From: an uncultured Planctomycetia bacterium
Lineage (GTDB): Bacteria; Omnitrophota; Gorgyraeia; Tantalellales; Tantalellaceae
Direction of reading: 5' to 3'
Length of the DNA stretch: 64,000 nucleotides
Assembly: GCA_964409365.1 (NCBI GenBank)
Contig: CAYPCX010000003.1
Span: 84,577-148,576, forward strand
The notes below the pieces were generated by a model. The model saw nothing but the letters and a program-made list of their open reading frames with translations. It was not told where the DNA came from and searched no databases. Numbering within the stretch: position 1 is the first letter of the stretch; each line of letters opens with the position of its first letter. The translations under genes were made by a program, and so were the position numbers. Positions 1-64,000 of this stretch are shown piece after piece.

Positions 1-2
1 AC

Positions 3-2132
3 ATGCTCTATGCGGGAACGACCGTTGTCAGGGGAACGGGTAAAGCCGTAGTTACCGCCACCGCCATGGATACGGAACTCGGAAAAATAGCCGAGGCGCT
101 CGCCGAGACCAAGACTCCCCCAACGCCGTTCGAGATAGAGGTCGATTCGCTTTCCAAGCATATCACTTTCGCTATACTCTTTCTGGTAGCGGGCGTCGCT
201 TCGCTTTTGTATTTCCGCCACACGATGCCACTGCCCGACATAGCCATATTCTCGCTCAGCCTCGGCGTCGGCGCCATACCGGAAAGTTTGCCGGTGGTCC
301 TTTCGTTCGCCCTCGCTATGGGCGCCCAGCAGATGGCCACACGAAAGGCGCTCGCGCGGCGCCTGGCCATAGTGGAATCGCTCGGATCGCTCGACGTCAT
401 CGGCTCCGATAAGACAGGTACGCTCACAAAGAACGAGATGACCGTCCAGGCGCTTTTCCTTCCGGGCCACGGTATATATCATGTTACCGGCGAAGGGTAT
501 GACCCCACACATGGCCAGATCGAACATCTCCACGAAGGCAAGCAGGGCGCGCTGGAAAGGCTCCTCACAGCCAGCATTTTGTGCAATGACGCGAAAGAAA
601 CGGTAAAGGACGAGAAAAGCATCTACCTCGGGGACCCCACGGAAATCGCCCTCCTGGTAGTGGGCGAAAAAGGCGGCCTCAAGGTCAAAGGCACGATCTC
701 GGATTCCCCGCGCCTCGACGAAATACCCTTTACGAGCGAACGCCAGATGATGACGACGATACACCAGATCAAGGGCGAAAAGACCGCCGTCTGTAAGGGC
801 GCGCCGGAAGTGATCCTGGCGAAATGCACGCACGTGGCAAAGAACGGCGATAAACAGCCGATGGATGAGGCGAACCGCTCGGAGATATCAAAGACCCTCG
901 AGAAGCTCGAGAACGACGCCCTGAGAGTCCTTGCCTTTGCCGGCCGCCCGGTAGCCGAAGGCGCGGACAAAGGCTCCATGGAAGAGGACCTTACCTTTTA
1001 CGGCCTGACGGGCATGATAGACCCGCCGAGGTCCGAGGTCCGCGCGGCCGTCGCCGAAGCGAAGGGAGCTGGCATACGAACGGTCATGATCACGGGCGAT
1101 CACGCGCTGACGGCCCGCGCCATAGCCGGCCGCCTGGGGATGGGGCAGAACGCCGTGACGGGCCGCGACGTCGATGCGATGAGCGACGACGAACTGCAGA
1201 AAAAAGTCCCCGGCATAGACATAGTGGCCCGCGCCACGCCGATCGATAAACTGCGCGTTCTTCAGGCGCTCCAGAGAAATAAACATTTCGCCGCGATGAC
1301 CGGCGACGGCGTGAACGACTCGCCCGCCCTGAAACAGGCCGACGTCGGTGTCGCCATGGGTCTCAGGGGAACCGACGCCGCGAAGGAGGCGTCGGGACTG
1401 GTCCTTCTGGACGACAATTACGCTACCATCGTGGCCGCGGTCGAGGAAGGCAGGCGGATATTCGACAACATACGCAAGTTCGTGAACTACCTCCTTACCT
1501 GTAATATCGGCGAAGTGCTCACCGTCATGCTCGGCGCGTTCTGGGGCCTTCAACCGGTAACGGCAATAATGGTCCTTTGGGTCAACATACTAACCGACGT
1601 TCTTCCGGCGATATCGCTCGCGGTCGACCCGCCGAACCCGGGCCTCATGAAACGCAAGCCGAGACCGCACGACGAGCACATACTCAACAAACCGCTCCTT
1701 CTTACGACCGTCGCTATCGGCTTGAAAAAAGGCTGCATGCTTTTCGGCGTTTTTCTGGCCGGCTACTATTGGATAGGGAAGGGTCTTCCGCACGCGGCGC
1801 GTCTGGAATACGCCCAGACCATGACGTTCACCGGGATCATACTTTACTCGTTCGTCCGCATTTTCGTCATACGAACGTTCGATACGCTGAAATTCTGGTC
1901 GAACCCGTGGCTCGTAATATCACTGGGCGTCGCGGTTTTTCTCCAGGTATTCATCATTTATACACCCGATGTGAACACGTTCTTCGGGCTTCAGCCGCTG
2001 GGATATAAGGCCTGGGGGATACTTTTGGCGATGGCTACGGCGGCCGGCTTCCTCGGGGTATGGATCTCGAAATGGATCGAATCCTGGGCCGGCTCGGTCA
2101 TAGACATAAGTGCCTCAAAACAAACCACTTAA
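3..2132 (+). CDS. Cation-transporting P-type ATPase, 5'-truncated by window edge (C-terminal ~709 aa)
   Basis: Phosphorylation motif DKTGTLT; hinge motif TGDGVNDSPALKQADVGVAMG; C-terminal multi-pass hydrophobic segments. Open at window start. Confidence 0.9.
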   Translation: MLYAGTTVVRGTGKAVVTATAMDTELGKIAEALAETKTPPTPFEIEVDSLSKHITFAILFLVAGVASLLYFRHTMPLPDIAIFSLSLGVGAIPESLPVVLSFALAMGAQQMATRKALARRLAIVESLGSLDVIGSDKTGTLTKNEMTVQALFLPGHGIYHVTGEGYDPTHGQIEHLHEGKQGALERLLTASILCNDAKETVKDEKSIYLGDPTEIALLVVGEKGGLKVKGTISDSPRLDEIPFTSERQMMTTIHQIKGEKTAVCKGAPEVILAKCTHVAKNGDKQPMDEANRSEISKTLEKLENDALRVLAFAGRPVAEGADKGSMEEDLTFYGLTGMIDPPRSEVRAAVAEAKGAGIRTVMITGDHALTARAIAGRLGMGQNAVTGRDVDAMSDDELQKKVPGIDIVARATPIDKLRVLQALQRNKHFAAMTGDGVNDSPALKQADVGVAMGLRGTDAAKEASGLVLLDDNYATIVAAVEEGRRIFDNIRKFVNYLLTCNIGEVLTVMLGAFWGLQPVTAIMVLWVNILTDVLPAISLAVDPPNPGLMKRKPRPHDEHILNKPLLLTTVAIGLKKGCMLFGVFLAGYYWIGKGLPHAARLEYAQTMTFTGIILYSFVRIFVIRTFDTLKFWSNPWLVISLGVAVFLQVFIIYTPDVNTFFGLQPLGYKAWGILLAMATAAGFLGVWISKWIESWAGSVIDISASKQTT

Positions 2133-2151
2133 ACCCAAACCGAACCACTTT

Positions 2152-2184
2152 CATACATCGGGTGTATTATACACCCGATGTATG
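2152..2184. repeat. Perfect palindrome with 15-nt arms ATACATCGGGTGTAT / ATACACCCGATGTAT (copy 1)
   Basis: Second copy with identical arms at 3885-3923 (9-nt loop); half-copy inside the ATPase CDS at 1960-1972. Confidence 0.7.
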
Positions 2185-2197
2185 ATGGATGTATGAT

Positions 2198-2235
2198 GAA
2201 ACTTTTCCTGCGCGAAACTTGTCTAATATAGTGAG
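2198..2235 (+). promoter_or_regulatory. ECF (sigma-E-type) promoter GAAACTT-N16-GTCTAA-TATAGTGAG directly upstream of the ECF sigma gene (autoregulatory)
   Basis: -35 2198-2204, -10 2221-2226, ATG 2239. Confidence 0.6.
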
Positions 2236-2238
2236 ACC

Positions 2239-2796
2239 ATGATAAAAGCGATATCGAGAGAATTACTGGTGCGGGCCTCAGAAGGCGACATGGAAGCCTT
2301 CGAGGAGATATACAGGGCCTCTTCGGGTTATGTTTATACGGTCGCTTATGGGATAACGGCGAGCAGAGAGGACGCCGAAGAGGTGACCCAGGACGTCTTT
2401 GTAAAGATATACCGGAAACTCGGCGGTTTCGGTTTCAGGTCTTCGTTCAAGACCTGGATATACAGGATAACGGCGAATACCGCCATCAACCGGTACAGGA
2501 AAAAGGCCAAGAGGTTCCGCCGGGAGAGGCCCCTGGACGAGGTGCTATCCCGCGTGATCCCCGGGGAGAAAGGCGATGAAAAATTCGACGCCGATCACAA
2601 CAGGACGCTGGTCGATTCGATGCTGAAGAGCCTCCCGCCGGATCAGCGCGCCTGCGTGGTCCTCAGGGAGATCGAGGGCCTGAAGTACGAGGAAATAGCC
2701 CGGACCCTGGAAATAAAGATAAACACGGTAAAGACGCGGCTCAAGAGGGCGCGGAAAAAACTTATGACGATATACGGAAAAGGAGAAAAGCCATGA
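2239..2796 (+). CDS. ECF (sigma-70 family group IV, RpoE-like) sigma factor
   Basis: 185 aa; region-2 like FVKIYRKLGGF...WIYRITANTAINRYRK; region-4 HTH EIARTLEIKINTVKTRLKRARKKL. ATGA start/stop overlap with the downstream anti-sigma gene. Confidence 0.85.
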   Translation: MIKAISRELLVRASEGDMEAFEEIYRASSGYVYTVAYGITASREDAEEVTQDVFVKIYRKLGGFGFRSSFKTWIYRITANTAINRYRKKAKRFRRERPLDEVLSRVIPGEKGDEKFDADHNRTLVDSMLKSLPPDQRACVVLREIEGLKYEEIARTLEIKINTVKTRLKRARKKLMTIYGKGEKP

Positions 2797-3275
2797 GATG
2801 CTCTAAAATAAGAGAACTGGTCCTCACGGATTATACGGACGGGGAACTTAATGAACGCACGCGCGTAGAGGTCGAAGCCCACATGCGGACGTGCGAAAAT
2901 TGCCGGCGGTTCGAAGCCCGTCTTAAAAGCAGGGTCTCCGACCCCCTGAGAAAAGCGCAGCGGCTCGAACCCCCCGAATACCTGTGGTCGCGCATCAAAG
3001 GCGCGATAGAGGAAAGGGCCAAGGAAAACCCGCTCACCGCGCTGAAAGAACGGCTCGAGTCCGTTCTCGTCGTCAGAAGGCCGGCCCTGGCCCTGGCATC
3101 CCTTGCGGTTATCCTGATCGCGGCTGTCTTTTTCACCGGGACGTTCATAGAAAGATCCCGGCTTAACAGTTATATTGAAGAACAGGTCGATTTTTTGGAG
3201 ACACTTAACAACGGGAACGGCAACGGCTACACGTATGACGATATAGGCATCCCGATGGAAGATCTTTTCCTCTAG
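2793..3275 (+). CDS. Anti-sigma factor, zf-HC2 type (putative zinc finger) with single TM helix
   Basis: H-x3-C-x2-C motif HMRTCENC near N-terminus; TM helix PALALASLAVILIAAVFFTG. Translationally coupled to the ECF sigma gene. Confidence 0.7.
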   Translation: MRCSKIRELVLTDYTDGELNERTRVEVEAHMRTCENCRRFEARLKSRVSDPLRKAQRLEPPEYLWSRIKGAIEERAKENPLTALKERLESVLVVRRPALALASLAVILIAAVFFTGTFIERSRLNSYIEEQVDFLETLNNGNGNGYTYDDIGIPMEDLFL

Positions 3276-3277
3276 AG

Positions 3278-3315
3278 GGAACTTTTTCCGGAGCACCTTT
3301 GTCTAAGACAGTGAG
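3278..3315 (+). promoter_or_regulatory. ECF (sigma-E-type) promoter GGAACTT-N16-GTCTAA-GACAGTGAG upstream of CpxP-like gene
   Basis: -35 3278-3284, -10 3301-3306; begins 3 nt after anti-sigma stop. Confidence 0.6.
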
Positions 3316-3350
3316 AGGCGGAAAAAGGACGATCTTAAAAAAGGAGGAGA

Positions 3351-3854
3351 ATGATGAAAATGACAATAAGGACATTTACGGCATGTTTGGTCGCGATAAC
3401 TCTCTTGACCGCGGCGCCGCTTGCTTTAGCGCAGCCCGCTCAGGGCAGCGGACCCGAGGGCGCGGGAGAATGCTCAAGGGGCGGCGCGCGCGCCGGATTC
3501 CTCGAACAGCTCGATCTCACCGACGAGCAGAAAGAACGGATGAAAGAGCAGCGCAAGGCGAACAGGGAGAAGATGAAAGAGCTCATGGGATCCCTCAGGA
3601 ACGAACGCAACGCCCTGCGGGACGAACTGAAAAAACCCGACGCCAGCATGGATTCGGTCGCGGGCACCGTCGCAAAGATGAAAACGGTGCAGTCAGAAAT
3701 GATCGACCAGAGAGTGAACGGTTTTCTCACGATGAAGGAGATCCTCACCCCCGAACAGTTCCAGAAACTCCTCGAACTGAAGGAACAGAGGAAACACCGC
3801 GGCGGCAAACGCCGCATGGAAAAAAAGCACCACATGCGAGGGGACTGGGACTGA
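3351..3854 (+). CDS. CpxP/Spy-family periplasmic LTXXQ-motif protein (envelope stress chaperone-like)
   Basis: Signal peptide MMKMTIRTFTACLVAITLLTAAPLALA; two LTxxQ motifs (LTDEQK, LTPEQF); helical K/E-rich repeats. SD GGAGGAG upstream. Confidence 0.7.
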   Translation: MMKMTIRTFTACLVAITLLTAAPLALAQPAQGSGPEGAGECSRGGARAGFLEQLDLTDEQKERMKEQRKANREKMKELMGSLRNERNALRDELKKPDASMDSVAGTVAKMKTVQSEMIDQRVNGFLTMKEILTPEQFQKLLELKEQRKHRGGKRRMEKKHHMRGDWD

Positions 3855-3884
3855 TAACATAGAGCCCGGGCGAACACACCGAAC

Positions 3885-3923
3885 ATACATCGGGTGTATG
3901 ACCAGGTTATACACCCGATGTAT
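3885..3923. repeat. Palindrome copy 2 (same 15-nt arms, 9-nt loop)
   Basis: Between CpxP-like stop (3854) and next gene start (3951). Confidence 0.7.
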
Positions 3924-3950
3924 AAATGTTCATAACGAAGGGAGAACAAG

Positions 3951-4424
3951 ATGAAGACCAGGAACGCGACGATCTTTGTCATGATCTTTTGCGCGGTATT
4001 AATGCTGGCCGAGACGGCATCCGCCGTTCCCCACAGATGGTATCCCCGAAGGAGGGTGGTCAAACCGGTGGTCGTGACCACCAAACCGCGAGTGGTGGTG
4101 ACCAGCCCCGCAAAGACAACGAAAGTGGCCGAAGGCTGGGGATCGCAAGCGATCACCCAGGAACCCATATCCCCCGAAATCATTAAAGAACGCGGTATAA
4201 AGCCGGACCAGGGCCTTATCGACTTCGAGGTATACCCCACATCCACAAAGATATATCTGGACGGGTCCTATAAGGGAACGGCGGGAACGCTCAACAAGGA
4301 GAAACACTCGCTCAAAGCCACGGCCGGCAGACACACCATCGAGCTGAAAAAGAAACTGGCGCCGACCAAGATAGTGAGGATACGCGTCGAGGCGAGACAC
4401 AAGACCCGGCTGGAACAATATTAA
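3951..4424 (+). CDS. Secreted protein with possible C-terminal PEGA-like beta domain
   Basis: Signal peptide; Pro/Val/Thr-rich linker; C-terminal FEVYPTSTKIYLDGSYKGTAG resembles PEGA domain pattern. Confidence 0.4.
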   Translation: MKTRNATIFVMIFCAVLMLAETASAVPHRWYPRRRVVKPVVVTTKPRVVVTSPAKTTKVAEGWGSQAITQEPISPEIIKERGIKPDQGLIDFEVYPTSTKIYLDGSYKGTAGTLNKEKHSLKATAGRHTIELKKKLAPTKIVRIRVEARHKTRLEQY

Positions 4425-4473
4425 CTTGAACTCTCCCATAAATCCACGTAGAATAAATAAAAACGGAGCATGA

Positions 4474-6540
4474 ATGGGAGATCTAAGAGAACTTGACCTC
4501 AAGAGCTGTTACTGGTATGACCGGGATGACATCCTTTTCGACCTCTATCTTCCCGCGCTATCGGCAGCATCCGCCTGCAGCAAGGTAACCGGCCCTTTAT
4601 CCTCCGAGACCCTTTCGGATCTCGCGAAGAACCTCCCTCAATTCGCCAGAAAAGGCGGACGCACTTTTCTTATCACCAGTATAGTCCTGCCCGGCGGGGG
4701 AACAGTCTCCGCGGAAGATATCGTGAAAAACACCGAGAACAGGGTCCTCAAAGAGATCGGCTATGTCAAGGACGAGGCAAAAAGGGACGGTATCGCGCTT
4801 CTGGGATGGATGCTGAAGACGGGCAACCTGCAGATAAAGATAGCCGTCGTTCCTGAGGGAGCGGAAGCGCCGGAGATAGGCATACTGGAAGATAATACAG
4901 GGAACCGCCTTTCCTTCGCGGGTTCCGGGAACTCGGCAGTGCATGCCTTCAGGAGCTGGGACGAGAGCGGAAAATACGTCGATGCTGATCTCGGTATCTT
5001 CGCGGGCCTCTGGAAATGCGAGGCAAAAAAGACAAAGGTCTATCCCGCGTCCGAGATGTTCACGAACGGCCTTATCCGGTTCGCCCCGGACGACGAGGCC
5101 GCATTCCTGCGCCTGGCACGGTCGATGTCCGAACGGCTGATGGGCCAGCGCAGGAAAAGCGTCGTAAAAAAAGATCTGAGAAAATACCAGGAAGAGGCCG
5201 TGAATGCCTGGCTGGATAGCGGCGCCAAAGGCATACTGGAAATGGCCCCGGCAACGGGCAAGACCTTCACGTCAGTCCATGCGATCGAGGCCCTGAGCAT
5301 TAAAACAGGGAAACTCCTGGCCGTTATAGTAGTACCTCACGAGTACCAGATCTCACTGTGGAAAAAGGAATTAACGGATTTTTTCGGTTATGATTTCGCG
5401 GTCAAAGAAGTTCGCGGGGATATGTCCCAATGGCCTGAGATCCTTGAAGAAAACATTAAGAAATACGCCTCGGGTGAAATGGACCGGCTGGCGATCCTTA
5501 CCATGTATAACACGTTTTCCACAAGCAGGTTCCAGGACCTTGCAGCCGGTCTTCCGGGCGGGGATCCCCAGACGCTGCTTGTCGCAGACGAGGTCCGTTT
5601 CATGAACTTCCCCGAGTTCAGAAGCGGCATGAAAGACACGTACAGGTACAGGCTGGGCCTGAGCGCCGTGCCGCGCGACTGGCTCGAAGACGCGGGGGAA
5701 GATACGCTAAAACAATATTTCGGCGGTACGGTTTACAGCTTTACTTTACAGGACGCTATCCCGGAATTCCTGAGCCCCTACAGCTATTTCCCGCAAACGG
5801 TCGAAATGGGACCCGCCGAGCTCAGCAGATACGCTGAAAAGGCGGGGGAGGATCTCGAGCGGCTATCAAGAGAAAGAGCAAGGGTCATTCTGGAAAACCC
5901 GGGGATACGTGCCGGGTTCGAAAGGATCATACAGGACCTTAAAGAAGAGGGTCAGGTAAACCATCTCCTGGTCTATTGCAGGCCGGAGCAGCTCGATTGG
6001 GTCACGGAAACGCTGAAAGGCAAGGACATCCCGTATCACCGCCTCGACCTGCGGGAATCCAGGGAAGAAAGACGCCTTATGCTCGAACGTTTTAAAAAAG
6101 GCTCTGTCGCGGCCCTTTGCGCCGCGCGCTGTCTCGACCAGGGACTTGAAATGCCGGCGGCGAAAACGGTCATCTTCCTGGCCGCCGATTCCAGCCCCGC
6201 GCAATACATCCAGAGGAGGGGAAAAGTGCTCCTCAAAGACGCGGATAAGGAACAAACGGACATCTATGATTTTATAGTTCTTCCCGCCGAAGGACAGACA
6301 TTGAACAGGATGCTGTACCTCGCCGAAAGGAAGCTTTTCGATAAGCAGCTTGCCCAGGCCCAGATTTTTTACGTGAACGCCAGGAACAGTTCCGACGTGA
6401 TGCCAAAGATGCGCCAGATCGCTTCCCGGTACGACCTCGAGCTTAAGGAAACATCTGCCCCTCCACGCAGGACCGCGCCCATGGCAAGGCTCGGGGGCCT
6501 GGGCCGGCAAAGCTACCTCAATTCACAGAACGGAAAATAA
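4474..6540 (+). CDS. Superfamily-2 DEAD/DEAH-box helicase (type III restriction Res-subunit-like) with ~240-aa uncharacterised N-terminal domain
   Basis: Walker A MAPATGKT (motif I); motif II VADEVR (DExx-type); helicase-C motifs QGLEMP (V) and QRRGKV (VI). N-terminal domain has a GSGNS stretch but no clear HxK. 688 aa. Confidence 0.75.
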   Translation: MGDLRELDLKSCYWYDRDDILFDLYLPALSAASACSKVTGPLSSETLSDLAKNLPQFARKGGRTFLITSIVLPGGGTVSAEDIVKNTENRVLKEIGYVKDEAKRDGIALLGWMLKTGNLQIKIAVVPEGAEAPEIGILEDNTGNRLSFAGSGNSAVHAFRSWDESGKYVDADLGIFAGLWKCEAKKTKVYPASEMFTNGLIRFAPDDEAAFLRLARSMSERLMGQRRKSVVKKDLRKYQEEAVNAWLDSGAKGILEMAPATGKTFTSVHAIEALSIKTGKLLAVIVVPHEYQISLWKKELTDFFGYDFAVKEVRGDMSQWPEILEENIKKYASGEMDRLAILTMYNTFSTSRFQDLAAGLPGGDPQTLLVADEVRFMNFPEFRSGMKDTYRYRLGLSAVPRDWLEDAGEDTLKQYFGGTVYSFTLQDAIPEFLSPYSYFPQTVEMGPAELSRYAEKAGEDLERLSRERARVILENPGIRAGFERIIQDLKEEGQVNHLLVYCRPEQLDWVTETLKGKDIPYHRLDLRESREERRLMLERFKKGSVAALCAARCLDQGLEMPAAKTVIFLAADSSPAQYIQRRGKVLLKDADKEQTDIYDFIVLPAEGQTLNRMLYLAERKLFDKQLAQAQIFYVNARNSSDVMPKMRQIASRYDLELKETSAPPRRTAPMARLGGLGRQSYLNSQNGK

Positions 6541-6544
6541 CGAA

Positions 6545-6961
6545 ATGCAGGTGAACGAAAAAAGGACCTTTATCGGCAGATTTTCTTCGAACGCGGACCT
6601 TTTAAGCTCCCTCACTGGTCTCTGCAAAGAGGAGAACATCAGGCTGGGCGTCTTCACGGTCATCGGCGCGCTGAAATGCGCTAAACTGGGCTACTATGAC
6701 CAGGCCGCCAAAAGATACGTGACGAACGTGGAGCTTGATAAAAAGCTCGAGATCACCTCCTGCATAGGCAACATATCGCTCATGGATTCGGAAATATTCG
6801 TGCATGCCCATATCACCATGGCCGACAGGGAAGGGAAGTGCTTCGGCGGCCACCTCATGCCGGGCGCGACCATATTCGCCGCCGAATACCACATAAAAGA
6901 GCTCATCGGCGCTGAACTCTCCCGCAAACCCGACCCCGATACCGGCCTTTCTCTCTGGTAA
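6545..6961 (+). CDS. PPC (DUF296) domain protein, predicted DNA-binding
   Basis: 138 aa. Conserved DUF296 pattern: GxFxVIGAL..., HAHITMADREGKCFGGHL, AEYHIKEL. Begins 5 nt after the helicase stop. Confidence 0.7.
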   Translation: MQVNEKRTFIGRFSSNADLLSSLTGLCKEENIRLGVFTVIGALKCAKLGYYDQAAKRYVTNVELDKKLEITSCIGNISLMDSEIFVHAHITMADREGKCFGGHLMPGATIFAAEYHIKELIGAELSRKPDPDTGLSLW

Positions 6962-7025
6962 TCCGCTCCAGCCGTTTGCAAAACCCCCCGGCGCAAGGTA
7001 AAATTATGTAGAGGTTAACGTCAAA

Positions 7026-7652
7026 ATGAGAAAACTTTTTATCTTGCTTACATGCCTGGCGCTGGCAGGTTGTGCTACCACTTCCTCAAGAAGCGGGTAC
7101 ACGGCCGGTGGTATCAATACCCCCCGGACCGGGGAACTTAGCGACGGCCAGATGATCGAGCTTTTTCACAAGGTCTATGATGAACCCGCAGAGGACCAGA
7201 TCGACCGGATCGCCAAAGACATCACGATAACAGCGCTCACGAACGCCATGGAGGCCAGAAGGTCCCGGGAAATAAAAGGGTCCGGTGTCCTTAAGGCGGA
7301 ACATAAAAAAGTGGAGCTCAAGAAATGGACCGATAACGATCTACTTGACACCTACCGTTCACTGCGGGTAAAGCTGGACACAGGGGCGGCGGAAGCCGCC
7401 GCTGACACGAATGGATATAACAGCGCTTACTGGGGCACGAGCTCGGCGCGGGACGAAGAAAAAGCAGCGGCCCCGGAGAACGCGGATGAAACGTTAAAGA
7501 TAATGCGCCTGACCGCGGCCTGTTCGATAGAGAACGAACTGAGCCGGAGGGACAAGATCGCTTCAAGGTGGGCCGTCGTCGGCACGGCTGCGGGCGTAAC
7601 GGCGACTATCGCGGCGCGGGTAGCCCTCATGTTGGCCCCATTCCTGATATGA
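7026..7652 (+). CDS. Lipoprotein, paralog A of a two-member family (C-terminal TM helix)
   Basis: Lipobox LALAGC; C-terminal hydrophobic helix. Shares ITIT / GSGV / KVELKKW.DNDL / YRSL / IMRLT blocks with the 9092-9652 protein. Confidence 0.55.
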   Translation: MRKLFILLTCLALAGCATTSSRSGYTAGGINTPRTGELSDGQMIELFHKVYDEPAEDQIDRIAKDITITALTNAMEARRSREIKGSGVLKAEHKKVELKKWTDNDLLDTYRSLRVKLDTGAAEAAADTNGYNSAYWGTSSARDEEKAAAPENADETLKIMRLTAACSIENELSRRDKIASRWAVVGTAAGVTATIAARVALMLAPFLI

Positions 7653-8244
7653 TAAAAAATACCGTTTTGATCCTCATCATGATCCTTTTGTCTCTTTCCG
7701 GGAACACTTCCGCTTCCGCGGAGAACTGGGAAGAATTCGCGAGATGGCACCAGGACCACGCGCCGTCCAGGTCCAAGAGACGGACACAGTCCGGCAGACG
7801 GCTCTTACGGGAAAAAACGGAAAGGATAATGCAGATAGACGTCCAGGCGCGGACCGTCCTCCAGAACGGCGACTACGCGCGCGCCGAAGAACTTTACAAG
7901 GAAGCCCTGGGCCTTACTATCGAAACATACGGCCTGGAAGATATCCGTGTCGCGAAAGCTTTACAATGCTGGGGATCATCTACATGGAGGCAGGTAACCC
8001 CGCCGAGGCGGAAGACGTCTTTACATGGGCTCAGCGCATAGGCGAGCGAACTGTAGGAGGCGACAGCCCCCAGATCATGAACATCTACAGGTTCCTGGCC
8101 GCGGCTTATTACCAGCAGGGCAAATACGAGGCGGCTTCCGCTTCCGCCGGCAAGCTTCTGGAAATAGCTATAGACGCGTACGGCCCCCGCAGCCCCCAGG
8201 CCCGCGAAGCCAAGGGCTTCCTGAAAAAAATAACGATCAAATAG
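7649..8244 (+). pseudogene. Secreted TPR-repeat (kinesin-light-chain-type) protein split by an apparent 1-nt frameshift near 7962
   Basis: N-terminal part with signal peptide is in ORF 7568..8041 (true start MIKNTVLIL at 7649, ATGA overlap with upstream stop). TPR continuation TMLGIIYMEAGNPAEAEDVF... is in ORF 7744..8244, shifted by one base at ...VAKAL|TMLG. Confidence 0.45.
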
Positions 8245-8255
8245 AACGTTTACTG

Positions 8256-8284
8256 TTGAATTACTTGCATTCAGAGGGTATAAT
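8256..8284 (+). promoter_or_regulatory. Sigma-70-type promoter TTGAAT-N17-TATAAT upstream of small secreted protein gene
   Basis: TTGAAT 8256-8261, 17-nt spacer, TATAAT 8279-8284; gene start 8332. Confidence 0.5.
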
Positions 8285-8331
8285 ATTCCCGATTAAAAAT
8301 AATATTCTTTAACTTAATAAAGGGGGGCAAG

Positions 8332-8571
8332 ATGAAAAAGGTGGTAGCACTTTTAGTGGTATTCGTGTTCGTCGTGGGATGCACGGTCGCGTTCGCCGCC
8401 GAGACAACTTCAACGTCTCAGACACAGAAAAAGTCCATGGTAAGGACCTTTTTCGGCGACTTCAAGAAGCTCTGGACCAAAGACATTCCCAACACTCCTA
8501 ACGAAAAGAGCCAGACACACAGGATATGGGAGCAGACGGAAGGCCGCGGCAAAACGGGCGCGCAGAATTAA
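8332..8571 (+). CDS. Small secreted/lipo-protein (79 aa), function unknown
   Basis: Signal peptide MKKVVALLVVFVFVVGCTVAFA; strong promoter and intrinsic terminator flank it. Confidence 0.5.
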   Translation: MKKVVALLVVFVFVVGCTVAFAAETTSTSQTQKKSMVRTFFGDFKKLWTKDIPNTPNEKSQTHRIWEQTEGRGKTGAQN

Positions 8572-8601
8572 GTTTGCTTATTGCATAGCTTGACGTAAGG
8601 A

Positions 8602-8645
8602 CGCCCTCTCTCCGCATTTCAAAAAAGGGGAGAGGGCGTTTTTGA
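8602..8645 (+). terminator. Rho-independent terminator
   Basis: Stem CGCCCTCTCTCC / GGAGAGGGCG followed by TTTTTG. Confidence 0.7.
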
Positions 8646-8673
8646 ATTTTTCCCTAAAATGACGGAGGGACAG

Positions 8674-8946
8674 ATGAAAAAGCCATTGAGCCTGCTATTG
8701 ATCGCCATGTTGCTTGCCCTTACAGTACCGGCCGACTGCCACTCTCAGGAAAAGGCCTCCGATCAGGATACTCCCCAGCCTGTCGACCTGAGCGATATAC
8801 CGGAAGAGCCCGGAGTGGCCGGTGAGGACGTAGAGGTCATCGACAGGGCAGACCGGGACGCGTTCGGCGACCCTTTTGATACCGTGGAAGACCCCAACCC
8901 GGTAAAGGACTATGTAGAGGACGACGGGACCGGCGAATACGACTGA
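8674..8946 (+). CDS. Small acidic secreted protein, function unknown
   Basis: Signal peptide MKKPLSLLLIAMLLALTVPADC; Asp/Glu-rich mature region. ORF-track start 8659, internal Met chosen. Confidence 0.4.
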   Translation: MKKPLSLLLIAMLLALTVPADCHSQEKASDQDTPQPVDLSDIPEEPGVAGEDVEVIDRADRDAFGDPFDTVEDPNPVKDYVEDDGTGEYD

Positions 8947-8950
8947 AGCT

Positions 8951-8990
8951 CCACGGACTCACGTCCGTGGGTTCTCTCCTTTGCTTTCGC
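8951..8990 (+). terminator. Hairpin terminator-like element (CCACGGAC-TCAC-GTCCGTGG + T-rich tail)
   Basis: Perfect 8-bp inverted repeat followed by GTTCTCTCCTTTGCTTTC. Confidence 0.45.
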
Positions 8991-9091
8991 TGAAACGAAA
9001 GCCCGCCGTAGCGGAACTCGCTATCCATCCCCGCACTTACGTATGGGGATTTCCGCGAAGGCGGATTAAACTACCCGGCAGGTCGGCACCG

Positions 9092-9652
9092 ATGGACCAC
9101 TGGATCAGGAAATGCGGTATATTCATTCTGGCCGTGCTCGTATACGCGGCGATCTCCGGCTGCGCCAGCACCAAGGCGCATTACGGGTACAAGGTCGACG
9201 GCCAGCAATACGCCTCCTTCAAAGAGCTCGATGACGAGCAATCCCTCAAAATGGTGGTCATGCTTTATAACGTCCCGACGGAAACATATGAGGACAAAAC
9301 AGCCAAGAACATCACTATCACCAAATACATGGAACTTCTCCAAAAGCGGAAGTCCGACTATATCGCCGGTTCCGGCGTATTTGACCTGCAATACGAAAAG
9401 ATAGATCTCAAGGTCTGGCCGGAAGACGACCTCATAAGCGTTTACCGGGCCCTGGCCGAAAAACCGGGAGTGTACGATCATCAAACGACACACGAACTTT
9501 CCGAGAACGACAACGCCACAAAGATCGTCAGGCTTACCGGCATGGAAGAGATCGTCAGGGAGCTCCGCAACAGGCAGAACACCAGACAGGCCTGGAGCAT
9601 CCTCGCGCAGGTCCTGACGATCGCCCTCAATGTGGCGCTCGCCGCTATCTGA
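9092..9652 (+). CDS. Lipoprotein, paralog B of the 7026-7652 family
   Basis: Internal Met MDHWIRKCGIFILAVLVYAAISGC (lipobox) within ORF 8981..9652. Conserved blocks KNITITKY, GSGVFDLQYEKIDLKVWPEDDL, YRAL, IVRLT; C-terminal TM. Confidence 0.5.
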   Translation: MDHWIRKCGIFILAVLVYAAISGCASTKAHYGYKVDGQQYASFKELDDEQSLKMVVMLYNVPTETYEDKTAKNITITKYMELLQKRKSDYIAGSGVFDLQYEKIDLKVWPEDDLISVYRALAEKPGVYDHQTTHELSENDNATKIVRLTGMEEIVRELRNRQNTRQAWSILAQVLTIALNVALAAI

Positions 9653-9654
9653 CC

Positions 9655-10875
9655 TTACTGTTTTATCTCGCCGGCTTTCTTGAGGGCTCTTTTGATGAAG
9701 AGGGGGCCCAGGAATTCGTTGATGACCGTCGCGGCCACGACGGTGCTTACGAGGAAATTGGAGAATTTGGAAAAGACGGGATCCTGCTCCATGATGAGCG
9801 CCAGGCCCACGACGATCCCTCCGTAAGGGATAAGGCCGCCTATCGTATACTTCTTTACGTTCGGCGAGGCATTTGCCAGCGACGCGCCCACGGCCGTGCC
9901 TCCCCATTTGCCGAGCATCCTGAACACGACGAAAAAAAGCACCAGGAGAAAAGTCGAAGCCAGCACCTTGAGGTCAAGCTGCATCCCGCTCAGCGCGAAG
10001 AACACCAGGAAGATCAATTCCTCCGAATACCTTTCCAGCATCTTGAATATCTTCTCACGGTGGTGGCTGAAATTCGTCACGAATATCCCCATCACCATGA
10101 CCGAGAGGACCTCCTCGACGTGCGCCAGGGTAGCAAGCCCCCAGCAAACGGTTACAAAACTGATAATAAGCACGAACATGATGCCCTCGGTATCACGCAT
10201 AAGGCGCCTGGCGATAAGGTTGAAGATGAACCCCATCGCGCAGCCCAGTACCACAGACCCTGAGATTATGAAACAGGGCACCACGAAAGCGTTGAAAACG
10301 CTGAAATCCTGGTGGGAGACAAGCACTTTCGCTATTACGACCGCGATACTGAAGTTCACTATCCCGAGCACGTCGTCGAACGCGGCGACACCCAGCATGG
10401 TGGACGACACCTCGCCCCGCGCGTTGTACTCATGGGTGACCGCCAGGGCCGCGGAGGGGTCCGTAGGGGACCCGAGGCACCCGAGTATAAGCCCGGCCGG
10501 TATCCACACCCCCAGGTACGTGGCGTTCGGTACGTGCGCGAAAAAGGGGAGCACGGCGACGAACCCCAGCGCGATCGCCAGAAACGCCACTTCGGCCTCA
10601 AAAAAAGTGATGAGAAGCAGACTCCTGCCCATCTTTTTTACTTTCGCGAATTCGATCGTGCCGCCGATGATGAAAGCTATGAAAGCGATAGAGATGATCT
10701 CTATCACGTTGGTCTTGGCGATGATGCTTTTGGGCACGAACGTGCATATTTGCGGGTTAAGCAGGACACCCGCCAGAAGATAACCGAGGATCTTGGGCAT
10801 CTTCAACCGCTGGAATTCCTGTCCCAGGACGAAAGCGAAGAAAAGTATTATGCCCGTTATAAGTATAGCGCTCAC
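9655..10875 (-). CDS. Monovalent cation:proton antiporter (Na+/H+ exchanger, CPA-type)
   Basis: 406 aa, ~12 TM segments; N-terminal ILGYLLAGVLLNP pattern typical of Na_H_Exchanger family. Confidence 0.75.
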   Translation of the reverse strand: MSAILITGIILFFAFVLGQEFQRLKMPKILGYLLAGVLLNPQICTFVPKSIIAKTNVIEIISIAFIAFIIGGTIEFAKVKKMGRSLLLITFFEAEVAFLAIALGFVAVLPFFAHVPNATYLGVWIPAGLILGCLGSPTDPSAALAVTHEYNARGEVSSTMLGVAAFDDVLGIVNFSIAVVIAKVLVSHQDFSVFNAFVVPCFIISGSVVLGCAMGFIFNLIARRLMRDTEGIMFVLIISFVTVCWGLATLAHVEEVLSVMVMGIFVTNFSHHREKIFKMLERYSEELIFLVFFALSGMQLDLKVLASTFLLVLFFVVFRMLGKWGGTAVGASLANASPNVKKYTIGGLIPYGGIVVGLALIMEQDPVFSKFSNFLVSTVVAATVINEFLGPLFIKRALKKAGEIKQ

Positions 10876-10886
10876 TTATTTCTCCT

Positions 10887-12266
10887 TTAAAAAGTTACGC
10901 CCACCCGGAAACCCACCACGGTCGCGTTAGGGTAATTGCCCGTGCCTCCCGGGTGTATAATGTACTGGAAATCCGGCTGGATGTAAAAATAAGGCAGTAT
11001 CACGGCCCTGTACGTCAATTCCAGCACAAGTTCGTACTCCTGCGGGTCCTGTGTAGAGCCGCCCGTGATATCGCGCACGTCAGCCTGTACGCGGCGCCGG
11101 TCACGGCTAAAAATGCCGTAAGCGGTGCCGAAAGCCGCGATATCATCATCCCGGCCCGGTATGGGGCCCTTGTAGAATATGCCGCCGTCCGCGAAGAACG
11201 GGTACTGGTTAAGGCTTTCCGGGCCGAACGTGGCGACCGCGAAAACGGTAAGCCCCTGGTCGCTCCCCGGGCCGCCTTCACGGTAGATCATCTGGTCGGC
11301 GTGGCAGTAGAAGTTGTAATTACCTACGTGCTTGGCGGGGTCGAGCCCGGAGATCACGTGCGAGTTCCCGTTCCTATCGTACAGAAACTCCCGGGTCACG
11401 CCGCTGTGGTAATAGACGCCTGCCTTGTAATGCCCGGGCATGCCTTCGGATCCTTTGGCATAATTGGGCGTAAAAGCGATCTCATGCGCCGTACCGAACC
11501 CTCTCTGCAGGCGCATGCTGAAATCCAATCCGTGAGCGGAATCGCGCCCCACGCGCGGGTCGGCGATATATATGCCGTGCGTGGAATAGAAGAGGTCAGA
11601 ATACTCGATCCTCGCGCGCATGCCCCATATGGCCGTGGGATAGGTGATGAAGGGCAGGTTAACGGGCAAACTTACGGGGTTGCCGTCTATCGAGTTCTGC
11701 ATATATATCCAGTAGATGGGGTCCGCGGCAAAATCGTCGCCGGGGCTTATGCGCCCGATCCTGAAATGCACCTTATCGTCGAAAAGCGCCTGGTCAAAGT
11801 AAAGCCCGTAGAACTTGAGCTCTTCCGACCCGTAGATACTGGTGACGGTAAAAACGTTGCCGATCTTTTTCTGCGAGAGGTTGACGCCGTTACGCCAGAG
11901 GCCGGACACATGGAACTGTAGCCCTTTCCAGCCGACAAGCTTTTCCAGGTCGTAGTTGATATCCAGGCCCCAGGAATGGTTATACCCGACACCCTGCACG
12001 TGCCCGCCGCTCGGGTTACCCTGAAAATCGGCCACGTAAGAACTGGTGACCGTCACGCCGCCGTCAGCGAGCTTGTCACGCATCCCGCCCCAGTTGCCCG
12101 TGAAATACGGTTCGGTAACGGGAGGGGGGAACCAGGGGGAGGCGGTCGCCGGTTTCTGCCTCGCCCGGGTTATGGCATCGGAAAAACTCAACGGAACGAA
12201 CGGGGCCAAAACAAAAAAGACCAAAAAGAAAGAAATGAAAATAGTTTTTTTAAAAGATATTTTCAT
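10887..12266 (-). CDS. OprB-family carbohydrate-selective outer-membrane porin
   Basis: Signal peptide; OprB signature FTGNWGGMRDKLADGGV; beta-strand-rich, ends in aromatic residue (F). Confidence 0.75.
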   Translation of the reverse strand: MKISFKKTIFISFFLVFFVLAPFVPLSFSDAITRARQKPATASPWFPPPVTEPYFTGNWGGMRDKLADGGVTVTSSYVADFQGNPSGGHVQGVGYNHSWGLDINYDLEKLVGWKGLQFHVSGLWRNGVNLSQKKIGNVFTVTSIYGSEELKFYGLYFDQALFDDKVHFRIGRISPGDDFAADPIYWIYMQNSIDGNPVSLPVNLPFITYPTAIWGMRARIEYSDLFYSTHGIYIADPRVGRDSAHGLDFSMRLQRGFGTAHEIAFTPNYAKGSEGMPGHYKAGVYYHSGVTREFLYDRNGNSHVISGLDPAKHVGNYNFYCHADQMIYREGGPGSDQGLTVFAVATFGPESLNQYPFFADGGIFYKGPIPGRDDDIAAFGTAYGIFSRDRRRVQADVRDITGGSTQDPQEYELVLELTYRAVILPYFYIQPDFQYIIHPGGTGNYPNATVVGFRVGVTF

Positions 12267-12351
12267 CGCGCCCCCTTTTCAGGTATATTTTATATAAGTA
12301 TACTGTTATTAAAGGCAAAGACAAGTGGGCCGAAACGTAAAGGAAGCTTAA

Positions 12352-13851
12352 TTGCGCACAAGAGGTAACGGACTCCTTTTCCATATAACTTCACTTCCCG
12401 CGCCTTACGGTATAGGCGATATGGGGCCTGAAGCTCACAAATTCGTCGACATCCTCGCGGAAGCAAAACAGAAATACTGGCAGATACTTCCGCTCAACTT
12501 TCCCATAGCGTCGAACGGGTACTCGCCGTACTTCAGCGATTCGGCCTTCGCGGGGAACCATCTCCTGCTCAGCCCGGACCTGCTTATAGAGGAAGGGCTC
12601 CTTCTTTTGGAAGATATCCCGCCCGTGCCGGGAGCCGACCCCGGGGAAGTCGACTATGACGGCGTGACGAAGCACAAGAAGCTCATCCTCGATAAAGCCT
12701 TCGAACGTTTCCGGAAAAAAGACCAAAAAAACGATTATGACGATTTCTGCCGCGGGCAATCGGGCTGGCTTAACGACTTCGCCCTTTTTGCCGCCATAAA
12801 GGAAGAGCAGAAGGGCAAGATATGGCATGACTGGCCCGCCTCCCTGAGGGACAGGCACCCGGAAGCCCTGGAAGAGGCGGGAAAGCGTCTTGCCGGAAAG
12901 ATCGACCGGCAAAAGTTCATCCAGCACATGGTCTTCAAACAATGGTCCTCCCTGAAATCGTACGCAAACGGAAGAGGCATAAAGATAATAGGCGATATAC
13001 CTATATACGTGAGTTACGACAGCGCCGACGTGTGGGTCGCCCCGCACATATTCAAGCTGGACAAGCGCAAAAGGCCCATGGCCGTCTCCGGAGTGCCGCC
13101 CGACTATTTCAGCGCGACCGGACAATTGTGGAACAACCCCGTCTACAGGTGGGACGTGCTGAAAGATACAAGATACGATTGGTGGATAGAACGCCTTTCG
13201 CACACCTTCAGCTGCGTCGACATACTGCGCATAGACCATTTCAGGGGGCTCGTCCAGTACTGGGAAGTCCCCGCGGGGGAGGAGACCGCGATGAACGGTA
13301 AGTGGGAGGACGTACCGACCTACGATTTCTTCGACACGCTGCTCGGGCACTTCAAGGATTTCCCCGTTATCGTGGAAGACCTGGGCCTCATAACGCCCGA
13401 CGTGAAGGAGGCCATGGACCATTACGGTTTCCCGGGCATGCGGGTCCTGCAGTTCGCTTTCGGCGAGGACAAACCGGACCACCCGTACCTCCCGCAGAAT
13501 TACGTAAAGAACTGCGTGGCATACACCGGCACGCACGACAATAACACGCTGATGGGCTGGCTGCGGGAAGAAGCCACACCCGATGTAACGCACAGGGTGC
13601 TGGATTTTCTGGGAGAACGGAAAATAAGCCCCGGTATCAACTGGAAAATAATAACCCGGCTCATGGGATCCGTTGCCGACACCACCGTCATACCCGTACA
13701 GGACATACTTGCCCTCGGCAGCGAAGCGAGAATGAACCAGCCCCGCGAGACCTTCGGCAACTGGAAGTGGCGCCTTCTTCCCGGACAGTTCACGAAGGAA
13801 CACGCAGGGAAGCTTCGCGGGATAACCGAAACAACCGAAAGGAGCAGATAA
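12352..13851 (+). CDS. malQ: 4-alpha-glucanotransferase (amylomaltase, GH77)
   Basis: N-terminal RGNGLLFHITSLPAPYGIGDMGPEA matches MalQ signature; 499 aa; catalytic region DHFRG. Confidence 0.9.
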   Translation: MRTRGNGLLFHITSLPAPYGIGDMGPEAHKFVDILAEAKQKYWQILPLNFPIASNGYSPYFSDSAFAGNHLLLSPDLLIEEGLLLLEDIPPVPGADPGEVDYDGVTKHKKLILDKAFERFRKKDQKNDYDDFCRGQSGWLNDFALFAAIKEEQKGKIWHDWPASLRDRHPEALEEAGKRLAGKIDRQKFIQHMVFKQWSSLKSYANGRGIKIIGDIPIYVSYDSADVWVAPHIFKLDKRKRPMAVSGVPPDYFSATGQLWNNPVYRWDVLKDTRYDWWIERLSHTFSCVDILRIDHFRGLVQYWEVPAGEETAMNGKWEDVPTYDFFDTLLGHFKDFPVIVEDLGLITPDVKEAMDHYGFPGMRVLQFAFGEDKPDHPYLPQNYVKNCVAYTGTHDNNTLMGWLREEATPDVTHRVLDFLGERKISPGINWKIITRLMGSVADTTVIPVQDILALGSEARMNQPRETFGNWKWRLLPGQFTKEHAGKLRGITETTERSR

Positions 13852-15287
13852 TGGTCAAGCCGCGCCTCAGTATATGGCAGATCATGAACATGAGCATAGG
13901 GTTCATGGGGATACAGTTCGGCTGGGGACTGCAGATGGCGAACATGAGCGCCATCTACGAATACCTGGGGGCCCAGCCCGATAAGATACCCATACTGTGG
14001 CTGGCCGCCCCGCTGACGGGCCTTTTGGTCCAGCCGTTCATAGGGCACATGAGCGACTACACGTGGTGCAGGTTCGGCAGGAGACGCCCGTATTTCCTCG
14101 TGGGGGCCATCCTGGCGTCGTGTTCATTGTTCTTCATGCCTTATTCCGGGACACTCCTCATGGCCGCCGGCCTGCTCTGGGTGCTGGACGCTTCCGTTAA
14201 CGTGAGCATGGAACCCTTCCGGGCTTTCGTGGCGGACCTCCTGCCGGAAGAGCAGAGGACGTTCGGTTTTACCATGCAAGGCATGTTCATCGGGATAGGG
14301 GCCGTCACGGCTTCCGCTTTCCCGTGGCTCCTGGAGAACGTCTTCGGTTTCAGCGCTAAAGGCGGGCCGCACCCGCATGCGGCCGTCATTCCGGCGCACG
14401 GCGCGGTACACCATATACAAAAAGCGATCCCCGCGGTCCAGCAGGCCGCACACAACGTGATACCCGACATCGTACGGATATCGTTCCACGTGGGAGCGGC
14501 CGTGTTCATCGGCGCCGTCCTCTGGACCGTCTTCACTACAAAGGAATATCCCCCCGTGGACCTGGAAGCTTTCAAAAAGAGAAAAGCCGAAAAAGGAGGG
14601 CTCGGCAAGGCCGCCAGAGAGATATTCCGTGACCTTCTTCGTATGCCGCCCACGATGAAGGAACTCGCGTGGGTCCAGGTGTTCTCGTGGATGGGCCTTT
14701 TCTGCATGTTCATTTATTTCCCCGTCACGGTCGCGAACAACATCTTCGGCGCCAAAGAAGGAAGCGACCTTTACCTGAAAGGCATCGAATGGGCGGGGAT
14801 CTGTTTCGCCACGTATAATGCGGTATGTTTTTTCGTTTCTCTTGTCCTGGCAAAAGTCGCCGGGAAGATCACCCGCAAATACACGCACATGATCGCGCTG
14901 TTATGCGGCAGCGCCGGCCTTATAGGCATAACCGCTGTCCACGACAAGAACATGCTGCTCCTTTTGATGATAGGCGTCGGTATCGCCTGGGCGAGCATAC
15001 TCGCGATGCCGTACGCGATACTGTCAACGGCCATACCCAAAGAGAAAATGGGCGTTTATATGGGGATATTCAACTTTTTCATCACGATACCGCAGATAAT
15101 CGTCTCGCTGGGGCTCGGCTGGGTCATGTTCCACTTCCTGGGCAACAACCGTCTTTACGGCGTCGTGATAGGGGGCTGCTGCTTTATCCTCGCCGCCCTG
15201 CTCATGTTGAGGGTAAGGGACAGGGGAGCCGAAAGGGAACGCGGCCATCCGCCGTCCTGGATCGCCCCGAGCGAGAACAACGAATAG
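13851..15287 (+). CDS. MFS/GPH-family sugar:cation symporter (sucrose-H+ symporter / SLC45-like)
   Basis: 12 TM; RFGRRRPYF loop motif typical of sucrose/GPH transporters. True start at TAATG overlap with malQ stop (ORF-track N-extension rejected). Confidence 0.75.
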   Translation: MVKPRLSIWQIMNMSIGFMGIQFGWGLQMANMSAIYEYLGAQPDKIPILWLAAPLTGLLVQPFIGHMSDYTWCRFGRRRPYFLVGAILASCSLFFMPYSGTLLMAAGLLWVLDASVNVSMEPFRAFVADLLPEEQRTFGFTMQGMFIGIGAVTASAFPWLLENVFGFSAKGGPHPHAAVIPAHGAVHHIQKAIPAVQQAAHNVIPDIVRISFHVGAAVFIGAVLWTVFTTKEYPPVDLEAFKKRKAEKGGLGKAAREIFRDLLRMPPTMKELAWVQVFSWMGLFCMFIYFPVTVANNIFGAKEGSDLYLKGIEWAGICFATYNAVCFFVSLVLAKVAGKITRKYTHMIALLCGSAGLIGITAVHDKNMLLLLMIGVGIAWASILAMPYAILSTAIPKEKMGVYMGIFNFFITIPQIIVSLGLGWVMFHFLGNNRLYGVVIGGCCFILAALLMLRVRDRGAERERGHPPSWIAPSENNE

Positions 15288-15345
15288 AAATAGGCAACAC
15301 ACCGGGAGAGGCACGAAGTGCCTCTCCCGGTGTGAAAGTAATATT

Positions 15346-16263
15346 ATGAAAACGCCCATAAAGATTTTACTCATTATAGCCCTGGTGGCCGCTCTTTTTG
15401 TCGGCGGCATCGCCCTGGCCATATTTTCCCTGACCCGCCGGATCGACAGGTCCGAACTATGGCTCTATGACCTCGACACCGGACAGACGGTACGCTTAAC
15501 GGGGTCCGGCTCCAACGTCACTCCCGCTTTTTCGCCGGACGGCAAATTCCTGGTATACGCCCACAGGATCCCCGCATCCCGCGGCAAGGCGGCCTCATCC
15601 ACGATCGAGATGCTGACGCTCGAAAAGGGCGCGGAAAACACCATCATCGATAACGGCGGCTACAACTACAGCCCCACCTGGAGCCCTGACATGAGATCGA
15701 TCTACTACGCTTCCGACCATGGCGGCCAACGGGACATATGGGAACTCGAACTTGAAACCGCGGTCTCAAAAAAGATCACCGACGACAAGGCTTCCGAAAG
15801 GGAACCCCGCCTCTCCCGCGACGGAAAATGGATACTTTTTACACAGCGGGCCGAGACCGGGGGGATCGATGAGATCCATATCATCCCGTCAGGGGGAGGG
15901 GATAAAATACGCCTTACAGAGACAAAGAACATATTACAGATGCCCAAATCCCCGGCGTGGCTGCCCGATTCCAAGGGAATAGCTTTTTTTCGCCTGGTCG
16001 AGATCGCGATCATGGACCTTGAGGGCAACATAAAAGGGGTCATCAGTCTTGCCGGCCTCAACAATCTCGACGAACTCCGGTTCAACCCCACGCGGCCCGA
16101 GATCATATTCAAGGGCCGGCCCGCGAGGGAACTGTCTTTCCAGTTCTACTTGTATTCATTCACGTTCGAGAACAACGAGCTGCGTCCCGTCCGCAAATCC
16201 GGTTTCGTGGAGACCGGCTACACCTTCTCGCCGGACGGCCGCCAGATCGTTTTTTCGAAGTAA
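15346..16263 (+). CDS. TolB-like beta-propeller (PD40/WD40-like repeat) protein with N-terminal TM anchor
   Basis: Repeats FSPDGKFLVY, YSPTWSPDMRSIYY, PRLSRDGKWILF, FSPDGRQIVF. Confidence 0.6.
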   Translation: MKTPIKILLIIALVAALFVGGIALAIFSLTRRIDRSELWLYDLDTGQTVRLTGSGSNVTPAFSPDGKFLVYAHRIPASRGKAASSTIEMLTLEKGAENTIIDNGGYNYSPTWSPDMRSIYYASDHGGQRDIWELELETAVSKKITDDKASEREPRLSRDGKWILFTQRAETGGIDEIHIIPSGGGDKIRLTETKNILQMPKSPAWLPDSKGIAFFRLVEIAIMDLEGNIKGVISLAGLNNLDELRFNPTRPEIIFKGRPARELSFQFYLYSFTFENNELRPVRKSGFVETGYTFSPDGRQIVFSK

Positions 16264-16281
16264 CGAACAAAAGGAGCGAAA

Positions 16282-16668
16282 ATGGAGACATCGGTGTTTT
16301 TGGCAAAACTTCTCGGGCCGTATTTCGTCATCGTTGGGATAGGGGTGCTGGCGAACCTCAAGTACTACCAGGGCATGATAACGGATTTCATGGAGAACAA
16401 GGCAATGCTTTACCTGGGCGGGGTGATGGCGCTGCTTTTCGGCCTTATCATCGTCCTCTTCCACAACTACTGGGCGCTCAACTGGGCCGTGATCATCACT
16501 ATCATGGGCTGGCTGGGCATCTTGAAAGGCATCGCGCTGATCGTGTGTCCGGGCGCCATGATGAAACTGTCCAGAGCGTATATCGAAAATATGTTACCGC
16601 TCGCGACCAACCTGACGGTCATAATCATCCTCGGGGCGGTGCTGTGTTACATGGGCTATTTCGCCTGA
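16282..16668 (+). CDS. Small integral membrane protein (4 TM), unknown function
   Basis: 128 aa, hydrophobic throughout. Confidence 0.4.
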   Translation: METSVFLAKLLGPYFVIVGIGVLANLKYYQGMITDFMENKAMLYLGGVMALLFGLIIVLFHNYWALNWAVIITIMGWLGILKGIALIVCPGAMMKLSRAYIENMLPLATNLTVIIILGAVLCYMGYFA

Positions 16669-16672
16669 AAAG

Positions 16673-18514
16673 TCATTCGCGTTTTCGCTCGGCGAGCAGA
16701 ACGGCGTTCTTGAGATCAAGCTCGTTCGCCGCCTGCATCCATTCGTCCTCGAAATAAGGGTTCTGGGCGATCTGGGCGATGGCGGCCATTATCTTCAGTT
16801 TCATCTCCTCCTTACCGGGGGAGGTGACGATAACGAAGACGGCATGCGCGACACTGTCGTCGAGGAAGATGATCCCCGACCTGGCCCTGACCATGATAAG
16901 CTTAAGAACGTCCCTCTCCAGTTCGATGTGGGGGATAGCGAGGCCTTTCTCCAGGTACGTGCTCGACTGTTTTTCCCGTTCCAGGAGCAGCCCGGCCAAT
17001 TTCCCGGGTTCCGCGCCGAGTCCGGACGACACCAGGCCCGCCAGTCTGCCGAAAAAATCCTCCACGTCGAGAGGCTCCTTTATTTCCATGAAAGTACTGG
17101 TCTTCACCAGCTCATGGAACTTATCCACGGCAAGCTGGTCCCTCTGCATCACTATCTTCCGCAGTTCCGAAAGGATGTCTTCCTGCGTGCTCAGTTCTTT
17201 GCTCCGGGATATCATCCTCTCCATGAAAAAGAAGAGCGCCGAGTTCTTCACGACCCTTTTTTGCACGTAATACCTGTACCACAGGGCGCAGACGACGACG
17301 AACATCATGGTCAGCGCTATGTAAAAATCGCCCATACCGACGAGCAGGAGAATGCCGCCCATCACGCCGATGATCTGCATGTACGGGTAGAGGGGGGCGA
17401 CGAACTTGGGCTTATAGCTGGCGATCTTGCTTTCCCTGAAGAGCATTATGGTAAGATTGGCGAAAATATAGAGCAGTATGAGTATTGCCGATGCCACCTC
17501 GACCAGGATATCGAGTTTGATGAAGATCACCATCGCCATGAAGCCCCCGGTGAAAAGGACCGCTATGTACGGCACCCTGAACCTCTTGCTGATCCTCTGG
17601 AACGATTCGGGGAGCAGTCCGTCCCTGCTCATGCCGAACGGGTACCGCGAGGCGGTCATGAGGCCGGAATTCACGGTCGTGAGGAACGCCAGGAACGCCG
17701 CCACGCCTATCGCGATCTGGAACGCCCCGCCGCCGATAACGACGGAACAGTCGGATACGGGAGTAAGCGACTTCTGGAGGACGTTCGCCTTAAGGACCCC
17801 GACTGTGATAAAAACGGTAAACGCATAAAGCACGGAGGTTATGATAAGCGCCCAAAAGATACCGGCCGGGAGGTTCTTCTGGGGGTTTTTCACTTCTTCG
17901 GCCACGGCCACGATGGTGGTAAGGCCGCCGTAAGAGATAAAAACGAAACTCGCCGTGGTAAAAGCGGCGGTGTGCCCCTTGCTGAAAAAAGGCGTAAAAT
18001 GCGTCAGGTCCACCAGTTTCATCCCCCAGGCGATATACAGGATAAGTATGGCGATAAGCCCCGCTACCATGACCAGCTGAAAACGCGCCGCTTCCTTGAC
18101 ACCGACCAGGTTCAGAAGAATAAAGAATATACAGAAAAGAAAAGCGATGAGACTCAGGGGCATCCCGACTATCTTCGTAAGGTAGGCCCCGATACCTATC
18201 AGGGCGAAAGCGCTTTTCATGCTGAGGGAGAACCAGGTGCTGAACCCCGCGATCGTCCCTATGGAAGGCCCGAAACCCCGCATGATATAAAAATAGTCAC
18301 CGCCGGCCTTGGGCATGGCGGTAATAAGTTCGGACATGCTGAACACGGTAGGGACGCACAAAAGCCCGGCTATGATGTAGGAGAGTATCACCGACGGTCC
18401 CGCCTTGCCGAAAGCCATGCCCGGGAGGATGAAAAGGCCGGAACTTATCATCGCCCCGGAAGCTATACAAAAAACATGCCAGAATCCCAGGTCTTTCTTC
18501 AATTCCATCTGCAT
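16673..18514 (-). CDS. APC-family amino-acid permease fused to a C-terminal PTS EIIA(Ntr)/PtsN-like domain
   Basis: N-terminal ~430 aa with 12 TM and the AA_permease pattern GFWHVFCIASGAMISSGLF. C-terminal ~150 aa REK..ST..LEKGLAIPH...LIMVRARSGIIFLDDSVAHAVFVIVTSP aligns to PtsN (REKMGSTGIGNGIAIPH ... DLLFALLVPAD). Confidence 0.8.
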   Translation of the reverse strand: MQMELKKDLGFWHVFCIASGAMISSGLFILPGMAFGKAGPSVILSYIIAGLLCVPTVFSMSELITAMPKAGGDYFYIMRGFGPSIGTIAGFSTWFSLSMKSAFALIGIGAYLTKIVGMPLSLIAFLFCIFFILLNLVGVKEAARFQLVMVAGLIAILILYIAWGMKLVDLTHFTPFFSKGHTAAFTTASFVFISYGGLTTIVAVAEEVKNPQKNLPAGIFWALIITSVLYAFTVFITVGVLKANVLQKSLTPVSDCSVVIGGGAFQIAIGVAAFLAFLTTVNSGLMTASRYPFGMSRDGLLPESFQRISKRFRVPYIAVLFTGGFMAMVIFIKLDILVEVASAILILLYIFANLTIMLFRESKIASYKPKFVAPLYPYMQIIGVMGGILLLVGMGDFYIALTMMFVVVCALWYRYYVQKRVVKNSALFFFMERMISRSKELSTQEDILSELRKIVMQRDQLAVDKFHELVKTSTFMEIKEPLDVEDFFGRLAGLVSSGLGAEPGKLAGLLLEREKQSSTYLEKGLAIPHIELERDVLKLIMVRARSGIIFLDDSVAHAVFVIVTSPGKEEMKLKIMAAIAQIAQNPYFEDEWMQAANELDLKNAVLLAERKRE

Positions 18515-18644
18515 GATCCTTGCCCCCTTGAAAACGTCATTTTTTCAAGTATACCTAAAACATCATTTATAGCAAATAATGTTGGCAAAAGAGCTCATTT
18601 AAAAGTAAAATAATATAAATGGAAATAAAGAAAAGGGGGGAATA

Positions 18645-19043
18645 ATGAAGAAGATCGTGAGCGTGGTTCTGACGGTTCTCTTTATCACCGGCTTGAGCCT
18701 GCTTTCCGCGCAAGGGGCGCAGGAAGACTTCCAGACCCAGCTGGACAAACTGAACCAGCAGATGAAGGACGCGAGGGACAGCTACAAACAGCAGCAGAAA
18801 GATGTCGACCAGGCGACACTGAAGCAGATGAAAGCGCTCGACCCGAAAGACAAGGACGGCCGCAAAGCTCTCCTGGACCAGAAAAGAGCCGAAAAGAAAA
18901 AGATCGAGGAAGCTTACCAGGAAGAACAGAAATCGATACGGGAACAGGTAAAACAGCTGAAAGCGGCCAACAAGGGTGTCGTAAAAACCAAAGAAGGGGA
19001 CAAACCCGCAACGCCGGCGAAGAAAAAGGCCTGGACGCAATAA
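18645..19043 (+). CDS. Secreted coiled-coil K/E/Q-rich protein, unknown function
   Basis: Signal peptide; low-complexity helical sequence. Confidence 0.4.
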   Translation: MKKIVSVVLTVLFITGLSLLSAQGAQEDFQTQLDKLNQQMKDARDSYKQQQKDVDQATLKQMKALDPKDKDGRKALLDQKRAEKKKIEEAYQEEQKSIREQVKQLKAANKGVVKTKEGDKPATPAKKKAWTQ

Positions 19044-19160
19044 ATAAGCGTCAAACGCTTGATCGCCCGGACCGGGCACGTCCCACGGCGGAGCGGGGCC
19101 CGGTCCCGGCGTCCTATCTTATTGCTGCGCAACAAGTTATACTCCCCGTTTTTTTAATAA

Positions 19161-19189
19161 TTGCGCAATGTCGTATTTACGTTTATAAT
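19161..19189 (+). promoter_or_regulatory. Sigma-70-type promoter TTGCGC-N17-TATAAT
   Basis: Located ~30 nt upstream of the NMO/FabK-like start (19221). Confidence 0.45.
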
Positions 19190-19220
19190 ATGTGTCCGAC
19201 TTGTTTTTAAAAATAATATC

Positions 19221-20303
19221 ATGAAGAAAAAACTGAAACCTTTGATCATAGGAGACCTGGTGGTACCCGTACCCATAATCCAGGGGGGCATGGGTGTCAG
19301 GGTGTCCACATCGGCCCTGGCCAGCGCGGTAGCCAACTGCGGGGCCGCGGGCACGATAGCGAGCGTCGGCCTTCCTCCCGACACTGCGGAGAACAGGGCG
19401 GATGTCCCGAAATCCTGCAGGGAGCACCTCCAGATCGAGATCCGGAAAGCCCGTGAGCTCTCCGACGGCGTCATCGGCGTGAACATAATGGTCGCGCTGA
19501 GCAACTATGAGGACATCGTCCGGACGACCGTCAAAGAGGGCGCCGATTTTATAATCTCCGGGGCGGGACTTCCCCTGAGACTGCCCGAATACACGGAAGG
19601 ATCGACCATAAAACTCATACCTCTCATCTCGTCGGCCAGAGCCGCGGAGATAATATTCAAAACATGGACGAGGCGCTATGACCGACTGCCTGACGCCCTT
19701 GTCGTCGAAGGCCCGTTATCCGGCGGGCATATCGCGGCGCATTCCGTAGAGGACCTTAAAGCCGGCAGGCTGACCGATCTTGAGACCACGCTGAAAGAAG
19801 TGTTCGAGGTCGTCGACAAGTACGCGAAGCCGGCGGGAGCGGATATACCCGTTATAGCGGCAGGAGGCATATTCGACGGAAAGGACGTCGCCAGATTCCT
19901 GAAACTCGGCGCGAAAGGCGTGCAGATAGGTTCCAGGTTCGTGGCCACGCACGAATGTTCGGCCGCCAAGGAGTTCAAACAGCTGTACCTGGACTCCGAC
20001 GAGAAAGACCTCCTTTATATACAAAGCCCGGTCGGCATGCCGGCAAAAGTGATCAGGACAAAATTCATAGAAGAGATGCTTGCCGGCGGAAGACGGCCTA
20101 TCAGCTGCAATTACATATGCCTGCGGACCTGTGACCCCAACGCCGTTCCCTATTGCATAGCCAAAGCCCTTATAGACGCGGTGGAAGGCGATATTGATAA
20201 CGCGGTCGTATTCGCGAGCTCTTACATCGGCCGGATCGACAAGATCGTATCCGTGAAAGAGATGATCGACGAGATAACCCGCGAAGCGGCCGAACACCTT
20301 TAA
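19221..20303 (+). CDS. Nitronate monooxygenase / FabK-like FMN oxidoreductase (NPD family)
   Basis: IQGGMGV signature; TIM-barrel FMN family length (~360 aa). Start at internal Met MKKKLKP of ORF 19161. Confidence 0.75.
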   Translation: MKKKLKPLIIGDLVVPVPIIQGGMGVRVSTSALASAVANCGAAGTIASVGLPPDTAENRADVPKSCREHLQIEIRKARELSDGVIGVNIMVALSNYEDIVRTTVKEGADFIISGAGLPLRLPEYTEGSTIKLIPLISSARAAEIIFKTWTRRYDRLPDALVVEGPLSGGHIAAHSVEDLKAGRLTDLETTLKEVFEVVDKYAKPAGADIPVIAAGGIFDGKDVARFLKLGAKGVQIGSRFVATHECSAAKEFKQLYLDSDEKDLLYIQSPVGMPAKVIRTKFIEEMLAGGRRPISCNYICLRTCDPNAVPYCIAKALIDAVEGDIDNAVVFASSYIGRIDKIVSVKEMIDEITREAAEHL

Positions 20304-20329
20304 TTCTTTCAATACGGAAGGAGCGTGCA

Positions 20330-21295
20330 ATGAACATCACAGAGATCAAACCCGAAGAACTTAATCCCCAGCAGTTTATCGACGAACAGATAGATGAACT
20401 TTCGTCCACCGTAGGCGACGGCCTGGCCATAAACGCCCTCTCGGGCGGGGTGGATTCATCGGTGGTCACCATGCTCGGGCACAAGGCCCTCGGCAATAAG
20501 CTAAAAACGTATTTCATCGACAGCGGCCTCATGAGGCAGGACGAACCCCGGCAGGTCCGGAGCTGGTTCGCCGAACTGGACGTCCCTGTAGAAATAATAG
20601 ACGCGAAAGACGATTTCTTCGGCGCCCTGAAGGGCCTGACCGACCCCGAGGAGAAAAGGGAAGCCATCACACAGACCTTTTACAAGAAGGTGTTCGGCAA
20701 ACTGGTCCGGGAAAGCGGCGCGAAATACCTGCTCCAGGGCACGAACTACACCGACGTGGAAGAGACCGTGGCCGGCATAAAGCGGCAGCACAACATACTC
20801 GAACAGCTCGGCATAGACACCCGGAAAGCGTTCGGTTACCATGTCCTCGAACCGGTCCTCCGGCTGAGAAAGACCGGCATCCGGCGCCTCGGCGAAGCGC
20901 TCGGCCTCCAGAAAGAAATTTACACCAGGCCTCCGTTCCCGGGGCCGGCCCTATCGGCACGCGTGATCGGCGAGGTCACCCGCCAGAGGGTAGAGACAGT
21001 GAGGCAGGCAACGGTCATCGTGGAAAAAGAACTGGCGCCGATAGGCGCGTTCCAGTACTTCGCCATACTTCACCGGGACCGCGTGACCGGCATGAGGGAA
21101 GGCAAAAGGGACTACGGGTTGCAGATAGAGGTCCGCTGCTGGGATTCCAAGGACGCCATAACCGCTGCCCCGACGAACGTGCCGTTCCAGACGCTCCGGA
21201 AGATCGCGGACGAAATAACCCGCAACGTGCCCGGCGTGGTCAGCGTGACCTATAATATCGCCACCAAGCCGCCGTCAACCATAGAGGTCGTCTAA
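20330..21295 (+). CDS. GMP synthase PP-loop ATP-pyrophosphatase domain protein (GuaA C-terminal / subunit-B type), no GATase domain
   Basis: PP-loop SGGVDSSV; FIDSGLMRQDE (cf. GuaA FVDNGLLRLNE); LLQGTNYTD; C-terminal KPPSTIEVV (GuaA KPPgTIE). Confidence 0.75.
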   Translation: MNITEIKPEELNPQQFIDEQIDELSSTVGDGLAINALSGGVDSSVVTMLGHKALGNKLKTYFIDSGLMRQDEPRQVRSWFAELDVPVEIIDAKDDFFGALKGLTDPEEKREAITQTFYKKVFGKLVRESGAKYLLQGTNYTDVEETVAGIKRQHNILEQLGIDTRKAFGYHVLEPVLRLRKTGIRRLGEALGLQKEIYTRPPFPGPALSARVIGEVTRQRVETVRQATVIVEKELAPIGAFQYFAILHRDRVTGMREGKRDYGLQIEVRCWDSKDAITAAPTNVPFQTLRKIADEITRNVPGVVSVTYNIATKPPSTIEVV

Positions 21296-21320
21296 AGGCG
21301 AGACGTTCATAACAAACGTC

Positions 21321-22223
21321 ATGTATAAGAAAATATCCCCGAAAAACTTAACACTGTTCGCGATCGGGATCATTTTCATATCCGCAGGCACGGCTCTGGT
21401 CGTTTTCCTTTCTTACAGACACGGGGCCGGATCGGCCGTCGAACCGGCGCGGCGCGAACTGAAAGAACCGCTCCCGGCTGAAAGCCAAAATACCAAAAAA
21501 GAGGAAACACAGGCTAAAGGACCCGCCCTGACAGCGCACCCCGAAAAGGTCTTCATCGTACTGAACAACGGTGGCGAACTAAGGGGCGTCATAGAGCGCC
21601 AGACAGGGGAAAGCATAGCCTTGAATATCGGAGGAGGCACCGTTCTTCTGAACAAGAGCGACGTGAAAAGCCTTACCCCGCTCCCGGCGGATGAAACGGG
21701 CACCATCGTGTCGAACTCCTCGATCAGCGAGGAAGAGAGAAAAAAACAGCTGGATGAAATAAACGAACGGGACCGGATATACGCGGAGTGGAAAGAAAGC
21801 GTCGCCGAGTACGATCGCACTCAGAAAGAATACCGTGTGCCGTTCCGCGACAGGTCACGGATCATCGTCGACGTCATGCTGGACGATAAGGTGAAGACCA
21901 GGATGATAGTGGACACGGGCGCGCCCCTGGTATACATCCCCAGAAAAATAGCCATATTATTGCCGGATATAAACAGCAGGATAGGAAAACTCGAGCATAA
22001 GTTCATGTGGCCCGACGGGACCGTCTCGGAAGGGAACAGGGTGATCCTGAGGTCCGTCAAAATAGGGCCCGACATAGAAGCGAGGAACGTCGAAGCCATC
22101 GTCTATGACATAAAGAACCTCGACCACAAACACGCGGCCGGCCTTTTGGGCATGTCCTTCCTGGGCCAGTTCAATCTTACCGTGGACGCCCAGGAAAAAG
22201 AACTGGTGTTCCGGGAAAAATAG
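21321..22223 (+). CDS. Membrane-anchored retropepsin-like (clan AA) aspartic protease
   Basis: N-terminal TM; catalytic motif MIVDTGAPLVYIP (D-T-G-A); C-terminal GLLGMSFL. Confidence 0.6.
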   Translation: MYKKISPKNLTLFAIGIIFISAGTALVVFLSYRHGAGSAVEPARRELKEPLPAESQNTKKEETQAKGPALTAHPEKVFIVLNNGGELRGVIERQTGESIALNIGGGTVLLNKSDVKSLTPLPADETGTIVSNSSISEEERKKQLDEINERDRIYAEWKESVAEYDRTQKEYRVPFRDRSRIIVDVMLDDKVKTRMIVDTGAPLVYIPRKIAILLPDINSRIGKLEHKFMWPDGTVSEGNRVILRSVKIGPDIEARNVEAIVYDIKNLDHKHAAGLLGMSFLGQFNLTVDAQEKELVFREK

Positions 22224-22224
22224 C

Positions 22225-23097
22225 ATGCGCGGAGTGACCTACAAAGTGGATCTTTGCCCCGGGGACGACGACCCGGGAAAAGCCGAGATCCTGCGGACCG
22301 TTCTCCTGGGCGCCGGGGTCCCGCCCGAAAGAACAGCCGAACTTTACCGCGACGGAAGGGTCCATCTCTCGTTCTACACGAAAAAGCGTACCAGAGCCCG
22401 GTCCCTGGCATCAAAGCTCAGAAGGTCCGGACTGAAGGGGATAACGGTAAAAGGCGCCTCCCTCAAAGATTCGGACTGGAAAACAAAATGGAAAAAGACC
22501 TACAAGCCTTTCATGCTCACCCGTAACATCCTCGTGATCCCCGCGCGATTCAAGGATACATGTAAAAAGAAAGCGAAAAAATGCGTCTCTATCGACACCG
22601 CGCTGGCCTTCGGTACGGGGCTGCATTTTACCACCAGGTCCATGGCCGAGTTCATCGAGATGGAAGAGGGCAGGTTCGATGACTTTTTCGATGCCGGCAC
22701 GGGATCGGGAATACTTTCCATCATAGCCCGGAAGAGCGGGGCCCGGCGCGTATGGGGTATAGATATCGATAAGGAAGCCGTAAAGGCCGCGAGGAAGAAC
22801 CTTAAAGAGAACAGCTGCGGGGAGGGGTCCGTCAAACAGATGGATCTCAGGAGCTTCCCCGAAGGAGATGCCTTCGACTTCGTGGCGGCCAATATCAACA
22901 CGAGGACGCTTCTTGCTAACCGGGGCAAGCTCATAGCACTTACGCGCCCCGGTAAATACCTGGCCGTATCGGGTGTAGCCGTTGAGAATTACGGGGAATT
23001 CCGCAGAAAATTCGACACAAAACGCCTCCGCTGCCTTAGGGTAAAAAAGGACAGGGAATGGACCGCGGTCCTTTACAAACGCACCTGGCGGGGTTAA
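22225..23097 (+). CDS. prmA: Ribosomal protein L11 methyltransferase
   Basis: IDTALAFGTGLHFTT, DAGTGSGILSIIA, GIDIDKEAVKAARKN match PrmA motifs. Confidence 0.8.
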   Translation: MRGVTYKVDLCPGDDDPGKAEILRTVLLGAGVPPERTAELYRDGRVHLSFYTKKRTRARSLASKLRRSGLKGITVKGASLKDSDWKTKWKKTYKPFMLTRNILVIPARFKDTCKKKAKKCVSIDTALAFGTGLHFTTRSMAEFIEMEEGRFDDFFDAGTGSGILSIIARKSGARRVWGIDIDKEAVKAARKNLKENSCGEGSVKQMDLRSFPEGDAFDFVAANINTRTLLANRGKLIALTRPGKYLAVSGVAVENYGEFRRKFDTKRLRCLRVKKDREWTAVLYKRTWRG

Positions 23098-23110
23098 AAT
23101 ATCGGATACC

Positions 23111-24868
23111 ATGCAGAAAAGCGTAGTTACGAATAAGTATTCACTGGTCGACAGCCTGCCTGTATTCTCGGACCTGTCCCTTTTCCAAAAGATACTGGTG
23201 GCTTCAAGCTGCCACGTCGTTGAGTTCGAAAAAGGCGAGCACGTTTACGAAGAAGGCGACGCTCCCGACCATTTTTTCTGCGTGGTAAGCGGTAGGGTCG
23301 AGATATACCATCCCGCCGGCAAGACACGGACCGGCAGGAAGTTCATGCTCGAAGTTATCCGAAAAGGCGATTATTTCGGCCTGATATCCTCGCTGACGGG
23401 TAAACCCCATACCGTAAGCGCCCGGGCGCTCAACGATTCCGTGGTGCTCAGGATAAACAACAGGAATTTCAGCCGCATACTGAACAAGATTCCGGCCCTT
23501 GCGATAAAACTGAGCCGTTCCCTTTCCAGGAGGCTGGGCCGGAAACCTTTCAAGGAAATATTCGAAAGCCGGATAATCTCCGTTTATGGCATGACCGCCC
23601 CAGAAGACGCCGCCTTTTACGCCCGGAGCCTGGCGGAAAGCGTTAAAAAGGAATCCGGTAAAAAAGCGCTGGTCATACGGTCGACCTCGTTCTCAAAAGA
23701 AAAAGAGGTCTCTTCCAGGTTAAGCGCCCTTACGGGTGACCACCACTATATAATAGCGGATATATTCCCCGGCGACAGGAAAATAGACCTGGAGATCATC
23801 AGGCAATCCGACGCCTGCCATATCCTTAGCGCTTCCGATAAGGCCTCGCTCACGAGGACCGCGTCCTTTGTCAAACAGGCGGAAAAGCTCTTTGTAAAAC
23901 ATTCCGATCAAGCTGCCCTGGTCATATTGAAAGAGGACCGTCATTATCCGGACCTCTCTTATGAGGAAAAGGTCAAAGCGCTCTCAAAAGAAGTGTTCGC
24001 CACGCTTCCCGGACGCGGAGCAGTGTACAAAAAAGCGGTGCGCCGTATAGCCAGGGAGGTTTCCGGGGTGCGGGTGGGGCTTGCCCTGGGCGCGGGCGGC
24101 GCTATGGGCCTCGCCCACATCGGCGTCCTCAAGGTGCTGGAAAAAGAAAAAGTGCCCGTCGATATCGTCGCGGGCTGCAGTATCGGGGCGTTCATAGCGG
24201 CGTTATGGGCCGCAGGTTCCTCCGCCGCGGAGATCGAAAAACTCGTGTGCGGTTTTGACACCAGGCTCAAGACCCTCTTCTTGCTCGACCCGACCCTGCC
24301 CCTGCGGGGGCTCATAAAGGGAAAAGCGGTCAGGAAGGTACTGGAAAGATATCTGGGGGACAAGACCTTCTTCGACACGACCCTGCCCCTGAAAATAGTG
24401 ACATGCGACATAAAGACCAGGGAGAAATTCGTGATAGATTCCGGAAGCCTCGTGGACGCTGTAATGGCCAGCATAGCGATACCCGGGGTCTTCGAGCCGG
24501 TGCCCTTCGGCGGCACACAGCTCGTCGACGGGGGGATCGTCGATCCTTTACCGGTAAGCGTGTTATCAAGGGCAGGCATCAAGAAGGTGGTCGCCGTGAA
24601 CACGCTGCCTTCCCCGGAAGAGATGGCCGTCACGAGCCCCAGGAGTCTTAATCTCTATAACGTGATAGTGAACAGCTTTCATGCCGCCGAATACACCATG
24701 GCCGTCAACTCATGCCAGCAGGCGGACGTATACCTGCATCCCGTACTCGGGACCGCGGACTGGCACGAGTTCCATAAGGCGCGGCTGTTCATCCGGACAG
24801 GCCGCAACGAAGCGGTACGTATGCTGCCGCAGATCAAAGACCTCGCAAGGCAGAAACCCTGCGCTTAA
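23111..24868 (+). CDS. Cyclic-nucleotide-binding domain fused to patatin-like phospholipase (NTE-like)
   Basis: N-terminal cNMP-binding fold (EGDAPDHFFCVVSGRVEI); patatin motifs GLALGAGGAMGLAHIGVL (GxGxxG), GCSIG (GxSxG), DGG (VDGGIVD). Confidence 0.8.
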   Translation: MQKSVVTNKYSLVDSLPVFSDLSLFQKILVASSCHVVEFEKGEHVYEEGDAPDHFFCVVSGRVEIYHPAGKTRTGRKFMLEVIRKGDYFGLISSLTGKPHTVSARALNDSVVLRINNRNFSRILNKIPALAIKLSRSLSRRLGRKPFKEIFESRIISVYGMTAPEDAAFYARSLAESVKKESGKKALVIRSTSFSKEKEVSSRLSALTGDHHYIIADIFPGDRKIDLEIIRQSDACHILSASDKASLTRTASFVKQAEKLFVKHSDQAALVILKEDRHYPDLSYEEKVKALSKEVFATLPGRGAVYKKAVRRIAREVSGVRVGLALGAGGAMGLAHIGVLKVLEKEKVPVDIVAGCSIGAFIAALWAAGSSAAEIEKLVCGFDTRLKTLFLLDPTLPLRGLIKGKAVRKVLERYLGDKTFFDTTLPLKIVTCDIKTREKFVIDSGSLVDAVMASIAIPGVFEPVPFGGTQLVDGGIVDPLPVSVLSRAGIKKVVAVNTLPSPEEMAVTSPRSLNLYNVIVNSFHAAEYTMAVNSCQQADVYLHPVLGTADWHEFHKARLFIRTGRNEAVRMLPQIKDLARQKPCA

Positions 24869-24898
24869 CGGTGCGGGATCAACCAAAAAGGGGTACAA

Positions 24899-25525
24899 AT
24901 GAAGATAATAGCTGTCAGCGGAACCTACAGGAAGGGCAAGACCATCGACACACTGATAGATAAAGCTATCGAAGGCGTCAAACAGGTCGACCCTTCGGTG
25001 GAGGTCGAAAAGATCCAGCTCATCGATAAGGATATAAAATACTGCACCAATTGCGCCGCGTGTAAGACCGTTGACCCCGCCGAACCCATATCCAGATGCA
25101 TTATACAGGATGACATGCAAAAGATCTGCCAGAAGTTGGTCGAAGCGGACGGGTACATACTGGGAACTCCCATAAACTGCGGCACGGTGACCGCCGTCTG
25201 GAAGGCGTTCTATGAACGCGCGGCCTGGATCCTGGCGAAACCGGGCACCAAACCCGTCAAGGGATGCCCGGCCCCGCGCACCGACAAGAAAAGAGCGGCG
25301 ATGTTCATATTGAGCGCCGGGCTTGTACCGCCGATCCTGAGGTGCTTCTGTGACGACGCGACAAGGCTCCTCAAGGATCTCTGCGAATGCTGCCTCAACG
25401 CGAAGGTAACGGGGAACATGTACGCCGGCGCACTCGAAAAAAGAGGCATGTCCTATTATTTTGACCAGGCCCGCAAGGACGGCGAAAAACTCGCCCGGGC
25501 CCTGACGTCACAAAATATAGGTTGA
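24899..25525 (+). CDS. Flavodoxin-like-fold NAD(P)H-dependent FMN reductase family protein
   Basis: MKIIAVSGTYRKGKT N-terminus; ~200 aa. Confidence 0.55.
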   Translation: MKIIAVSGTYRKGKTIDTLIDKAIEGVKQVDPSVEVEKIQLIDKDIKYCTNCAACKTVDPAEPISRCIIQDDMQKICQKLVEADGYILGTPINCGTVTAVWKAFYERAAWILAKPGTKPVKGCPAPRTDKKRAAMFILSAGLVPPILRCFCDDATRLLKDLCECCLNAKVTGNMYAGALEKRGMSYYFDQARKDGEKLARALTSQNIG

Positions 25526-25549
25526 CACGGACAAAAGATAGTGTATAAT
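25522..25549 (+). promoter_or_regulatory. Near-consensus sigma-70 promoter TTGACA-N16-TATAAT (cold-shock gene promoter)
   Basis: TTGACA 25522-27, TATAAT 25544-49; ~135-nt leader to csp start. Confidence 0.6.
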
Positions 25550-25591
25550 AACCATGAACACAGTAGTAGTAAATAAAGGAGTAAAGTTTTG

Positions 25592-25634
25592 AACCACAAG
25601 GTTGAGAATGTAGCGCCTTGTGGTTTTTTAATTT
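25592..25634 (+). other. Stable hairpin + U-tract inside the csp 5' leader (attenuator or sRNA-terminator-like)
   Basis: AACCACAAGG-14 nt loop-CCTTGTGGTT followed by TTTTAATTT; lies between the promoter and the csp start codon. Confidence 0.45.
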
Positions 25635-25683
25635 CTGCCGTTATTTACTATGACACAAGAGCAAGAAAGGAGGGTAGTAAGTA

Positions 25684-25884
25684 ATGGCAAAAGGAACAGT
25701 AAAATGGTTCAATAACCAGAAGGGTTATGGATTTATTACTCCTGAGTCGGGCGAAGATGTATTCGTACATCACAGCGCGATACAGAGCGAAGGCTTTAAG
25801 TCTTTGGATGAAGGCCAGGCGGTTGAATTCGATATTCAGCAGGGCCCCAAGGGCGCGCAGGCCGTCAACGTAGTAAAACTGTAA
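25684..25884 (+). CDS. csp: Cold-shock protein (CspA family)
   Basis: [15 protein letters not shown] (RNP1) and VFVHHSAI (RNP2); 66 aa. Confidence 0.95.
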
Positions 25885-25892
25885 CACAAAGA

Positions 25893-25922
25893 GCAGGGCC
25901 CGGCAGAAATGCCGGGCCCTGC
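25893..25922 (+). terminator. Weak terminator/attenuator hairpin after csp
   Basis: GCAGGGCCCGGC-AGAAAT-GCCGGGCCCTGC, short T tail. Confidence 0.45.
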
Positions 25923-25938
25923 TTCAAAAGGAGCTACA

Positions 25939-26205
25939 ATGCGAGAGAAGAAGCTTTTCGTCGGAAATCTCAGCTATTCCACCGAGGAAAGTGATCTGAG
26001 AGATCTGTTCGCCCAGCATGGCAAGGTAGAGAGCGTCAACATAATTCCGAACAAAGGTTTCGGGTTTGTCGAGATGTCCAGCTCTTCCGAAGCGGAAGCC
26101 GCTAAGAACGCTTTAAACCTGACCCAGGTGGGAGGACGCAACATAAATGTCAATGAAGCCCGCCCGATGAAACCCAAACCGAGGCGTGAATTCAGGCGAT
26201 ATTAA
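25939..26205 (+). CDS. RRM-type RNA-binding protein
   Basis: RNP-2 LFVGNLSY and RNP-1 KGFGFVEM; start at internal Met (SD AAGGAG) of ORF 25909. Confidence 0.85.
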   Translation: MREKKLFVGNLSYSTEESDLRDLFAQHGKVESVNIIPNKGFGFVEMSSSSEAEAAKNALNLTQVGGRNINVNEARPMKPKPRREFRRY

Positions 26206-26223
26206 CAGTACGGAAAGATCGGT

Positions 26224-26258
26224 AACCCCCAGGGCTAATACCCCCGGGGGTTTTTTTG
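26224..26258 (+). terminator. Rho-independent terminator (C5/G5 hairpin + T7)
   Basis: ACCCCCAGGGCTAATACCCCCGGGGG TTTTTTT. Confidence 0.7.
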
Positions 26259-26293
26259 TTTTCGTTCCCGAGTGTCGAAGATATAATTGATCA

Positions 26294-27019
26294 ATGACGA
26301 TCCCGTTCCATAGAATACCCGCAACGAACCGTTTCGCGGTTGCCATTGCCGCGATTCTTATCCCTCTCGCGCTCCTGGCCTTCGGCGTGTACGGCACTTT
26401 TTCTTTTACGTTCTCGATCCCCCTGATCTGGCAGTTCTGCTTTCTGGGAGAGGGAATAAACTCTCTCGGCCTCAAAAGGAGGTCTTTCTGGCCTTCCGCA
26501 GCAACGGGCATACTAACGGGCATCGTCCTCGCTGTTTCGGGAGGATTTATCCTGAAGGCCCTGGGAATGACGGGTTATTCCCTGGACAAGGTCCACGAAT
26601 TGAACAGTTTCCTCCGTTCCTTCGGGATAAAGATCACGTTCATGGGGGAGGCGGGATTCAAGCTTCTCTCGGCGGGGAATGAACTGAATTGGGTCCTGTT
26701 GTCCCTGATATACTGTGTGCTCCTCGTCGGGCTGGGCGAGGAGATATTCTGGAGGGGGTTCATCCAGCGGAAGATATCAAGAACTTTACCCGTGCCTGCC
26801 TCCATATGGGTAACAGCGGTCCTGTTCGCCCTGGTGCACAGCTACCTGTTCTTCATCATCCCTTTCAAAGAGGGACTTATTTTCCTGGGGCTCATAACCC
26901 TGGCCGGAGCGTTCTGGGGGTACCTGTATGAATACTTCGGCAACATCTGGGGGCCGGCCTTTTCCCACGGTATCATCGCTTTCATCGTGTGGAGATACTT
27001 CGTGTTCTCGACCGTTTAG
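26294..27019 (+). CDS. CPBP-family intramembrane metalloprotease (CAAX-protease/Abi-like)
   Basis: Motif 1 EEIFWRGF (EExxxR), motif 2 FALVH (FxxxH), third His-containing helix; 6-7 TM. Confidence 0.75.
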   Translation: MTIPFHRIPATNRFAVAIAAILIPLALLAFGVYGTFSFTFSIPLIWQFCFLGEGINSLGLKRRSFWPSAATGILTGIVLAVSGGFILKALGMTGYSLDKVHELNSFLRSFGIKITFMGEAGFKLLSAGNELNWVLLSLIYCVLLVGLGEEIFWRGFIQRKISRTLPVPASIWVTAVLFALVHSYLFFIIPFKEGLIFLGLITLAGAFWGYLYEYFGNIWGPAFSHGIIAFIVWRYFVFSTV

Positions 27020-27080
27020 AACTGGAAAAGGAGAACCTTTAGGTGTAAAATTAAACAAAACGATCCAAAAAGGAGACAAC

Positions 27081-28502
27081 ATGAAAAGGGCTATCACTTT
27101 TGCACTTGCGCTGCTTTTGGCTTTCAATGCCGGTCCTGTTTCTGGACAGGGTCCGGCCCAGCGGGAACTTATCGGTGAGACCCGCGTTAAGAGGGGAAGG
27201 AACGAAGCCGGTGTAGCCCTGATACGGCTGGGCCCGGAAAAACTCGCGGCGCTGGTGAGGACCCCGTTAAGGGCAAAAGCGAAAGTACAGAAGATGGAGC
27301 TCATAAGCCCGTCGGGTAAACGATACAAGTCCTCCAACACGGACCAGGTGCCTTCCAGGCAGCTCGGGCAGTATTTTGACCAGATCTCATCTGTCGGCAG
27401 GATATTCGGTGATTTTTGTAAAAGGGTCGATTCGATCCTGACCCGCGAGGCGTGCGCGGACGGCGGTTGTCCGAGTAGCGGAGGGACAGGCGGCGGCCAA
27501 GAACCTTGCCATGAGGACAGGGTCAGTGACAGAGAGCGCGCTGAGAGATTTGCCGCGTTCACGGCCCTGATAGGCCGTGCCATGATGGACAAAGACCAGT
27601 GGTTCACGGTACTCCTTTACGACAAAATAACGATAGAGCCCGGTTCCTGGGAGATCCACCTTGTGATGGTCGATGACCGCGGTAAGCGCGTGCGTGTGAC
27701 CGGTACCCTGGAGGTTATCGGGCCGGCTGAAGGCGAGGAAATAGACCCCATGTTACTCAGATATATGACCGACTACGATAAATATTCCAGGCGTTTGCAG
27801 CAGATCGCCCCCGACAGTTACGAAGCACAGACTATAAGAAGGATCCTTCCCGGTCTTGAAGACTCAATAAGGTCAATGGGGGGGGAAGTGCCGGAAATAC
27901 CTCAACCGCCTGTGGAACCGGTTCCTGAGGTCGACATGCCGGCCGGCGGAGCACAGCCGCCCGCTGGCGGCCGGGACCTGCCATGGGCAGAATCCACCAA
28001 CCGCGCTACAGGCATCACTACGAGATCCGAAGCGAACCCTGACGGTTCGCACACCATTACAAGAACGGACAAAAACGGCAATGTGATCTCACGTGAAACA
28101 ACACCCCCGCCGCGTGCACGGGGACCTCAAGCCGGAGCTCCGCCTGGCGCCGCCCAACCCGGTGCCCAACCCGGAGCGCCCGCGGGCCAGCCCGCCGCGC
28201 CTGCCGGCCGGCAAGACCGGCCGTGGGCCGAAGGTTACGACCATCCCCGCGAGGGCGTAACTACACGGTCCGAGGGACAAGCGGACGGTTCACACTCGAT
28301 CACGCAAACTGATGACCAGACCGGCAGGGTGATCCAGCGCCGGACCACGCCCCCGGCGGGAACTGCGCCGCCGAGCGGACGCTCAAGTTACACGGACCCC
28401 GAAACCGGCGTTACGACGACCATTGACAGAACGGGGGCCGGTACACGGACCACCCAGACCGACCGAAGCGGCAGAGTAATATCGGACAAGCTTGATATTT
28501 GA
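27081..28502 (+). CDS. Secreted protein with Pro/Ala/Gly-rich linker and three tandem ~40-aa C-terminal repeats
   Basis: Signal peptide MKRAITFALALLLAFNAGPVSG (SD AAGGAG). Repeats G[IV]TTRSE..DGSH[ST]IT.TD..G.VI.R.TTPP. Confidence 0.5.
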   Translation: MKRAITFALALLLAFNAGPVSGQGPAQRELIGETRVKRGRNEAGVALIRLGPEKLAALVRTPLRAKAKVQKMELISPSGKRYKSSNTDQVPSRQLGQYFDQISSVGRIFGDFCKRVDSILTREACADGGCPSSGGTGGGQEPCHEDRVSDRERAERFAAFTALIGRAMMDKDQWFTVLLYDKITIEPGSWEIHLVMVDDRGKRVRVTGTLEVIGPAEGEEIDPMLLRYMTDYDKYSRRLQQIAPDSYEAQTIRRILPGLEDSIRSMGGEVPEIPQPPVEPVPEVDMPAGGAQPPAGGRDLPWAESTNRATGITTRSEANPDGSHTITRTDKNGNVISRETTPPPRARGPQAGAPPGAAQPGAQPGAPAGQPAAPAGRQDRPWAEGYDHPREGVTTRSEGQADGSHSITQTDDQTGRVIQRRTTPPAGTAPPSGRSSYTDPETGVTTTIDRTGAGTRTTQTDRSGRVISDKLDI

Positions 28503-28622
28503 TATGATCGGCCCGGAAATAGCGTTAATTTTAAAAAAGTAAGCAATTTTAACTGGTCAGTTCACGATCACAAGGTAAACTATAACAAGATATAAAATAT
28601 CCGATAGGAAAGGAGGGGAAAG

Positions 28623-28859
28623 ATGAAAAAACTTATCGCGTTTTTGCTCATAGTCGCTTTAGTGATGTGCGTCACTCCGGCTTTTGCGCAGTCGAAAGCA
28701 CGTCCGCCCGGCGATGGAGGGTTTTTCACGAAATTCTTCAACGGGCTTCTGGGCGATTCCTGGGCAAAAGGGGCTACGGGAGCAAAAGACATAACACCCG
28801 AGCAGACGAAAGAACAGGCCGAAAAACAGAGGAAGAAAATAAGCAAACCGCAATTCTAA
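28623..28859 (+). CDS. Small secreted protein (78 aa)
   Basis: Signal peptide; followed by strong terminator. Confidence 0.45.
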   Translation: MKKLIAFLLIVALVMCVTPAFAQSKARPPGDGGFFTKFFNGLLGDSWAKGATGAKDITPEQTKEQAEKQRKKISKPQF

Positions 28860-28880
28860 GGATGCACGCGCCTGAAGTCA

Positions 28881-28924
28881 CAACCCCCGGGGCCGGATAA
28901 CAACCCCGGGGGTTGTTTTTTGTG
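28881..28924 (+). terminator. Rho-independent terminator
   Basis: CAACCCCCGGGG-loop-CCCCGGGGGTTG then TTTTTTG. Confidence 0.7.
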
Positions 28925-28954
28925 ATTTTCGGGTTTACTGCAGGTATACTATAG

Positions 28955-29782
28955 GTGTTTAATATGGGCGAGATAGCGACCGATAAAACGACAGGCATAA
29001 AGTACGAAAAATGGGTGTGCCCCGGGCCGAGGGCCGTGCTGGTCCTCGTGCACGGAATAGGGGCGCACACCGGCAGGTGGAATTTTCTTGCCAGGTTCTT
29101 CCGGGCGCACGGCATATCCTCTTACGCGATCATGCTGAAGGGTTTCGGGAAGGCAGCCGCCACGAACGGGCATGCGGATTCTTTAAAGACGTACCTCGGC
29201 GACATCCGCAAACTATGCGCTCTCGTTGCGAAAGAGAACCCGGGCAAAAAGGTGTTCATCCTGGGGGAAAGCCTGGGCGGGCTCATATCCTTCATCGCCG
29301 CGGGCCTTTTCCCTGACCTTTTTGACGGGGTTATCTGCATCTCACCGGCTTTCGGCAACAGGATGAAGTTCTCTCTTTTAGACTATATCCGGATATTCCT
29401 CTCAGGGATCTTCAACCCGAAAGAGCAGTTCGACCTGCCTTTCGACTCCGACATGTGCACGCGCGACGCGGAATACCGCAGGGCGATGGACCATGACCCC
29501 GATGAACACCGGTCGGCTTCCTCGGGGCTTCTTGTCGGGATCGCCGTCGCGCAGATACGTTCCCGGCGGCTCTGTGGCCGGATAACGAAACCGGTCCTTT
29601 TCCAGATAGCGGGCAGTGACATGCTGGTGGACCCGGAAGCGAGCGTCAGAGTGTTCAACTCGTTGAAAGTCGCCGACAAGACGCTGAAAGACTACCCGGA
29701 GATGCTCCACGCGCTATCCATAGACACGGACAGGGAAAAGGTGTTCGACGACGCGCTGAATTGGCTGGAACAAAAGTTATGA
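28955..29782 (+). CDS. Alpha/beta hydrolase, lysophospholipase/monoacylglycerol-lipase-like
   Basis: HGIGAH oxyanion region; nucleophile elbow GESLGG; ~275 aa. Confidence 0.75.
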   Translation: MFNMGEIATDKTTGIKYEKWVCPGPRAVLVLVHGIGAHTGRWNFLARFFRAHGISSYAIMLKGFGKAAATNGHADSLKTYLGDIRKLCALVAKENPGKKVFILGESLGGLISFIAAGLFPDLFDGVICISPAFGNRMKFSLLDYIRIFLSGIFNPKEQFDLPFDSDMCTRDAEYRRAMDHDPDEHRSASSGLLVGIAVAQIRSRRLCGRITKPVLFQIAGSDMLVDPEASVRVFNSLKVADKTLKDYPEMLHALSIDTDREKVFDDALNWLEQKL

Positions 29783-29792
29783 GGAACCGTAG

Positions 29793-31283
29793 ATGAAATA
29801 CGTTCTGTCGATAGACCAGGGCACGACAGGCAGCCGCGCGGTCCTGTACGACAAAAGCGGCGGGGTGAAAGCAAGCTGCTACCGGGAGTTCAGGCAGTAT
29901 TTCCCGAAACCCGGGTGGGTGGAACATGATCCCGAAGAGATATGGCACAGCGTCAACGCTTCCATGCAAAAAGCCCTCTCAAGCGTACCGAAAAGCGGCA
30001 AAATAGAAGCGATAGGGATAACCAACCAGAGGGAAACCACGGTCGTGTGGGACAGGGTAACGGGAAGACCCGTGTATAACGCGATCGTCTGGCAGTGCAG
30101 GAGGACTGCCCCGAGGTGCGACCGGCTTAAGGGCGACCCCAAAGTCGCGCACGAATTCCGCGAAAAGACGGGGCTTAAGATCGACGCGTATTTTTCGGCG
30201 ACCAAAGTGGAGTGGATACTGAAGAACGTGCCGAAGGCCCGGCAGAAGGCGAAAAAGGGCAGGCTCCTTTTCGGCAACACGGACACCTGGGTGCTCTGGA
30301 AACTCACCGGAGGCAAGGTCCATGCCACCGACTACACCAACGCCTCGCGCACGATGCTCTACAATATCGATAAACTGCACTGGGACAAGTCCATCCTTAG
30401 AAGATTCGGCATACCGCGCCCGATGCTGCCGGAAGTCAAGAACTCTTCCGGCATTTTCGGCAAGACCGTCAGGATAGGAAAGCTCCCCGCGGGCATACCC
30501 GTAGCGGGCGACGCGGGAGACCAGCAGGCGGCCCTTTTCGGGCAGACCTGTTTCGAACCGGGGACCATGAAGAACACTTACGGCACGGGAAGCTTCGTCC
30601 TGCTGAACGCGGGAAAAAAGCGGCCCCGCGGAAAGCACGGGCTCATAACCACCCTTGCCTGCGGCCCGGCGGGCGAACCGGTATACTGCCTGGAAGGGTC
30701 CATCTTCATAGCCGGCGCCGCTATCCAGTGGCTGCGCGACGGGTTAAAACTCCTGCACAAGGCCCCGGTCTCGGAAAAAATGGCCTTGTCCGTCAAAGAT
30801 AATGCCGGGGTGTATTTCGTGCCCGCGCTCGTGGGGCTCGGCGCTCCTTACTGGGACCAGGAAGCAAGAGGGACCATTACCGGGCTTACCAGGGGCACGG
30901 CACGGGAACACATCGTAAGGGCGGCCCTCGAGGCCATGTGTTACCAGACCCGGGACGTGCTGGAGGTCATGGAAAGGATAGCGGGCCTGAAGATAAAAGA
31001 GCTTAAGGTGGACGGCGGGGCTGTGGCGAACGATTTCCTGTGCCAGTTCCAGGCGGACATACTCGGCATAAAGGTCATAAGGCCCAGAATAATCGAGACC
31101 ACCTCGCTCGGAGCGGCTTACCTGGCGGGGCTCGCGACCGGTTTCTGGAAAAGGACGGCGGACGTAAAAAGATATTGGAAAAAAGACAGGATATTTTCTC
31201 CCAGAATGAGCAAAAGGGACGCCGACGCCTTATACAGGGGCTGGGAGAAAGCGGTGAAAAGGACGCTTTCGAGAACGACATGA
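29793..31283 (+). CDS. glpK: Glycerol kinase
   Basis: N-terminal [31 protein letters not shown]; 496 aa. Confidence 0.95.
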
Positions 31284-32722
31284 AAAAATATGATTGCCTC
31301 ATAATCGGCGGAGGGGCGACCGGGACGGCCATGGTCAGGGAACTGTCCCGTTACCGCCTAAGCCTGGCGCTCCTGGAAAAGGAAGAGGAGCTCGCCTTCG
31401 GCGTCTCGAAATCCAACAGCGGCATCATACATCCCGGCACGCAGAACCCGCCGGACTCCCTCAAGGGCAAGTTGTGCGTGGCGGGCAACACCCTGGTCAA
31501 AAAGATATCAAAAGAACTCGGTGTCGATTTCAAGGAAGTCGGGGAACTTATCGTCATCTTCGACCGGACGGACATGCCGCGCCTCCAAAAGATCAAGGAA
31601 GAGGCCGAGGTTCTCGGCGTGCGCGGGATGAGCATTGTCGACAGCAAATGGCTCCGCAGGAACGAACCCAACCTAAATCCCGAAGTAGTGGCGGCGCTTC
31701 ACGTGCCCACGGCAGGTATAATCAGCCCTTACCGGTGGGCATACGACCTCGCGGAGAACGCCGCGAAGAACGGCGCCGAGATCCACCTGGAGACCACCGT
31801 GGAGGGTATTGCCGCCGCCCCGTCCGACAGGCACCGTTTCGTGATCAAAACGACGAAAGGCGAGTTCGGGGCCAGATACGTCGTCAACGCCGCCGGGCTT
31901 TTCGCGGATGATATCTCCCGTATGGCCGGAGTGGACGATTTCAAGATAAGCCCGAGAAAGGGCGAGGAGTTCCTTCTGGACAAGAAGAGACAGTACCTCA
32001 CTAACCACCTTATATTCCCGCTGCCCACGAAGAGATCAAAAGGGATACTTGTAATAAAGACGTCCGACGGCAACCCGATGATCGGGCCTACGGCCCATGA
32101 TATCGAGGACAAGCATGACCTTTCCACTTCCGATGCGGGTTTGGAGGAAGTGCTGGCCGGCGTACGGAAACTGGTGCCCGCGATAGACGGGAACGATATA
32201 ATCGCGTATTTCGCGGGCCTGAGGCCCGCCGCCGGACATGACTTCATCATACGCCATGAAGAAAAAGTCCCGGGGTTCATCAATGTCGCGGGCATACAGT
32301 CGCCGGGGCTCACGGCCTCACCGGCCATCGCGCATATGGTGACGGGCCTTTTGAAGGACAACGGCCTCGCCTTAAGGCGAAAACTCTTCTACCACCCGCA
32401 CCGCAAAAGGTCCGTGCACCTTTTCGGGATACCGCTGGAGAAAACAAAAAAGTTGATAAAAGAAGACCCTGCCTACGGCGACATAATCTGCCGGTGCGAG
32501 ATGGTATCCGCCAAAGAAGTGACGGACGCGATAAAGCGGGGCGCGAGGACGCTCGACGGGATAAAGTTCCGGACACGCGCCCAGGCCGGAAGATGCCACG
32601 GGGGGTTCTGCACGACCCGTCTCATGAAAATACTTGCCGAAGAAACGGGTACCACCCGCACTAAAGTGACGAAAAGGGGCAAAGCCTCAGAGATCGTCAA
32701 GAAGGACAGGCGCGATGCATGA
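31280..32722 (+). CDS. FAD-dependent glycerol-3-phosphate dehydrogenase, GlpA-like large subunit with C-terminal BFD-like [2Fe-2S] domain
   Basis: Dinucleotide fold [14 protein letters not shown]; C-terminal CRCEMVS...[16 protein letters not shown] overlap with glpK stop; ORF-track N-extension (31040) is read-through of the glpK 3' end in another frame. Confidence 0.8.
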
Positions 32723-33692
32723 ACGGGAACTCATAGTCGTCGGCGGCGGTCCCGCCGGCATGGCGGCGGCCATTTCCGCGCATGAGAACGGGGTGAGGGA
32801 TATACTCCTCATCGAAAGGGACCAGTACCTGGGAGGGATACTCAACCAGTGTATCCACACCGGCTTCGGCATAGAGTATTTCAAAGAGGTCCTGGCCGGA
32901 CCGGAATACGCCGAAAGGTTCATCGCGAAAGTCACCGCGATACCCGGGATCGAGATAAGCCTGCGGACCTTCGTGGTGCACCTTACCGGCGAAAAGGCCA
33001 TCACATACCTGAAGCCGGGCCTCATGGAAGAGGTAAGGGCTAAAGCCCTCATTATGGCGACAGGCTGCCGCGAACGGACGCGCGAGATGATACACATCCC
33101 AGGAACAAGGCCGGCCGGCGTGTTCCCCGCGGGCCTCGCGCAGAAACTCATAAACATAGAAGGGCTCCTGCCCGGCAAAAAGATCGTGATAGTGGGCTCG
33201 GGAGACATAGGAATGATAATGGCCAGGCGGTTCCTCCTGGAAGGAGCCGAAGTCAAAGCCGTCGTCGAGATACAGAACAAGACCCGGGGCCTTACGCGCA
33301 ATCTCGTGCAATGCATAGAGGATTTCGAGATACCCATCTATTTCGGCCACAAGGTAAAGCGCCTTCTCGGGAAGGACCGGACAGAGAAGGTAGAGATCGT
33401 AAAGGTCGACGAAAATTACCGGGAGGTGCCCGGTACCGGTTTTGAGATAGAGTGCGACACTCTCCTGGTCTCCGTGGGGCTTATCCCGGAGAACGAACTC
33501 GTCGAGATGGCGGGCGTCGAACTCGACAGAAGGACGAACTCACCGGTGTCGGACGAGGTCAACAAGACGTCCATACCAGGGCTTTTCGTGTGCGGCAATT
33601 CGTTCAAGGTATACGATATCGTCGATTCCGTCACGCATGACAGCGAAATAGCCGGCCGCCAGGCCGCCGAATACCTGAGGGGCCTTAAATGA
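32715..33692 (+). CDS. NAD(P)/FAD-dependent pyridine-nucleotide-disulfide-type oxidoreductase (second component of GlpA-like complex)
   Basis: LIVVGGGPAGMAAA FAD fold; second Rossmann IVIVGSGDIGMIMA. Confidence 0.75.
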   Translation: MHERELIVVGGGPAGMAAAISAHENGVRDILLIERDQYLGGILNQCIHTGFGIEYFKEVLAGPEYAERFIAKVTAIPGIEISLRTFVVHLTGEKAITYLKPGLMEEVRAKALIMATGCRERTREMIHIPGTRPAGVFPAGLAQKLINIEGLLPGKKIVIVGSGDIGMIMARRFLLEGAEVKAVVEIQNKTRGLTRNLVQCIEDFEIPIYFGHKVKRLLGKDRTEKVEIVKVDENYREVPGTGFEIECDTLLVSVGLIPENELVEMAGVELDRRTNSPVSDEVNKTSIPGLFVCGNSFKVYDIVDSVTHDSEIAGRQAAEYLRGLK

Positions 33693-34045
33693 TAAAAAAA
33701 ATGACCTGCATAGAATGCCCGGTGGGATGCCAGCTCGAAGTGGAGATCGGCGAAAGCGGCAAGGTGGTCACGGTCTCCCGCAACAAGTGCCCCAAGGGCG
33801 AGAAGTATGCGATAGAGGAGACGGAAAACCCCGTGCGCGTGCTCACGACGACGGTGCTGACCGAAGGCCTCCCGCTAAGAACGGTCTCGGTAAAGACCGA
33901 CCGTCCGATACCCAAAGCGCGGCTCCTGGAGGCGATGCGGGAGATAAGCAAGGTAAGGCTGCGCAAGTCCGTTAAAGTGGGTGAGGTCGTGGTACCGAAC
34001 CTGATCGGCCTTGACGCCAACCTCATCGCCACCCGCAACTGCTAA
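33689..34045 (+). CDS. DUF1667-domain small Cys-containing protein (third component of glycerol-3-P dehydrogenase cluster)
   Basis: MTCIECPVGCQLEV N-terminus typical of DUF1667. Confidence 0.7.
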   Translation: MIKKMTCIECPVGCQLEVEIGESGKVVTVSRNKCPKGEKYAIEETENPVRVLTTTVLTEGLPLRTVSVKTDRPIPKARLLEAMREISKVRLRKSVKVGEVVVPNLIGLDANLIATRNC

Positions 34046-34350
34046 GTGATGGTAAGCTGTCTATCGAATCCCGCGATCTTGAAGACCTTCTTCACGTTGG
34101 GGTGCACGTTCATTATCGAAAAATTGGCGGGTCCGACTTCCTTCGCGACGCGCAGGCATAAACGCAGGAAAGCGGAAGATACATAGTCCACCTCATCCAG
34201 GTCGAACACGACCGGGATCTTCTCTTCGACCACCTTATCGAAAAGCTGGTCTTCGACTTTCTGGCATTCGGCCGTGTCCATCTTTCTGGAAAAGGAACAC
34301 ACCAGGGTCTTTTCCTGCGTTATGTTGTCTTCTATGTTGAAATCGACCAT
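34042..34350 (-). CDS. STAS-domain anti-sigma-factor antagonist (SpoIIAA/RsbV-like)
   Basis: 102 aa; conserved DYVSSAFLRL region with phosphorylatable Ser. Confidence 0.75.
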   Translation of the reverse strand: MVDFNIEDNITQEKTLVCSFSRKMDTAECQKVEDQLFDKVVEEKIPVVFDLDEVDYVSSAFLRLCLRVAKEVGPANFSIMNVHPNVKKVFKIAGFDRQLTIT

Positions 34351-34367
34351 CTAATTTCCTCCTTGGC

Positions 34368-35798
34368 TTAAAAATCCCTGTTAAATTCCTTTTCCAGGGT
34401 CTTCGCGTCGAGCGTTTCGTCAAAATATTCGTTCATGTCGAAATGCTCCCAACGCCCGTCCACGCGCCGCCGCGCGATACGCTGGATATTCAGGTAATGT
34501 TCCACACTTATATTGTCGGTCGTCGTCGTCTTGGCGGCCGTGCCGCAGCCCGGCGACATGGAAGGGGTGAGCATGTTGTACATGAACCCCAGGGACCCGT
34601 GCGACGAAGGCGTGTTCACAAGGACGCGCCCCGTGTTCATGATGGCCGCGAAACGCATGACCTTTTCGTCATCGTTGGAGAATATGCTAGCCGTGTGGCC
34701 GGCGCCCCCGTGGGAGATAAGGTCTATGCACAGGTTGACCGCGCTGTCGAAGTTATGTATCGTGTAAAGACCGAGTATCGGCGCGAGGACCTGTCCGGAA
34801 AGGGGAACATGCGGCCCCACCTCTTCAAGCGGCGCTATCAAGAGCTTCACGCCCTCCGGGACGTCTATGCCGGCCCTCTCGGCGATGACCGAAGCGGGCT
34901 GCCCAAGGACCTGGACGCTTGTAGTTCTTTTTTGCCGGTCAACGGCTATCTCCCCGAGTTTCTTCACTTCTTCACGGGTGAGAACATGTCCCCCGAGCTG
35001 TTTGAACTCTTTGATGATCTCCCGGACTTTCTCGTGCATCACTACGACAGCCTGTTCACTGGCGCCTATCGTACCGTTGTCGAACGTCTTGGACAGCATG
35101 ATCTCGTTAACGGCGAAGGGCACATCGGCGCTGTCCTCGATAAAGACCGGCACGTTGCCGGCCGTGACCCCGAGAGCGGGCGTGCCCGAACTATAAGCCT
35201 CTTCTACGATCTTTCTTACGCCGGTCGCGTGGATCAGGCGGACGTTCTTATGGCCCATGAAGGAGCGCCTCTGTTCGCGGGAAAGAGAGACCCACTGGAC
35301 ACAGTCCTCCGGGGCGTCTTCCCTGAGAGCGGCTTCATAGCATATACGGGCAGCCTCCTCCCCGCACTTCATCGCCCGGGCATTAGAACTTATGATGACC
35401 GGGTTCCTTGTCTTCATAGCGACGAGTATTTTAAAGATGATAGCCGACGTAGGGCTTGTGACAGGCACAAAGGCAAGTATCGGGCCGACCGGCTGGGCTA
35501 TCTTCGTGATCCCTTTTACCGTGTTCTCGGACAGGATCCCGACGGTCTTACGGTCCTTGATGTCCTCGTAGGCGATCTGGGTCGCGAGCACTGTCTTGAG
35601 GACCTTATCCTGCCATTTTCCCATGCCCGTTTCTTCAGCGGCCATTTTCGACAGCCTCACGCGGTCGTTGAACGCCGCTTCATAGACCGCCCTGACTATG
35701 CGGTCGGTATGTTCCTGTGAGAGCTGGCTGAAAACGGCGGCCGCGTTTCTGGCCTTTTCCATTATTCTTTCGATATCGACCAACTTTGTAACGGCCAT
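34368..35798 (-). CDS. CoA-acylating (acetylating) aldehyde dehydrogenase, EutE/PduP/AdhE-N-like
   Basis: 476 aa ALDH fold; catalytic Cys region SMSPGCGTAA; no C-terminal ADH domain. Confidence 0.75.
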   Translation of the reverse strand: MAVTKLVDIERIMEKARNAAAVFSQLSQEHTDRIVRAVYEAAFNDRVRLSKMAAEETGMGKWQDKVLKTVLATQIAYEDIKDRKTVGILSENTVKGITKIAQPVGPILAFVPVTSPTSAIIFKILVAMKTRNPVIISSNARAMKCGEEAARICYEAALREDAPEDCVQWVSLSREQRRSFMGHKNVRLIHATGVRKIVEEAYSSGTPALGVTAGNVPVFIEDSADVPFAVNEIMLSKTFDNGTIGASEQAVVVMHEKVREIIKEFKQLGGHVLTREEVKKLGEIAVDRQKRTTSVQVLGQPASVIAERAGIDVPEGVKLLIAPLEEVGPHVPLSGQVLAPILGLYTIHNFDSAVNLCIDLISHGGAGHTASIFSNDDEKVMRFAAIMNTGRVLVNTPSSHGSLGFMYNMLTPSMSPGCGTAAKTTTTDNISVEHYLNIQRIARRRVDGRWEHFDMNEYFDETLDAKTLEKEFNRDF

Positions 35799-35952
35799 TT
35801 AGATACCCCCCGGGTTTGGTTCGAGCAAAACCGTTAAAGATGAAGATAAGCTTAATTTTATCAACCGCAACTGAAAAAGTCAAAAACTTTCCCGCCGGGG
35901 GAACATCCGCTAAGGTCTTGTAATAATTATTATTTAGATGTAAAATTACAAT

Positions 35953-38319
35953 ATGATATCTTTATTGCGGAACCGCAGCATAGCGTTCAAGCTCGTATTC
36001 TTCATCCTCTCAAGTTGCACTTTCATTTTCGCGGTCGTCTTCAGCTATAATTACGGTGTTTCCCGGGGAATAGTCTTAGACAGGATAGACGACCTGGCGC
36101 GTACCCTTACCGCCGGCGCTGTCAATAAGATAGAGTCCGTGCTGCTTCCCGTAGAAAAGATACCGGAACATCTCGCCCTCGCGCTGGGAAAGCACTTTCA
36201 CACCAGGGAAGAGCTCGAAGAACTGCTTTTTTCCGTCGTGGACAAGAACCCCGAGATATACGGCGCCGCCATAGCCTTCGCACCTTACAAGTTCGACCCG
36301 AACGTCTCCGACTTGGCGCTTTACTTCTACAGAAGGGACGGCGAGGTGCGGTCCGCCGACCTCGGCAGCGATTCGTACTCGTACCGCAAATGGGACTGGT
36401 ACACGGTCCCTAAAAAGCTCGAACGCCCGGTATGGAGCGAACCTTACTTCGACAAGGGCGGGGGCGAGACGCTGATGACCACCTATTCGGTCCCGTTCTA
36501 CCGGGAAACGGGCGGGGAGAAGGAATTCCTGGGGATCGCCACCGCGGATATGTCCCTCGTCGGGCTCCAGAAATTCATCGCCTCCATCAAGGTGGGGAAG
36601 ACCGGTTACGGATTTCTCATTTCCAAAAAAGGGACCCTGATCACGCACCCCGAGACGGACCTTGTCATGGACAAGACCATCCAGGAAGTGGCCAGGCTCC
36701 GGAACAACCCGGCACTGCTCAAGATCGGCGGGCAGATGATGCGGGGCGAAATAGGTTTCGCCCCCGTGAAAGATACATCCACCGGGAAAGAAACATGGAT
36801 GGCCTTCGCTCCCGTGCCCGCCAGTGACTGGTCGTTCGCGGTCATGTTCCCTAAGGGTGAGCTCATGCAGGACCTCCACGCCCTCAACAGGGCCGTCCTT
36901 GTCATCGGCTTGACCGGACTGGTGTTCCTGGCACTGGCGATCACCCTTTTTTCGAACTCTATAACAAAACCCCTTAGGGTCCTGGCCATCAAGACAAAGG
37001 ACGTGGGAAGCGGACATCTGGATTTCGAGCTCCCGCCGGCAAGATCGAAGGACGAGGTCGGCAGCCTTACCGAGTCCTTCCGGCACATGAAAGACGCGCT
37101 CAAAAGATACATAACGAAGCTGACCGAGACCACGTCCGAGAAGGAAAAGATCCAGAGCGAGCTGAAGATCGCGCAGCGCATCCAGATGGATATTCTTCCC
37201 AAGGTGTTCCCGCCCTTCCCGGAAAGGGAAGAGTTCGATATCTTCGCTATGATGAGGCCGGCCAAGGAAGTGGGCGGGGATTTCTACGACTTTTATTTCA
37301 TCGACGAGGACCACCTCTGCCTCGCCATAGGCGACGTCGCGGATAAAGGCGTTCCGGCGGCGCTTCTCATGGCCATGACCAAGACCTACATGAAATCGAC
37401 GGTGAAGGTGATACATAACGTGCCCGGCGTCATGTACAAGACCAACAAGGAACTCTGCATCGGGAACGATTCGGGCATGTTCGTCACCGCTTTCTGCTGC
37501 ATCCTGAACGTCAAAACGGGCGAGGTCTTTTCCTCCAACGCGGGGCACAACCCGCCCCTGGTGATCCGCAAGGGAAAGGACCCCGAATTTCTCGAAGAGG
37601 ATTCCGGTTTCGCGCTGGGCGCCTTTGAAGACGTTTTCTATGAGGAGCAGAAGATGGTCCTCAGGCCCGGGGACACCCTGCTTTTGTACACTGACGGCGT
37701 AACGGAAGCCATGAACAGGGAAAGGCAGCTCTTCTCCGAAGAAAGGCTGCGAAAAGGGCTGTCAAAACACCGTGACGACCCGATAAAGGAAATGGTCGAG
37801 AAGCTGGTGAGCGGAATAGATTCTTTCGCCCGGGGCGCTCCCCAGTCCGACGACATAACGGTCATGGTGCTCAAGTATTACGGCAAGGGAAGCACTGGCG
37901 CAGAACAAAAGAACAACGGTAAGATGACCCTCAAGAACGACCTCCCCGAGATCAGGAGGATGGCGGGCATCATGGACAGCTTCGGGAAAGCGAACGGCCT
38001 GTCACAGGAGCTGATAAACGACGCGAACCTCGCCCTGGAAGAGATCGTGAATAACATCATATATTACGCCTATGAAGATAAAAAAGAACACCTTATACAC
38101 GTGCGCATGAACATCGAAAGCGGGGAGCTCGTCCTGGAAGTGGCCGACGACGGCAAACCCTTCGACCCCCTGAGCGCCCCGGTATCGGATACCGATAGGC
38201 CCATCGAAGAAAGGACCGAAGGCGGCCTGGGTATATTCCTCTCCCGGAGAATCATGAACTCGATGGAATACAAACGGGAAGACGGAAAGAACATCCTGGT
38301 GATGAAAAAGAAGATATGA
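35953..38319 (+). CDS. Multidomain partner-switching regulator: TM - Cache-like sensor - HAMP - PP2C (SpoIIE/RsbU) phosphatase - HATPase_c (RsbW/SpoIIAB-like kinase)
   Basis: N-terminal TM + ~270-aa extracytoplasmic domain; second TM + HAMP (VGSLTESFRHMKDAL); PP2C motifs GGDFYDF, GDVADKG, LYTDGVTEA; C-terminal ATPase GGLGIFLSRRIM. Confidence 0.8.
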   Translation: MISLLRNRSIAFKLVFFILSSCTFIFAVVFSYNYGVSRGIVLDRIDDLARTLTAGAVNKIESVLLPVEKIPEHLALALGKHFHTREELEELLFSVVDKNPEIYGAAIAFAPYKFDPNVSDLALYFYRRDGEVRSADLGSDSYSYRKWDWYTVPKKLERPVWSEPYFDKGGGETLMTTYSVPFYRETGGEKEFLGIATADMSLVGLQKFIASIKVGKTGYGFLISKKGTLITHPETDLVMDKTIQEVARLRNNPALLKIGGQMMRGEIGFAPVKDTSTGKETWMAFAPVPASDWSFAVMFPKGELMQDLHALNRAVLVIGLTGLVFLALAITLFSNSITKPLRVLAIKTKDVGSGHLDFELPPARSKDEVGSLTESFRHMKDALKRYITKLTETTSEKEKIQSELKIAQRIQMDILPKVFPPFPEREEFDIFAMMRPAKEVGGDFYDFYFIDEDHLCLAIGDVADKGVPAALLMAMTKTYMKSTVKVIHNVPGVMYKTNKELCIGNDSGMFVTAFCCILNVKTGEVFSSNAGHNPPLVIRKGKDPEFLEEDSGFALGAFEDVFYEEQKMVLRPGDTLLLYTDGVTEAMNRERQLFSEERLRKGLSKHRDDPIKEMVEKLVSGIDSFARGAPQSDDITVMVLKYYGKGSTGAEQKNNGKMTLKNDLPEIRRMAGIMDSFGKANGLSQELINDANLALEEIVNNIIYYAYEDKKEHLIHVRMNIESGELVLEVADDGKPFDPLSAPVSDTDRPIEERTEGGLGIFLSRRIMNSMEYKREDGKNILVMKKKI

Positions 38320-39092
38320 CCCCTAAAGAGCAGCGGATCAGTTTCAAGTCAAAGGACGGCGTTACCCTGCGGGGCATCCTGACAACTCCCGGCGAAAAAG
38401 CAAAAGAGGCCGTCATATTCGCCCACGGCATCACGGGGGAGAAGGACGAAGGCGGCCTTTACGCGAAGCTCTCCCGGCTCTTCGCCGGTAAAGGTGTCGA
38501 GAGCCTGCGCTTTGATTTCAGGGGACACGGTGAAAGCGGCGGAAAGCCGTGGACGGTAACGATAAAAGGGGAACTTGACGATCTCGCGGCGGCCGTGGAC
38601 CTCGTCAGGGCCCGGGGATATGAGAAGGTCGCTATCATCGGCTTCAGCTTCGGGGGCGGGATAACCGTTCTTTATGCCGGCAGAAAACCCCGGAACGTTT
38701 CCTGCATCACGCTTTTATGCCCGGTACTCGATTACCGGAAGACCTTTCTGGAACCCGAGACCGCCGAAGCGGCGAAATGGTTCTCCCCGGAGGCGATAGC
38801 CCGGGCAAAACGAACGGGCAGGCTCGACCTTGCCGGGTTCCCCCTGGGGCATGGCCTCCTGAAGGAGCTTAGCAGGTACAAACCCGGCCAGACCCTTTTA
38901 AAACTCGAGGTGCCGTGCTTGATAATCCACGGGACAGATGATAATATGGTCCCTTATACCGTCGCCCGGTATTACGGCAGGAAATACGAAAAAGGCGAAT
39001 TCCTGTCCGTCAAGCGTGCGAGTCACAGTTTTAAAGGGTTTGAAGGCAGGATCGCCCCGACGATCACCAACTGGGTCTTGAAATGGATATAG
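38316..39092 (+). CDS. Alpha/beta hydrolase (GFSFGG nucleophile elbow)
   Basis: HGITGE, RGHGESGG, GFSFGGG; overlaps upstream stop (ATGA). Confidence 0.7.
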   Translation: MTPKEQRISFKSKDGVTLRGILTTPGEKAKEAVIFAHGITGEKDEGGLYAKLSRLFAGKGVESLRFDFRGHGESGGKPWTVTIKGELDDLAAAVDLVRARGYEKVAIIGFSFGGGITVLYAGRKPRNVSCITLLCPVLDYRKTFLEPETAEAAKWFSPEAIARAKRTGRLDLAGFPLGHGLLKELSRYKPGQTLLKLEVPCLIIHGTDDNMVPYTVARYYGRKYEKGEFLSVKRASHSFKGFEGRIAPTITNWVLKWI

Positions 39093-39994
39093 AACTTTAT
39101 TCAGGTACTATAATATCTATCCCGTTCGGCAAGCACAAGATCGACGCTCGCTTGTACCACATCGTCTCCGACAAAGAACATTTGAAGGAAAAGCCGGTGA
39201 TCCTGCGCCTTCACGGCACTTTGGGCAACCTCCTGGACGAGACCGAATATTACCTGCCGACCGTCCTTTCAAAGAACGATTATTCTTCGCTTACGACCAA
39301 CACCCTGCTTTCCAATCTGGGGCTTTTTTTCGGGTTCGGGGTTTTCGACGATACCATGCCGCAGATAGAAAGGGTATGCGCGTTCCTCAAGGAACTGGGT
39401 TTCAAAAAAATAGTCCTTTCGGGCCACGGCGTAGGCGGCTGCATGGCGGTAAGATACGCGGCATGGAAGGCCGAGGAAGGTAAAGCCGACGAGATAGCCG
39501 GGGTCATAGCGGTAACGACCCCGTATTCCCTGCCGGAGACCACCCGCAACCGGTGGAAAAAGTTCGGAAGCGAACCTTCCTACGACGAGGTTCATGAAAA
39601 AGCCGACCGTATCCTTCATCCCGCCCCGGGGGAGGAACAACCGGGTGACGAGATAATCGTGGTAGAAAAAGCTCAGGGGCCTACGCGCCTGCCGAAGGAC
39701 ACCGAGGTATACACGCTGAGAACATGGTGGTCGCTCACCGGACCTGAGGCCGAGGGCACTAAGGTCTACAAGCATATAGGTAAGATAAAAGCGCCGCTGC
39801 TTTTGATACACGGCCTGCAGGACGAGTTCATCGGCCACAAAAAGACGGGCGAGCTGCCCATAATAGCCGCCGAGGCGGGGAACAGGGACGTGACGCAGAT
39901 ATTCCTTTCCACTGGGCATAAAATGGACGACATGCAGGACGAGCTCGGGGACATAATAATTAAGTGGCTCAATAAAAGGTTCACGAAAGACTAA
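39083..39994 (+). CDS. Alpha/beta-hydrolase-fold paralog lacking the nucleophilic Ser (GHGVGG instead of GxSxG), probable pseudo-enzyme
   Basis: Collinear with the 39996-40916 protein (LHGTLGN/IHGLLGH, YSSLTTNT/YSSLSINT, GIFDDT, TWW.L/MAGPEA, YKHIGK); Ser replaced by Gly at the elbow. Confidence 0.6.
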   Translation: MDIELYSGTIISIPFGKHKIDARLYHIVSDKEHLKEKPVILRLHGTLGNLLDETEYYLPTVLSKNDYSSLTTNTLLSNLGLFFGFGVFDDTMPQIERVCAFLKELGFKKIVLSGHGVGGCMAVRYAAWKAEEGKADEIAGVIAVTTPYSLPETTRNRWKKFGSEPSYDEVHEKADRILHPAPGEEQPGDEIIVVEKAQGPTRLPKDTEVYTLRTWWSLTGPEAEGTKVYKHIGKIKAPLLLIHGLQDEFIGHKKTGELPIIAAEAGNRDVTQIFLSTGHKMDDMQDELGDIIIKWLNKRFTKD

Positions 39995-39995
39995 G

Positions 39996-40916
39996 ATGGA
40001 AATAAAGTTCAACGAGTTCCAGTATCTGATGAGGTTCAAGGCCGCGGACGGCTTTACGGTAAGCGCGTACCTTATGCCGGCGGATTGCGGGGACGACACG
40101 GACCTTATGGAAGTACCCGTCCTTTTGCAGATACACGGGCTTCTCGGCCATTTTCTCTCAAGAGGCACCCCGCGCCAGCTCCCGCGCGCTCTCTATAAAA
40201 AAGGCTACAGCTCACTTTCCATAAACACAAGGCTCGCTTACGCCGGCCAGATCAACGGCACAGGCATCTTCGACGATACCATCAAAGACATAGACGCCGC
40301 GATAGCGTTCCTGAACGACAGAGGTTTCAGGAACATTTTCATCCTCGGCTACAGCCTCGGGGCCGCGATGCTTGTGTACTGGGCCTCACAGAGAAAAGAA
40401 GAGAACGTGAGGGGTTTGATCCTCGAGGGCGCACACTACTCGATCCCGGATTCATGGAAGAACGATTTCCACAAGTGGGGCAGCACCCCGAGCTATGAAG
40501 AGCTTTACGAGAAAGCGAAAACCGTGCTGGGAGACGACCCGTACAACAGCCCCAACGACGAGACCTTCGTAGTGTACCAGTCCCGGGGGCCCAACCACGA
40601 ACCCATAAGCAGCGAGATCTTCACTTACAAGACCTGGTGGTTCATGGCCGGACCCGAGGCCGGCAACGCCATGGCCTATAAGCATATCGGCAAGGTCAAA
40701 CTGCCCATACTGATCCTGAGGGGCGTGGATGATTTCCTGGTCGAGGACTGGGAGCCCGGGGCGCTGAAAAAAATAGCGCGGGACGCCGGCAATAAGAACG
40801 TGAAGATGATCGATGTTCCCGGGGCAAGGCACGACTGCATGGAGAACTCGGTGGTAATGATGCAGCATATCGTCGAGATGTTCTCCGAAGACAGCAAATA
40901 TAAGGAGGGGTCATGA
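39996..40916 (+). CDS. Alpha/beta hydrolase paralog (GYSLGA nucleophile elbow, intact)
   Basis: See paralog above; Ser present. Confidence 0.65.
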   Translation: MEIKFNEFQYLMRFKAADGFTVSAYLMPADCGDDTDLMEVPVLLQIHGLLGHFLSRGTPRQLPRALYKKGYSSLSINTRLAYAGQINGTGIFDDTIKDIDAAIAFLNDRGFRNIFILGYSLGAAMLVYWASQRKEENVRGLILEGAHYSIPDSWKNDFHKWGSTPSYEELYEKAKTVLGDDPYNSPNDETFVVYQSRGPNHEPISSEIFTYKTWWFMAGPEAGNAMAYKHIGKVKLPILILRGVDDFLVEDWEPGALKKIARDAGNKNVKMIDVPGARHDCMENSVVMMQHIVEMFSEDSKYKEGS

Positions 40917-41821
40917 AAAGGGCGGCTATTCTCTTACTGGTCGCGATCTTCACTTTTACAGGGATTTTTTCCGCGGCCGCGGCAGAGAAACAATTATCAT
41001 CCATCACGATAAAAAGGATCAAGGACGCGATCGCGAAACTGGAAGACCCCGCGCGCGGCGTCCAGCGAAAAGGCTACAGGCAAGTAAAGGATTTCGGCGA
41101 GGCCGCGGTACCGTACATTACGGAAGAGCTGAAAAAGAAAGATGTCAATTTCGAAGCGAAGGCGCTCATGTGCGACATCTGCGGCGAGATAAAGGCGAAG
41201 GCCGCGGTGCCCGCTCTCATCGATACGATCAGGAACCCTTCGGCCACGGTGCGCGCGGCCGCGGCCAGGGCCCTCGGTAAGATCGGGGAGGCCCAGGCGG
41301 TCGACTCGCTTCTTCAAGCCACGCAGGACAAAGACGACCAGGTGAGGGCCGAAGCGATATGGGCGCTTAACCCTTTCGGCGACCTGCGGATACCCCCGAG
41401 GGCCGTCGAAATGCTCGGTGACGGCGACGATACGGTCCGTCTGAACGCCGCCAAGTACCTCGACGGCCACCCCTACACGGCGGCTTCCGGGCCGCTGCGC
41501 GAGGCGCTGGCCGGCGACGAATTCGCCTCCGTGCGCATGACGGCGGCGCAGGCCCTCGGCAACCTTAGGGACGATGCCGCGGTAGGCACGCTCTCGGAGT
41601 CGCTGGCCGAGGACACCTCAGAAGCCGTGCGCCGGGCGTGCGCGATCGCCCTCGGCACGATCAAAAGCAAGAAAGCTATCCCCGCCCTTATAGCGGCTCT
41701 TAAAGACGACTATAAAGACGTCCAGCTGAGCGCGGCCGAGTCCCTCAAATCGATCACAAAAAAGGATTTCGGCCGTGATCAAAAAGAATGGAACGAGTGG
41801 TACACCCGCAAAAAGAAGTAA
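40913..41821 (+). CDS. Secreted HEAT-repeat (PBS-lyase-type) protein
   Basis: Signal peptide; repeated V-R-x-A-A-x-ALG-x-IG / D-x-V-R units. Confidence 0.75.
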   Translation: MKRAAILLLVAIFTFTGIFSAAAAEKQLSSITIKRIKDAIAKLEDPARGVQRKGYRQVKDFGEAAVPYITEELKKKDVNFEAKALMCDICGEIKAKAAVPALIDTIRNPSATVRAAAARALGKIGEAQAVDSLLQATQDKDDQVRAEAIWALNPFGDLRIPPRAVEMLGDGDDTVRLNAAKYLDGHPYTAASGPLREALAGDEFASVRMTAAQALGNLRDDAAVGTLSESLAEDTSEAVRRACAIALGTIKSKKAIPALIAALKDDYKDVQLSAAESLKSITKKDFGRDQKEWNEWYTRKKK

Positions 41822-41946
41822 GACGCAAACACCACCCTCCCGCGATCAAAAGTTGTATTTGACTTGATTTTTTAGCAGGATATATTACAATATACTCATA
41901 TAGTTATATATCAATCTGTGTTTTTGAGCAATAAGAAAAGAGCCAT

Positions 41947-42642
41947 ATGGAAATCAAAAAAGCCCGGCAGATCCTGAAATCCTTAGCGGACGATACCCGC
42001 CTGAGGATAGTCAACCTGCTAGAAAAGCAGGAATTGACCGTGAACGAGCTTTGCCTGCTTTTGGATAAAAAGCAGCCGAACGTGTCGAAACATCTCACAA
42101 GGCTGCGGCTGACGGAGATCGTTCGGGACAGGCGCAGCGGCAACAAAGTATTTTATTTTATCCCCAAAACCGCGGGCGAAAAGCATAATAGGCTGCCCAA
42201 GGCCATAATGAAGGAACTTTCCGGGATGGAAAGGTTCAAAAGGGATGAAATGAGACTGAAAGAATTGATTAAGAAAAAAACCCGACAAAGGAGAGAGATC
42301 ATGAAAAAACTGTTGGTGGCGTGCGTGGCAATAACGGCCGTTATTCTTTCTTTCGGGATGAACGGCGCTTCGTTCGCCCAGGAAACCGATTCGGACTGGG
42401 TGTACGGGGAGATCGTTAGCGTCTCGGGCAACAGGATCACTGTGAGCGAAACGGAGTATAACGAAGATACGGGCGAAAAGATCGAAACGGAAACGATCTA
42501 CGCGGCGAACCCTGATATGGAGACAGAGAACATCACCTCCATCCAAGAGCTCAAGGGGGGAGAAACTGTAGACATCGAATACGTGGAGGTGGACGGCAAG
42601 AAGCAGATCACGTACCTGTACGTATATATTGAGGAAGAATAA
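41947..42642 (+). CDS. ArsR/SmtB-type HTH regulator fused in-frame to a TM segment and acidic extracytoplasmic domain
   Basis: N-terminal LADDTRLRIVNLLEKQELTVNELCLLLDKKQPNVSKHLTRLRLTEIV (winged HTH); residues ~122-140 MKKLLVACVAITAVILSF hydrophobic; C-terminal E/T-rich ~90 aa. Confidence 0.5.
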   Translation: MEIKKARQILKSLADDTRLRIVNLLEKQELTVNELCLLLDKKQPNVSKHLTRLRLTEIVRDRRSGNKVFYFIPKTAGEKHNRLPKAIMKELSGMERFKRDEMRLKELIKKKTRQRREIMKKLLVACVAITAVILSFGMNGASFAQETDSDWVYGEIVSVSGNRITVSETEYNEDTGEKIETETIYAANPDMETENITSIQELKGGETVDIEYVEVDGKKQITYLYVYIEEE

Positions 42643-42678
42643 TAAAAAACCATATTTTCAGGCGGGAAAGATACTACC

Positions 42679-43971
42679 ATGGGTAAAAAGAATTTTCTCT
42701 TTGTTTCCTGGGACGGGTATATAGGCGACATAGCCTGGCAGGTCGTCAAAGAAGGCCACGAGGCCAAGTATTATATCCGGAACGAGGATAACCAGGACAT
42801 AGTCGACGGTTTCGTCCCCAAGACGGAGAACTGGGAAAAAGAGATCGACTGGGCTGATGTTATCGTCTTCGACGACGTCCTGGGGCAGGGCGCGATAGCG
42901 CAAAAACTGCGGGAGGCGGGTAAAAAGGTCGTCGGCGGCACTGAATACACCGACAAGCTCGAGGACGACCGCTCTTTCGGACAGGAAGAGCTGAAAAAAG
43001 CCGGCATAAACATCCTTCCATACCGTGAATTCTCCTCGTTCGACGATGCCATAGAATATGTCAATAACAACCCCGACAGGTACGTTGTGAAACCCAGCGG
43101 GGAAGCCCAGAACATCAAGCGCATGCTGTTCGTGGGGGAAGAAGAGGACGGCAGGGACGTCATCCAGGTGCTCGAGGCCTACAAGAAAGTGTCAACGGAA
43201 GACATCCGGGTGTTCCAGCTGCAGAAAAAGGTCACGGGGGTCGAGATCGCCGTTGGTGCCTTTTTCAACGGGGAACAATTCGTGTATCCCATAAACATAA
43301 ATTTCGAGCACAAGAAACTTTTCCCCGGACAGATAGGCCCTTCTACCGGAGAGATGGGGACGTCGATGTACTGGGGCGGCGTGAACAAGATATTCAACTC
43401 CACGCTACTTAAGCTCAAACCCCGCCTGAAGGAAGAGAAGTACGCGGGGTACATAGACCTCAACTGTATCGTCAACGCGAACGGCATCTACCCGCTGGAA
43501 TTTACCGCCCGCTTCGGCTACCCGACGATCTTTATACAGCAGGAAGGGATACAGATACCGATGTCCGATTTTCTGTACGGCCTCGCCGAAGGCACCCTCT
43601 CAGAGTTCAAGGTAAAAAAAGGGTTCCAGGTAGGGGTGAGAATAGTCGTTCCGCCTTACCCGTTCGAAGACCAGGACACTTTCGAGCGTTATTCCAACAA
43701 TGCCGCCGTGCTTTTCAAAAAGCAGAACCACGACGGTATCCACATCGAGGACGTGAAGAACATCAACGGCCAATGGCTCGTCGCCGGCACTTCCGGCGTA
43801 GTGCTGGCCGTGGTAGGGACGGGACAGACCATGAAACAGGCCCAGAACCAGGTCTACGCCAGGATAAAGAACATACTGATACCTAACATGTATTACAGGA
43901 CCGATATAGGCGACAGGTGGTTCGAGGACTGCGATAAACTGCATACCTGGGGTTACCTGAGAGAGGTTTGA
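42679..43971 (+). CDS. ATP-grasp enzyme, phosphoribosylamine-glycine ligase (PurD/GARS)-like, divergent
   Basis: ATP-grasp A-domain pattern FGQEELKKAGINILPY...RYVVKPSGEAQNIKRMLFV; PurD-like length 430 aa; N-domain atypical. Confidence 0.5.
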   Translation: MGKKNFLFVSWDGYIGDIAWQVVKEGHEAKYYIRNEDNQDIVDGFVPKTENWEKEIDWADVIVFDDVLGQGAIAQKLREAGKKVVGGTEYTDKLEDDRSFGQEELKKAGINILPYREFSSFDDAIEYVNNNPDRYVVKPSGEAQNIKRMLFVGEEEDGRDVIQVLEAYKKVSTEDIRVFQLQKKVTGVEIAVGAFFNGEQFVYPININFEHKKLFPGQIGPSTGEMGTSMYWGGVNKIFNSTLLKLKPRLKEEKYAGYIDLNCIVNANGIYPLEFTARFGYPTIFIQQEGIQIPMSDFLYGLAEGTLSEFKVKKGFQVGVRIVVPPYPFEDQDTFERYSNNAAVLFKKQNHDGIHIEDVKNINGQWLVAGTSGVVLAVVGTGQTMKQAQNQVYARIKNILIPNMYYRTDIGDRWFEDCDKLHTWGYLREV

Positions 43972-43972
43972 A

Positions 43973-44560
43973 ATGGACCCGCACGGCGCGTTCATCAACT
44001 ACGTTTTTTTACCCGGCTTGATATTCCTCATGAGGATAGCGGACGTCAGCATGGGGACGATAAGGATAATTTTCGTCTCCAGGGGGATAAAGATATTCGC
44101 CGCTATACTCGGATTTTTCGAGGTGCTGATCTGGCTTTTCGCGATCAGCCAGATAATGAAGAACCTGAACAACCCCATGCATTACGTCGCTTACGCGGCG
44201 GGGTTCGGGATGGGCAATTTTGTCGGGATCTCGATAGAGAAATGGCTCTCGATGGGTAACAGGACCGTCAGGATAATCACGAAGAAAGACGCCGCCGACC
44301 TGATCAGGGCCCTGAGGGCGAAAGGGTTCGGCGTCACCAGTATCGACGGAGAAGGGGCCGACGGTATGGTCAAGCTCATTTTCACCGTGCTCAGGCGGAA
44401 CCATGTCTCGGACGTGGTAAAATTGATCAAAAAATTCAACCCGAACGCCTTCTATACAGTTGAAGACATACGATATGTCCGGGAAGACAATATCTACCCC
44501 CTGAGATCGGATACAGGGCCATTCCGGAGACTGCTTTCTTCGATATACAAGAAGAAATGA
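43973..44560 (+). CDS. UPF0316/DUF2179-family membrane protein
   Basis: RIADVSMGTIRIIFVSRG, FFEVLIWL, C-terminal GFGVTSIDGEGADGMVKLIFTVLRR...NPNAFYTVEDIRYV. Confidence 0.7.
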   Translation: MDPHGAFINYVFLPGLIFLMRIADVSMGTIRIIFVSRGIKIFAAILGFFEVLIWLFAISQIMKNLNNPMHYVAYAAGFGMGNFVGISIEKWLSMGNRTVRIITKKDAADLIRALRAKGFGVTSIDGEGADGMVKLIFTVLRRNHVSDVVKLIKKFNPNAFYTVEDIRYVREDNIYPLRSDTGPFRRLLSSIYKKK

Positions 44561-44573
44561 CCCGCGCGAAAAA

Positions 44574-45998
44574 CTACAGCATCAAGCTAAGCTCTTCCAG
44601 TGACTTGCATTTGGTCTCGACCCTAAAGACGAGCGTGACCATGAAGGCAAGGACCGAGAATATCGCCAGCATCACGAGTGTGAAAGTGATACCCGCCGCC
44701 GCTTTGACCACGGGCAGCAGGAATATACCGAAAGCCGCCCCTATCTTGGCCACCGCCGCTGAAAAGCCGTGTCCCGACCCCCTCAAGCTTGTCGGATAAA
44801 GTTCGGCGGGCAGCACAAAGGTCGTCGCGTTCGGCCCCATGTTCATCAAGACATTGAATATGATAAATCCTGAGAAGACCAGCACGAGGTTCCAGGTATG
44901 GCCCACAACGACTATAGAGGATACCGCCAGAACCAGCAGCCCTAAGGCCATCCCGCCGAAACCGAAAAGCTGCAGTTTTATGCGCCCCCATTTATCGATC
45001 AAGAGGATGTTCAGCAAAAACCCTATCGCGAGAAAGATATCGAGGAACATCGCGCCCTCGGTGGCCTTGAAATCCCTTGCGATCGTGCCAAGGCCTTCTC
45101 CCGAAAAAGCCATGGACGCCAGGATTATCGGCGTAAAAATGCCCACGCCGTAAGTGGCGATATCCATCAGGAACCAGGGCACAGCCGAGAGGATCGTGCG
45201 CCTGATGTGCTTCCGGGAAAAGAGGGCCTTGTAGTCCACCTTTTTCACCTTAACGTCGCCGGGCAGACTGTGGGCTTTTGCCGCCAGCACGTGGAGTTCC
45301 TCCTCCTTGGAAGGCACGAGCTTCCTGATCACTTTCGCCGCGTCCTTGTTCTTATTGTGCAAAAGGTACCACCGGGCGCTTTCCGGCACGGTGGTCCTGA
45401 GGATTATGACCACGAGCGCCGGCAGGGCGCCGAAAGCCAGCATGTAGCGCCAGGCCTGGAAAGAGGGGAATACTTTCAAGATCACCAGGCCCATGAACGC
45501 CGCGGCGGCCATTCCGAGGGCCTGAAAACTGAAAGCGCTTATGAGCATCCGCCCGCGCACCCGGGCCGGCATGAACGCCGAGATATACGAAGCGCATATG
45601 GGATAATCCGCCCCGATACCGATACCCAGCAGAAACCTGAATATAATAAGCGAGGTCACGTTCCAGGATACGGCACAGAATAAAGATAAGATAATAAAAA
45701 CTACAAGATCGAGTATATATAACGCCTTGCGTCCCCAGCGGTCGGTCAGGGTGCCGCCGACCGACGCGCCCACGACCGCGCCCAGGAGCGCCGCGGCGCC
45801 TATTAAACCGACGATCCGCGGGGTCGTCGGGAAAGTCTTCATGATAAGGGGCATGGCCACCCCTATAATGAAAAGATCGAACCCGTCCAGGAATATACCC
45901 ATAGCGGACAGCCACCATATCCTCCAGTGGATCGGCCTCAAGGGGGCGTTATCCATCAGTTCCGTCATCTCTCTATGTATCAGATCGCGCTTATTCAT
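44574..45998 (-). CDS. MFS transporter (sugar-porter/metabolite:H+ symporter type)
   Basis: 12 TM; GRK loop motif DRWGRKALY; 474 aa. Confidence 0.8.
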   Translation of the reverse strand: MNKRDLIHREMTELMDNAPLRPIHWRIWWLSAMGIFLDGFDLFIIGVAMPLIMKTFPTTPRIVGLIGAAALLGAVVGASVGGTLTDRWGRKALYILDLVVFIILSLFCAVSWNVTSLIIFRFLLGIGIGADYPICASYISAFMPARVRGRMLISAFSFQALGMAAAAFMGLVILKVFPSFQAWRYMLAFGALPALVVIILRTTVPESARWYLLHNKNKDAAKVIRKLVPSKEEELHVLAAKAHSLPGDVKVKKVDYKALFSRKHIRRTILSAVPWFLMDIATYGVGIFTPIILASMAFSGEGLGTIARDFKATEGAMFLDIFLAIGFLLNILLIDKWGRIKLQLFGFGGMALGLLVLAVSSIVVVGHTWNLVLVFSGFIIFNVLMNMGPNATTFVLPAELYPTSLRGSGHGFSAAVAKIGAAFGIFLLPVVKAAAGITFTLVMLAIFSVLAFMVTLVFRVETKCKSLEELSLML

Positions 45999-46055
45999 GA
46001 CGTTCAGTATCTTTTTCTGTTCCTTTCCGGCAAAAATAAGATATACTATATCGAA

Positions 46056-46286
46056 ATGATGAGTTTCCTGGTCTTAATAATAGTCTCTTTAGCATGCCTG
46101 CTGCTGGGCCTCTTTTTGCTGTTAAACCCCGCCTCGGCCATCGAGATACAGGAGAAGTTCTATGAAAAACTGAACTGGCGCATGGAACCTGTCTCTATGG
46201 AAAAAGAGGTCCGGAACACCAAATTCATGGGGGTATTCCTGATCATCATCACTTTTCTGGCGGTGGTCATGGGCCTGTGGAAATAA
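46056..46286 (+). CDS. Small 2-TM membrane protein
   Basis: Internal Met of ORF 45927; hydrophobic ends. Confidence 0.35.
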   Translation: MMSFLVLIIVSLACLLLGLFLLLNPASAIEIQEKFYEKLNWRMEPVSMEKEVRNTKFMGVFLIIITFLAVVMGLWK

Positions 46287-46293
46287 AACGCGC

Positions 46294-47898
46294 CTATTTT
46301 CTCCATGATATCGGGGAAAGGGCGATAAGCACGGTGTATATCTCCAATCGTCCGAGCAGCATGCAAAGGGCGAGGACCCATTTCCCCGAGAGCGGGATCC
46401 ACGCGTAATTCTCAGTGGTCCCTATACCCGAAAGACCGGGGCCGATATTGCACATCGTCGCGACTACCGACGTGACGGCCGTGGTAAAATCATCTATCAC
46501 AAAGCTCATTATCGCGGAAAAGATCACGAAGCACCCCAGGAAAAGCCCTATGAACCCCACGATATTCGCCACCTGTTTTTCCTTCAGCTCCTTTCCCGCT
46601 ATCTTTATGGGCAAGATGAGCCGCGGCTGAATGATCGTCTTGACCTCCCGCCAGGCGGTCTTGACGCCTACCATGATCCTCGTCATTTTTATGCCGCCGC
46701 CGGTAGACCCGGCGCACCCCCCGAAGAACATGAGCACCACCAGCATGAAACGTATGAAATTGGGCCACATGTCCGAATCGGCAGTGGAATAACCGGTAGT
46801 GGTCGTTATGGAGACCACCTGGAACGCCGCGCAGCGCACCGTATCGTGCAGTGAACCGATCTTTTTCTCTTCCTTGATCATTTTCTCCGCGAGCACCTCT
46901 TCGGAAAGAGGCCGGCTCCGGAAGCTCCTTTCGATCTGCTCCCGCGGGGCGATGCCGCGCGCGGCAAGCACGATAGTGGCGATCAGGACCGCCGATACAA
47001 GGACCCCGGCGTAAAAATGGAACTCCTTGTTGTTTTTCGCGAGGTTCCATTTCCTGGCGAACAGGATCTGGTAATGTATGATGAAGTTCATGCCGGCGAA
47101 GAACATGAAGACGATGACGACCCAGTCGATGTAAGCGCTGTTGTAGGCCCCGATAGAAGCGTTCTTAGTGGAGAACCCCCCGGTAGCCATGGTGCCGAAA
47201 GAGTGGCAGAACGCGTCAAATACCGTCATGCCCCCGAAATACAAAAGCGCCGTCTCCGCCAGGGTAAGCAGGGCATAGACCCCCCACAGGACCTTGGCGG
47301 TCTGGGCAAGGCGTGGTTTGAGACGCTCGGAAGTAGGCCCCGGGACTTCGCCGCGGAACATCTGGTAACTGGCGATTCCAAAAACGGGCAGTATGGCCAG
47401 CGCGAGCGTGACGATCCCCATGCCGCCCAGCCAGTGGGTCATGCTGCGCCAGAAAAGCACCCCGCGCGGGAACGACTCTATGTTGGTCAGGATGCTCGCC
47501 CCGGTAGTGGTAAAACCGCTCATTATCTCGAAATAGGCGTCGGTGAACGCCCGCGCCCCCGACTCCAGCGTGGCGGCCTCCGCCTGGGACATGAAATAGA
47601 CGAAAAGGGGGATCGCCCCGAAAAGCGTCAGAACGATCCACCCGAAAGTGACGATCGCGAACCCCTCCCTGATGCCGGTCCCGGTCAGCTGGTCGCTCCC
47701 GATAAGCTTAAGCAGGTTGCCGCATATGAAAGAAGAGACTATCGCTATCAGGAACCCCAGCAGGCGTGGATCCAAAAAAACCTCCGGAAGGACCCTCGAA
47801 GGTATCTCGAAAAAAGCGATCGCGGCGGGTATAAAGAGGATCAAGGCAAGGATCTCCAGCAGCTTGCCGACCGAATATATTATAAAGCTCTTGTTCAT
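46294..47898 (-). CDS. trkH: Trk/Ktr-family K+ transporter membrane subunit
   Basis: 534 aa; four selectivity-filter-like loops (TTTGAS, ATGGFST, TTTGYST, TGGG). Confidence 0.9.
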   Translation of the reverse strand: MNKSFIIYSVGKLLEILALILFIPAAIAFFEIPSRVLPEVFLDPRLLGFLIAIVSSFICGNLLKLIGSDQLTGTGIREGFAIVTFGWIVLTLFGAIPLFVYFMSQAEAATLESGARAFTDAYFEIMSGFTTTGASILTNIESFPRGVLFWRSMTHWLGGMGIVTLALAILPVFGIASYQMFRGEVPGPTSERLKPRLAQTAKVLWGVYALLTLAETALLYFGGMTVFDAFCHSFGTMATGGFSTKNASIGAYNSAYIDWVVIVFMFFAGMNFIIHYQILFARKWNLAKNNKEFHFYAGVLVSAVLIATIVLAARGIAPREQIERSFRSRPLSEEVLAEKMIKEEKKIGSLHDTVRCAAFQVVSITTTTGYSTADSDMWPNFIRFMLVVLMFFGGCAGSTGGGIKMTRIMVGVKTAWREVKTIIQPRLILPIKIAGKELKEKQVANIVGFIGLFLGCFVIFSAIMSFVIDDFTTAVTSVVATMCNIGPGLSGIGTTENYAWIPLSGKWVLALCMLLGRLEIYTVLIALSPISWRK

Positions 47899-47925
47899 CG
47901 GATATTATAAGGGTGTCGATCGAAT

Positions 47926-49290
47926 TCAGTCCGTGACCCTGAACGCCTTTTTGACCAGACCGATATTATCCTTGTGGCTCACGATCATGACCTCGTCGTT
48001 CTCTTTGATAACGGTATCGCCCCGGGGGATGACAACGGAATCGTCCTTGATGATCGCTCCCACGACAATGGACTTTTTGAAAAGCTTGTCAAGTTGCGAG
48101 AGCGGCTTGCTCGTAACGGGGCTATTCTTCCTGGTCCTGACCCGCAGGACCTCCAGGTCGGCGGTCTTCAGCTTCAGGTACGTGTCCAAAGAGACCATCT
48201 GTATCTTCTCGATTATCGCGTTAAGCGTGATCTCCTGCGGGTATATGATGTGGTCTATCCCGAGAACGGTGAACAGCCTGTCATACCGCTTGTCGTCCCT
48301 TAAAGCGATGACATTACGGGCCCCTTCGACCTTTGCCAGGAGGCATGACATGATGTTCTCTTCCGCGTATTTACCCGCGGCTATAAAACAGTCGACGCTG
48401 CTTATATTGATCTCTTCGAGCATCTCGGTCTTCGTGCTGTCAATATGGAATACGTCCACGCCTTCCAGCTCGACCGCCGCCATGCGCCCGTGTTCCAGGT
48501 CGGGGTCGGCCAGAATGACCTGCTCTGAATACGGCTTCAAGGCCTCGGCCAGGTGCACAGCCGTAAGGGTATCGCCCGAGATCACTATTTTTTTCATTTT
48601 CGCGGGCTGGCTGTTGATAAGATCGCGGAACGCCCCGAAGGACTCCTTGGGCATGATGACCACTATCTTGTCGCCGGCCAGGAGCTTCTGGTCACCGGTG
48701 GGGGGAAGGCTCTTCCCGGACCGTACGATCACCACGAAGAGCATCTGCGACGCCCCGGTCATGTTCCTGATCTGGGCAAGCGTTTTATTGGCTATGGGCA
48801 TATCCTCGGTCACACGGTAGCCCCGGAGATAGATATTGTTCGACTCGAAATTCGCGGTCTCTATCACGTCTGGCAGCTCCACGTACTGGAGGATCCTTTT
48901 CATCACCTCGCGTTCGGGTTCGATAACGCTGGTGACCCCCAGTTTTTCGAGATTGACATTAGGCGTGTTCTCGGTATAGATGTCCGATTTGAGCCTGGCG
49001 ATCCGCTTCGGTACGCCGTTCTGCATCGCAAAGTGGCAGACCAGGAGATTGGTCTCATCACTGGGAGTAACGGCGATGACAAGATCGGCCGATCTGATGT
49101 CCGCCTGATCGAGAACGGCCGGGCTCGAACCTATGCCCTCGACCACGAAAACATCGAGCTTGCTGTTAATATGTTCGCAAAGCTCTTTATCCTTTTCGAT
49201 GACCGTTATGTTGTGGTCAAGCCCGGAAAAATACTCCGCCAGACTGTATCCCACCATCCCGGCACCGACTATAACGATCTTCATGATCAC
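47926..49290 (-). CDS. trkA: Trk system K+ uptake regulatory subunit (tandem RCK/NAD-binding domains)
   Basis: MKIVIVGAGMVGYSLA Rossmann start; second RCK_N GxGxxG (VIVGAIIKDD region); 454 aa. Confidence 0.9.
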   Translation of the reverse strand: MIMKIVIVGAGMVGYSLAEYFSGLDHNITVIEKDKELCEHINSKLDVFVVEGIGSSPAVLDQADIRSADLVIAVTPSDETNLLVCHFAMQNGVPKRIARLKSDIYTENTPNVNLEKLGVTSVIEPEREVMKRILQYVELPDVIETANFESNNIYLRGYRVTEDMPIANKTLAQIRNMTGASQMLFVVIVRSGKSLPPTGDQKLLAGDKIVVIMPKESFGAFRDLINSQPAKMKKIVISGDTLTAVHLAEALKPYSEQVILADPDLEHGRMAAVELEGVDVFHIDSTKTEMLEEINISSVDCFIAAGKYAEENIMSCLLAKVEGARNVIALRDDKRYDRLFTVLGIDHIIYPQEITLNAIIEKIQMVSLDTYLKLKTADLEVLRVRTRKNSPVTSKPLSQLDKLFKKSIVVGAIIKDDSVVIPRGDTVIKENDEVMIVSHKDNIGLVKKAFRVTD

Positions 49291-49445
49291 TCCTTATATT
49301 TAGCTCCTGTATTATACAACGGTTTTGTCGCATATAAAAAGGGAAAAATTCGGACCTTTCACCTGAAAACCCGATCGGATCTTTCACCTGAAATTTCGAA
49401 AAGAATTGCACAACAGGCAGATATCAGTATAGAATAAGGGCGCGT

Positions 49446-50966
49446 ATGGCTGACCGTACTACCTTTATTACGGACATCGAACGGGATTACCCCGATTACC
49501 TGCGTGACGAATCCCGCCGCGCAGGCAGGGCCGATTCCATTTCCTTCCCGCGGACGGAAAAGGAGCTCAAAGATCATCTTGCTGTCCTGCACGGGCTGGA
49601 GAGGCCTGTAACGATACAGGGCGCGCGCACGGGGGTCACAGGCGGAGCGGTGCCGGAGGGCGGCCATATACTCAATCTGAGCAGGATGGACCGGATACTG
49701 GACCTGCGGCACGAGGCCTCTTCGAACCTTTCCTATATTACCGTCCAGCCCGGTGTGCCTCTTTCCGAGGTCCAGGAAAAGGTAAAAGAGTTCAGGGCGG
49801 GGGGAGCGTACTTTTTTCCACCTGATGTCACGGAGAACTCGGCCACGATAGGGGGCATGGCCGCCTGTAACGCATCGGGCGCGGGATCGTTTTTTTACGG
49901 CCCGACGCGCGAGTTCGTGGAACGGCTCCGGGTCGTCCTTGCCGACGGTTCCGTTCTGGATCTCAAACGCGGCGATCAAAAGGCCGATAACCGCTCATTT
50001 TCCCTGGTAACCGATACCGGCAGGGTGATCGCTGGGGAACTTCCTTCCTACAGAATGCCCGAGGTGAAAAACTCCTGCGGTTACTTCGCGCGGGATAACA
50101 TGGACCTTGTGGACCTCTTTATCGGCTCGGAAGGGACCCTGGGGATCATCTCCGAGATCGAGCTCAGGCTGATCCCCGCGCCGGCGGCGCGATGGGTGAC
50201 AATGGCCTTCTTTCCCTCGGAAGAGACTTCCCTTAGTTTCGTAAAAACGATCCGCCGCGGCGCGCAGCATCTGGTCGCGATAGAATTCTTCGGCCACAGG
50301 GGGCTGGACCTCTTCCGCAGGCACAAAAAAGACATCCCGGCTTTCAAGGAAACCCCGGAGATGCCGCCCGAATGGCATACCGCGGTCTACCTGGAATTCC
50401 ACGCAGAAAGCGAAGAAGCGGTAGAGAACGCCTGCATGGACATGTCGAGGATCATGGAAGAATGCGGCGGAGATCCCGACGCTATCTGGGCGGCAAGCAA
50501 TGAGCGTGATATCGAAAGATTGAAAGATTTCAGGCACGCCGTTCCCGAGGCGGTGAACACGCTGATAGACGAGCGCCGCAAAAAAACGCCCCGGCTGACC
50601 AAACTCGGCACGGACATGGCAGTGCCCGACTCGATGCTGGGAGATGTCATTTCGCTTTATCACGCCGGCCTGGCCGAAGCCGGGCTTGAATACGTGATCT
50701 TCGGTCACATCGGGAACAACCACCTGCACGTGAACATACTCCCGAACAGCCTCGAGGAATATGAACGCGGGAAACAGCTGTACCTTGAATGGGCTCAGGA
50801 AGTCATTAAAATGGGGGGCACGGTATCCGCCGAGCACGGTATCGGAAAACTGAAAATACCGTTCCTTCGTAAAATGTATGGTGATGAAGGTATCCGCCAG
50901 ATGCAAAAGGTGAAGGCATTGTTCGACCCGGACAACATATTGAACCGCGGGAACCTTTTCATATAG
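49446..50966 (+). CDS. FAD-linked oxidase (PCMH-type FAD-binding; GlcD/D-lactate dehydrogenase-like)
   Basis: FAD-binding region VTIQGARTGVTGGAVP; GSEGTLGIISEIELRLIP. Confidence 0.8.
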   Translation: MADRTTFITDIERDYPDYLRDESRRAGRADSISFPRTEKELKDHLAVLHGLERPVTIQGARTGVTGGAVPEGGHILNLSRMDRILDLRHEASSNLSYITVQPGVPLSEVQEKVKEFRAGGAYFFPPDVTENSATIGGMAACNASGAGSFFYGPTREFVERLRVVLADGSVLDLKRGDQKADNRSFSLVTDTGRVIAGELPSYRMPEVKNSCGYFARDNMDLVDLFIGSEGTLGIISEIELRLIPAPAARWVTMAFFPSEETSLSFVKTIRRGAQHLVAIEFFGHRGLDLFRRHKKDIPAFKETPEMPPEWHTAVYLEFHAESEEAVENACMDMSRIMEECGGDPDAIWAASNERDIERLKDFRHAVPEAVNTLIDERRKKTPRLTKLGTDMAVPDSMLGDVISLYHAGLAEAGLEYVIFGHIGNNHLHVNILPNSLEEYERGKQLYLEWAQEVIKMGGTVSAEHGIGKLKIPFLRKMYGDEGIRQMQKVKALFDPDNILNRGNLFI

Positions 50967-50991
50967 GGCGCCGGCCTTTGCCATTAACATC

Positions 50992-51019
50992 TTGCGCTAT
51001 TCCGTAATAGGTGTAAAAT
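50992..51019 (+). promoter_or_regulatory. Sigma-70-like promoter TTGCGC-N16-TAAAAT with conserved spacer shared with 54214-54241
   Basis: Spacer tattccgtaata identical in both copies. Confidence 0.4.
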
Positions 51020-51058
51020 TAAGAAGATCCTTAAAGGTATCCAAAAAGGAGGTTCGAG

Positions 51059-51478
51059 ATGAGGTTTCTGCAGTATTTTCTGGTCGGGGCCATGCTGTGC
51101 CTTTTCATGGGTGTACATCCGGCTTCAGCCGACGTGATCGGTACAACGGATGAACAGGTAAAAGCTATCGCCGAACCGGTCTTGAACGGCATTCTGGAAG
51201 GTTTTAAGACCGACGATTACGCCCTGTATTCAAAGGACTTCGACGGCACACTTAAAGACGCCATCCCGGAAGGGGAGTTCGTCCGGGTGGACGGCCAGAT
51301 CGAAGACATGTTCGGGAACTGCGAAAGCAAAAAGTACCTGGGGTTCCTCCGGAAAGGGAAGATGACGGCGGTCCTCTGGAAGGCAAAATTCGCGAAAACT
51401 GAAGACGACGTCCTGATCAAGCTCCTGATGTCCAAAAGGGGAGATAAATACGTCGTCACCGGGCTTTGGTTTCAATGA
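51059..51478 (+). CDS. Secreted protein, unknown function (NTF2/DUF3887-like size)
   Basis: Signal peptide MRFLQYFLVGAMLCLFMGVHPASA. Confidence 0.4.
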   Translation: MRFLQYFLVGAMLCLFMGVHPASADVIGTTDEQVKAIAEPVLNGILEGFKTDDYALYSKDFDGTLKDAIPEGEFVRVDGQIEDMFGNCESKKYLGFLRKGKMTAVLWKAKFAKTEDDVLIKLLMSKRGDKYVVTGLWFQ

Positions 51479-52260
51479 CAATAGCTGAGATCAACGATAT
51501 CGAATGTTACTATGAAATCCATGGGACCGGCCGGCCATTGGTTCTTATAGGGGGCCTGGCCAGCGACAGCCAGACCTGGCAGCTTGTCCTTGACCGGTTG
51601 AAAGAACTCTTCAGGGTCATTATTTTCGATAACCGGGCAGTAGGGCGCACGAAAGACGCCGGCAAGCCCTTGGATATTCCCGTCATGGCGAACGACACTG
51701 TTACGCTCCTTGAGCATCTCGGGGTCGGAAACGCCGCTATCCTGGGCCATTCCATGGGCGGATATATCGCCCAGGAGATCGCCATTACATACCCGGCGAG
51801 GGTGAACAAGCTCGTCCTGGCAAGCACTGCCGCATGCACATCAGGGAGGAATAAGCATCTTTTCCTGAACATGGCCGACATATACGAAGAAACCGCCTCG
51901 TATGAAAAGCTCCTGAAAGAATTCATGGTCTGGATGTTCACACCGGGATACTTCGATGATAAAGAAAGAACGGACGAGTTCATCAGATGCGCGCTGGATC
52001 ACCCGTACCGGCAGACACCCGAAGACTTCAAAAGGCAGGTCGAGGCATATATAGAGTACAGTTCCCTAGACAGGCTGGACAGGATACAGGCCGAGACCCT
52101 GGTCCTCTCCGGCGAAAAAGATATACTCATAACGCGTGAGGAAACGGACCTGCTCGCGTCCGGGATACCGAACGCCCGGGTCAAGCACATAGCCGGCACT
52201 GCCCATTCGATACAGACCGAATCACCCGAAAAATTCGCCGACGAAATATGCGCGATCTGA
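51466..52260 (+). CDS. Alpha/beta-fold hydrolase
   Basis: GHSMGGYIAQE nucleophile elbow; HGTGRPLVLIGG. Confidence 0.8.
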   Translation: MVSMTIAEINDIECYYEIHGTGRPLVLIGGLASDSQTWQLVLDRLKELFRVIIFDNRAVGRTKDAGKPLDIPVMANDTVTLLEHLGVGNAAILGHSMGGYIAQEIAITYPARVNKLVLASTAACTSGRNKHLFLNMADIYEETASYEKLLKEFMVWMFTPGYFDDKERTDEFIRCALDHPYRQTPEDFKRQVEAYIEYSSLDRLDRIQAETLVLSGEKDILITREETDLLASGIPNARVKHIAGTAHSIQTESPEKFADEICAI

Positions 52261-52285
52261 AAGAAAACCTGAAGGAGCGGGAAAC

Positions 52286-52894
52286 ATGAAAAGATCCAAA
52301 TTTTCTGTGAATATAGCCGCGATCGTGCTTTCACTGATTTTCTTCTGCCAAAATTCATACGCCGCGACCGCTTCTTATGACCAGGAAGTCATAGCCGGCG
52401 GGCAGCGCGCCATGACAAGCCGCGTCTGGATAAAGGATGAAAAGATGCGCATGGAGACCTCAATGGGAAAAAGAAAAGGGGTCATACTCATAAGGGAAGA
52501 CGGCACCTACAACTACGACCCGGACCGGAACATGGTGATCAAGATGCCGAATTTCGGGGCAATGGAAGGGGGGAGCCCGAACTACGTGAAGGATCCCGCG
52601 GATTATATGGGATACCTCAAAAGCGTCGGTGCCGTAAAGACCGGCTCCGGGGACATAGACGGCCGGCCCTGCGACATCTACAAATACACCGAATCCTCGC
52701 ACGGCATGGATGTCTCGGCGACCGTGTGGGTGTGGAAGAAACACCCCTTTCCTTTGAAAATGATAATGGAAAACCCTTTCGGGAATTCCGAGGTCTATTT
52801 CCGTAACGTCCGCATAAACGAGCCTATACCCGAGAGCATGTTCGAATTACCCAAAAACGCCCGGGTCATGGACGTGACAAAGCAGTTCAGGTAG
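52286..52894 (+). CDS. Secreted LolA-like / DUF4412-like beta-sheet protein
   Basis: Signal peptide; size and composition only. Confidence 0.35.
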   Translation: MKRSKFSVNIAAIVLSLIFFCQNSYAATASYDQEVIAGGQRAMTSRVWIKDEKMRMETSMGKRKGVILIREDGTYNYDPDRNMVIKMPNFGAMEGGSPNYVKDPADYMGYLKSVGAVKTGSGDIDGRPCDIYKYTESSHGMDVSATVWVWKKHPFPLKMIMENPFGNSEVYFRNVRINEPIPESMFELPKNARVMDVTKQFR

Positions 52895-52934
52895 TCGATT
52901 TCCTCCGCCCCGACAGATATAAACATACCCCTGG

Positions 52935-52972
52935 GGAACTTTTTCGCCTCCCGTACTGTCTAAGACAGTAGA
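52935..52972 (+). promoter_or_regulatory. ECF (sigma-E-type) promoter GGAACTT-N16-GTCTAA-GACAGTAGA upstream of glycine-zipper lipoprotein gene
   Basis: -35 52935-52941, -10 52958-52963; gene start 52986/52989. Confidence 0.55.
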
Positions 52973-52985
52973 AGGGAGGAGGTGC

Positions 52986-53426
52986 GTGATGAAAAAGTTG
53001 ACCATGATCGTGCTCATTCTGGCGTTCAGCATGACCTTAGTACTGCCGTGCCCGGCCCAGGAAGACTCTGCTATAGCGATCATAAAAGCGGGCCTTTTGG
53101 GGGCAGGCGCGGGGGCTATCGGCGGGGCGGCTTCCGGAGCCAAGGGAAGGGACATCTGGAAAGGGGCCCTCGCGGGGGCCGGGACCAATATCATAGGGGG
53201 AGCCCTTCTGGACACGATTACCCGCAGTAGCACCACCACGCAGACCCAACGGTACTATGTGCAGCCTCAGCGCGCGGCGTATTCCCAGCCGGTAACGTAT
53301 TCTCAGCCTTCGTACACCGCGCACAGCACCCCCGGTGAGAGCTTCGATGATTACTTCCAGCGGGGGTACTACCTGGGGTACAAGGAAGGGTATGAGCAGG
53401 GATTCCGTGACGGCATGCGGCAGTGA
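52986..53426 (+). CDS. Glycine-zipper (Gly-zipper/YMGG-like) outer-membrane lipoprotein-like protein
   Basis: Signal peptide with Cys; GLLGAGAGAIGGAASGAKG...GALAGAGTNIIGGALL glycine zipper; Q/Y/S-rich tail. Confidence 0.6.
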   Translation: MMKKLTMIVLILAFSMTLVLPCPAQEDSAIAIIKAGLLGAGAGAIGGAASGAKGRDIWKGALAGAGTNIIGGALLDTITRSSTTTQTQRYYVQPQRAAYSQPVTYSQPSYTAHSTPGESFDDYFQRGYYLGYKEGYEQGFRDGMRQ

Positions 53427-53476
53427 CAGGTCCCCCCTGGAAATGGTATAATACCGGCAAAAGGGGGAGGTACAGA

Positions 53477-53701
53477 ATGAAGAGGATAATCGTATTGGTA
53501 GTGCTGTTCGCGTTCGCAGCCGGTTCGGTGTGTTTCGCCGCCGAGGGCGCGAAAACGACAAAAGCGAAGGATCCGGTCACGGCCACCTGTGAAGTAGCCG
53601 GAAAGACCGTGGCAGCTCCCGTGGAAGCCGTATTCGGCGGAAAGAAAAAGACGGAAGAACCGGCAAAGACCGGGACGGAGAAAACTACCAAGAAGAAGTA
53701 A
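53477..53701 (+). CDS. Small secreted Lys-rich protein
   Basis: Internal Met MKRIIVLVVLFAFAAGSVCFA with SD GGAGG; ORF-track N-extension rejected. Confidence 0.4.
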   Translation: MKRIIVLVVLFAFAAGSVCFAAEGAKTTKAKDPVTATCEVAGKTVAAPVEAVFGGKKKTEEPAKTGTEKTTKKK

Positions 53702-53714
53702 TAATACCCTTATT

Positions 53715-54080
53715 TCAGGCTTCGACCCATTGCCAGGCCTCGTCGAGCTGGTCGCCCTCGAAAGTCCTGACCTCGGTATCCTTCATGAAATGGCCTACTA
53801 TTTTAGTGGTCCAGTCGATCCACCTGGGGCCGCCCACAAGGGCTATTTTATCGAATTTCTCGTGGTGCCCGCCGGCGTACTTTATGTCATCCCACATGGC
53901 GCCCACTTCGAAGCCCTCGAACTCGTCCGAAAGGTAATACACGAACCTGGCTTTGTCATGATCGGCTAACATGCGGTCCATGGCGGGGATTATCACATCG
54001 GTGTAATCCGCGGCCGTGACCTTGCCGCTGGCTTTGACGCCTATAATATTATCGTGGCTCTGGGGAAGGATCTCTATCAT
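53715..54080 (-). CDS. SpoIIAA-like/STAS-fold protein (DUF3478-type)
   Basis: 121 aa; pattern ILPQSHDNIIGVKASGKVTAADY...KIALVGGPRW typical of DUF3478. Confidence 0.5.
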   Translation of the reverse strand: MIEILPQSHDNIIGVKASGKVTAADYTDVIIPAMDRMLADHDKARFVYYLSDEFEGFEVGAMWDDIKYAGGHHEKFDKIALVGGPRWIDWTTKIVGHFMKDTEVRTFEGDQLDEAWQWVEA

Positions 54081-54213
54081 ATCGCACCTCCGGTTGGGGT
54101 TAGTAAGTTCATACGATTATACTCCCGGTAAGCTGAATAGGGAAGGGAAAAGTACCTCTCTTTTTTTGTGACACAGTTCTGTAACACAAAAATTGCAAGC
54201 GGCAACTAACAAC

Positions 54214-54241
54214 TTGAACTATTCCGTAATAATAGTAAAAT
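54214..54241 (+). promoter_or_regulatory. Sigma-70-like promoter TTGAAC-N16-TAAAAT (second copy of conserved element)
   Basis: See 50992-51019. Confidence 0.4.
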
Positions 54242-54247
54242 AAGAGC

Positions 54248-54718
54248 GTGAACGCGTTCGAACCCACAAGAATAACCTGGATCCTTAGCATCACGGGCCT
54301 GATCATTTATATTCCCCCGATCTACCTGGAAGTGCTCGCCATATGCAGGCCCCGCAGCCAGAAGACCAAAGACCTCCTGGTGGGAAAGGGGGAAGATTAC
54401 AAGGACCAGACCCATGCCTCTTTCTGTCACGGCCACGGCTGGGCCGACATGCTCGTACCGATCCCTTTCGTGATAGCCGGCTGCATCGCCGTGCTGTTCG
54501 GGCGCCCGTGGGGTTACATGCTATGGTTCGCGGGGGCGGCCGTAACGATATATGCCCACCTCATCCTGCTGTTCCTGGAAGGCAGGGAGATCTACACTAA
54601 ATGGGGAAAGCTGGCGTTCTTTACCTACGCATGGGGCATCTGGGTGTACTGGTCTGTGATCGTCATGGTTTACAGCCTGCTCCGCGTGCAGGGCGCGATC
54701 TTCAACACCGGTATCTAA
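54248..54718 (+). CDS. Integral membrane protein, unknown function
   Basis: 4 predicted TM; GTG start uncertain. Confidence 0.35.
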   Translation: MNAFEPTRITWILSITGLIIYIPPIYLEVLAICRPRSQKTKDLLVGKGEDYKDQTHASFCHGHGWADMLVPIPFVIAGCIAVLFGRPWGYMLWFAGAAVTIYAHLILLFLEGREIYTKWGKLAFFTYAWGIWVYWSVIVMVYSLLRVQGAIFNTGI

Positions 54719-54738
54719 AAGAAATAGGAGTGAAAAAC

Positions 54739-56031
54739 ATGAAAAAGAACCTCATTTATCTGGCCGGCGCCGTTATCATCATTATCATTGTCACTATCGG
54801 TTTTCTTGTATTCAGGCCGAAACCCCACCCCGCGATCGTCAAGAACGAAATAATCCTTCACAAAGGGCTAAATAAATACATGCAGGTCCGCCACATAGTG
54901 CTTAAAGGGTCCAACGGGGAGATCGGCGAGGCCCTGGCCGACATAGCTCGCAAGGATTACAGGGCCAAACTGATAAAATACGCCGCCCCGGTCTACGCTA
55001 AAGCCCGCCTCGAATACATGAAAAAGAACGACCCGGTCTTGCTTGAACGCATGAAAGGGGTAGCGCGTTACTACGGCCTTTCCTTAGATAAGACCGACTA
55101 CGATACAAGCAGCCTGTACTATTGCGCGGGCCAGCCGGAATGTTCGGCGATCTTTTTTCCCGCTGCCGTATCCGCGAACGGCCACAACTTTTACGCCTGT
55201 AACAGGGACTACTACCTGGCAAGCATGTCGGAGGTCATGGGCAAGAAACGCAAACTGGGCGAGAAAGACATGCTGTCGCGCATGATCGTATTAGAAATGT
55301 ACCCGGATAAGGGATACTCCTCTATCGGCATCGGCGCGCTGGACCTGCTCAATATGTATATCGACGCGGTAAATTCAAAAGGATTAAGCGTCACGGCCCT
55401 CCAGGACGATACTTACGGCATGGAACACACCCTCAAGGACCTCACCAGGCAATCCGGGCTTCATCTGTACCAGGCTATCCGGCTTATCATGGATACCTGC
55501 GCGACGCTGGATGAGGCGAAAGAGGTCCTCTTGAACAACAAGATATCGCTGTCCCTTATCCCGGCGCACATAATGGTCATGGACTCCTCCGGCGGTTCGT
55601 TCATTTTTGAGAAGTCTCCCGAGGATTTCAGTGACCATTTTACGGACAGCAAAGGAAAACCTGTCGTAATAACCAACCACTCCGTTCACGATTACCCGAC
55701 GGTCGATAAATTCCCTGAAGCGGGCAAAGACGATTATGACACTTTTAACCGCTACCGCAGGCTGGAAAAATACGTCGAGGACCACAAGGGCAAATTTTCA
55801 GAAAAGGACGGCGAGCACGCCATGAGCCTGGCATACGGGCGCGTAGATGAAGCGTCGGAAGGGGGACATCATGACCTGCCCCTCAGGACGTTGTATACCG
55901 CGGTAGTCGATATTAACGAACGTTCGATGCGGGTCAGGTTCTATGAGCGCGACGGAAAACCCGACCCGGAAACCGGCCTGGCCACGCTTGTCTTCTCAAA
56001 ACCGTTCGAATTCAAACTGAAAACGGATTAA
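54739..56031 (+). CDS. Membrane-anchored Ntn-hydrolase-like protein (C45 acyltransferase/amidase-like), low confidence
   Basis: N-terminal TM; YYCAGQPECSAIFFPAAVSANGHNFYACNRDYY resembles C45/choloylglycine-hydrolase nucleophile region. Confidence 0.4.
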   Translation: MKKNLIYLAGAVIIIIIVTIGFLVFRPKPHPAIVKNEIILHKGLNKYMQVRHIVLKGSNGEIGEALADIARKDYRAKLIKYAAPVYAKARLEYMKKNDPVLLERMKGVARYYGLSLDKTDYDTSSLYYCAGQPECSAIFFPAAVSANGHNFYACNRDYYLASMSEVMGKKRKLGEKDMLSRMIVLEMYPDKGYSSIGIGALDLLNMYIDAVNSKGLSVTALQDDTYGMEHTLKDLTRQSGLHLYQAIRLIMDTCATLDEAKEVLLNNKISLSLIPAHIMVMDSSGGSFIFEKSPEDFSDHFTDSKGKPVVITNHSVHDYPTVDKFPEAGKDDYDTFNRYRRLEKYVEDHKGKFSEKDGEHAMSLAYGRVDEASEGGHHDLPLRTLYTAVVDINERSMRVRFYERDGKPDPETGLATLVFSKPFEFKLKTD

Positions 56032-56048
56032 TTGAAAGGGGTCACGGG

Positions 56049-57191
56049 ATGCTGACCAGAAAATACAACCGATTCCAGCGGGAGGTCAAAAAACAGATCA
56101 GCCCTCTCAGGAAGAAAAAAAAGATAGGGGAGGCCGAATTCGACGCTCTCGTCAAAAAGATACTCTCGAACAAAGACCTCGACGTGAAAGACAAGGTCTA
56201 CTGCCGGGACGGCGCCGCTTACGTCCACAAAATAGACAAGCGCACCTTCCAGATACTGGCCTTCCAGATCAACACCTTCGGCAGCGGCGTGTTCGGAAGA
56301 TCCATCGTCAAGCTCTGCACGCCGGTAATGCTGACGATAACCGCCCACGGGACGCACCGCCACCTCCAGCACAGCCTGAAAGATACCTGCCTTTCCATAG
56401 ACGAGCTTTACCTTGGCAAGGACTATTCCGGCAGCAAAGGCCCCCTTTGCGACAGGGAAAAGTTCCTGCCTTACGCCAGGATGATGTTCCTTTCCAAAAA
56501 AACGGCTTATTCTTTCAACCACCAGGTGGTCTATAATATCATGAACGCGAACTACCTCTGCCACCACATAGCGGAGGTAATGGGCTACGCCTTCGGGGCC
56601 CTTGACATCTACTGGACACAGGCGAAGGACCTTTTCTTTTTATCGTCGGGTTCCTGGTTCAACCAGAACAGGCACAAGCTCTACATAAACATCATTGAGA
56701 ACTTTTCTGGGGACAAGATGAGCGGCCACTTCCAGATACCCCATTACGCGGAGCTGGCCGAGAACATCACTAAGTTCAAGGAGGAATTCGACGTCCTGCT
56801 CAGCTCTATAGATTACAAGAAAGAGATAGAGACGTTCTGCCTGCCCGTCGGCTACCAGGTGATACGCAAGAAGAGGTTCAACAAGAACGTCAACGTTATC
56901 ACGAGCCAGCATATCCTGGAACATCTCCTCTCGGAATACTACAAGCGCGAGAACATCTTCGTGGTCGCCAACACTTTCCAGACGCTTGAATACCTCTCCA
57001 GGGCGCTGATAGCCAAAGTGGAAGGCAGACAGGAGGAATTCGCGGATTACATGAAAACCGTCACGTCTTGTCTGGGATACTACCCCGAAAGGGATTTCGA
57101 GGCGTTTTACAGGCAGAAAGAGACCAAATTCCCGGAATTCATAAGCGAATATTCCCACTCCATGTTCTTCAGGGCTCCTGTACTAAGGTGA
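56049..57191 (+). CDS. Hypothetical protein (380 aa), no recognisable motif; first gene of lower-GC island
   Basis: Long ORF with coding-like composition; immediately precedes peptide ORF and radical-SAM gene. Confidence 0.4.
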   Translation: MLTRKYNRFQREVKKQISPLRKKKKIGEAEFDALVKKILSNKDLDVKDKVYCRDGAAYVHKIDKRTFQILAFQINTFGSGVFGRSIVKLCTPVMLTITAHGTHRHLQHSLKDTCLSIDELYLGKDYSGSKGPLCDREKFLPYARMMFLSKKTAYSFNHQVVYNIMNANYLCHHIAEVMGYAFGALDIYWTQAKDLFFLSSGSWFNQNRHKLYINIIENFSGDKMSGHFQIPHYAELAENITKFKEEFDVLLSSIDYKKEIETFCLPVGYQVIRKKRFNKNVNVITSQHILEHLLSEYYKRENIFVVANTFQTLEYLSRALIAKVEGRQEEFADYMKTVTSCLGYYPERDFEAFYRQKETKFPEFISEYSHSMFFRAPVLR

Positions 57192-57193
57192 TC

Positions 57194-57271
57194 ATGAAAA
57201 GGCCCGGAGGCGGAAAACCCTTGAAATTTTCGCGTATATCACTAAAATATACTTGTTGCGTTAAATTCTGA
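57194..57271 (+). CDS. Candidate 25-aa peptide MKRPGGGKPLKFSRISLKYTCCVKF (possible RiPP precursor), speculative
   Basis: Starts 3 nt after upstream stop with AAGGTGA SD-like; ends 38 nt before the radical-SAM start; C-terminal Cys-Cys. Confidence 0.2.
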   Translation: MKRPGGGKPLKFSRISLKYTCCVKF

Positions 57272-57309
57272 ATTGACATATAGATACAAATACGCAGGGG
57301 GTAAATGCC

Positions 57310-58767
57310 ATGTCGGCAAAAATATCGCAAAATATTAACAGTTTTTTCACGAAACAGCTGATCAATTTTTTGCCTTTCTTTTTAAAAAGGGCGTCCAAGA
57401 AGAACCTTATAAGTATGTTCGAACTTGCGGCCAAATTCGCCCACACTGAAGAGGACAAAAAAGACATATCCGGAACTATCTGGCGATTGAAGAACAATTA
57501 CGGGACCCTGGATTTTTTCAAACGCCTTATTGATGAACTAAATCCGCGATGCATGAAAAAGTTTTTCGAGAACGCGCATCTGGTCCATCACGATATCAGC
57601 AAAATAGGCCTGGAATTCCGGGAAAGGGAAGGTTTCCGCGGTCCCGATGTCCTGGTGCTCGATGTCACGGCCAGATGTAATTTGCGATGTAAGGGATGCT
57701 GGGCCGGGGAGTATGATAAGAAGGCCGAAGATCTCGATATGAAGCTGATCGAAAAAGCACTGGATGAGGCAAGATACAAAATAGGGCTTAACCATATCGC
57801 CGTAACAGGGGGAGAACCTCTTATAAGAGAAAACCTTTTTGACATCTTTGAGAAATACTCCGATTGCCAATTCATACTCTATACCAATGGGACGCTTTTA
57901 ACGGACGAGAAGATAAAGAAAATAGCCGAATTAGGGAACGTTTATGTGCTTTTAAGCATTGAAGGCAATGAGGAATATACTGACGCGAGAAGGGGGGAAG
58001 GCGTATATAAAAAGGTCATTAACGCCATGGAGAGGTTGAAGAAAGCCGGTGTCATATTCGGCTTTTCAAGCTGTCCTACCCGCGAAAATATCGAATACCT
58101 GGCCAGTGACGAGTTCGTCGATACCATGCTTGAAAAAGGCTGCCATTACGGTTTCTATTTCCAGTATGTTCCGGTCGGAAGGGATCCCGATCCTGAATTA
58201 ATGCCCACGCCCGAGCAAAGGAATGCCGTAAGGTATAGTCTTTACAGGCACAGGAACACAAAACCGATACTTTTGATCGATTTCTGGAATGACGGCCCTG
58301 AGGTCAACGGTTGCATGGCCGGTGGCAGGAAATACCTTCATATAACGAATAACGGTGACATTGAACCCTGTGTTTTTGTCCATTTTGCCGTAGGTAACAT
58401 CAAGGATATGAGCATAACAGATGCGCTTAAGTCGTCTTTTTTCACTGAGATAAGGAACAATATTCCCTATGACGGCAATCTTTTAAGGCCATGTATGATA
58501 ATCGACAGGCCTTACGTCCTAAGAGGCCTGGTCGAAAAACATAAAGCTTACGCTTCCGACAGGGATGCGGAACTTTTGTTCACCAAGTGCAAGGATGCGC
58601 TTGATAATTATTCCAAAGAATTAAGCGAAGTATTGGACAAGGAATGGGAGGCGGGAAAATGGATGTGTTTCTACCCGTCACCGGAGAGGCCCGAGATAAT
58701 AGGCCTTGATAAAGACAAAGCCGATGTCACGGCCTCGCATGGAACCCGATCTCCCGTTTCCGCTTAG
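57310..58767 (+). CDS. Radical SAM enzyme with SPASM/twitch-like C-terminal domain and ~110-aa N-terminal extension (RRE-like)
   Basis: Cx3Cx2C CNLRCKGC; GGEPL glycine-rich SAM motif; C-terminal NGCMAGG...ITNNGDIEPCVF...RPCM Cys cluster. Confidence 0.8.
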   Translation: MSAKISQNINSFFTKQLINFLPFFLKRASKKNLISMFELAAKFAHTEEDKKDISGTIWRLKNNYGTLDFFKRLIDELNPRCMKKFFENAHLVHHDISKIGLEFREREGFRGPDVLVLDVTARCNLRCKGCWAGEYDKKAEDLDMKLIEKALDEARYKIGLNHIAVTGGEPLIRENLFDIFEKYSDCQFILYTNGTLLTDEKIKKIAELGNVYVLLSIEGNEEYTDARRGEGVYKKVINAMERLKKAGVIFGFSSCPTRENIEYLASDEFVDTMLEKGCHYGFYFQYVPVGRDPDPELMPTPEQRNAVRYSLYRHRNTKPILLIDFWNDGPEVNGCMAGGRKYLHITNNGDIEPCVFVHFAVGNIKDMSITDALKSSFFTEIRNNIPYDGNLLRPCMIIDRPYVLRGLVEKHKAYASDRDAELLFTKCKDALDNYSKELSEVLDKEWEAGKWMCFYPSPERPEIIGLDKDKADVTASHGTRSPVSA

Positions 58768-59269
58768 CCGGGGGCGGTTCCATTAGCTTTCTGATGGCTT
58801 CAAAGATCGCACAGATCTCCCCGTCATGTTTTTCAACTTTTCGTTCCAACTCGGCTAATTTATGCATTAGCTCCTTATGCGTGACGACCATTTCTTTGAG
58901 TTTCACAAAAACTCGCATAATAGCAATGTTTACCTGCGCTGCCCGTTCGCTGTTCAATACGCTGGAAAGCATCAAGATCCCATGCTCGGTGAATGTATAA
59001 GGTAGATACCGTCTGCCTCCTCGTTTTGAGGTTTCAAATTGAAACCTCAAACTTTCGCTTTCCGCTCTATTCAGTTGGAACATGAAGTCCTTTGGAAAAC
59101 GATTTTTATTGCGCCTTACAGCCAGATTTAAAGATTTCGTGGGTACTCCATAAAGGATCGCCAGATCTTTGTCCAGCATCACTTTCTTGCCCCTGATCAG
59201 CAGTATTTTACCCGCGATGGTCTTCTGCGAAATCAGTCCTGTCATAACCGTTTTCTTCCGTTTCCCCAT
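58727..59269 (-). CDS. ORF6N-domain (KilA-N-like, phage antirepressor-type DNA-binding) protein, copy 1
   Basis: RNKNRFPKDFMFQL, RGGRRYLPYTFTEHGILMLSSVLNSERA; C-terminal coiled coil + EPPPAKRKR. 41-nt convergent overlap with the radical-SAM gene. Confidence 0.75.
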   Translation of the reverse strand: MGKRKKTVMTGLISQKTIAGKILLIRGKKVMLDKDLAILYGVPTKSLNLAVRRNKNRFPKDFMFQLNRAESESLRFQFETSKRGGRRYLPYTFTEHGILMLSSVLNSERAAQVNIAIMRVFVKLKEMVVTHKELMHKLAELERKVEKHDGEICAIFEAIRKLMEPPPAKRKREIGFHARP

Positions 59270-59312
59270 AAAACCTCCCTATCCTCAAATTTAATACTGT
59301 GGATTCCATACC

Positions 59313-59352
59313 CTCACAATATTAGACACATTTCCCGCCCAAATTCTTTCAC
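59313..59352 (-). promoter_or_regulatory. Variant copy of the conserved ECF-type promoter motif (TGAAAGAATTT-N-GTCTAATATTGTGAG) upstream of ORF6N copy 1
   Basis: Same spacing and 15-nt -10/start block as the ECF sigma gene promoter at 2198-2235. Confidence 0.45.
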
Positions 59353-59462
59353 TTTTTTTTGAATTATCCAGGTATATGCTTGCCATAAGAACGCCTTAGA
59401 CTTATAATTTGTACTCAAGGCCTGTTAATAGGGCAGGGCACAAAACGTAAAGGGAACACATA

Positions 59463-60119
59463 ATGCTGAAGAAAAAGGCTGAAGCGATAATCAGGGATAT
59501 CGGCAGGGCCGACCGGGTATTCACGATCAACAGGAATAAAGCCGCTTTTATAGTCGTCGATATGCAGAACTTCGTCTGTAAACCCAAGAAAAGCCCCAAA
59601 AAGATGATCGGCATTAAAAAGGTCGTCACCAATATCAACAGGATCGCCGACCTGTGCCGCCGGACGAACATACCCGTAATATGGATAAGGCAGAATTTCA
59701 CCATGAAAAAGGGCAAAAGCGACGGCGGCCTGTACGATAAATTCCACAAAACGCCTTTATCCCGCGAGATAACGAACCGAAGGCCCGGCACGGAGATCTA
59801 CAAAGAGCTCCATTTCGACGGGAAAAAGGACCACGTCGTGTTCAAGAACAGGTACAGCGCTTTCGAGAGCAAAATATCAAAACTGGATAATTTGCTGAAG
59901 AAGCTCGGGAAGAAACAGCTGATCTTCGCCGGTGCCGCCGTGAACGTATGCGTTGAAAGCACCATCCGTGACGCCATGCAGAAAGGGTATGAAGCCACGC
60001 TGGTCTCCGACGCGACCACGACTTTCGACAAGGCGCTTTTGGAAGCCAGCCTGTTCAATATTAAAATATACTTCGGCGACGTCCTGGACACGGCCGGCGT
60101 CTTAAAAGAACTGGCATAA
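59463..60119 (+). CDS. Isochorismatase-family cysteine hydrolase
   Basis: AFIVVDMQNFV (Asp), K, NVCVESTIRDA (Cys) triad pattern. Confidence 0.8.
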   Translation: MLKKKAEAIIRDIGRADRVFTINRNKAAFIVVDMQNFVCKPKKSPKKMIGIKKVVTNINRIADLCRRTNIPVIWIRQNFTMKKGKSDGGLYDKFHKTPLSREITNRRPGTEIYKELHFDGKKDHVVFKNRYSAFESKISKLDNLLKKLGKKQLIFAGAAVNVCVESTIRDAMQKGYEATLVSDATTTFDKALLEASLFNIKIYFGDVLDTAGVLKELA

Positions 60120-60131
60120 AAAAGGAACCCC

Positions 60132-60911
60132 ATGAAAACACATCTTTTTTATTTTTCCGCTACCGGCAACTCATTGAAGATCGCCAATGACCTGGCAAAA
60201 GAGCTCGGAGAGACCCGGGTCTTTTCTATCCCAAAGGTCATACATGAAACCCCCGATCTATCGGCCGAGCGTATAGGCATTGTCTTTCCCATGTACTACG
60301 GGGGGATCCCCAATATCGTCAAAAGGTTTATTGGTACGATCACCCCTGAGCCGGGGAAATACCTGTTCGCCGTCACCAGCGGAAGAGACGAAAATTCCCC
60401 CATGGGCGCCCTGGACCTGGCCCGGAAACTCTTCAGGAAAAAAGGCCTGGATCTATCGGCCGGTTTCTTCGTCCGGATGCCGGGAAATTATCTTCTCATG
60501 TACGATATCATATCGAAAGAAGAGCAGGAAGACCGGCTCAAGGAAGAAGAGGCCAGGGTCAGGGAGATCGCGGGAAAGATCACCGCCGGCGAGCGCTCCA
60601 TCGAAAAAGGCTCCTTTCTGGCGAACTGGCTGCTTTCCGGGGTAATGCACGGCATCGCCTCCTCAAGATTCGCGACGGCGGACAAATACCTCCGGGTAGA
60701 CGAGAAATGTACGCATTGCGGTACGTGCGAAAAGGTGTGCCCTGTCCGTAATATCAGGCTGCGGGACGGGGTCCCGACCTGGCTGCATCACTGCGAACAC
60801 TGCCTGGCGTGCCTGCACTGGTGTCCGGCCGGTGCGATCCAATGCGGGAAGAACACGGCGGGCCGTACCCGCTACAGAAATCCCCGGATAACGCTCGAGG
60901 ATCTCACATGA
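60132..60911 (+). CDS. Flavodoxin-like domain fused to 4Fe-4S dicluster ferredoxin (EFR1-type iron-sulfur flavoprotein)
   Basis: FYFSATGNSLKIA flavodoxin start; CTHCGTCEKVCP and CEHCLACLHWCP ferredoxin motifs. Confidence 0.7.
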   Translation: MKTHLFYFSATGNSLKIANDLAKELGETRVFSIPKVIHETPDLSAERIGIVFPMYYGGIPNIVKRFIGTITPEPGKYLFAVTSGRDENSPMGALDLARKLFRKKGLDLSAGFFVRMPGNYLLMYDIISKEEQEDRLKEEEARVREIAGKITAGERSIEKGSFLANWLLSGVMHGIASSRFATADKYLRVDEKCTHCGTCEKVCPVRNIRLRDGVPTWLHHCEHCLACLHWCPAGAIQCGKNTAGRTRYRNPRITLEDLT

Positions 60912-61318
60912 AAATAATAATAGACACCAACCTGTTAGTGGCCTGTATGTTCAATAAAAGCAGCGCTTCCGCCCGGATCATACGCCAGGCCGAAGAGGGC
61001 GCTGTCGATGTGATGTGGCATCAAAAGACCCGGAACGAAGCGCGATTCATTGTAGACCAGATCCAGAGGGCGGTCCCGAAAGTGAAGATCGACCTGGACA
61101 AGGTGTTCAGGGAACAGAACGAAGTGAAAGATATGCCAAGAATTGAAGATGCTTCCGAAGACCCTGAAGACAATAAGTTCCTGGCATGCGCCGTAGCGGC
61201 CGGGGCCGATATGATCGTTTCGAACGACGCGCACCTCCGGAAGCTTAAAAAGTTTCAAGGTATTCCCATTTATACCTCTCGCCGGGCCCTGGAGATCATA
61301 AAAAAGGAACACGCGTGA
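60908..61318 (+). CDS. PIN-domain protein (TIGR00305-like putative toxin), orphan
   Basis: MKIIIDTNLLVA (Asp), LACAVAAGADMIVSNDAHL; ATGA overlap with upstream gene; ORF-track N-extension is read-through. Confidence 0.7.
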   Translation: MKIIIDTNLLVACMFNKSSASARIIRQAEEGAVDVMWHQKTRNEARFIVDQIQRAVPKVKIDLDKVFREQNEVKDMPRIEDASEDPEDNKFLACAVAAGADMIVSNDAHLRKLKKFQGIPIYTSRRALEIIKKEHA

Positions 61319-61347
61319 CGGAACACAAAGATGTCTCTATCACCCCT

Positions 61348-61881
61348 TCACATGAAACCCGATCCCCGTTTCTTTTTAGCCGGAGGCGGTTCCATTAGCT
61401 TCCTGATAGCGTCGAAAACGATCTTAAATTGTCCGTCATATTTCTTTTCCAAAGTTTCAATTTTTCTCCTTAGACTTTCATACGTCATGATCATTCTCCG
61501 CATACTCACAAATACCCGCATGATCTGAATATTCGCCTTAATTGCCCTTTTGCTGTTCAATACACTCGATAGCATTGCGACCCCTTGCTCGGTAAACACG
61601 CAAGGCAAGTATCTCCGTCCGCCCCAACTTGAGGTCACAAATTGTGACCTCAAGATTGTAACTTCTTTATTTGTAATGATAAACATAAAATCCCCAGGAA
61701 AGCGATCACGATTTCTCTTTACTGCTTGCAATAAAACCTTTGTTTGAACATCATAGAGTTCCGCCAAATCCCTATCTAGCATTACGTTATACCCCCGGAT
61801 CCGATATATCTTGGTCTTAATGTCCTCCAGCGAAACCCTTTTTCCCATGCTTTTCCCCCTTCTTGATATCTTCCTTTTCAT
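61348..61881 (-). CDS. ORF6N-domain protein, copy 2 (paralog of 58727-59269)
   Basis: RNRDRFPGDFMFII, WGGRRYLPCVFTEQGVAMLSSVLNSKRA, FDAIRKLMEPPPAKKKR. Confidence 0.75.
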   Translation of the reverse strand: MKRKISRRGKSMGKRVSLEDIKTKIYRIRGYNVMLDRDLAELYDVQTKVLLQAVKRNRDRFPGDFMFIITNKEVTILRSQFVTSSWGGRRYLPCVFTEQGVAMLSSVLNSKRAIKANIQIMRVFVSMRRMIMTYESLRRKIETLEKKYDGQFKIVFDAIRKLMEPPPAKKKRGSGFM

Positions 61882-61886
61882 GAACC

Positions 61887-61926
61887 CTCACTATATTAGA
61901 CACATCTCCCGCCCAAATTCTTTCAA
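61887..61926 (-). promoter_or_regulatory. Variant copy of the conserved ECF-type promoter motif (TGAAAGAATTT-N-GTCTAATATAGTGAG) upstream of ORF6N copy 2
   Basis: -10/start block GTCTAATATAGTGAG identical over 15 nt to the ECF sigma promoter; 5 nt then ATG. Confidence 0.45.
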
Positions 61927-61954
61927 TTTTTTCGTTTTTTTAGTAAAATAACAA

Positions 61955-62998
61955 TTGATGCCTACTAAACTCCGCTATGAAACGGACCCGTACAACCGGC
62001 TTATCCTGGCCCCCAAGGGCAAGAAAAGCCCCCTCAGGAAATACCGCCGCGTCCTGACCGGCCGCTTTAAAACAGACGCCAAAAACACCCTTATTTACAC
62101 CGTAAGGGCCCCTCTGGCGGCCGAAGGGAAGGACCTGCCCCACCAGCTCCGCCTGAAGGGGAAATGGTCCCTGACAGAGGATCATGACCTGCGCCTCACC
62201 CTGGATAAGAAGGGCAGGGACACCCTCCAGGACAAGATAACCCTCAAGGGCGAGATACTGGACGTCAAAAAGAATTCGCTCCTTTTTGCCGTCACCACCA
62301 AGACAAAAAAGAACACGCGCCTCACGTACGTCCTGGAGCTCGGCGGCACCTGGCAGGCCGACCGCAACAACCGCCTGACCTTCCACGTCCAGAAAGAAAA
62401 GGGACGCCACGATATCCTCACCTTAAAGGGCGCCTGGGACATCAATAAAGACCACCAGATCACATACACCTATGAAAAAGCCTCCCTCCTCAGGAAAAAG
62501 AAAAAGACACACACCCTCACGTTCAAGGGCCACTGGAACGTCACCGAGAGACACCGCATATCCTACGAGCTCAGCAAAGCCTCCGATCCCGCCTTCACCT
62601 TCAGGACAAGCGCCGGCATATTCGAAGGTAACCGCATTATATACGAACTGGGTATCGGCTTATCCGGCAGCTCAAAGCCCGTCAAACGCACCCTGACGCT
62701 CTCCGGCAGGTGGAAACTGCTGAAAAACGTGGGCCTCGTCTTTGAGGTGAAATACAAAGATAAAAAACCGTACTCCATGGTCTTCGGGGCCGATGCCGAG
62801 CTCACCGACAAAGACACGGTCCTCTTCCGTCTCACCAACGACATGGAGAACAAAGACCTTGAACTGTCCCTGGAACTATCCCGCAAGATACTCAAGGGTG
62901 ACGGTGAGGCGTTCGTAAGGTTCCTTAGGCGCAGGTCCTCGTCATTCCCGCGCAAGCGGGAATCTGCCGTATACGTAGGAGCGGGGTGGGGATTTTAA
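61955..62998 (+). CDS. Repeat protein with ~45-aa beta-strand-like repeats (LKGxW...H.ItY), no signal peptide, unknown function
   Basis: Repeats LKGKWSLTEDHDLRLT / LKGAWDINKDHQITYT / FKGHWNVTERHRISYE / LSGRWKLLKNVGLVFE. Confidence 0.45.
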   Translation: MMPTKLRYETDPYNRLILAPKGKKSPLRKYRRVLTGRFKTDAKNTLIYTVRAPLAAEGKDLPHQLRLKGKWSLTEDHDLRLTLDKKGRDTLQDKITLKGEILDVKKNSLLFAVTTKTKKNTRLTYVLELGGTWQADRNNRLTFHVQKEKGRHDILTLKGAWDINKDHQITYTYEKASLLRKKKKTHTLTFKGHWNVTERHRISYELSKASDPAFTFRTSAGIFEGNRIIYELGIGLSGSSKPVKRTLTLSGRWKLLKNVGLVFEVKYKDKKPYSMVFGADAELTDKDTVLFRLTNDMENKDLELSLELSRKILKGDGEAFVRFLRRRSSSFPRKRESAVYVGAGWGF

Positions 62999-63034
62999 GT
63001 TAAAATACCAGCGTGAAAGGGAGGAGGGGCTTTT

Positions 63035-63118
63035 ATGGCACTTTATAACATTATAGCAATAGGGATTATCATACTCCTGGTGGTCCTTCTTGTGTGGCAG
63101 CGCTCTAAAAAAGGCTAA
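63035..63118 (+). CDS. Candidate 27-aa single-TM peptide MALYNIIAIGIIILLVVLLVWQRSKKG
   Basis: Perfect SD GGGAGGAGG 5 nt upstream; hydrophobic core + basic tail; ~200 nt upstream of the decarboxylase. Confidence 0.25.
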   Translation: MALYNIIAIGIIILLVVLLVWQRSKKG

Positions 63119-63317
63119 TTAGTAAGCTCTATGGTAGGGGGAATGCTTTAACGAAGGTTTATCGACCGGGCATGCGCGAGTTGTGAAAGGGGACAACGAA
63201 TAGTTTTTTGGCATAACCCCTTGTATGTTCAGAATATATCATTAAGATATATGTGTTGTATGATACAATTTTATTAAAGTTAACAGTCCTGAGCATTTAA
63301 TAATAAGAGGAGAAACC

Positions 63318-64000
63318 ATGAAATCTAACAAAATTACTTGGCCGGTTTTGATCATTTCAGCACAATTTAATGCAACGAATGATGAAGGCTTCCGGCTGAG
63401 GGAGCTGGAAGAGGAACTTACAGAGGTCTGGCATTGCAGCGTTATCCCTTCTTTCAGTTATGAAGACGGGTATGAGGTGTTCCGGTCGAGGTCCGATTTC
63501 GGGTGTATAGTCATCGACTGGGATATACCCAAAGAAACCCCCAAAGAAAAGATCTCTCCCATGCAGATCGTAAGACTTATGCGGGAAAGGCATAAAAAAA
63601 TCCCGATACTGCTTTTGACCGGACGCATGGAAACGGGAAAGATCCCGGCGGAGACACTTGAAGATATTAACGAATGTCTCTGGAAGACCGCGGATACGAT
63701 CCAGTTCCTGGCAGGGAGGATAGACAGGCATATTGTAGAATATATTAAAGGAGTATATCCTCCCTTTTTCGGAGAGCTTGTCGAGTATGCCAGTGAATTC
63801 AAGTACGCGTGGCACACCCCGGGCCATATGGGCGGCACAGGGTTCTTGAGGTCCCCCGCGGGCGCCGCATTTTTCAAGTTTTTCGGTGAGAACATGCTCA
63901 GGTCCGATCTTTCCATCTCGGTGCCTGAACTCGGGTCTCTTTTGGACCACAGCGGGGTAACGGGCGAGGCGGAAAAAAACTCCGCAAAGGTCTTCGGGGC
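63318..64000 (+). CDS. Orn/Lys/Arg decarboxylase, large biodegradative type (CadA/LdcI-like), 3'-truncated by window edge
   Basis: Own translation: N-terminal wing domain then AWHTPGHMGGTGFLRSPAGAAFFKFFGENMLRSDLSISVPELGSLLDHSGV, near-identical pattern to E. coli CadA (TPGHMGG...SVSELGSLLDHSG). Not in the ORF track because no stop is reached. Confidence 0.85.
   Translation, partial: MKSNKITWPVLIISAQFNATNDEGFRLRELEEELTEVWHCSVIPSFSYEDGYEVFRSRSDFGCIVIDWDIPKETPKEKISPMQIVRLMRERHKKIPILLLTGRMETGKIPAETLEDINECLWKTADTIQFLAGRIDRHIVEYIKGVYPPFFGELVEYASEFKYAWHTPGHMGGTGFLRSPAGAAFFKFFGENMLRSDLSISVPELGSLLDHSGVTGEAEKNSAKVFG

Follow-up and report, generated by a model that had tools for sequence, protein, structure and literature searches.

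Introduction

Sites for DNA-binding proteins can lie within coding sequence, as with the operators lac O2 in lacZ and gal OI in galE, the parS site inside the ParB gene itself (B. subtilis spo0J) and ori inside gene O of lambda. We know of no classical case of this kind in which the embedded site is family-wide. The KilA-N and Bro-N genes, including baculovirus bro, are reportedly repeated families of large DNA viruses that were treated by Iyer et al. in 2002 and are said to belong to a Pfam clan. To our knowledge no report describes an embedded palindrome or a recognition code in bro or KilA-N genes, and our literature search on them found none. PDC-S05, a single-gene candidate defense system of PADLOC, is another related system, and a representative with a Virulence_RhuM domain has been reported to be protective in E. 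coli against T7, T5 and T4 (bioRxiv 10.1101/2024.09.26.614923). For the short ORF6N form no defense phenotype is known.

The window (the whole 64 kb stretch of DNA analyzed here) contains two such short ORF6N genes, ORF6N-1 and ORF6N-2, on either side of three other genes. The two repeats belong to a multi-copy family of genes for small DNA-binding proteins and are most probably not a mobile cassette's ends; there are at least three such modules in this genome. The explanation that we hold to be the best overall, and on sequence comparison rather probable, is that of independent, self-contained single-gene modules, each with its own operator embedded in it and with homogenized ends.

Results and Discussion

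The modules and the genes around them are as follows.

57310–58767, plus strand: radical SAM/SPASM (rSAM) gene; residues 471–485 (58720–58764) are read-through into the ORF6N-1 tail, antisense
58727–59269, minus strand: ORF6N-1 gene, 180 aa (PF10543, E 1.4e-32; PADLOC PDC-S05, E 4e-57)
58727–58810, minus strand: 3' coding tail of ORF6N-1 (ending in FEAIRKLMEPPPAKRKREIGFHARP and the stop), apparently homogenized among the paralogues of this genome
59308–59384, minus strand: shared 5' element of ORF6N-1 (core 59310–59358)
59380–59408, plus strand: sigma-70-like promoter match (TTGCCA-17-TATAAT, 11/12), a consensus match only, facing the isochorismatase operon
59463–60119, plus strand: isochorismatase-family hydrolase, bracketed gene 1 (PF00857, E 3e-40)
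60132–60911, plus strand: EFR1-family flavodoxin-ferredoxin, bracketed gene 2 (NCBIfam NF038196, E 9e-73)
60908–61318, plus strand: PIN_3 domain protein, 136 aa, bracketed gene 3 (PF13470, E 2e-17; TIGR00305)
61348–61848, minus strand: ORF6N-2 gene, 166 aa (PF10543, E 3e-33; alternative upstream ATG at 61881)
61884–61932, minus strand: shared 5' element of ORF6N-2, ending ~25 nt short of the divergent gene's start codon

As a preliminary description of this DNA had it, these are two homologous gene-plus-leader modules with related products (55% protein identity, E 8e-64). Both lie on the minus strand. The true start of ORF6N-2 is likely 61848, which gives 166 aa and is also the choice of the gene callers, rather than that of the ORF at 61348–61881. 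ORF6N-1 combines an N-terminal winged-HTH-like ORF6N domain with a long coiled-coil helix and a basic C-terminal tail, and its AF2 model (pLDDT 78) has HTH helices at residues 33–40 and 44–53 and a helix at residues 108–145. Similarity reaches beyond the coding region into the shared 5' element, where the near-identical stretch noted earlier amounts to 49 nt at 94% identity (59310–59358 versus 61884–61932). Its 41-nt core occurs in two places only in the match search, with 0 expected from shuffles; the element was not called in a sigma-70 promoter scan and had no match among 185,579 species genomes. The extended part of the ORF6N-1 element is common to a third copy and to the leader of a HigB-like gene, and its distal end is abutted, and slightly overlapped, by the sigma-70-like match at 59380–59408. 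The gene divergent from ORF6N-2 encodes 346 aa, with its start codon at 61958.

At the 3' side, the coding repeats 58753–58804/61365–61416 and 58727–58754/61340–61367 are 85% and 79% identical, respectively. The homology that had been placed ~20 nt past the stop codons does not extend there: a 1-nt deletion in the ORF6N-2 tail (AAACGGG-GATCGGG) leads to an earlier stop, the 9 nt that follow it (61339–61347) are a remnant of the ancestral last codons, and a three-way comparison with the third copy finds no shared sequence past the ancestral stop. Exact identity between the two modules runs for at most 19 bp, which by our own estimate is less than efficient RecA-dependent recombination requires. 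ORF6N-1 overlaps the rSAM gene by 41 nt (58727–58767), and since the rSAM orthologues (76–87% identity) stop at ...GLDKDKK, ~14 residues short of the window protein, the rSAM C-terminus has been remodeled by copy 1, as proposed before.

Inside essentially every ORF6N gene lies a palindrome of ~27 bp centered on CAAWTTG, here called the ORF6N box. The boxes of the window, and the codons of the helices predicted to recognize them, are as follows.

59025–59051, no strand assigned: ORF6N box of ORF6N-1, TTTGAGGTTTCAA-W-TTGAAACCTCAAA, 27 bp, TT type (from family covariation)
59108–59140, minus strand: predicted recognition helix codons of ORF6N-1 (T44–N54, TKSLNLAVRRN; from AF2 helix 44–53 and the box-covarying columns)
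61628–61654, no strand assigned: ORF6N box of ORF6N-2, CTTGAGGTCACAA-W-TTGTGACCTCAAG, 27 bp, CA type (from a palindrome scan)
61711–61743, minus strand: predicted recognition helix codons of ORF6N-2 (TKVLLQAVKRN; from alignment to ORF6N-1 and the recognition code)

The ORF6N-1 box encodes SLRFQFETSK, a low-confidence loop of the AF2 model, and is among just 4 perfect palindromes with arms of at least 10 in the 64 kb. The box is conserved with covariation in 139 genes, which come from viruses and many phyla; it persists in viral homologues with as little as 34% identity and is read in two reading frames across the family. Its hairpin score averages 11.7 versus 3.35 in synonymous-codon shuffles, 84% of cells are paired versus 27–44% in slid controls, and double changes occur at 14 of the 16 pairs, the observed values being reached in 0 of 500 shuffles. 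Close to ORF6N genes (within 300 nt), the box also occurs in stand-alone copies at ~27-fold enrichment, with none in 152 kb of control loci; many of these copies lie 15–70 nt upstream of a start codon, and many ORF6N loci carry a second box at the promoter, ~250–300 bp from the intragenic one. In other loci the type of the upstream box often differs from that of the gene's own box. The ORF6N copies of the window have no upstream palindromic box, just the nonpalindromic 5' element.

The variable bases of the box follow five residues in the predicted recognition helix, namely 45, 46, 49, 50 and 53. CA boxes go with Gln49 (68/68), CG boxes with Glu49 (31/32) and R46 (31/32), GC boxes with Arg (14/14), TC boxes with K/R (29/30) and TT boxes with Leu (3/3), and G at −7 goes with K45 in 77 of 84; C/G at ±3 is found with R53 throughout (156/156), residue 53 being N, S or H with the 3 genuine core-variant boxes. 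MI z-scores are 27–59 at columns 45, 46, 49 and 50; none exceeds 11 at other columns, except for 24 at column 88, offset 8. Among close relatives, box and residue 49 are both the same in 310 cases, both different in 175 and discordant in 18. Genes L043 and L188, which have CG boxes read in the second frame, possess R46/E49, and the code also holds for all 12 genes of a hold-out test, which were drawn from cultured bacteria in 6 phyla. In the window, the TT box of ORF6N-1 is paired with Leu49 and the CA box of ORF6N-2 with Gln at column 49 (Q41). On the strength of this covariation with the recognition helix and of the hold-out fit, the palindrome is most likely the operator of the protein encoded by the same gene.

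The third ORF6N module of this genome lies ~7 kb past the window end and shares both 5' element and tail. The 5' element occurs a fourth time in front of the HigB-like toxin gene, without the ORF6N 3' end. Four ORF6N copies are present in 8 kb of a related genome, same-strand clusters of 2–4 paralogues occur at 12 of 80 loci of unrelated genomes and also in Parabacteroides, and ORF6N arrays on one strand are found across many phyla. Grouping is by genome for tails and 5' elements and across genomes for gene bodies. The nucleotide identity of tails is 0.80–0.89 within and 0.62–0.69 between genomes; the ORF6N-1 tail is 0.80–0.89 identical to those of copies 2 and 3 and 0.63 to that of its closest body relative, R2 of another genome, sharing 18 of 24 codons with its genome mates versus 1 of 18 with R2. 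The ORF6N-1 body, on the other hand, is 0.79 identical to R2 in nucleotides and 0.61–0.65 to its genome mates, and ORF6N-2 has a 3-residue deletion in common with R1 of that other genome, so the body lineages are older than the shared ends. A derived PPPAK(K/R)KR tail is common to the copies of the window genome and absent from the other homologues among the matches listed, ~40 of which have PPEKPKRR. Few modules being visible in this genome (three or four), the claim of concerted evolution is based on few copies.

In the preliminary description the ORF6N modules were direct terminal repeats of a composite mobile cassette or recombination bracket, by which the isochorismatase-EFR1-PIN unit would move, be deleted or be duplicated. 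Direct orientation, similarity beyond the coding sequence and a junction on the rSAM stop codon agree with this, as do the isochorismatase, for which relatives have no close orthologue (the nearest homologue is just 56% identical and stands in unrelated contexts), and the ORF6N genes of cultured bacteria, which often adjoin integrases, recombinases or Tn3 transposases. We nevertheless consider it very unlikely. Copies of the repeat exist outside the pair (the third module and the fourth 5' element), exact identity ends at 19 bp, terminal inverted repeats and target duplications were not found, and the lack of an integrase or transposase already noted for the window extends to ~10 kb on either side, with no family match on record. 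Nor are the supposed accessory genes lower in GC: the three genes between the modules, of which EFR1 stop and PIN start overlap by 4 nt, have GC 0.50–0.55 and host-like GC3 0.63–0.71 (window median 0.557 and 0.725), and the low-GC parts are the ORF6N genes (0.42–0.46), their intergenic leaders (0.34–0.38) and the rSAM gene (0.45). The contigs recovered from several samples for ORF6N-1 (6) and ORF6N-2 (1) are all reported with one gene order; the nearest relatives found (rSAM 76–87% identical) have no synteny left on either side. If instead each module were a small mobile unit, its conserved ends serving as sites for a recombinase in trans, then the sharp boundaries common to three copies, the tight fit between genes (including at the rSAM stop), an orphan left-end fragment in a related genome and the recombinase neighbors on plasmids of cultured bacteria would find an explanation. 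This is unlikely, given that the 3' end codes for a protein motif conserved throughout the family, that the HigB-like gene has the 5' element only, that neither inverted or direct terminal repeats nor target duplications were found, and that the 5' element was absent from the species genomes searched.

Ends far more alike than middles could also result from a recent local duplication in which diversifying selection drove the middles apart quickly and the ends were conserved, but the ORF6N-1 body, closer to the gene of another genome (79% nucleotide identity) than to its genome mates (61–65%), and the deletion that ORF6N-2 shares with R1 render this highly improbable. The palindrome, for its part, might be a hairpin in RNA or single strands, or a self-perpetuating quasi-palindrome that template switching during replication keeps perfect, and not a protein-binding site. 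The box DNA does fold stably (−11 to −14 kcal/mol, z −4 to −6), its arm length ranges from 9 to 18, the motif is duplicated in some genes, and template switching turns imperfect palindromes into perfect ones. A hairpin is however at odds with symmetry maintained right up to the dyad and with G-T being no commoner than other mismatches (9/47, with few G-U cells), and, most weightily, both models leave unpredicted the near-deterministic coupling between box and helix, second-frame and hold-out genes included; we regard them as improbable.

In the self-contained modules that we favor, a promoter-like 5' element of ~50–80 nt would precede an ORF6N gene with its intragenic ~27-bp palindrome (CAAWTTG center). 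The encoded winged-HTH protein is small, has a long coiled coil and ends in a basic tail; it would bind as a dimer to the double-stranded box. Counted from the dyad, half-site positions 7/8, 4/5 and 3 would be read by residues 45, 46, 49, 50 and 53 on one helix face. ORF6N-1 (Leu49, TT) and ORF6N-2 (Gln49, CA) are therefore predicted to differ in specificity, each fitting its own gene. Binding to the intragenic site would probably lead to autoregulation, by roadblock or by looping to the extra upstream boxes of many other loci; since these are often of another type than the own box, simple autoregulation cannot account for everything. The embedded box would also keep regulator and site inseparable in transfer. 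Homogenization of 5' element and 3' tail among the paralogues of the genome may have come about by gene conversion, or by exchange, between fixed ends, of the bodies, which are diverged lineages of old standing. Insertion of ORF6N-1 would have hit the rSAM stop codon, and the isochorismatase, EFR1 and PIN genes would merely lie between two insertion points. Candidate cellular roles are those of a transcription factor for toxin-antitoxin or accessory regions and of the candidate anti-phage function for which PDC-S05 is listed.

Comparison with Known Systems

The two window proteins align near end to end with the PDC-S05 profile PDLC04856 (E 4e-57 and 1e-55) and have toxin-antitoxin genes nearby (the PIN gene and a HigBA-like pair beyond the window end), but they consist of ORF6N and coiled coil, without the RhuM domain. 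The pair resembles a composite transposon in its two homologous 600-bp direct units around three accessory-looking genes and differs from one in lacking transposase, inverted ends and target duplication, in its limited exact identity and in its further copies elsewhere. With REP/REPIN elements and their RAYT transposase the ORF6N system shares short palindromes, often in adjacent pairs, around one dedicated gene type, although the ORF6N gene encodes a winged-HTH protein rather than a Y1 transposase, the palindrome is inside the gene, and boxes are few, not hundreds, per genome in the DNA seen. KilA-N and Bro-N have related DNA-binding domains and, like ORF6N, several diverged paralogues per genome and an association with variable regions; ORF6N is a separate Pfam family, PF10543, of bacterial chromosomal genes. 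The cases of lac, gal, ParB and lambda O are likewise DNA-binding protein systems with a palindromic or iterated site within an ORF, and the many ORF6N loci with a promoter box have a geometry of the kind used for looping. In contrast to these, the ORF6N site lies in the regulator's own gene in essentially every member and across many phyla, is read in two frames, and covaries with the recognition helix.

An Embedded Palindrome in the ORF6N Genes

The two ORF6N genes of the window, the palindrome of about 27 bp inside each of them (here called the box, with the core CAAWTTG and with types named after the bases at -5,-4) and the three genes lying between are the following.

58727-59269, minus strand: ORF6N-1, 180 aa; Pfam ORF6N, E 1.4e-32
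59025-59051: box of ORF6N-1, TTTGAGGTTTCAA-W-TTGAAACCTCAAA, perfect 13+1+13 palindrome
59463-60119, plus strand: isochorismatase-family gene
60132-60911, plus strand: EFR1-family flavodoxin-ferredoxin gene
60908-61318, plus strand: PIN_3 gene
61348-61881, minus strand: ORF6N-2; Pfam ORF6N, E 3e-33; likely start 61848, giving 166 aa
61628-61654: box of ORF6N-2, CTTGAGGTCACAA-W-TTGTGACCTCAAG, perfect 13+1+13 palindrome

The boxes represent two of only four long perfect palindromes in the 64 kb. The other two (2151-2185 and 15298-15334), with 17-bp arms and a sequence unrelated to the ORF6N box, could be terminators. A palindrome occupies the same place of the gene in distinct homologues from genomes (102) and viruses (41), some as low as 34% in protein identity. 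Codon usage at this place departs strongly from chance, the mean hairpin score being 11.7, whereas shuffling of synonymous codons gives 3.35 and a maximum of 3.6 among 200 shuffle means. When 139 sequences are aligned without gaps, 84% of the cells are paired, compared to 27-44% with partners slid, 14 of the 16 pairs show changes on both sides, and double-change cells number 390 against 138 ± 10 in the shuffles, none of 500 shuffles reaching the observed values. G-U pairs are rare, and the core hardly varies. Some of the genes read the palindrome in a second frame (ELV(T/A)(I/N)CxRF versus LRSQ(F/I)(V/A)TS, with the same protein motifs on either side), and the box-encoded peptide, residues 74-90, forms a low-confidence loop in the AlphaFold model. 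The use of a second frame and the location in such a loop together argue that selection acts on the nucleic acid. An RNA explanation of the palindrome was rejected, on the grounds that there is no Rfam family and that G-U pairs are not in excess; Rfam 15 gave no hit at the gathering score in the window and only chance-level matches (E ≥ 1.4) within 58500-62200.

In loci L011, L026, L058, L065, L066, L090 and L105, from other phyla and viruses, the box is directly followed by an insertion in which the palindrome recurs, in most cases abutting the box at 27-nt spacing, so that tandem boxes also occur inside coding sequence. In the Segatella plasmid L188 a second box lies inside an N-terminal extension.

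The start of ORF6N-2 is most likely 61848, given the ribosome-binding site there and the choice made by gene callers on public contigs. The two proteins are 55% identical and match PF10543 over profile positions 2-86 of 86 (112.3 and 114.4 bits, gathering cutoff 27.8), and in neither is any other Pfam domain, RhuM included, present at E ≤ 0.01. In the AlphaFold2 model of ORF6N-1, helix 33-40, a turn and helix 44-53 make up a helix-turn-helix (blocks with pLDDT ~90), in addition to a long helix, 108-145. The best fold matches are weak (E ≥ 0.38) and comprise winged-helix-like DNA-binding domains, namely those of Dachshund/SKI, MerR and RacA; no solved structure was matched by sequence to ORF6N proteins. 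Homologues in cultured phages amount to only four records, all unannotated.

A Recognition Code Linking Helix and Box

Across 153 distinct genes, mutual information links the variable bases of the box very strongly to four residues of helix 44-53, namely 45, 46, 49 and 50 (z 27-59). Outside the segment that the box encodes, no other column exceeds z ~11, apart from column 88 at offset 8 (z 24).

Table. Box bases, the ORF6N residues found with them, and the number of genes in agreement
CA at -5,-4: Gln49, 68/68
CG at -5,-4: Glu49, 31/32, with Arg46 in 31/32
GC at -5,-4: Arg49, 14/14
TC at -5,-4: Lys or Arg49, 29/30
TT at -5,-4: Leu49, 3/3
G at -7: Lys45, 77/84
C/G at ±3: Arg53, 156/156

Where a genuine box has A/T at ±3 instead, which is so in three cases, residue 53 is Asn, Ser or His. 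The five code residues share one face of the helix, their order maps from outer to inner half-site positions, and the residue-base pairings agree with common amino-acid-to-base preferences. Among pairs of close relatives (at least 70% background identity), 310 share both box and residue 49, 175 differ in both, and 18 are discordant. Two second-frame genes with CG boxes also carry Arg46/Glu49, so that the coupling is with the DNA rather than with the peptide it encodes. Finally, all 12 hold-out genes, from cultured bacteria of six phyla and outside the derivation of the code, fit it. From this covariation we infer that the palindrome is the putative cognate duplex site of the ORF6N protein, in which case ORF6N-1 (Leu49, TT box) and ORF6N-2 (Gln, CA box) differ in predicted specificity.

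Boxes also stand alone, and they do so near ORF6N genes: 17 were found within 300 nt of an ORF6N match (48.6 kb scanned), 6 farther away in the same loci (456 kb) and none in control loci without ORF6N (152 kb). In other loci, many of them stand 15-70 nt ahead of the start codon of the ORF6N gene, often differing in type from the gene's own box, and on a Legionella plasmid the palindrome inside the ORF6N gene recurs 18 nt past the stop. The window has the two intragenic boxes only, with none upstream of ORF6N-1 or ORF6N-2. Just past its end, the same genome has adjacent boxes in three intergenic pairs, each with a centre-to-centre distance of 27 nt (980-1035, 2080-2135 and 2215-2272 of L003, a contig that reaches there), one pair being directly 3' of an antitoxin gene. 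These pairs are of types GC, CG and TC, versus TT, CA and CA for the ORF6N genes seen in the genome, and further paralogues are thus predicted elsewhere in it.

The Repeats as Copies of an ORF6N Module

The repeats reported at both ORF6N genes in the preliminary description are real. Upstream, 49 nt (59310-59358 versus 61884-61932) are 94% identical, with a 41-nt core that occurs in the window at these two places only (0 expected by chance), and on the 3' side stretches of 52 and 28 nt are 85% and 79% identical. The homology thought to run beyond the stop codons has another origin, in that copy 2 has lost one base (AAACGGG-GATCGGG) and stops early, the similar bases that follow being the old last codons; a third ORF6N copy, past the window end, has no similarity beyond the ancestral stop. 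The 1-nt deletion lies in the conserved tail at 61339-61367 and makes the protein end in ..KKKRGSGFM instead of ..KKKREIGFHxxP. ORF6N-2 may be beginning to decay, or its final residues may be dispensable.

The proposal that the 3' end of the convergent radical SAM (rSAM) gene was remodelled was borne out: the window protein runs 14 residues further, these being encoded antisense to the ORF6N-1 tail, while in most of 11 aligned orthologues (55-87% identity) the C-terminus is ...GLDKDKK or lies a few residues from it, and two have unrelated extensions.

As a composite mobile cassette, the reading first given to the ORF6N pair and the genes between, the segment would be expected to show transposition functions and borders. 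The direct orientation and the repeats speak for that reading. The flanking units, though, encode ORF6N only, and families of transposases or integrases have no recorded hit within ~10 kb of the modules; no terminal inverted repeats join the module ends, no duplicated flank was seen at the module boundaries read (those of the third copy included), and the longest exact identity between the two modules is 19 bp. Nor are the bracketed genes low in GC as had been stated, their GC3 being 0.63-0.71 where the window median is 0.725; it is the ORF6N genes (0.48-0.53) and the rSAM gene (0.53) that are low. Contigs with exactly the same proteins, from several samples, number six for ORF6N-1 and one for ORF6N-2, with gene order reported the same. 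Relatives carrying the rSAM orthologue (76-87% identity) have no downstream ORF6N gene, but upstream synteny is lost as well and the neighbours differ on both sides. The isochorismatase-EFR1-PIN trio was found together nowhere else, the nearest isochorismatase homologues (53-56% identity) lying in unrelated contexts. The composite-cassette interpretation is not supported, and direct repeats built of ORF6N-type modules should not be taken for transposon ends in annotation.

Within the trio, the start of the toxin-like PIN_3 gene overlaps the EFR1 stop by 4 nt (ATGA, 60908-60911). It has no recognisable antitoxin gene upstream and is an odd operon partner for two redox/hydrolase genes.

What is repeated is a self-contained ORF6N regulator module, and the ends of its copies have been homogenised within this genome. 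On public contigs with exactly the window proteins, the third ORF6N gene shares both the 5' element and the 3' tail. A fourth 5' element (L003 1283-1340, ~9 kb past the window end, with ~75 nt in common with the leader of the third copy) lies ~1.1 kb upstream of that gene and leads into a toxin-antitoxin pair (Gp49/HigB-like and HTH_37); as it is not an ORF6N gene that follows, the element is a portable leader of several accessory genes. Between copies 2 and 3 (1362-5952 of L001, likewise a contig reaching beyond the window) lie genes for a pyruvoyl histidine decarboxylase, an amino-acid permease and an Orn/Lys/Arg decarboxylase, an acid-resistance-like cluster, so that several unrelated gene sets are interleaved with ORF6N modules.

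In a related genome from the same sample series (L005), a stretch of 8 kb carries four ORF6N genes, including a tandem pair, and every one of the four has a related, genome-specific version of the 5' element. Taking one genome per species, 12 of 80 loci, from at least eight phyla, have 2-4 ORF6N genes on one strand within 4 kb, and a Parabacteroides distasonis record has three in tandem beside leuS. Same-orientation clustering of diverged paralogues is thus a habit of the ORF6N family. A further repeat of ~100 nt stands upstream of ORF6N leaders in L005 (3118-3222 and 9160-9260), one copy being an orphan with no ORF6N gene after it, possibly the scar of a lost module.

Table. Nucleotide identity of ORF6N tails and bodies
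Last 84 nt, three copies of the window genome: 0.80-0.89
Last 84 nt, window-genome copies versus related-genome copies: 0.62-0.69
Body of ORF6N-1 versus gene R2 of the other genome: 0.79
Body of ORF6N-1 versus its own genome mates: 0.61-0.65

The tail codons of ORF6N-1 that encode the same amino acid are shared in 18/24 cases with copy 3, versus 1/18 with R2. Among the matches listed, the derived tail PPPAK(K/R)KR is common to the window-genome copies and found in no other homologue, ~40 others having PPEKPKRR and most of the rest close variants. The 5' element matches at 45-46 of 52 positions within the window genome, and at 27-42 of 52 between genomes. Taken together, the tail, codon and 5'-element identities indicate homogenisation of the ends inside the genome, whereas the gene bodies descend from old lineages. 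This pattern is compatible both with gene conversion at the ends and with a swapping of bodies between ends that stay in place.

The 5' element is lineage-specific. It had no match in genome_contigs, and its single match in metagenome_contigs, in eukaryote-like DNA, was dismissed as chance; the window type was found upstream of none of 90 ORF6N genes in other phyla. A shared upstream motif for those genes was considered and discarded, the enriched words being extra copies of the palindrome. Promoter readings fared no better: sigma-70 was not called by consensus scan, and for sigma-54 a GG-N10-GT spacing was seen by eye but the conserved GC is missing. By eye only, the genome-specific part resembles a half-site of the resident box type, which could be chance: the element of the window genome (59310-59358, 61884-61932) reads ..AAATGTGTC.. 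and CA-type genes there use TTGTGAC, and upstream regions in L005 read ..AGTTGTC.. and GA-type genes there use TTGTCAC.

Proposed Role and Relation to Known Systems

The embedded putative operator is a more interesting feature than the repeats. A predicted ORF6N dimer would bind the box, and autoregulation could proceed by roadblock or, where upstream boxes are present, by looping to these. Going further, ORF6N proteins might be self-addressed regulators, each with its own operator in the coding sequence and with a code diversifying among paralogues, and the chromosomal arrays a collection of immunity-type repressors, a proposal we put forward as a long shot. Such a function of the arrays is suggested by mobile elements and viruses, which carry ORF6N genes with the same embedded boxes. 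Each paralogue of an array would bind and silence incoming elements carrying an ORF6N gene of matching type, which would also explain the listing of PDC-S05 as a candidate defence system.

ORF6N genes are present on plasmids of cultured Legionella, Bacteroides, Sulfuricurvum, Segatella and Treponema (L185, L186, L187, L188 and L190), where they directly adjoin site-specific integrases, a recombinase, a Tn3 transposase or a DNA methyltransferase; several of the encoded proteins are ~300 aa long, with an extra C-terminal domain.

With more than 8,000 homologues at E 1e-10, a lower bound, in many phyla and viruses, ORF6N is a very large family without an assigned mechanism, listed only as a candidate defence gene; in the literature searched it is mentioned only in passing, and we found nothing there on ORF6N binding sites. 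If the box is indeed the site of its protein, the family gains a DNA target and a readable code, the specificity of any member being predictable from five helix residues; it offers a rare instance of a cis-element retained within coding sequence, in two reading frames, across phyla; and the occurrence of these genes as diverged arrays is explained.

Both window proteins match the PADLOC PDC-S05 profile PDLC04856 (E 4.3e-57 and 1.1e-55, profile positions 6-175 of 177). The PDC-S05 protein tested experimentally has a Virulence_RhuM domain (bioRxiv 10.1101/2024.09.26.614923), whereas the window proteins lack RhuM and have the ORF6N domain only. In REP/RAYT systems the gene associated with the palindromes is a Y1 (IS200-like) transposase, whereas here it is ORF6N. 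Regulators with their own operator are of a well-known kind; what is new, in our judgement, is a putative operator embedded family-wide in the regulator's own reading frame, kept in two frames and with a simple code.

Follow-up and report, generated by a model that had tools for sequence, protein, structure and literature searches.

ORF6N promoters in Omnitrophota form a class apart from RpoE-type promoters and probably answer to a second sigma factor

RpoE-type ECF promoters follow the layout GGAACTT-N16-GTCTAA/TCAAA, and the -35 feature that matters most in RpoE/SigW-type promoters is AAC. SigW, SigM and SigX of Bacillus subtilis have partly overlapping regulons: the -35 box is common (TGAAAC-like) and the -10 box discriminates (CGTA/CGTC/CGAC). 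The B. subtilis spoVG promoter depends on SigH, whose -35 is RWAGGAWWW and whose -10 is GAAT. To our knowledge, Omnitrophota are uncultivated and nothing is known of their transcriptional wiring; our searches of the literature turned up no account of promoters or sigma regulons in the phylum.

Here we analyse a 64,000-nt stretch of an Omnitrophota genome (the window), which holds an RpoE-like ECF sigma gene (sigma1) and two ORF6N genes whose upstream blocks resemble the sigma1 promoter. The initial annotation offered two readings of this likeness: either a lower-GC, mobile-looking island has captured the host envelope-stress promoter, or the ORF6N genes belong to its regulon. We regard the ORF6N upstream blocks as instances of a distinct alternative-sigma promoter class, widespread in Omnitrophota, judging from sequence comparison; a second sigma factor, not a borrowed stress promoter, probably switches these genes on.

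The sigma1 operon and the ORF6N upstream blocks

The sigma1 gene has the marks of an ECF sigma gene: the protein has regions 2 and 4 only, an anti-sigma factor is co-encoded, and the promoter is of its own group type. Sigma1 is 185 a.a. long from the ATG at 2239 (public gene calls begin at Met18, P0241), a start backed by the N-termini of its orthologues. Its region 4.2 helix reads INTVKTRLKRARKKL, and its homologues are from Omnitrophota only. The promoters of its type, here class I, read GGAACTTTT-N15-TGTCTAA and are found with sigma1, LTXXQ and small envelope-protein genes; the ORF downstream of the third class I promoter in the window (Table 1) has no Pfam hit. In six lineages, namely the window, L006, L009, L011, L017 and L108, class I is tied to the sigma1 operon, and in L108 the LTXXQ gene likewise has a class I promoter. 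The architecture also lies 5' of the sigma1 orthologues of the five lineages other than the window, but several sigma1-gene promoters were located by a search with the 15-mer described below, so that their -10 identity is an effect of the search.

Table 1. Features of the window, with class II sites elsewhere in Omnitrophota
Feature	Position	Strand	Details
Class I promoter of sigma1 gene	2197-2235	+	TGAAACTTTT-N14-TGTCTAATATAGTGAG; ends 3 nt from ATG
15-mer GTCTAATATAGTGAG, exact	2221-2235	+	upstream of sigma1 gene
sigma1, RpoE-like ECF sigma factor	2239-2796	+	Pfam Sigma70_r2, r4_2, Sigma70_ECF
zf-HC2 anti-sigma factor of sigma1	2793-3275	+	PF13490, E 7e-10
Class I promoter	3278-3315	+	GGGAACTTTTT-N14-TGTCTAAGACAGTGAG; before LTXXQ gene
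15-mer, 2 mismatches	3301-3315	+	before LTXXQ gene
LTXXQ/Metal_resist (CpxP/Spy-like) periplasmic protein gene	3351-3854	+	class I target; PF13801, PF07813
Third class I promoter	52935-52972	+	GGGGAACTTTTT-N14-CTGTCTAAGACAGTAGAAGG; upstream of ORF 52986-53426
ORF6N copy 1	58727-59269	-	180 a.a.; PF10543 E 1.4e-32; gene call in L018/L019
15-mer, 1 mismatch	59313-59327	-	upstream of ORF6N copy 1
Class II promoter, ORF6N copy 1	59310-59360	-	-35 +14.4 bits class II, 0.0 class I; A-tract; -35 box GTGAAAGAATTT 59352-59341; -10/start TGTCTAATATTGTGAGG 59328-59312
ORF6N copy 2	61348-61848	-	166 a.a. per public records; PF10543 E 2.6e-33; identical protein P0001 on public contigs
15-mer, exact	61887-61901	-	upstream of ORF6N copy 2
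Class II promoter, ORF6N copy 2	61884-61941	-	-35 +19.1 bits class II, +0.7 class I; A-tract 61941-61927; -35 box TTGAAAGAATTT 61926-61915; GGGCGGG in spacer; -10/start TGTCTAATATAGTGAGG 61902-61886
Class II, source contig			before third ORF6N gene and HigB/Gp49-HTH toxin-antitoxin pair
Class II, L003			before spoVG
Class II, L005			before RayT-like gene, anti-sigma2 gene, spoVG
Class II, L116/L117			before anti-sigma2 gene, spoVG, two Y1_Tnp genes, 23S_rRNA_IVP gene
Class II, L119			before sigma2 gene, spoVG
Class II, L121			before sigma2 gene, spoVG, Y1_Tnp gene, Phd/YefM
Class II, L122			before Y1_Tnp gene, spoVG
Class II, L127/L128			before spoVG; GTCAC variants before toxin-antitoxin genes

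With up to two mismatches, the 15-mer GTCTAATATAGTGAG has four matches in the window, where 0.03 are expected by chance and four or more occurred in none of 100 shuffles. As the initial annotation stated, it lies upstream of both ORF6N genes (exact for copy 2, one mismatch for copy 1), and the spacing, measured between the T of TGAAA and the G of GTCTAA, is 24 nt in the sigma1 promoter and in both ORF6N blocks (2197 to 2221, 61925 to 61901 and 59351 to 59327). Of the five motif copies counted there, the fifth is probably the third class I promoter. The two ORF6N blocks, at 59310-59358 and 61884-61932, make up a direct repeat of 49 nt with 94% identity, and the pattern TGAAAGAA-N16-GTCTAA has just two sites in the window, both of them ORF6N blocks (expected 0.00). 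The block, we conclude from the sequence, is no chance occurrence but a genuine promoter-like element in which 16 nt lie between a -35 box and GTCTAA, the geometry of ECF promoters.

Both ORF6N proteins match PF10543 over its full length (112.3 and 114.6 bits; the gathering cutoff is 27.8), and their homologues, 165-180 a.a. long, number in the thousands, often with several copies per genome. Copy 2 has another in-frame ATG at 61881, which would make it 177 a.a. long, and an alignment of the paralogues places a 1-nt deletion in it that shifts the frame of its C-terminal tail. GC content is 0.44-0.46 (57-60 kb) and 0.45 (61-62 kb) near these genes and about 0.55 elsewhere. Integrases and transposases are absent from the flanks of the ORF6N genes. 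Each gene also contains a perfect palindrome: TTTGAGGTTTCAA(A/T)TTGAAACCTCAAA in copy 1 (59025-59051, minus strand, at the LRFQFETS motif) and CTTGAGGTCACAATTTGTGACCTCAAG in copy 2 (61628-61654, minus strand, at the LRSQFVTS motif), the arms of the two differing by compensating changes.

Two promoter classes told apart by the -35 box

Class II sites consist of an A/T tract, a -35 box TTGAAAGAA(A/T)(A/T)T (TTGAAAGAAwwT), a stretch of about 13 nt, in most cases with a G5 or C5 run, and (T)GTCT(A/T)ATATAG, after which comes a purine-rich start/Shine-Dalgarno region. Both ORF6N sites of the window have the A/T tract, the -35 box, the G/C-run spacer and the -10 box, are co-oriented with the gene and sit 47 and 52 nt 5' of the called start codons. 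Scored against a class II matrix built without them, they reach +14 to +19 bits for the -35 box and +22 to +25 bits for the -10/start block. They have the -10 of class I as well (TGTCTAA, 16 nt from a 7-nt -35 box), but in place of the class I -35, G(G/A)AAC followed by a T-tract, they read TGAAAGAATTT.

The two classes have the same -35/-10 geometry and nearly the same -10/start consensus, whereas their -35 boxes are distinct and equally conserved. In a leave-one-out PWM comparison, 13 class I sites had -35 scores of +10 to +19 bits with the class I matrix and of -14 to +5 with the class II matrix; for 14 class II sites the ranges were +14 to +20 with the class II matrix and -10 to +1 with the class I matrix. 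In their -10/start scores the two classes overlap. AAC is present in every class I site and in no class II site, and no intermediate between the two -35 types was seen among about 40 sites. The use of PWMs was suggested in the initial annotation; they give the ORF6N -35 boxes about 0 bits on the sigma1-type matrix and do not separate the -10/start blocks, which score equally well on both.

The -35 box that the initial annotation regarded as diverged is not a decayed GGAAC/TGAAAC box: in six or more further lineages of Omnitrophota the class II -35, with non-conserved spacers, lies 5' of unrelated genes. These sites are co-oriented with the gene, about 15-110 nt from its start codon, and their spacers vary by locus. 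Position before spoVG is the most consistent, and the genes concerned include toxin-antitoxin pairs and IS200/RayT-like transposases. The 15-mer is identical in the sigma1 and ORF6N copy 2 promoters because both lie near the shared -10/start consensus, and we read the identity as shared consensus, with no copying of one promoter into the other. A generic 15-mer, which the initial annotation named as evidence against its own reading, is essentially what this is: the near-consensus -10/start block of two phylum-wide promoter classes.

ORF6N genes of other Omnitrophota have promoters of the same kind. In two other lineages their -35 boxes are TGCAAGAATTTT and TTGCAATAATTT, never with AAC. One lineage has four ORF6N genes with class II-type TGCAAGAATTTTG..GTTGTCTATAAG, while GGAACTTT..TGTCTAATT is retained at its sigma1, LTXXQ and Gly-zipper genes; the ORF6N gene of L123 has class II-type TTGCAATAATTTG..CGTCTTATAG. 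The region upstream of the L125 ORF6N gene bears a loose likeness to class II and clearly matches neither class, and was left uncounted. Outside the phylum the picture differs: the class II block is absent 5' of the ORF6N homologues of 80 viral contigs (IMG/VR) and of a Nitrospirae type I restriction-modification operon, and a scan of viral contigs for the full pattern gave no match. On this evidence the block is specific to the host lineage and does not travel with the ORF6N gene.

Sigma2 and competing explanations

A second ECF-like sigma factor, sigma2, conserved in Omnitrophota, is encoded in a syntenic cluster with a zf-HC2 anti-sigma factor, SpoVG, MurA, MreBCD, PBP2 and RodA. Class II occurs in or before the sigma2 operon at all sigma2 loci examined (L005, L116, L119, L121, L122 and L127/L128) and never at the sigma1 operon, the converse being true of class I. 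Autoregulation is usual among ECF sigma factors, as are promoter motifs specific to the group (PMC7826278). For sigma2, class II is immediately 5' of the sigma gene itself in two of six cases, spoVG and the anti-sigma gene being the more constant positions, so that gene neighbourhood, and not classic autoregulation, is what ties class II to sigma2. The recognition helices of region 4.2 are near-invariant within each family, INTV[KR][TS]RL[KN]RAR in sigma1 and [IV]N[TS]VSTIIAR[KRE]K in sigma2, and their difference fits the different -35 boxes. The two proteins are 19-26% identical and differ in region 2 too, so a shared -10 specificity is not implied by their sequences. A tblastn search of the window and L018, which covered 20 kb of the source contig, gave no sigma2 gene; the best candidate, P0155, is from other samples.

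The best explanation, and in our estimation a fairly probable one given the gene linkage, is that the ORF6N blocks are class II promoters read by sigma2. Sigma2, once freed from its membrane anti-sigma factor, would switch on ORF6N, toxin-antitoxin and RayT-like transposase genes, and envelope stress acting through sigma1 would not do so. Transcription would start about 6-8 nt past GTCTAA, within AGTGAG. The regulon membership proposed in the initial annotation thus remains plausible, but for the regulon of another sigma factor.

Were sigma1 instead to read both classes through the shared TGTCTAAT -10, with the A-tract and TTGAAAGAA acting as a weak or alternative -35, an UP-like element or an activator site, the ORF6N genes would be members of its regulon. 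The identical geometry and the identical or nearly identical -10/start blocks fit this, and the start regions are alike between classes within a lineage (AGTGAG in the window genome, AAGTAGAG in a second lineage), which could point to one shared reader; some sigma1-gene promoters even open with TTTGAAAC, overlapping the 5' half of TTTGAAAG, and score +5 bits on the class II -35 matrix. We consider it unlikely, however: class II sites are without the AAC of every class I site, intermediates are missing, and the two classes are never swapped between the sigma1 and sigma2 operons.

It is a good deal less probable still that the block is a dispersed repeat and not a promoter (whether as miniature mobile element, as recombination site or as a site bound by a protein such as ORF6N). 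Over 48-49 nt of the block, spacer included, three ORF6N paralogues of one genome share about 95% identity, against only 55-60% in their coding bodies; paralogues have species-specific spacer sequences in common, and the block accompanies accessory or selfish genes (toxin-antitoxin, RayT, ORF6N). But its two-box layout has spacers that vary among genes and species, its orientation is fixed, with a start codon close by and all copies co-oriented with the downstream gene, and it precedes core genes (spoVG, the sigma2 gene) at syntenic positions. The block is a 49-nt direct repeat only, with neither terminal inverted repeats nor target duplications.

Capture of the sigma1 promoter by a mobile low-GC island, with later drift of the -35, would account for the exact 15-mer of ORF6N copy 2 and the reduced GC around these genes. 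The likeness is limited to consensus positions, however, spacer and flanks being unrelated; the supposedly drifted -35 is the conserved form before other genes in other lineages; in a second lineage with both classes the ORF6N and sigma1 promoters differ in the 15-mer, yet the two-class pattern is kept; and the flanks, as noted, hold no mobility genes. Capture of a host envelope-stress promoter is unsupported, the -35 being a separate conserved type, and we think it very improbable.

Most improbable of all is that class II serves Omnitrophota as their ordinary housekeeping (sigma70-type) promoter: TTGAAA resembles TTGACA, and TAATAT/TATAGT resembles TATAAT, but the hexamers are 22-25 nt apart, outside the sigma70 range (16-18 nt), a sigma70 scan is blank at the blocks, there are just two class II sites in the 64 kb of the window, and canonical TTGACA-N17-TATACT/TATAAT promoters are present in the same genomes and loci, sometimes directly 3' of the class II block. 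Class II, as its sequence indicates, is a class other than the housekeeping type. We also considered a phage-type promoter on the opposite strand, as the reverse complement ACCCTCACTATA resembles the T3/T7 promoter core. The match covers about 10 nt only, there is no nearby phage RNA polymerase gene, and the copy at the sigma1 gene would, in that orientation, point towards the 3' end of the gene before it, so this reading was rejected.

Significance and comparison with known systems

Two sharp promoter classes, one tied to an RpoE-like envelope-stress sigma factor and the other to a second conserved sigma factor beside cell-wall elongation genes, would allow regulons to be read straight from metagenome-assembled genomes. 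Tentatively, the sigma2 regulon may be the class II-marked set, made up of spoVG and mostly selfish or defence genes (multi-copy ORF6N, toxin-antitoxin, RayT) that would have adopted a host promoter. If so, these multi-copy genes, modules and transposases would be plugged into one host circuit, and selfish-gene expression would be coupled to a cell-envelope or growth signal via sigma2. With a -10/start block common to sigma1 promoters and these putative sigma2 promoters, the two stress circuits may then cross-talk. The analysis also corrects a tempting mis-assignment: a common -10 block does not place a gene in the regulon of a neighbouring sigma factor.

The ORF6N genes of the window are like the ORF6N/KilA-N/Rha-like proteins of phages and mobile elements in their full-length PF10543 match, and unlike the viral and Nitrospirae homologues in having the class II block. 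Their promoters share with RpoE-type ECF promoters two boxes about 16 nt apart, a GTC-containing -10 and highly conserved sites. Sigma1 itself fits the autoregulated RpoE-type systems fully (zf-HC2 anti-sigma gene, periplasmic LTXXQ target, own-type promoter), but the ORF6N -35 is TTGAAAGAAwwT, without AAC and T-tract, and the ORF6N promoters have, in addition, an A/T tract upstream and a spacer with a G/C run. With the SigH-dependent promoter, class II has in common that spoVG is its steadiest target and that its -35, AAAGAAAAT, bears some resemblance to the SigH -35; it differs in its -10 (GTCT.ATATAG) and spacing, and sigma2 is an ECF-like protein of two domains whose anti-sigma factor is of the zf-HC2 type. 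As with SigW, SigM and SigX of B. subtilis, there would be several ECF sigma factors in one cell whose promoters have one box in common and differ in the other, but in Omnitrophota the roles are exchanged: the -10/start block is common to the two promoter classes, and it is the -35 box that discriminates; sigma1 and sigma2 are also of low identity.

The shared block and the two -35 types

The 15-mer GTCTAATATAGTGAG has four matches with at most two mismatches in the 64-kb window, against 0.03 expected by chance, and a fifth, related site was also found (see the table; the identities of the downstream genes were checked by Pfam). The initial annotation had placed this block upstream of the RpoE-like ECF sigma gene (sigma1) and of both ORF6N genes, and this is borne out as more than chance, as is the identical spacing of 24 nt from TGAAA to GTCTAA in the sigma promoter and both ORF6N blocks. 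Over 49 nt, the two ORF6N blocks are direct repeats of each other (94% identity). In a four-way alignment, what the sigma promoter shares with them is only G(G/A)AA, the spacing and TGTCTAA.A.(A/T)GTGAG; its spacer and flanks are unrelated to theirs. GGAACTTTT or TGAAACTTTT is common to the sigma, LTXXQ and 52935 sites, and TGAAAGAATTT, preceded by an A-tract, to both ORF6N sites.

We aligned 13 class I sites (the sigma1-type promoter; consensus agGgAACTTTTt-N11-tTGTCTAAtatagTgAgagg) and 14 class II sites (the ORF6N-type block with another -35; consensus atTTGAAAGAAaaT-N10-aTGTGTCTaATatag.gagag, with spacers that vary from locus to locus and usually hold a C5 or G5 run), and scored each by leave-one-out matrices. 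The two classes are completely resolved by the -35 segment and not at all by the -10/start segment, which scores +22 to +25 bits with either matrix. The -35 elements of the window ORF6N genes score +14.4 and +19.1 bits as class II versus 0.0 and +0.7 as class I, and so are not simply diverged copies of the sigma1 element, as had been supposed. The 15-mer is a near-consensus -10/start of both classes, so that the sigma1 and ORF6N promoters can match over 15 nt without either being derived from the other; the proposed capture of the sigma promoter is therefore rejected, the likeness being limited to consensus positions. Several sigma1-gene sites are identical over the 15-mer because it was itself the query that found them; the one in L108 (L-numbers denote loci outside the window), found independently, departs from it (GTCTAATTATATGAG). 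That class II might be a housekeeping promoter type is ruled out by the canonical TTGACA-N17-TATACT/TATAAT promoters present in the same loci.

Coordinates of promoter sites and of sequence elements near them
Feature	Locus	Position	Strand	Remark
15-mer copy	window	2221-2235	+	exact; 3 nt before ATG of ECF-type sigma gene 2239-2796
15-mer copy	window	61901-61887	-	exact; upstream of ORF6N copy 2
15-mer copy	window	59327-59313	-	1 mismatch; upstream of ORF6N copy 1
15-mer copy	window	3301-3315	+	2 mismatches; upstream of LTXXQ/Metal_resist gene
Related site GGGGAACTTTTT..CTGTCTAAGACAGTAGAAGG	window	52935-52972		upstream of ORF 52986-53426
ORF6N-type block GTCTTATATAGTGAGG	L018			before third ORF6N gene
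ORF6N-type block GTCTAATACAGTGAAGG	L018			other spacer; before HigB/Gp49-HTH toxin-antitoxin pair
Class II-like block	L003	1056-1094		upstream of spoVG
Sigma2-like gene	L003	5848-6363		
Segment upstream of sigma2	L005	~2925-2960		also L116, L122, L128
ORF6N intragenic palindrome	window	61628-61654, 59025-59051	-	copies 2 and 1
ORF6N intragenic palindrome	L018	~2648		also L020, L106, L110, L123, L028, L068, L076
Conserved ORF6N 3' segments	window	58753-58804, 61365-61416		also L018 copy 3
Inverted pair of ATACACCCGATGTAT	window	2153-2183, 3885-3923		partial copy at 1960-1974
REP-like palindromes at RayT-like genes	L005	~7830-7930		
	L116	~9800-10000		
	L122	~9150-9230		
	L123	8850-9610		
Tandem-promoter modules	L018	1263-1372		
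	L121	upstream of 7393		
	L128	upstream of 1835, 2437, 3210, 5422		

Occurrence in other genomes

A scan with the pattern GRAAS-N18-GTCTAATATWGTGAG (one genome per species) matched four Omnitrophota MAGs and one MAG labelled Planctomycetia, along with chance or unrelated matches in Aminobacter, Bacillales and Bacteroidota. In three of the Omnitrophota matches (L006, L009 and L011) the block carries GGAACTTTT and lies ahead of an orthologue of the window sigma; L005, from Omnitrophota, has the ORF6N-type TTTGAAAGAAATTG..TGTGTCTAATATAGTGAGG ahead of an IS200/RayT-like gene. Among metagenome matches, the block was also found ahead of a signal-peptide gene (L013) and of one more orthologue of the sigma (L017). 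All named homologues of the window sigma, and the closest named homologues of the window ORF6N proteins, are from Omnitrophota, so the window almost certainly belongs to this phylum.

The window comes from contig k141_55847 of ENA ERZ27256770 (136 kb), and its proteins are found on a 162-kb public contig as well. Two more ORF6N-type blocks lie shortly past the window's end in L018, a public contig that contains it. A second lineage (L020, L022, L106-L108) has four ORF6N genes, each behind TGCAAGAATTTTGG..AAAAAGTTGTCTATAAG, and in its locus L108 the sigma/anti-sigma/LTXXQ operon and a Gly-zipper gene are also present, with class I-gene promoters GAAACTTTTT..TGTCTAATTATATGAGGG, GGGAACTTTTT..TGTCTAATTGAAC and GGGAACTTTCTT..TGTCTAATTAAGTAGAG; the two-type split is thus reproduced. 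The exact 15-mer is not common to the classes in this lineage; TGTCTA and a similar start region are all that they share. Six lineages have class I at the sigma1 operon, and six have class II at the operon of a second ECF-like sigma (sigma2). The question of whether other ORF6N homologues carry the same block thus has a divided answer: the third gene of L018 and the four of the second lineage do, but the block is absent upstream of the viral and Nitrospirae homologues, and for this reason the class II promoter is a property of the host lineage and not of the ORF6N gene family.

In L003, from a MAG labelled Planctomycetia, a class II-like GTGAAAGAAAA..CGTCTAATATAGTGAGGG lies ~100 nt upstream of spoVG and 4.4 kb from a distant sigma2-like gene (27% identity); either class II reaches beyond Omnitrophota or the bin is mislabelled.

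Elements within and beside the promoter-bearing genes

A perfect palindrome with arms of 12-15 bp lies within the ORF6N coding sequence at the motif L-R-x-Q-[FI]-x-T-S (e.g. TTGAGGTCACAATTTGTGACCTCAA; its form is GAGGTCACAATTTGTGACCTC, with covarying variants). The arms covary (TCACAA/TTGTGA, TGCCAA/TTGGCA, TCGCAA/TTGCGA and TTTCAA/TTGAAA), which forces coupled residue pairs (S-V, C-G, S-A and F-E); in the 77 homologues that have the motif, all six C residues pair with G, and the partner of S is always V (62) or A (5). This palindrome also occurs directly upstream of ORF6N genes at some viral loci and in the Nitrospirae type I restriction-modification operon, where three tandem ORF6N genes lie between hsdM and hsdS (L110-L115). 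This pattern suggests that selection acts on the DNA or RNA itself, where the palindrome might serve, for instance, as an operator for an ORF6N dimer, as a recombination site or as an mRNA hairpin. At the DNA level the three ORF6N paralogues are 85-90% identical over their last 50-70 nt, versus 55-60% in the gene bodies; the tail of copy 2 is frameshifted by a 1-nt deletion, and its DNA similarity to the paralogues runs on past the deletion. This arrangement, a diverged middle between conserved 5' and 3' ends, resembles the outcome of gene conversion or cassette-like exchange.

Another 15-mer, ATACACCCGATGTAT (five matches versus 0.02 expected), forms an inverted pair on both sides of the sigma1/anti-sigma/LTXXQ operon and is possibly a REP-like element or a hairpin of the terminator type. 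In the sigma1 orthologues that have the promoter 15-mer, the start codon lies only 2-10 nt past it (window 2235-2241; L006, L009, L011, L017 and L108), which would imply an mRNA with no leader or a very short one. In public gene calls the window sigma1 begins at Met18 (168 aa); orthologue N-termini favour ATG 2239.

Lineage-specific REP-like palindromes (CAAGACCAGGTCTTG, GTTCAAGGCTTAGCCTTGAAC and CCCACCGCGGCGGTGGG) flank the RayT/IS200-like (Y1_Tnp) genes that have class II promoters, and genes and palindromes together look like REP/RayT units of Omnitrophota. At toxin-antitoxin modules, a class II block is followed within ~30-60 nt by a canonical TTGACA-N17-TATAAT/TATACT promoter, making tandem promoters. 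The class II -10 of L128 is GTGTCACATATAG in place of GTGTCTAATATAG.

A second sigma factor and comparison with known systems

The L005 operon encodes sigma2 (205 aa), a zf-HC2 anti-sigma factor and SpoVG, and holds two ORF6N-type blocks. Sigma2 has more than 100 homologues (52-78% identity), the named ones all from Omnitrophota, and its other loci examined are syntenic (sigma2, anti-sigma, SpoVG, a hypothetical protein, MurA-family, MreB, MreC, in some MreD, PBP2 and RodA). A class II block precedes spoVG in every sigma2 locus examined and in L003. L119 and L121 also have one ahead of sigma2 itself, L005 and L116 have one ahead of the anti-sigma gene (L122 has a degenerate one there), and further blocks precede adjoining genes of the RayT-like, toxin-antitoxin and 23S_rRNA_IVP types. 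Several lineages with no class II box ahead of sigma2 have, ~40-70 nt upstream of its start codon, the conserved segment TCCTGACTG(C/T)GGGGCTATGGAG, which may be a leader or regulatory element.

Sigma1 and sigma2 are only 19-26% identical, and their region 4.2 helices are near-invariant inside each family and different between them: INTV[KR][TS]RL[KN]RAR in sigma1, which we take to be the arginine-rich type that reads GGAAC, as in RpoE, and [IV]N[TS]VSTIIAR[KRE]K in sigma2. Class II belongs with the alternative-sigma promoter classes, and the genes behind it would form a regulon. As a rule, ECF sigmas are autoregulated and have promoter motifs specific to their group (PMC7826278); from this, from the presence of class I and class II at the sigma1 and sigma2 operons and from the differing helices, we infer that class II promoters are read by sigma2, whose regulon would include the ORF6N genes. 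The suggestion that they are regulon members would then probably be right, with a sigma other than sigma1, given their class II -35. The start regions of class I and class II are alike within a species, which keeps alive the alternative that a single sigma reads both. If sigma2 does read class II, a common -10/start for two such distant sigmas might possibly reflect general preferences, namely a -10 with GTC, an AT stretch that melts readily, a start at a purine and a Shine-Dalgarno sequence near the 5' end.

With the two classes defined, regulons of an uncultivated phylum would become readable from sequence. ORF6N is a known DNA-binding family of phages and mobile elements. We found no description of a sigma2-type sigma in the literature searched. 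Sigma1 and class I together make up a typical ECF module of the RpoE-like kind; class II promoters are ECF-style, but their -35 is new and their reader would be an ECF-like sigma. The nearest analogy is with the SigW, SigM and SigX promoters of Bacillus, which overlap in having a common -35, with the -10 discriminating among them; the Omnitrophota classes reverse this, the -10/start being common and the -35 discriminating.
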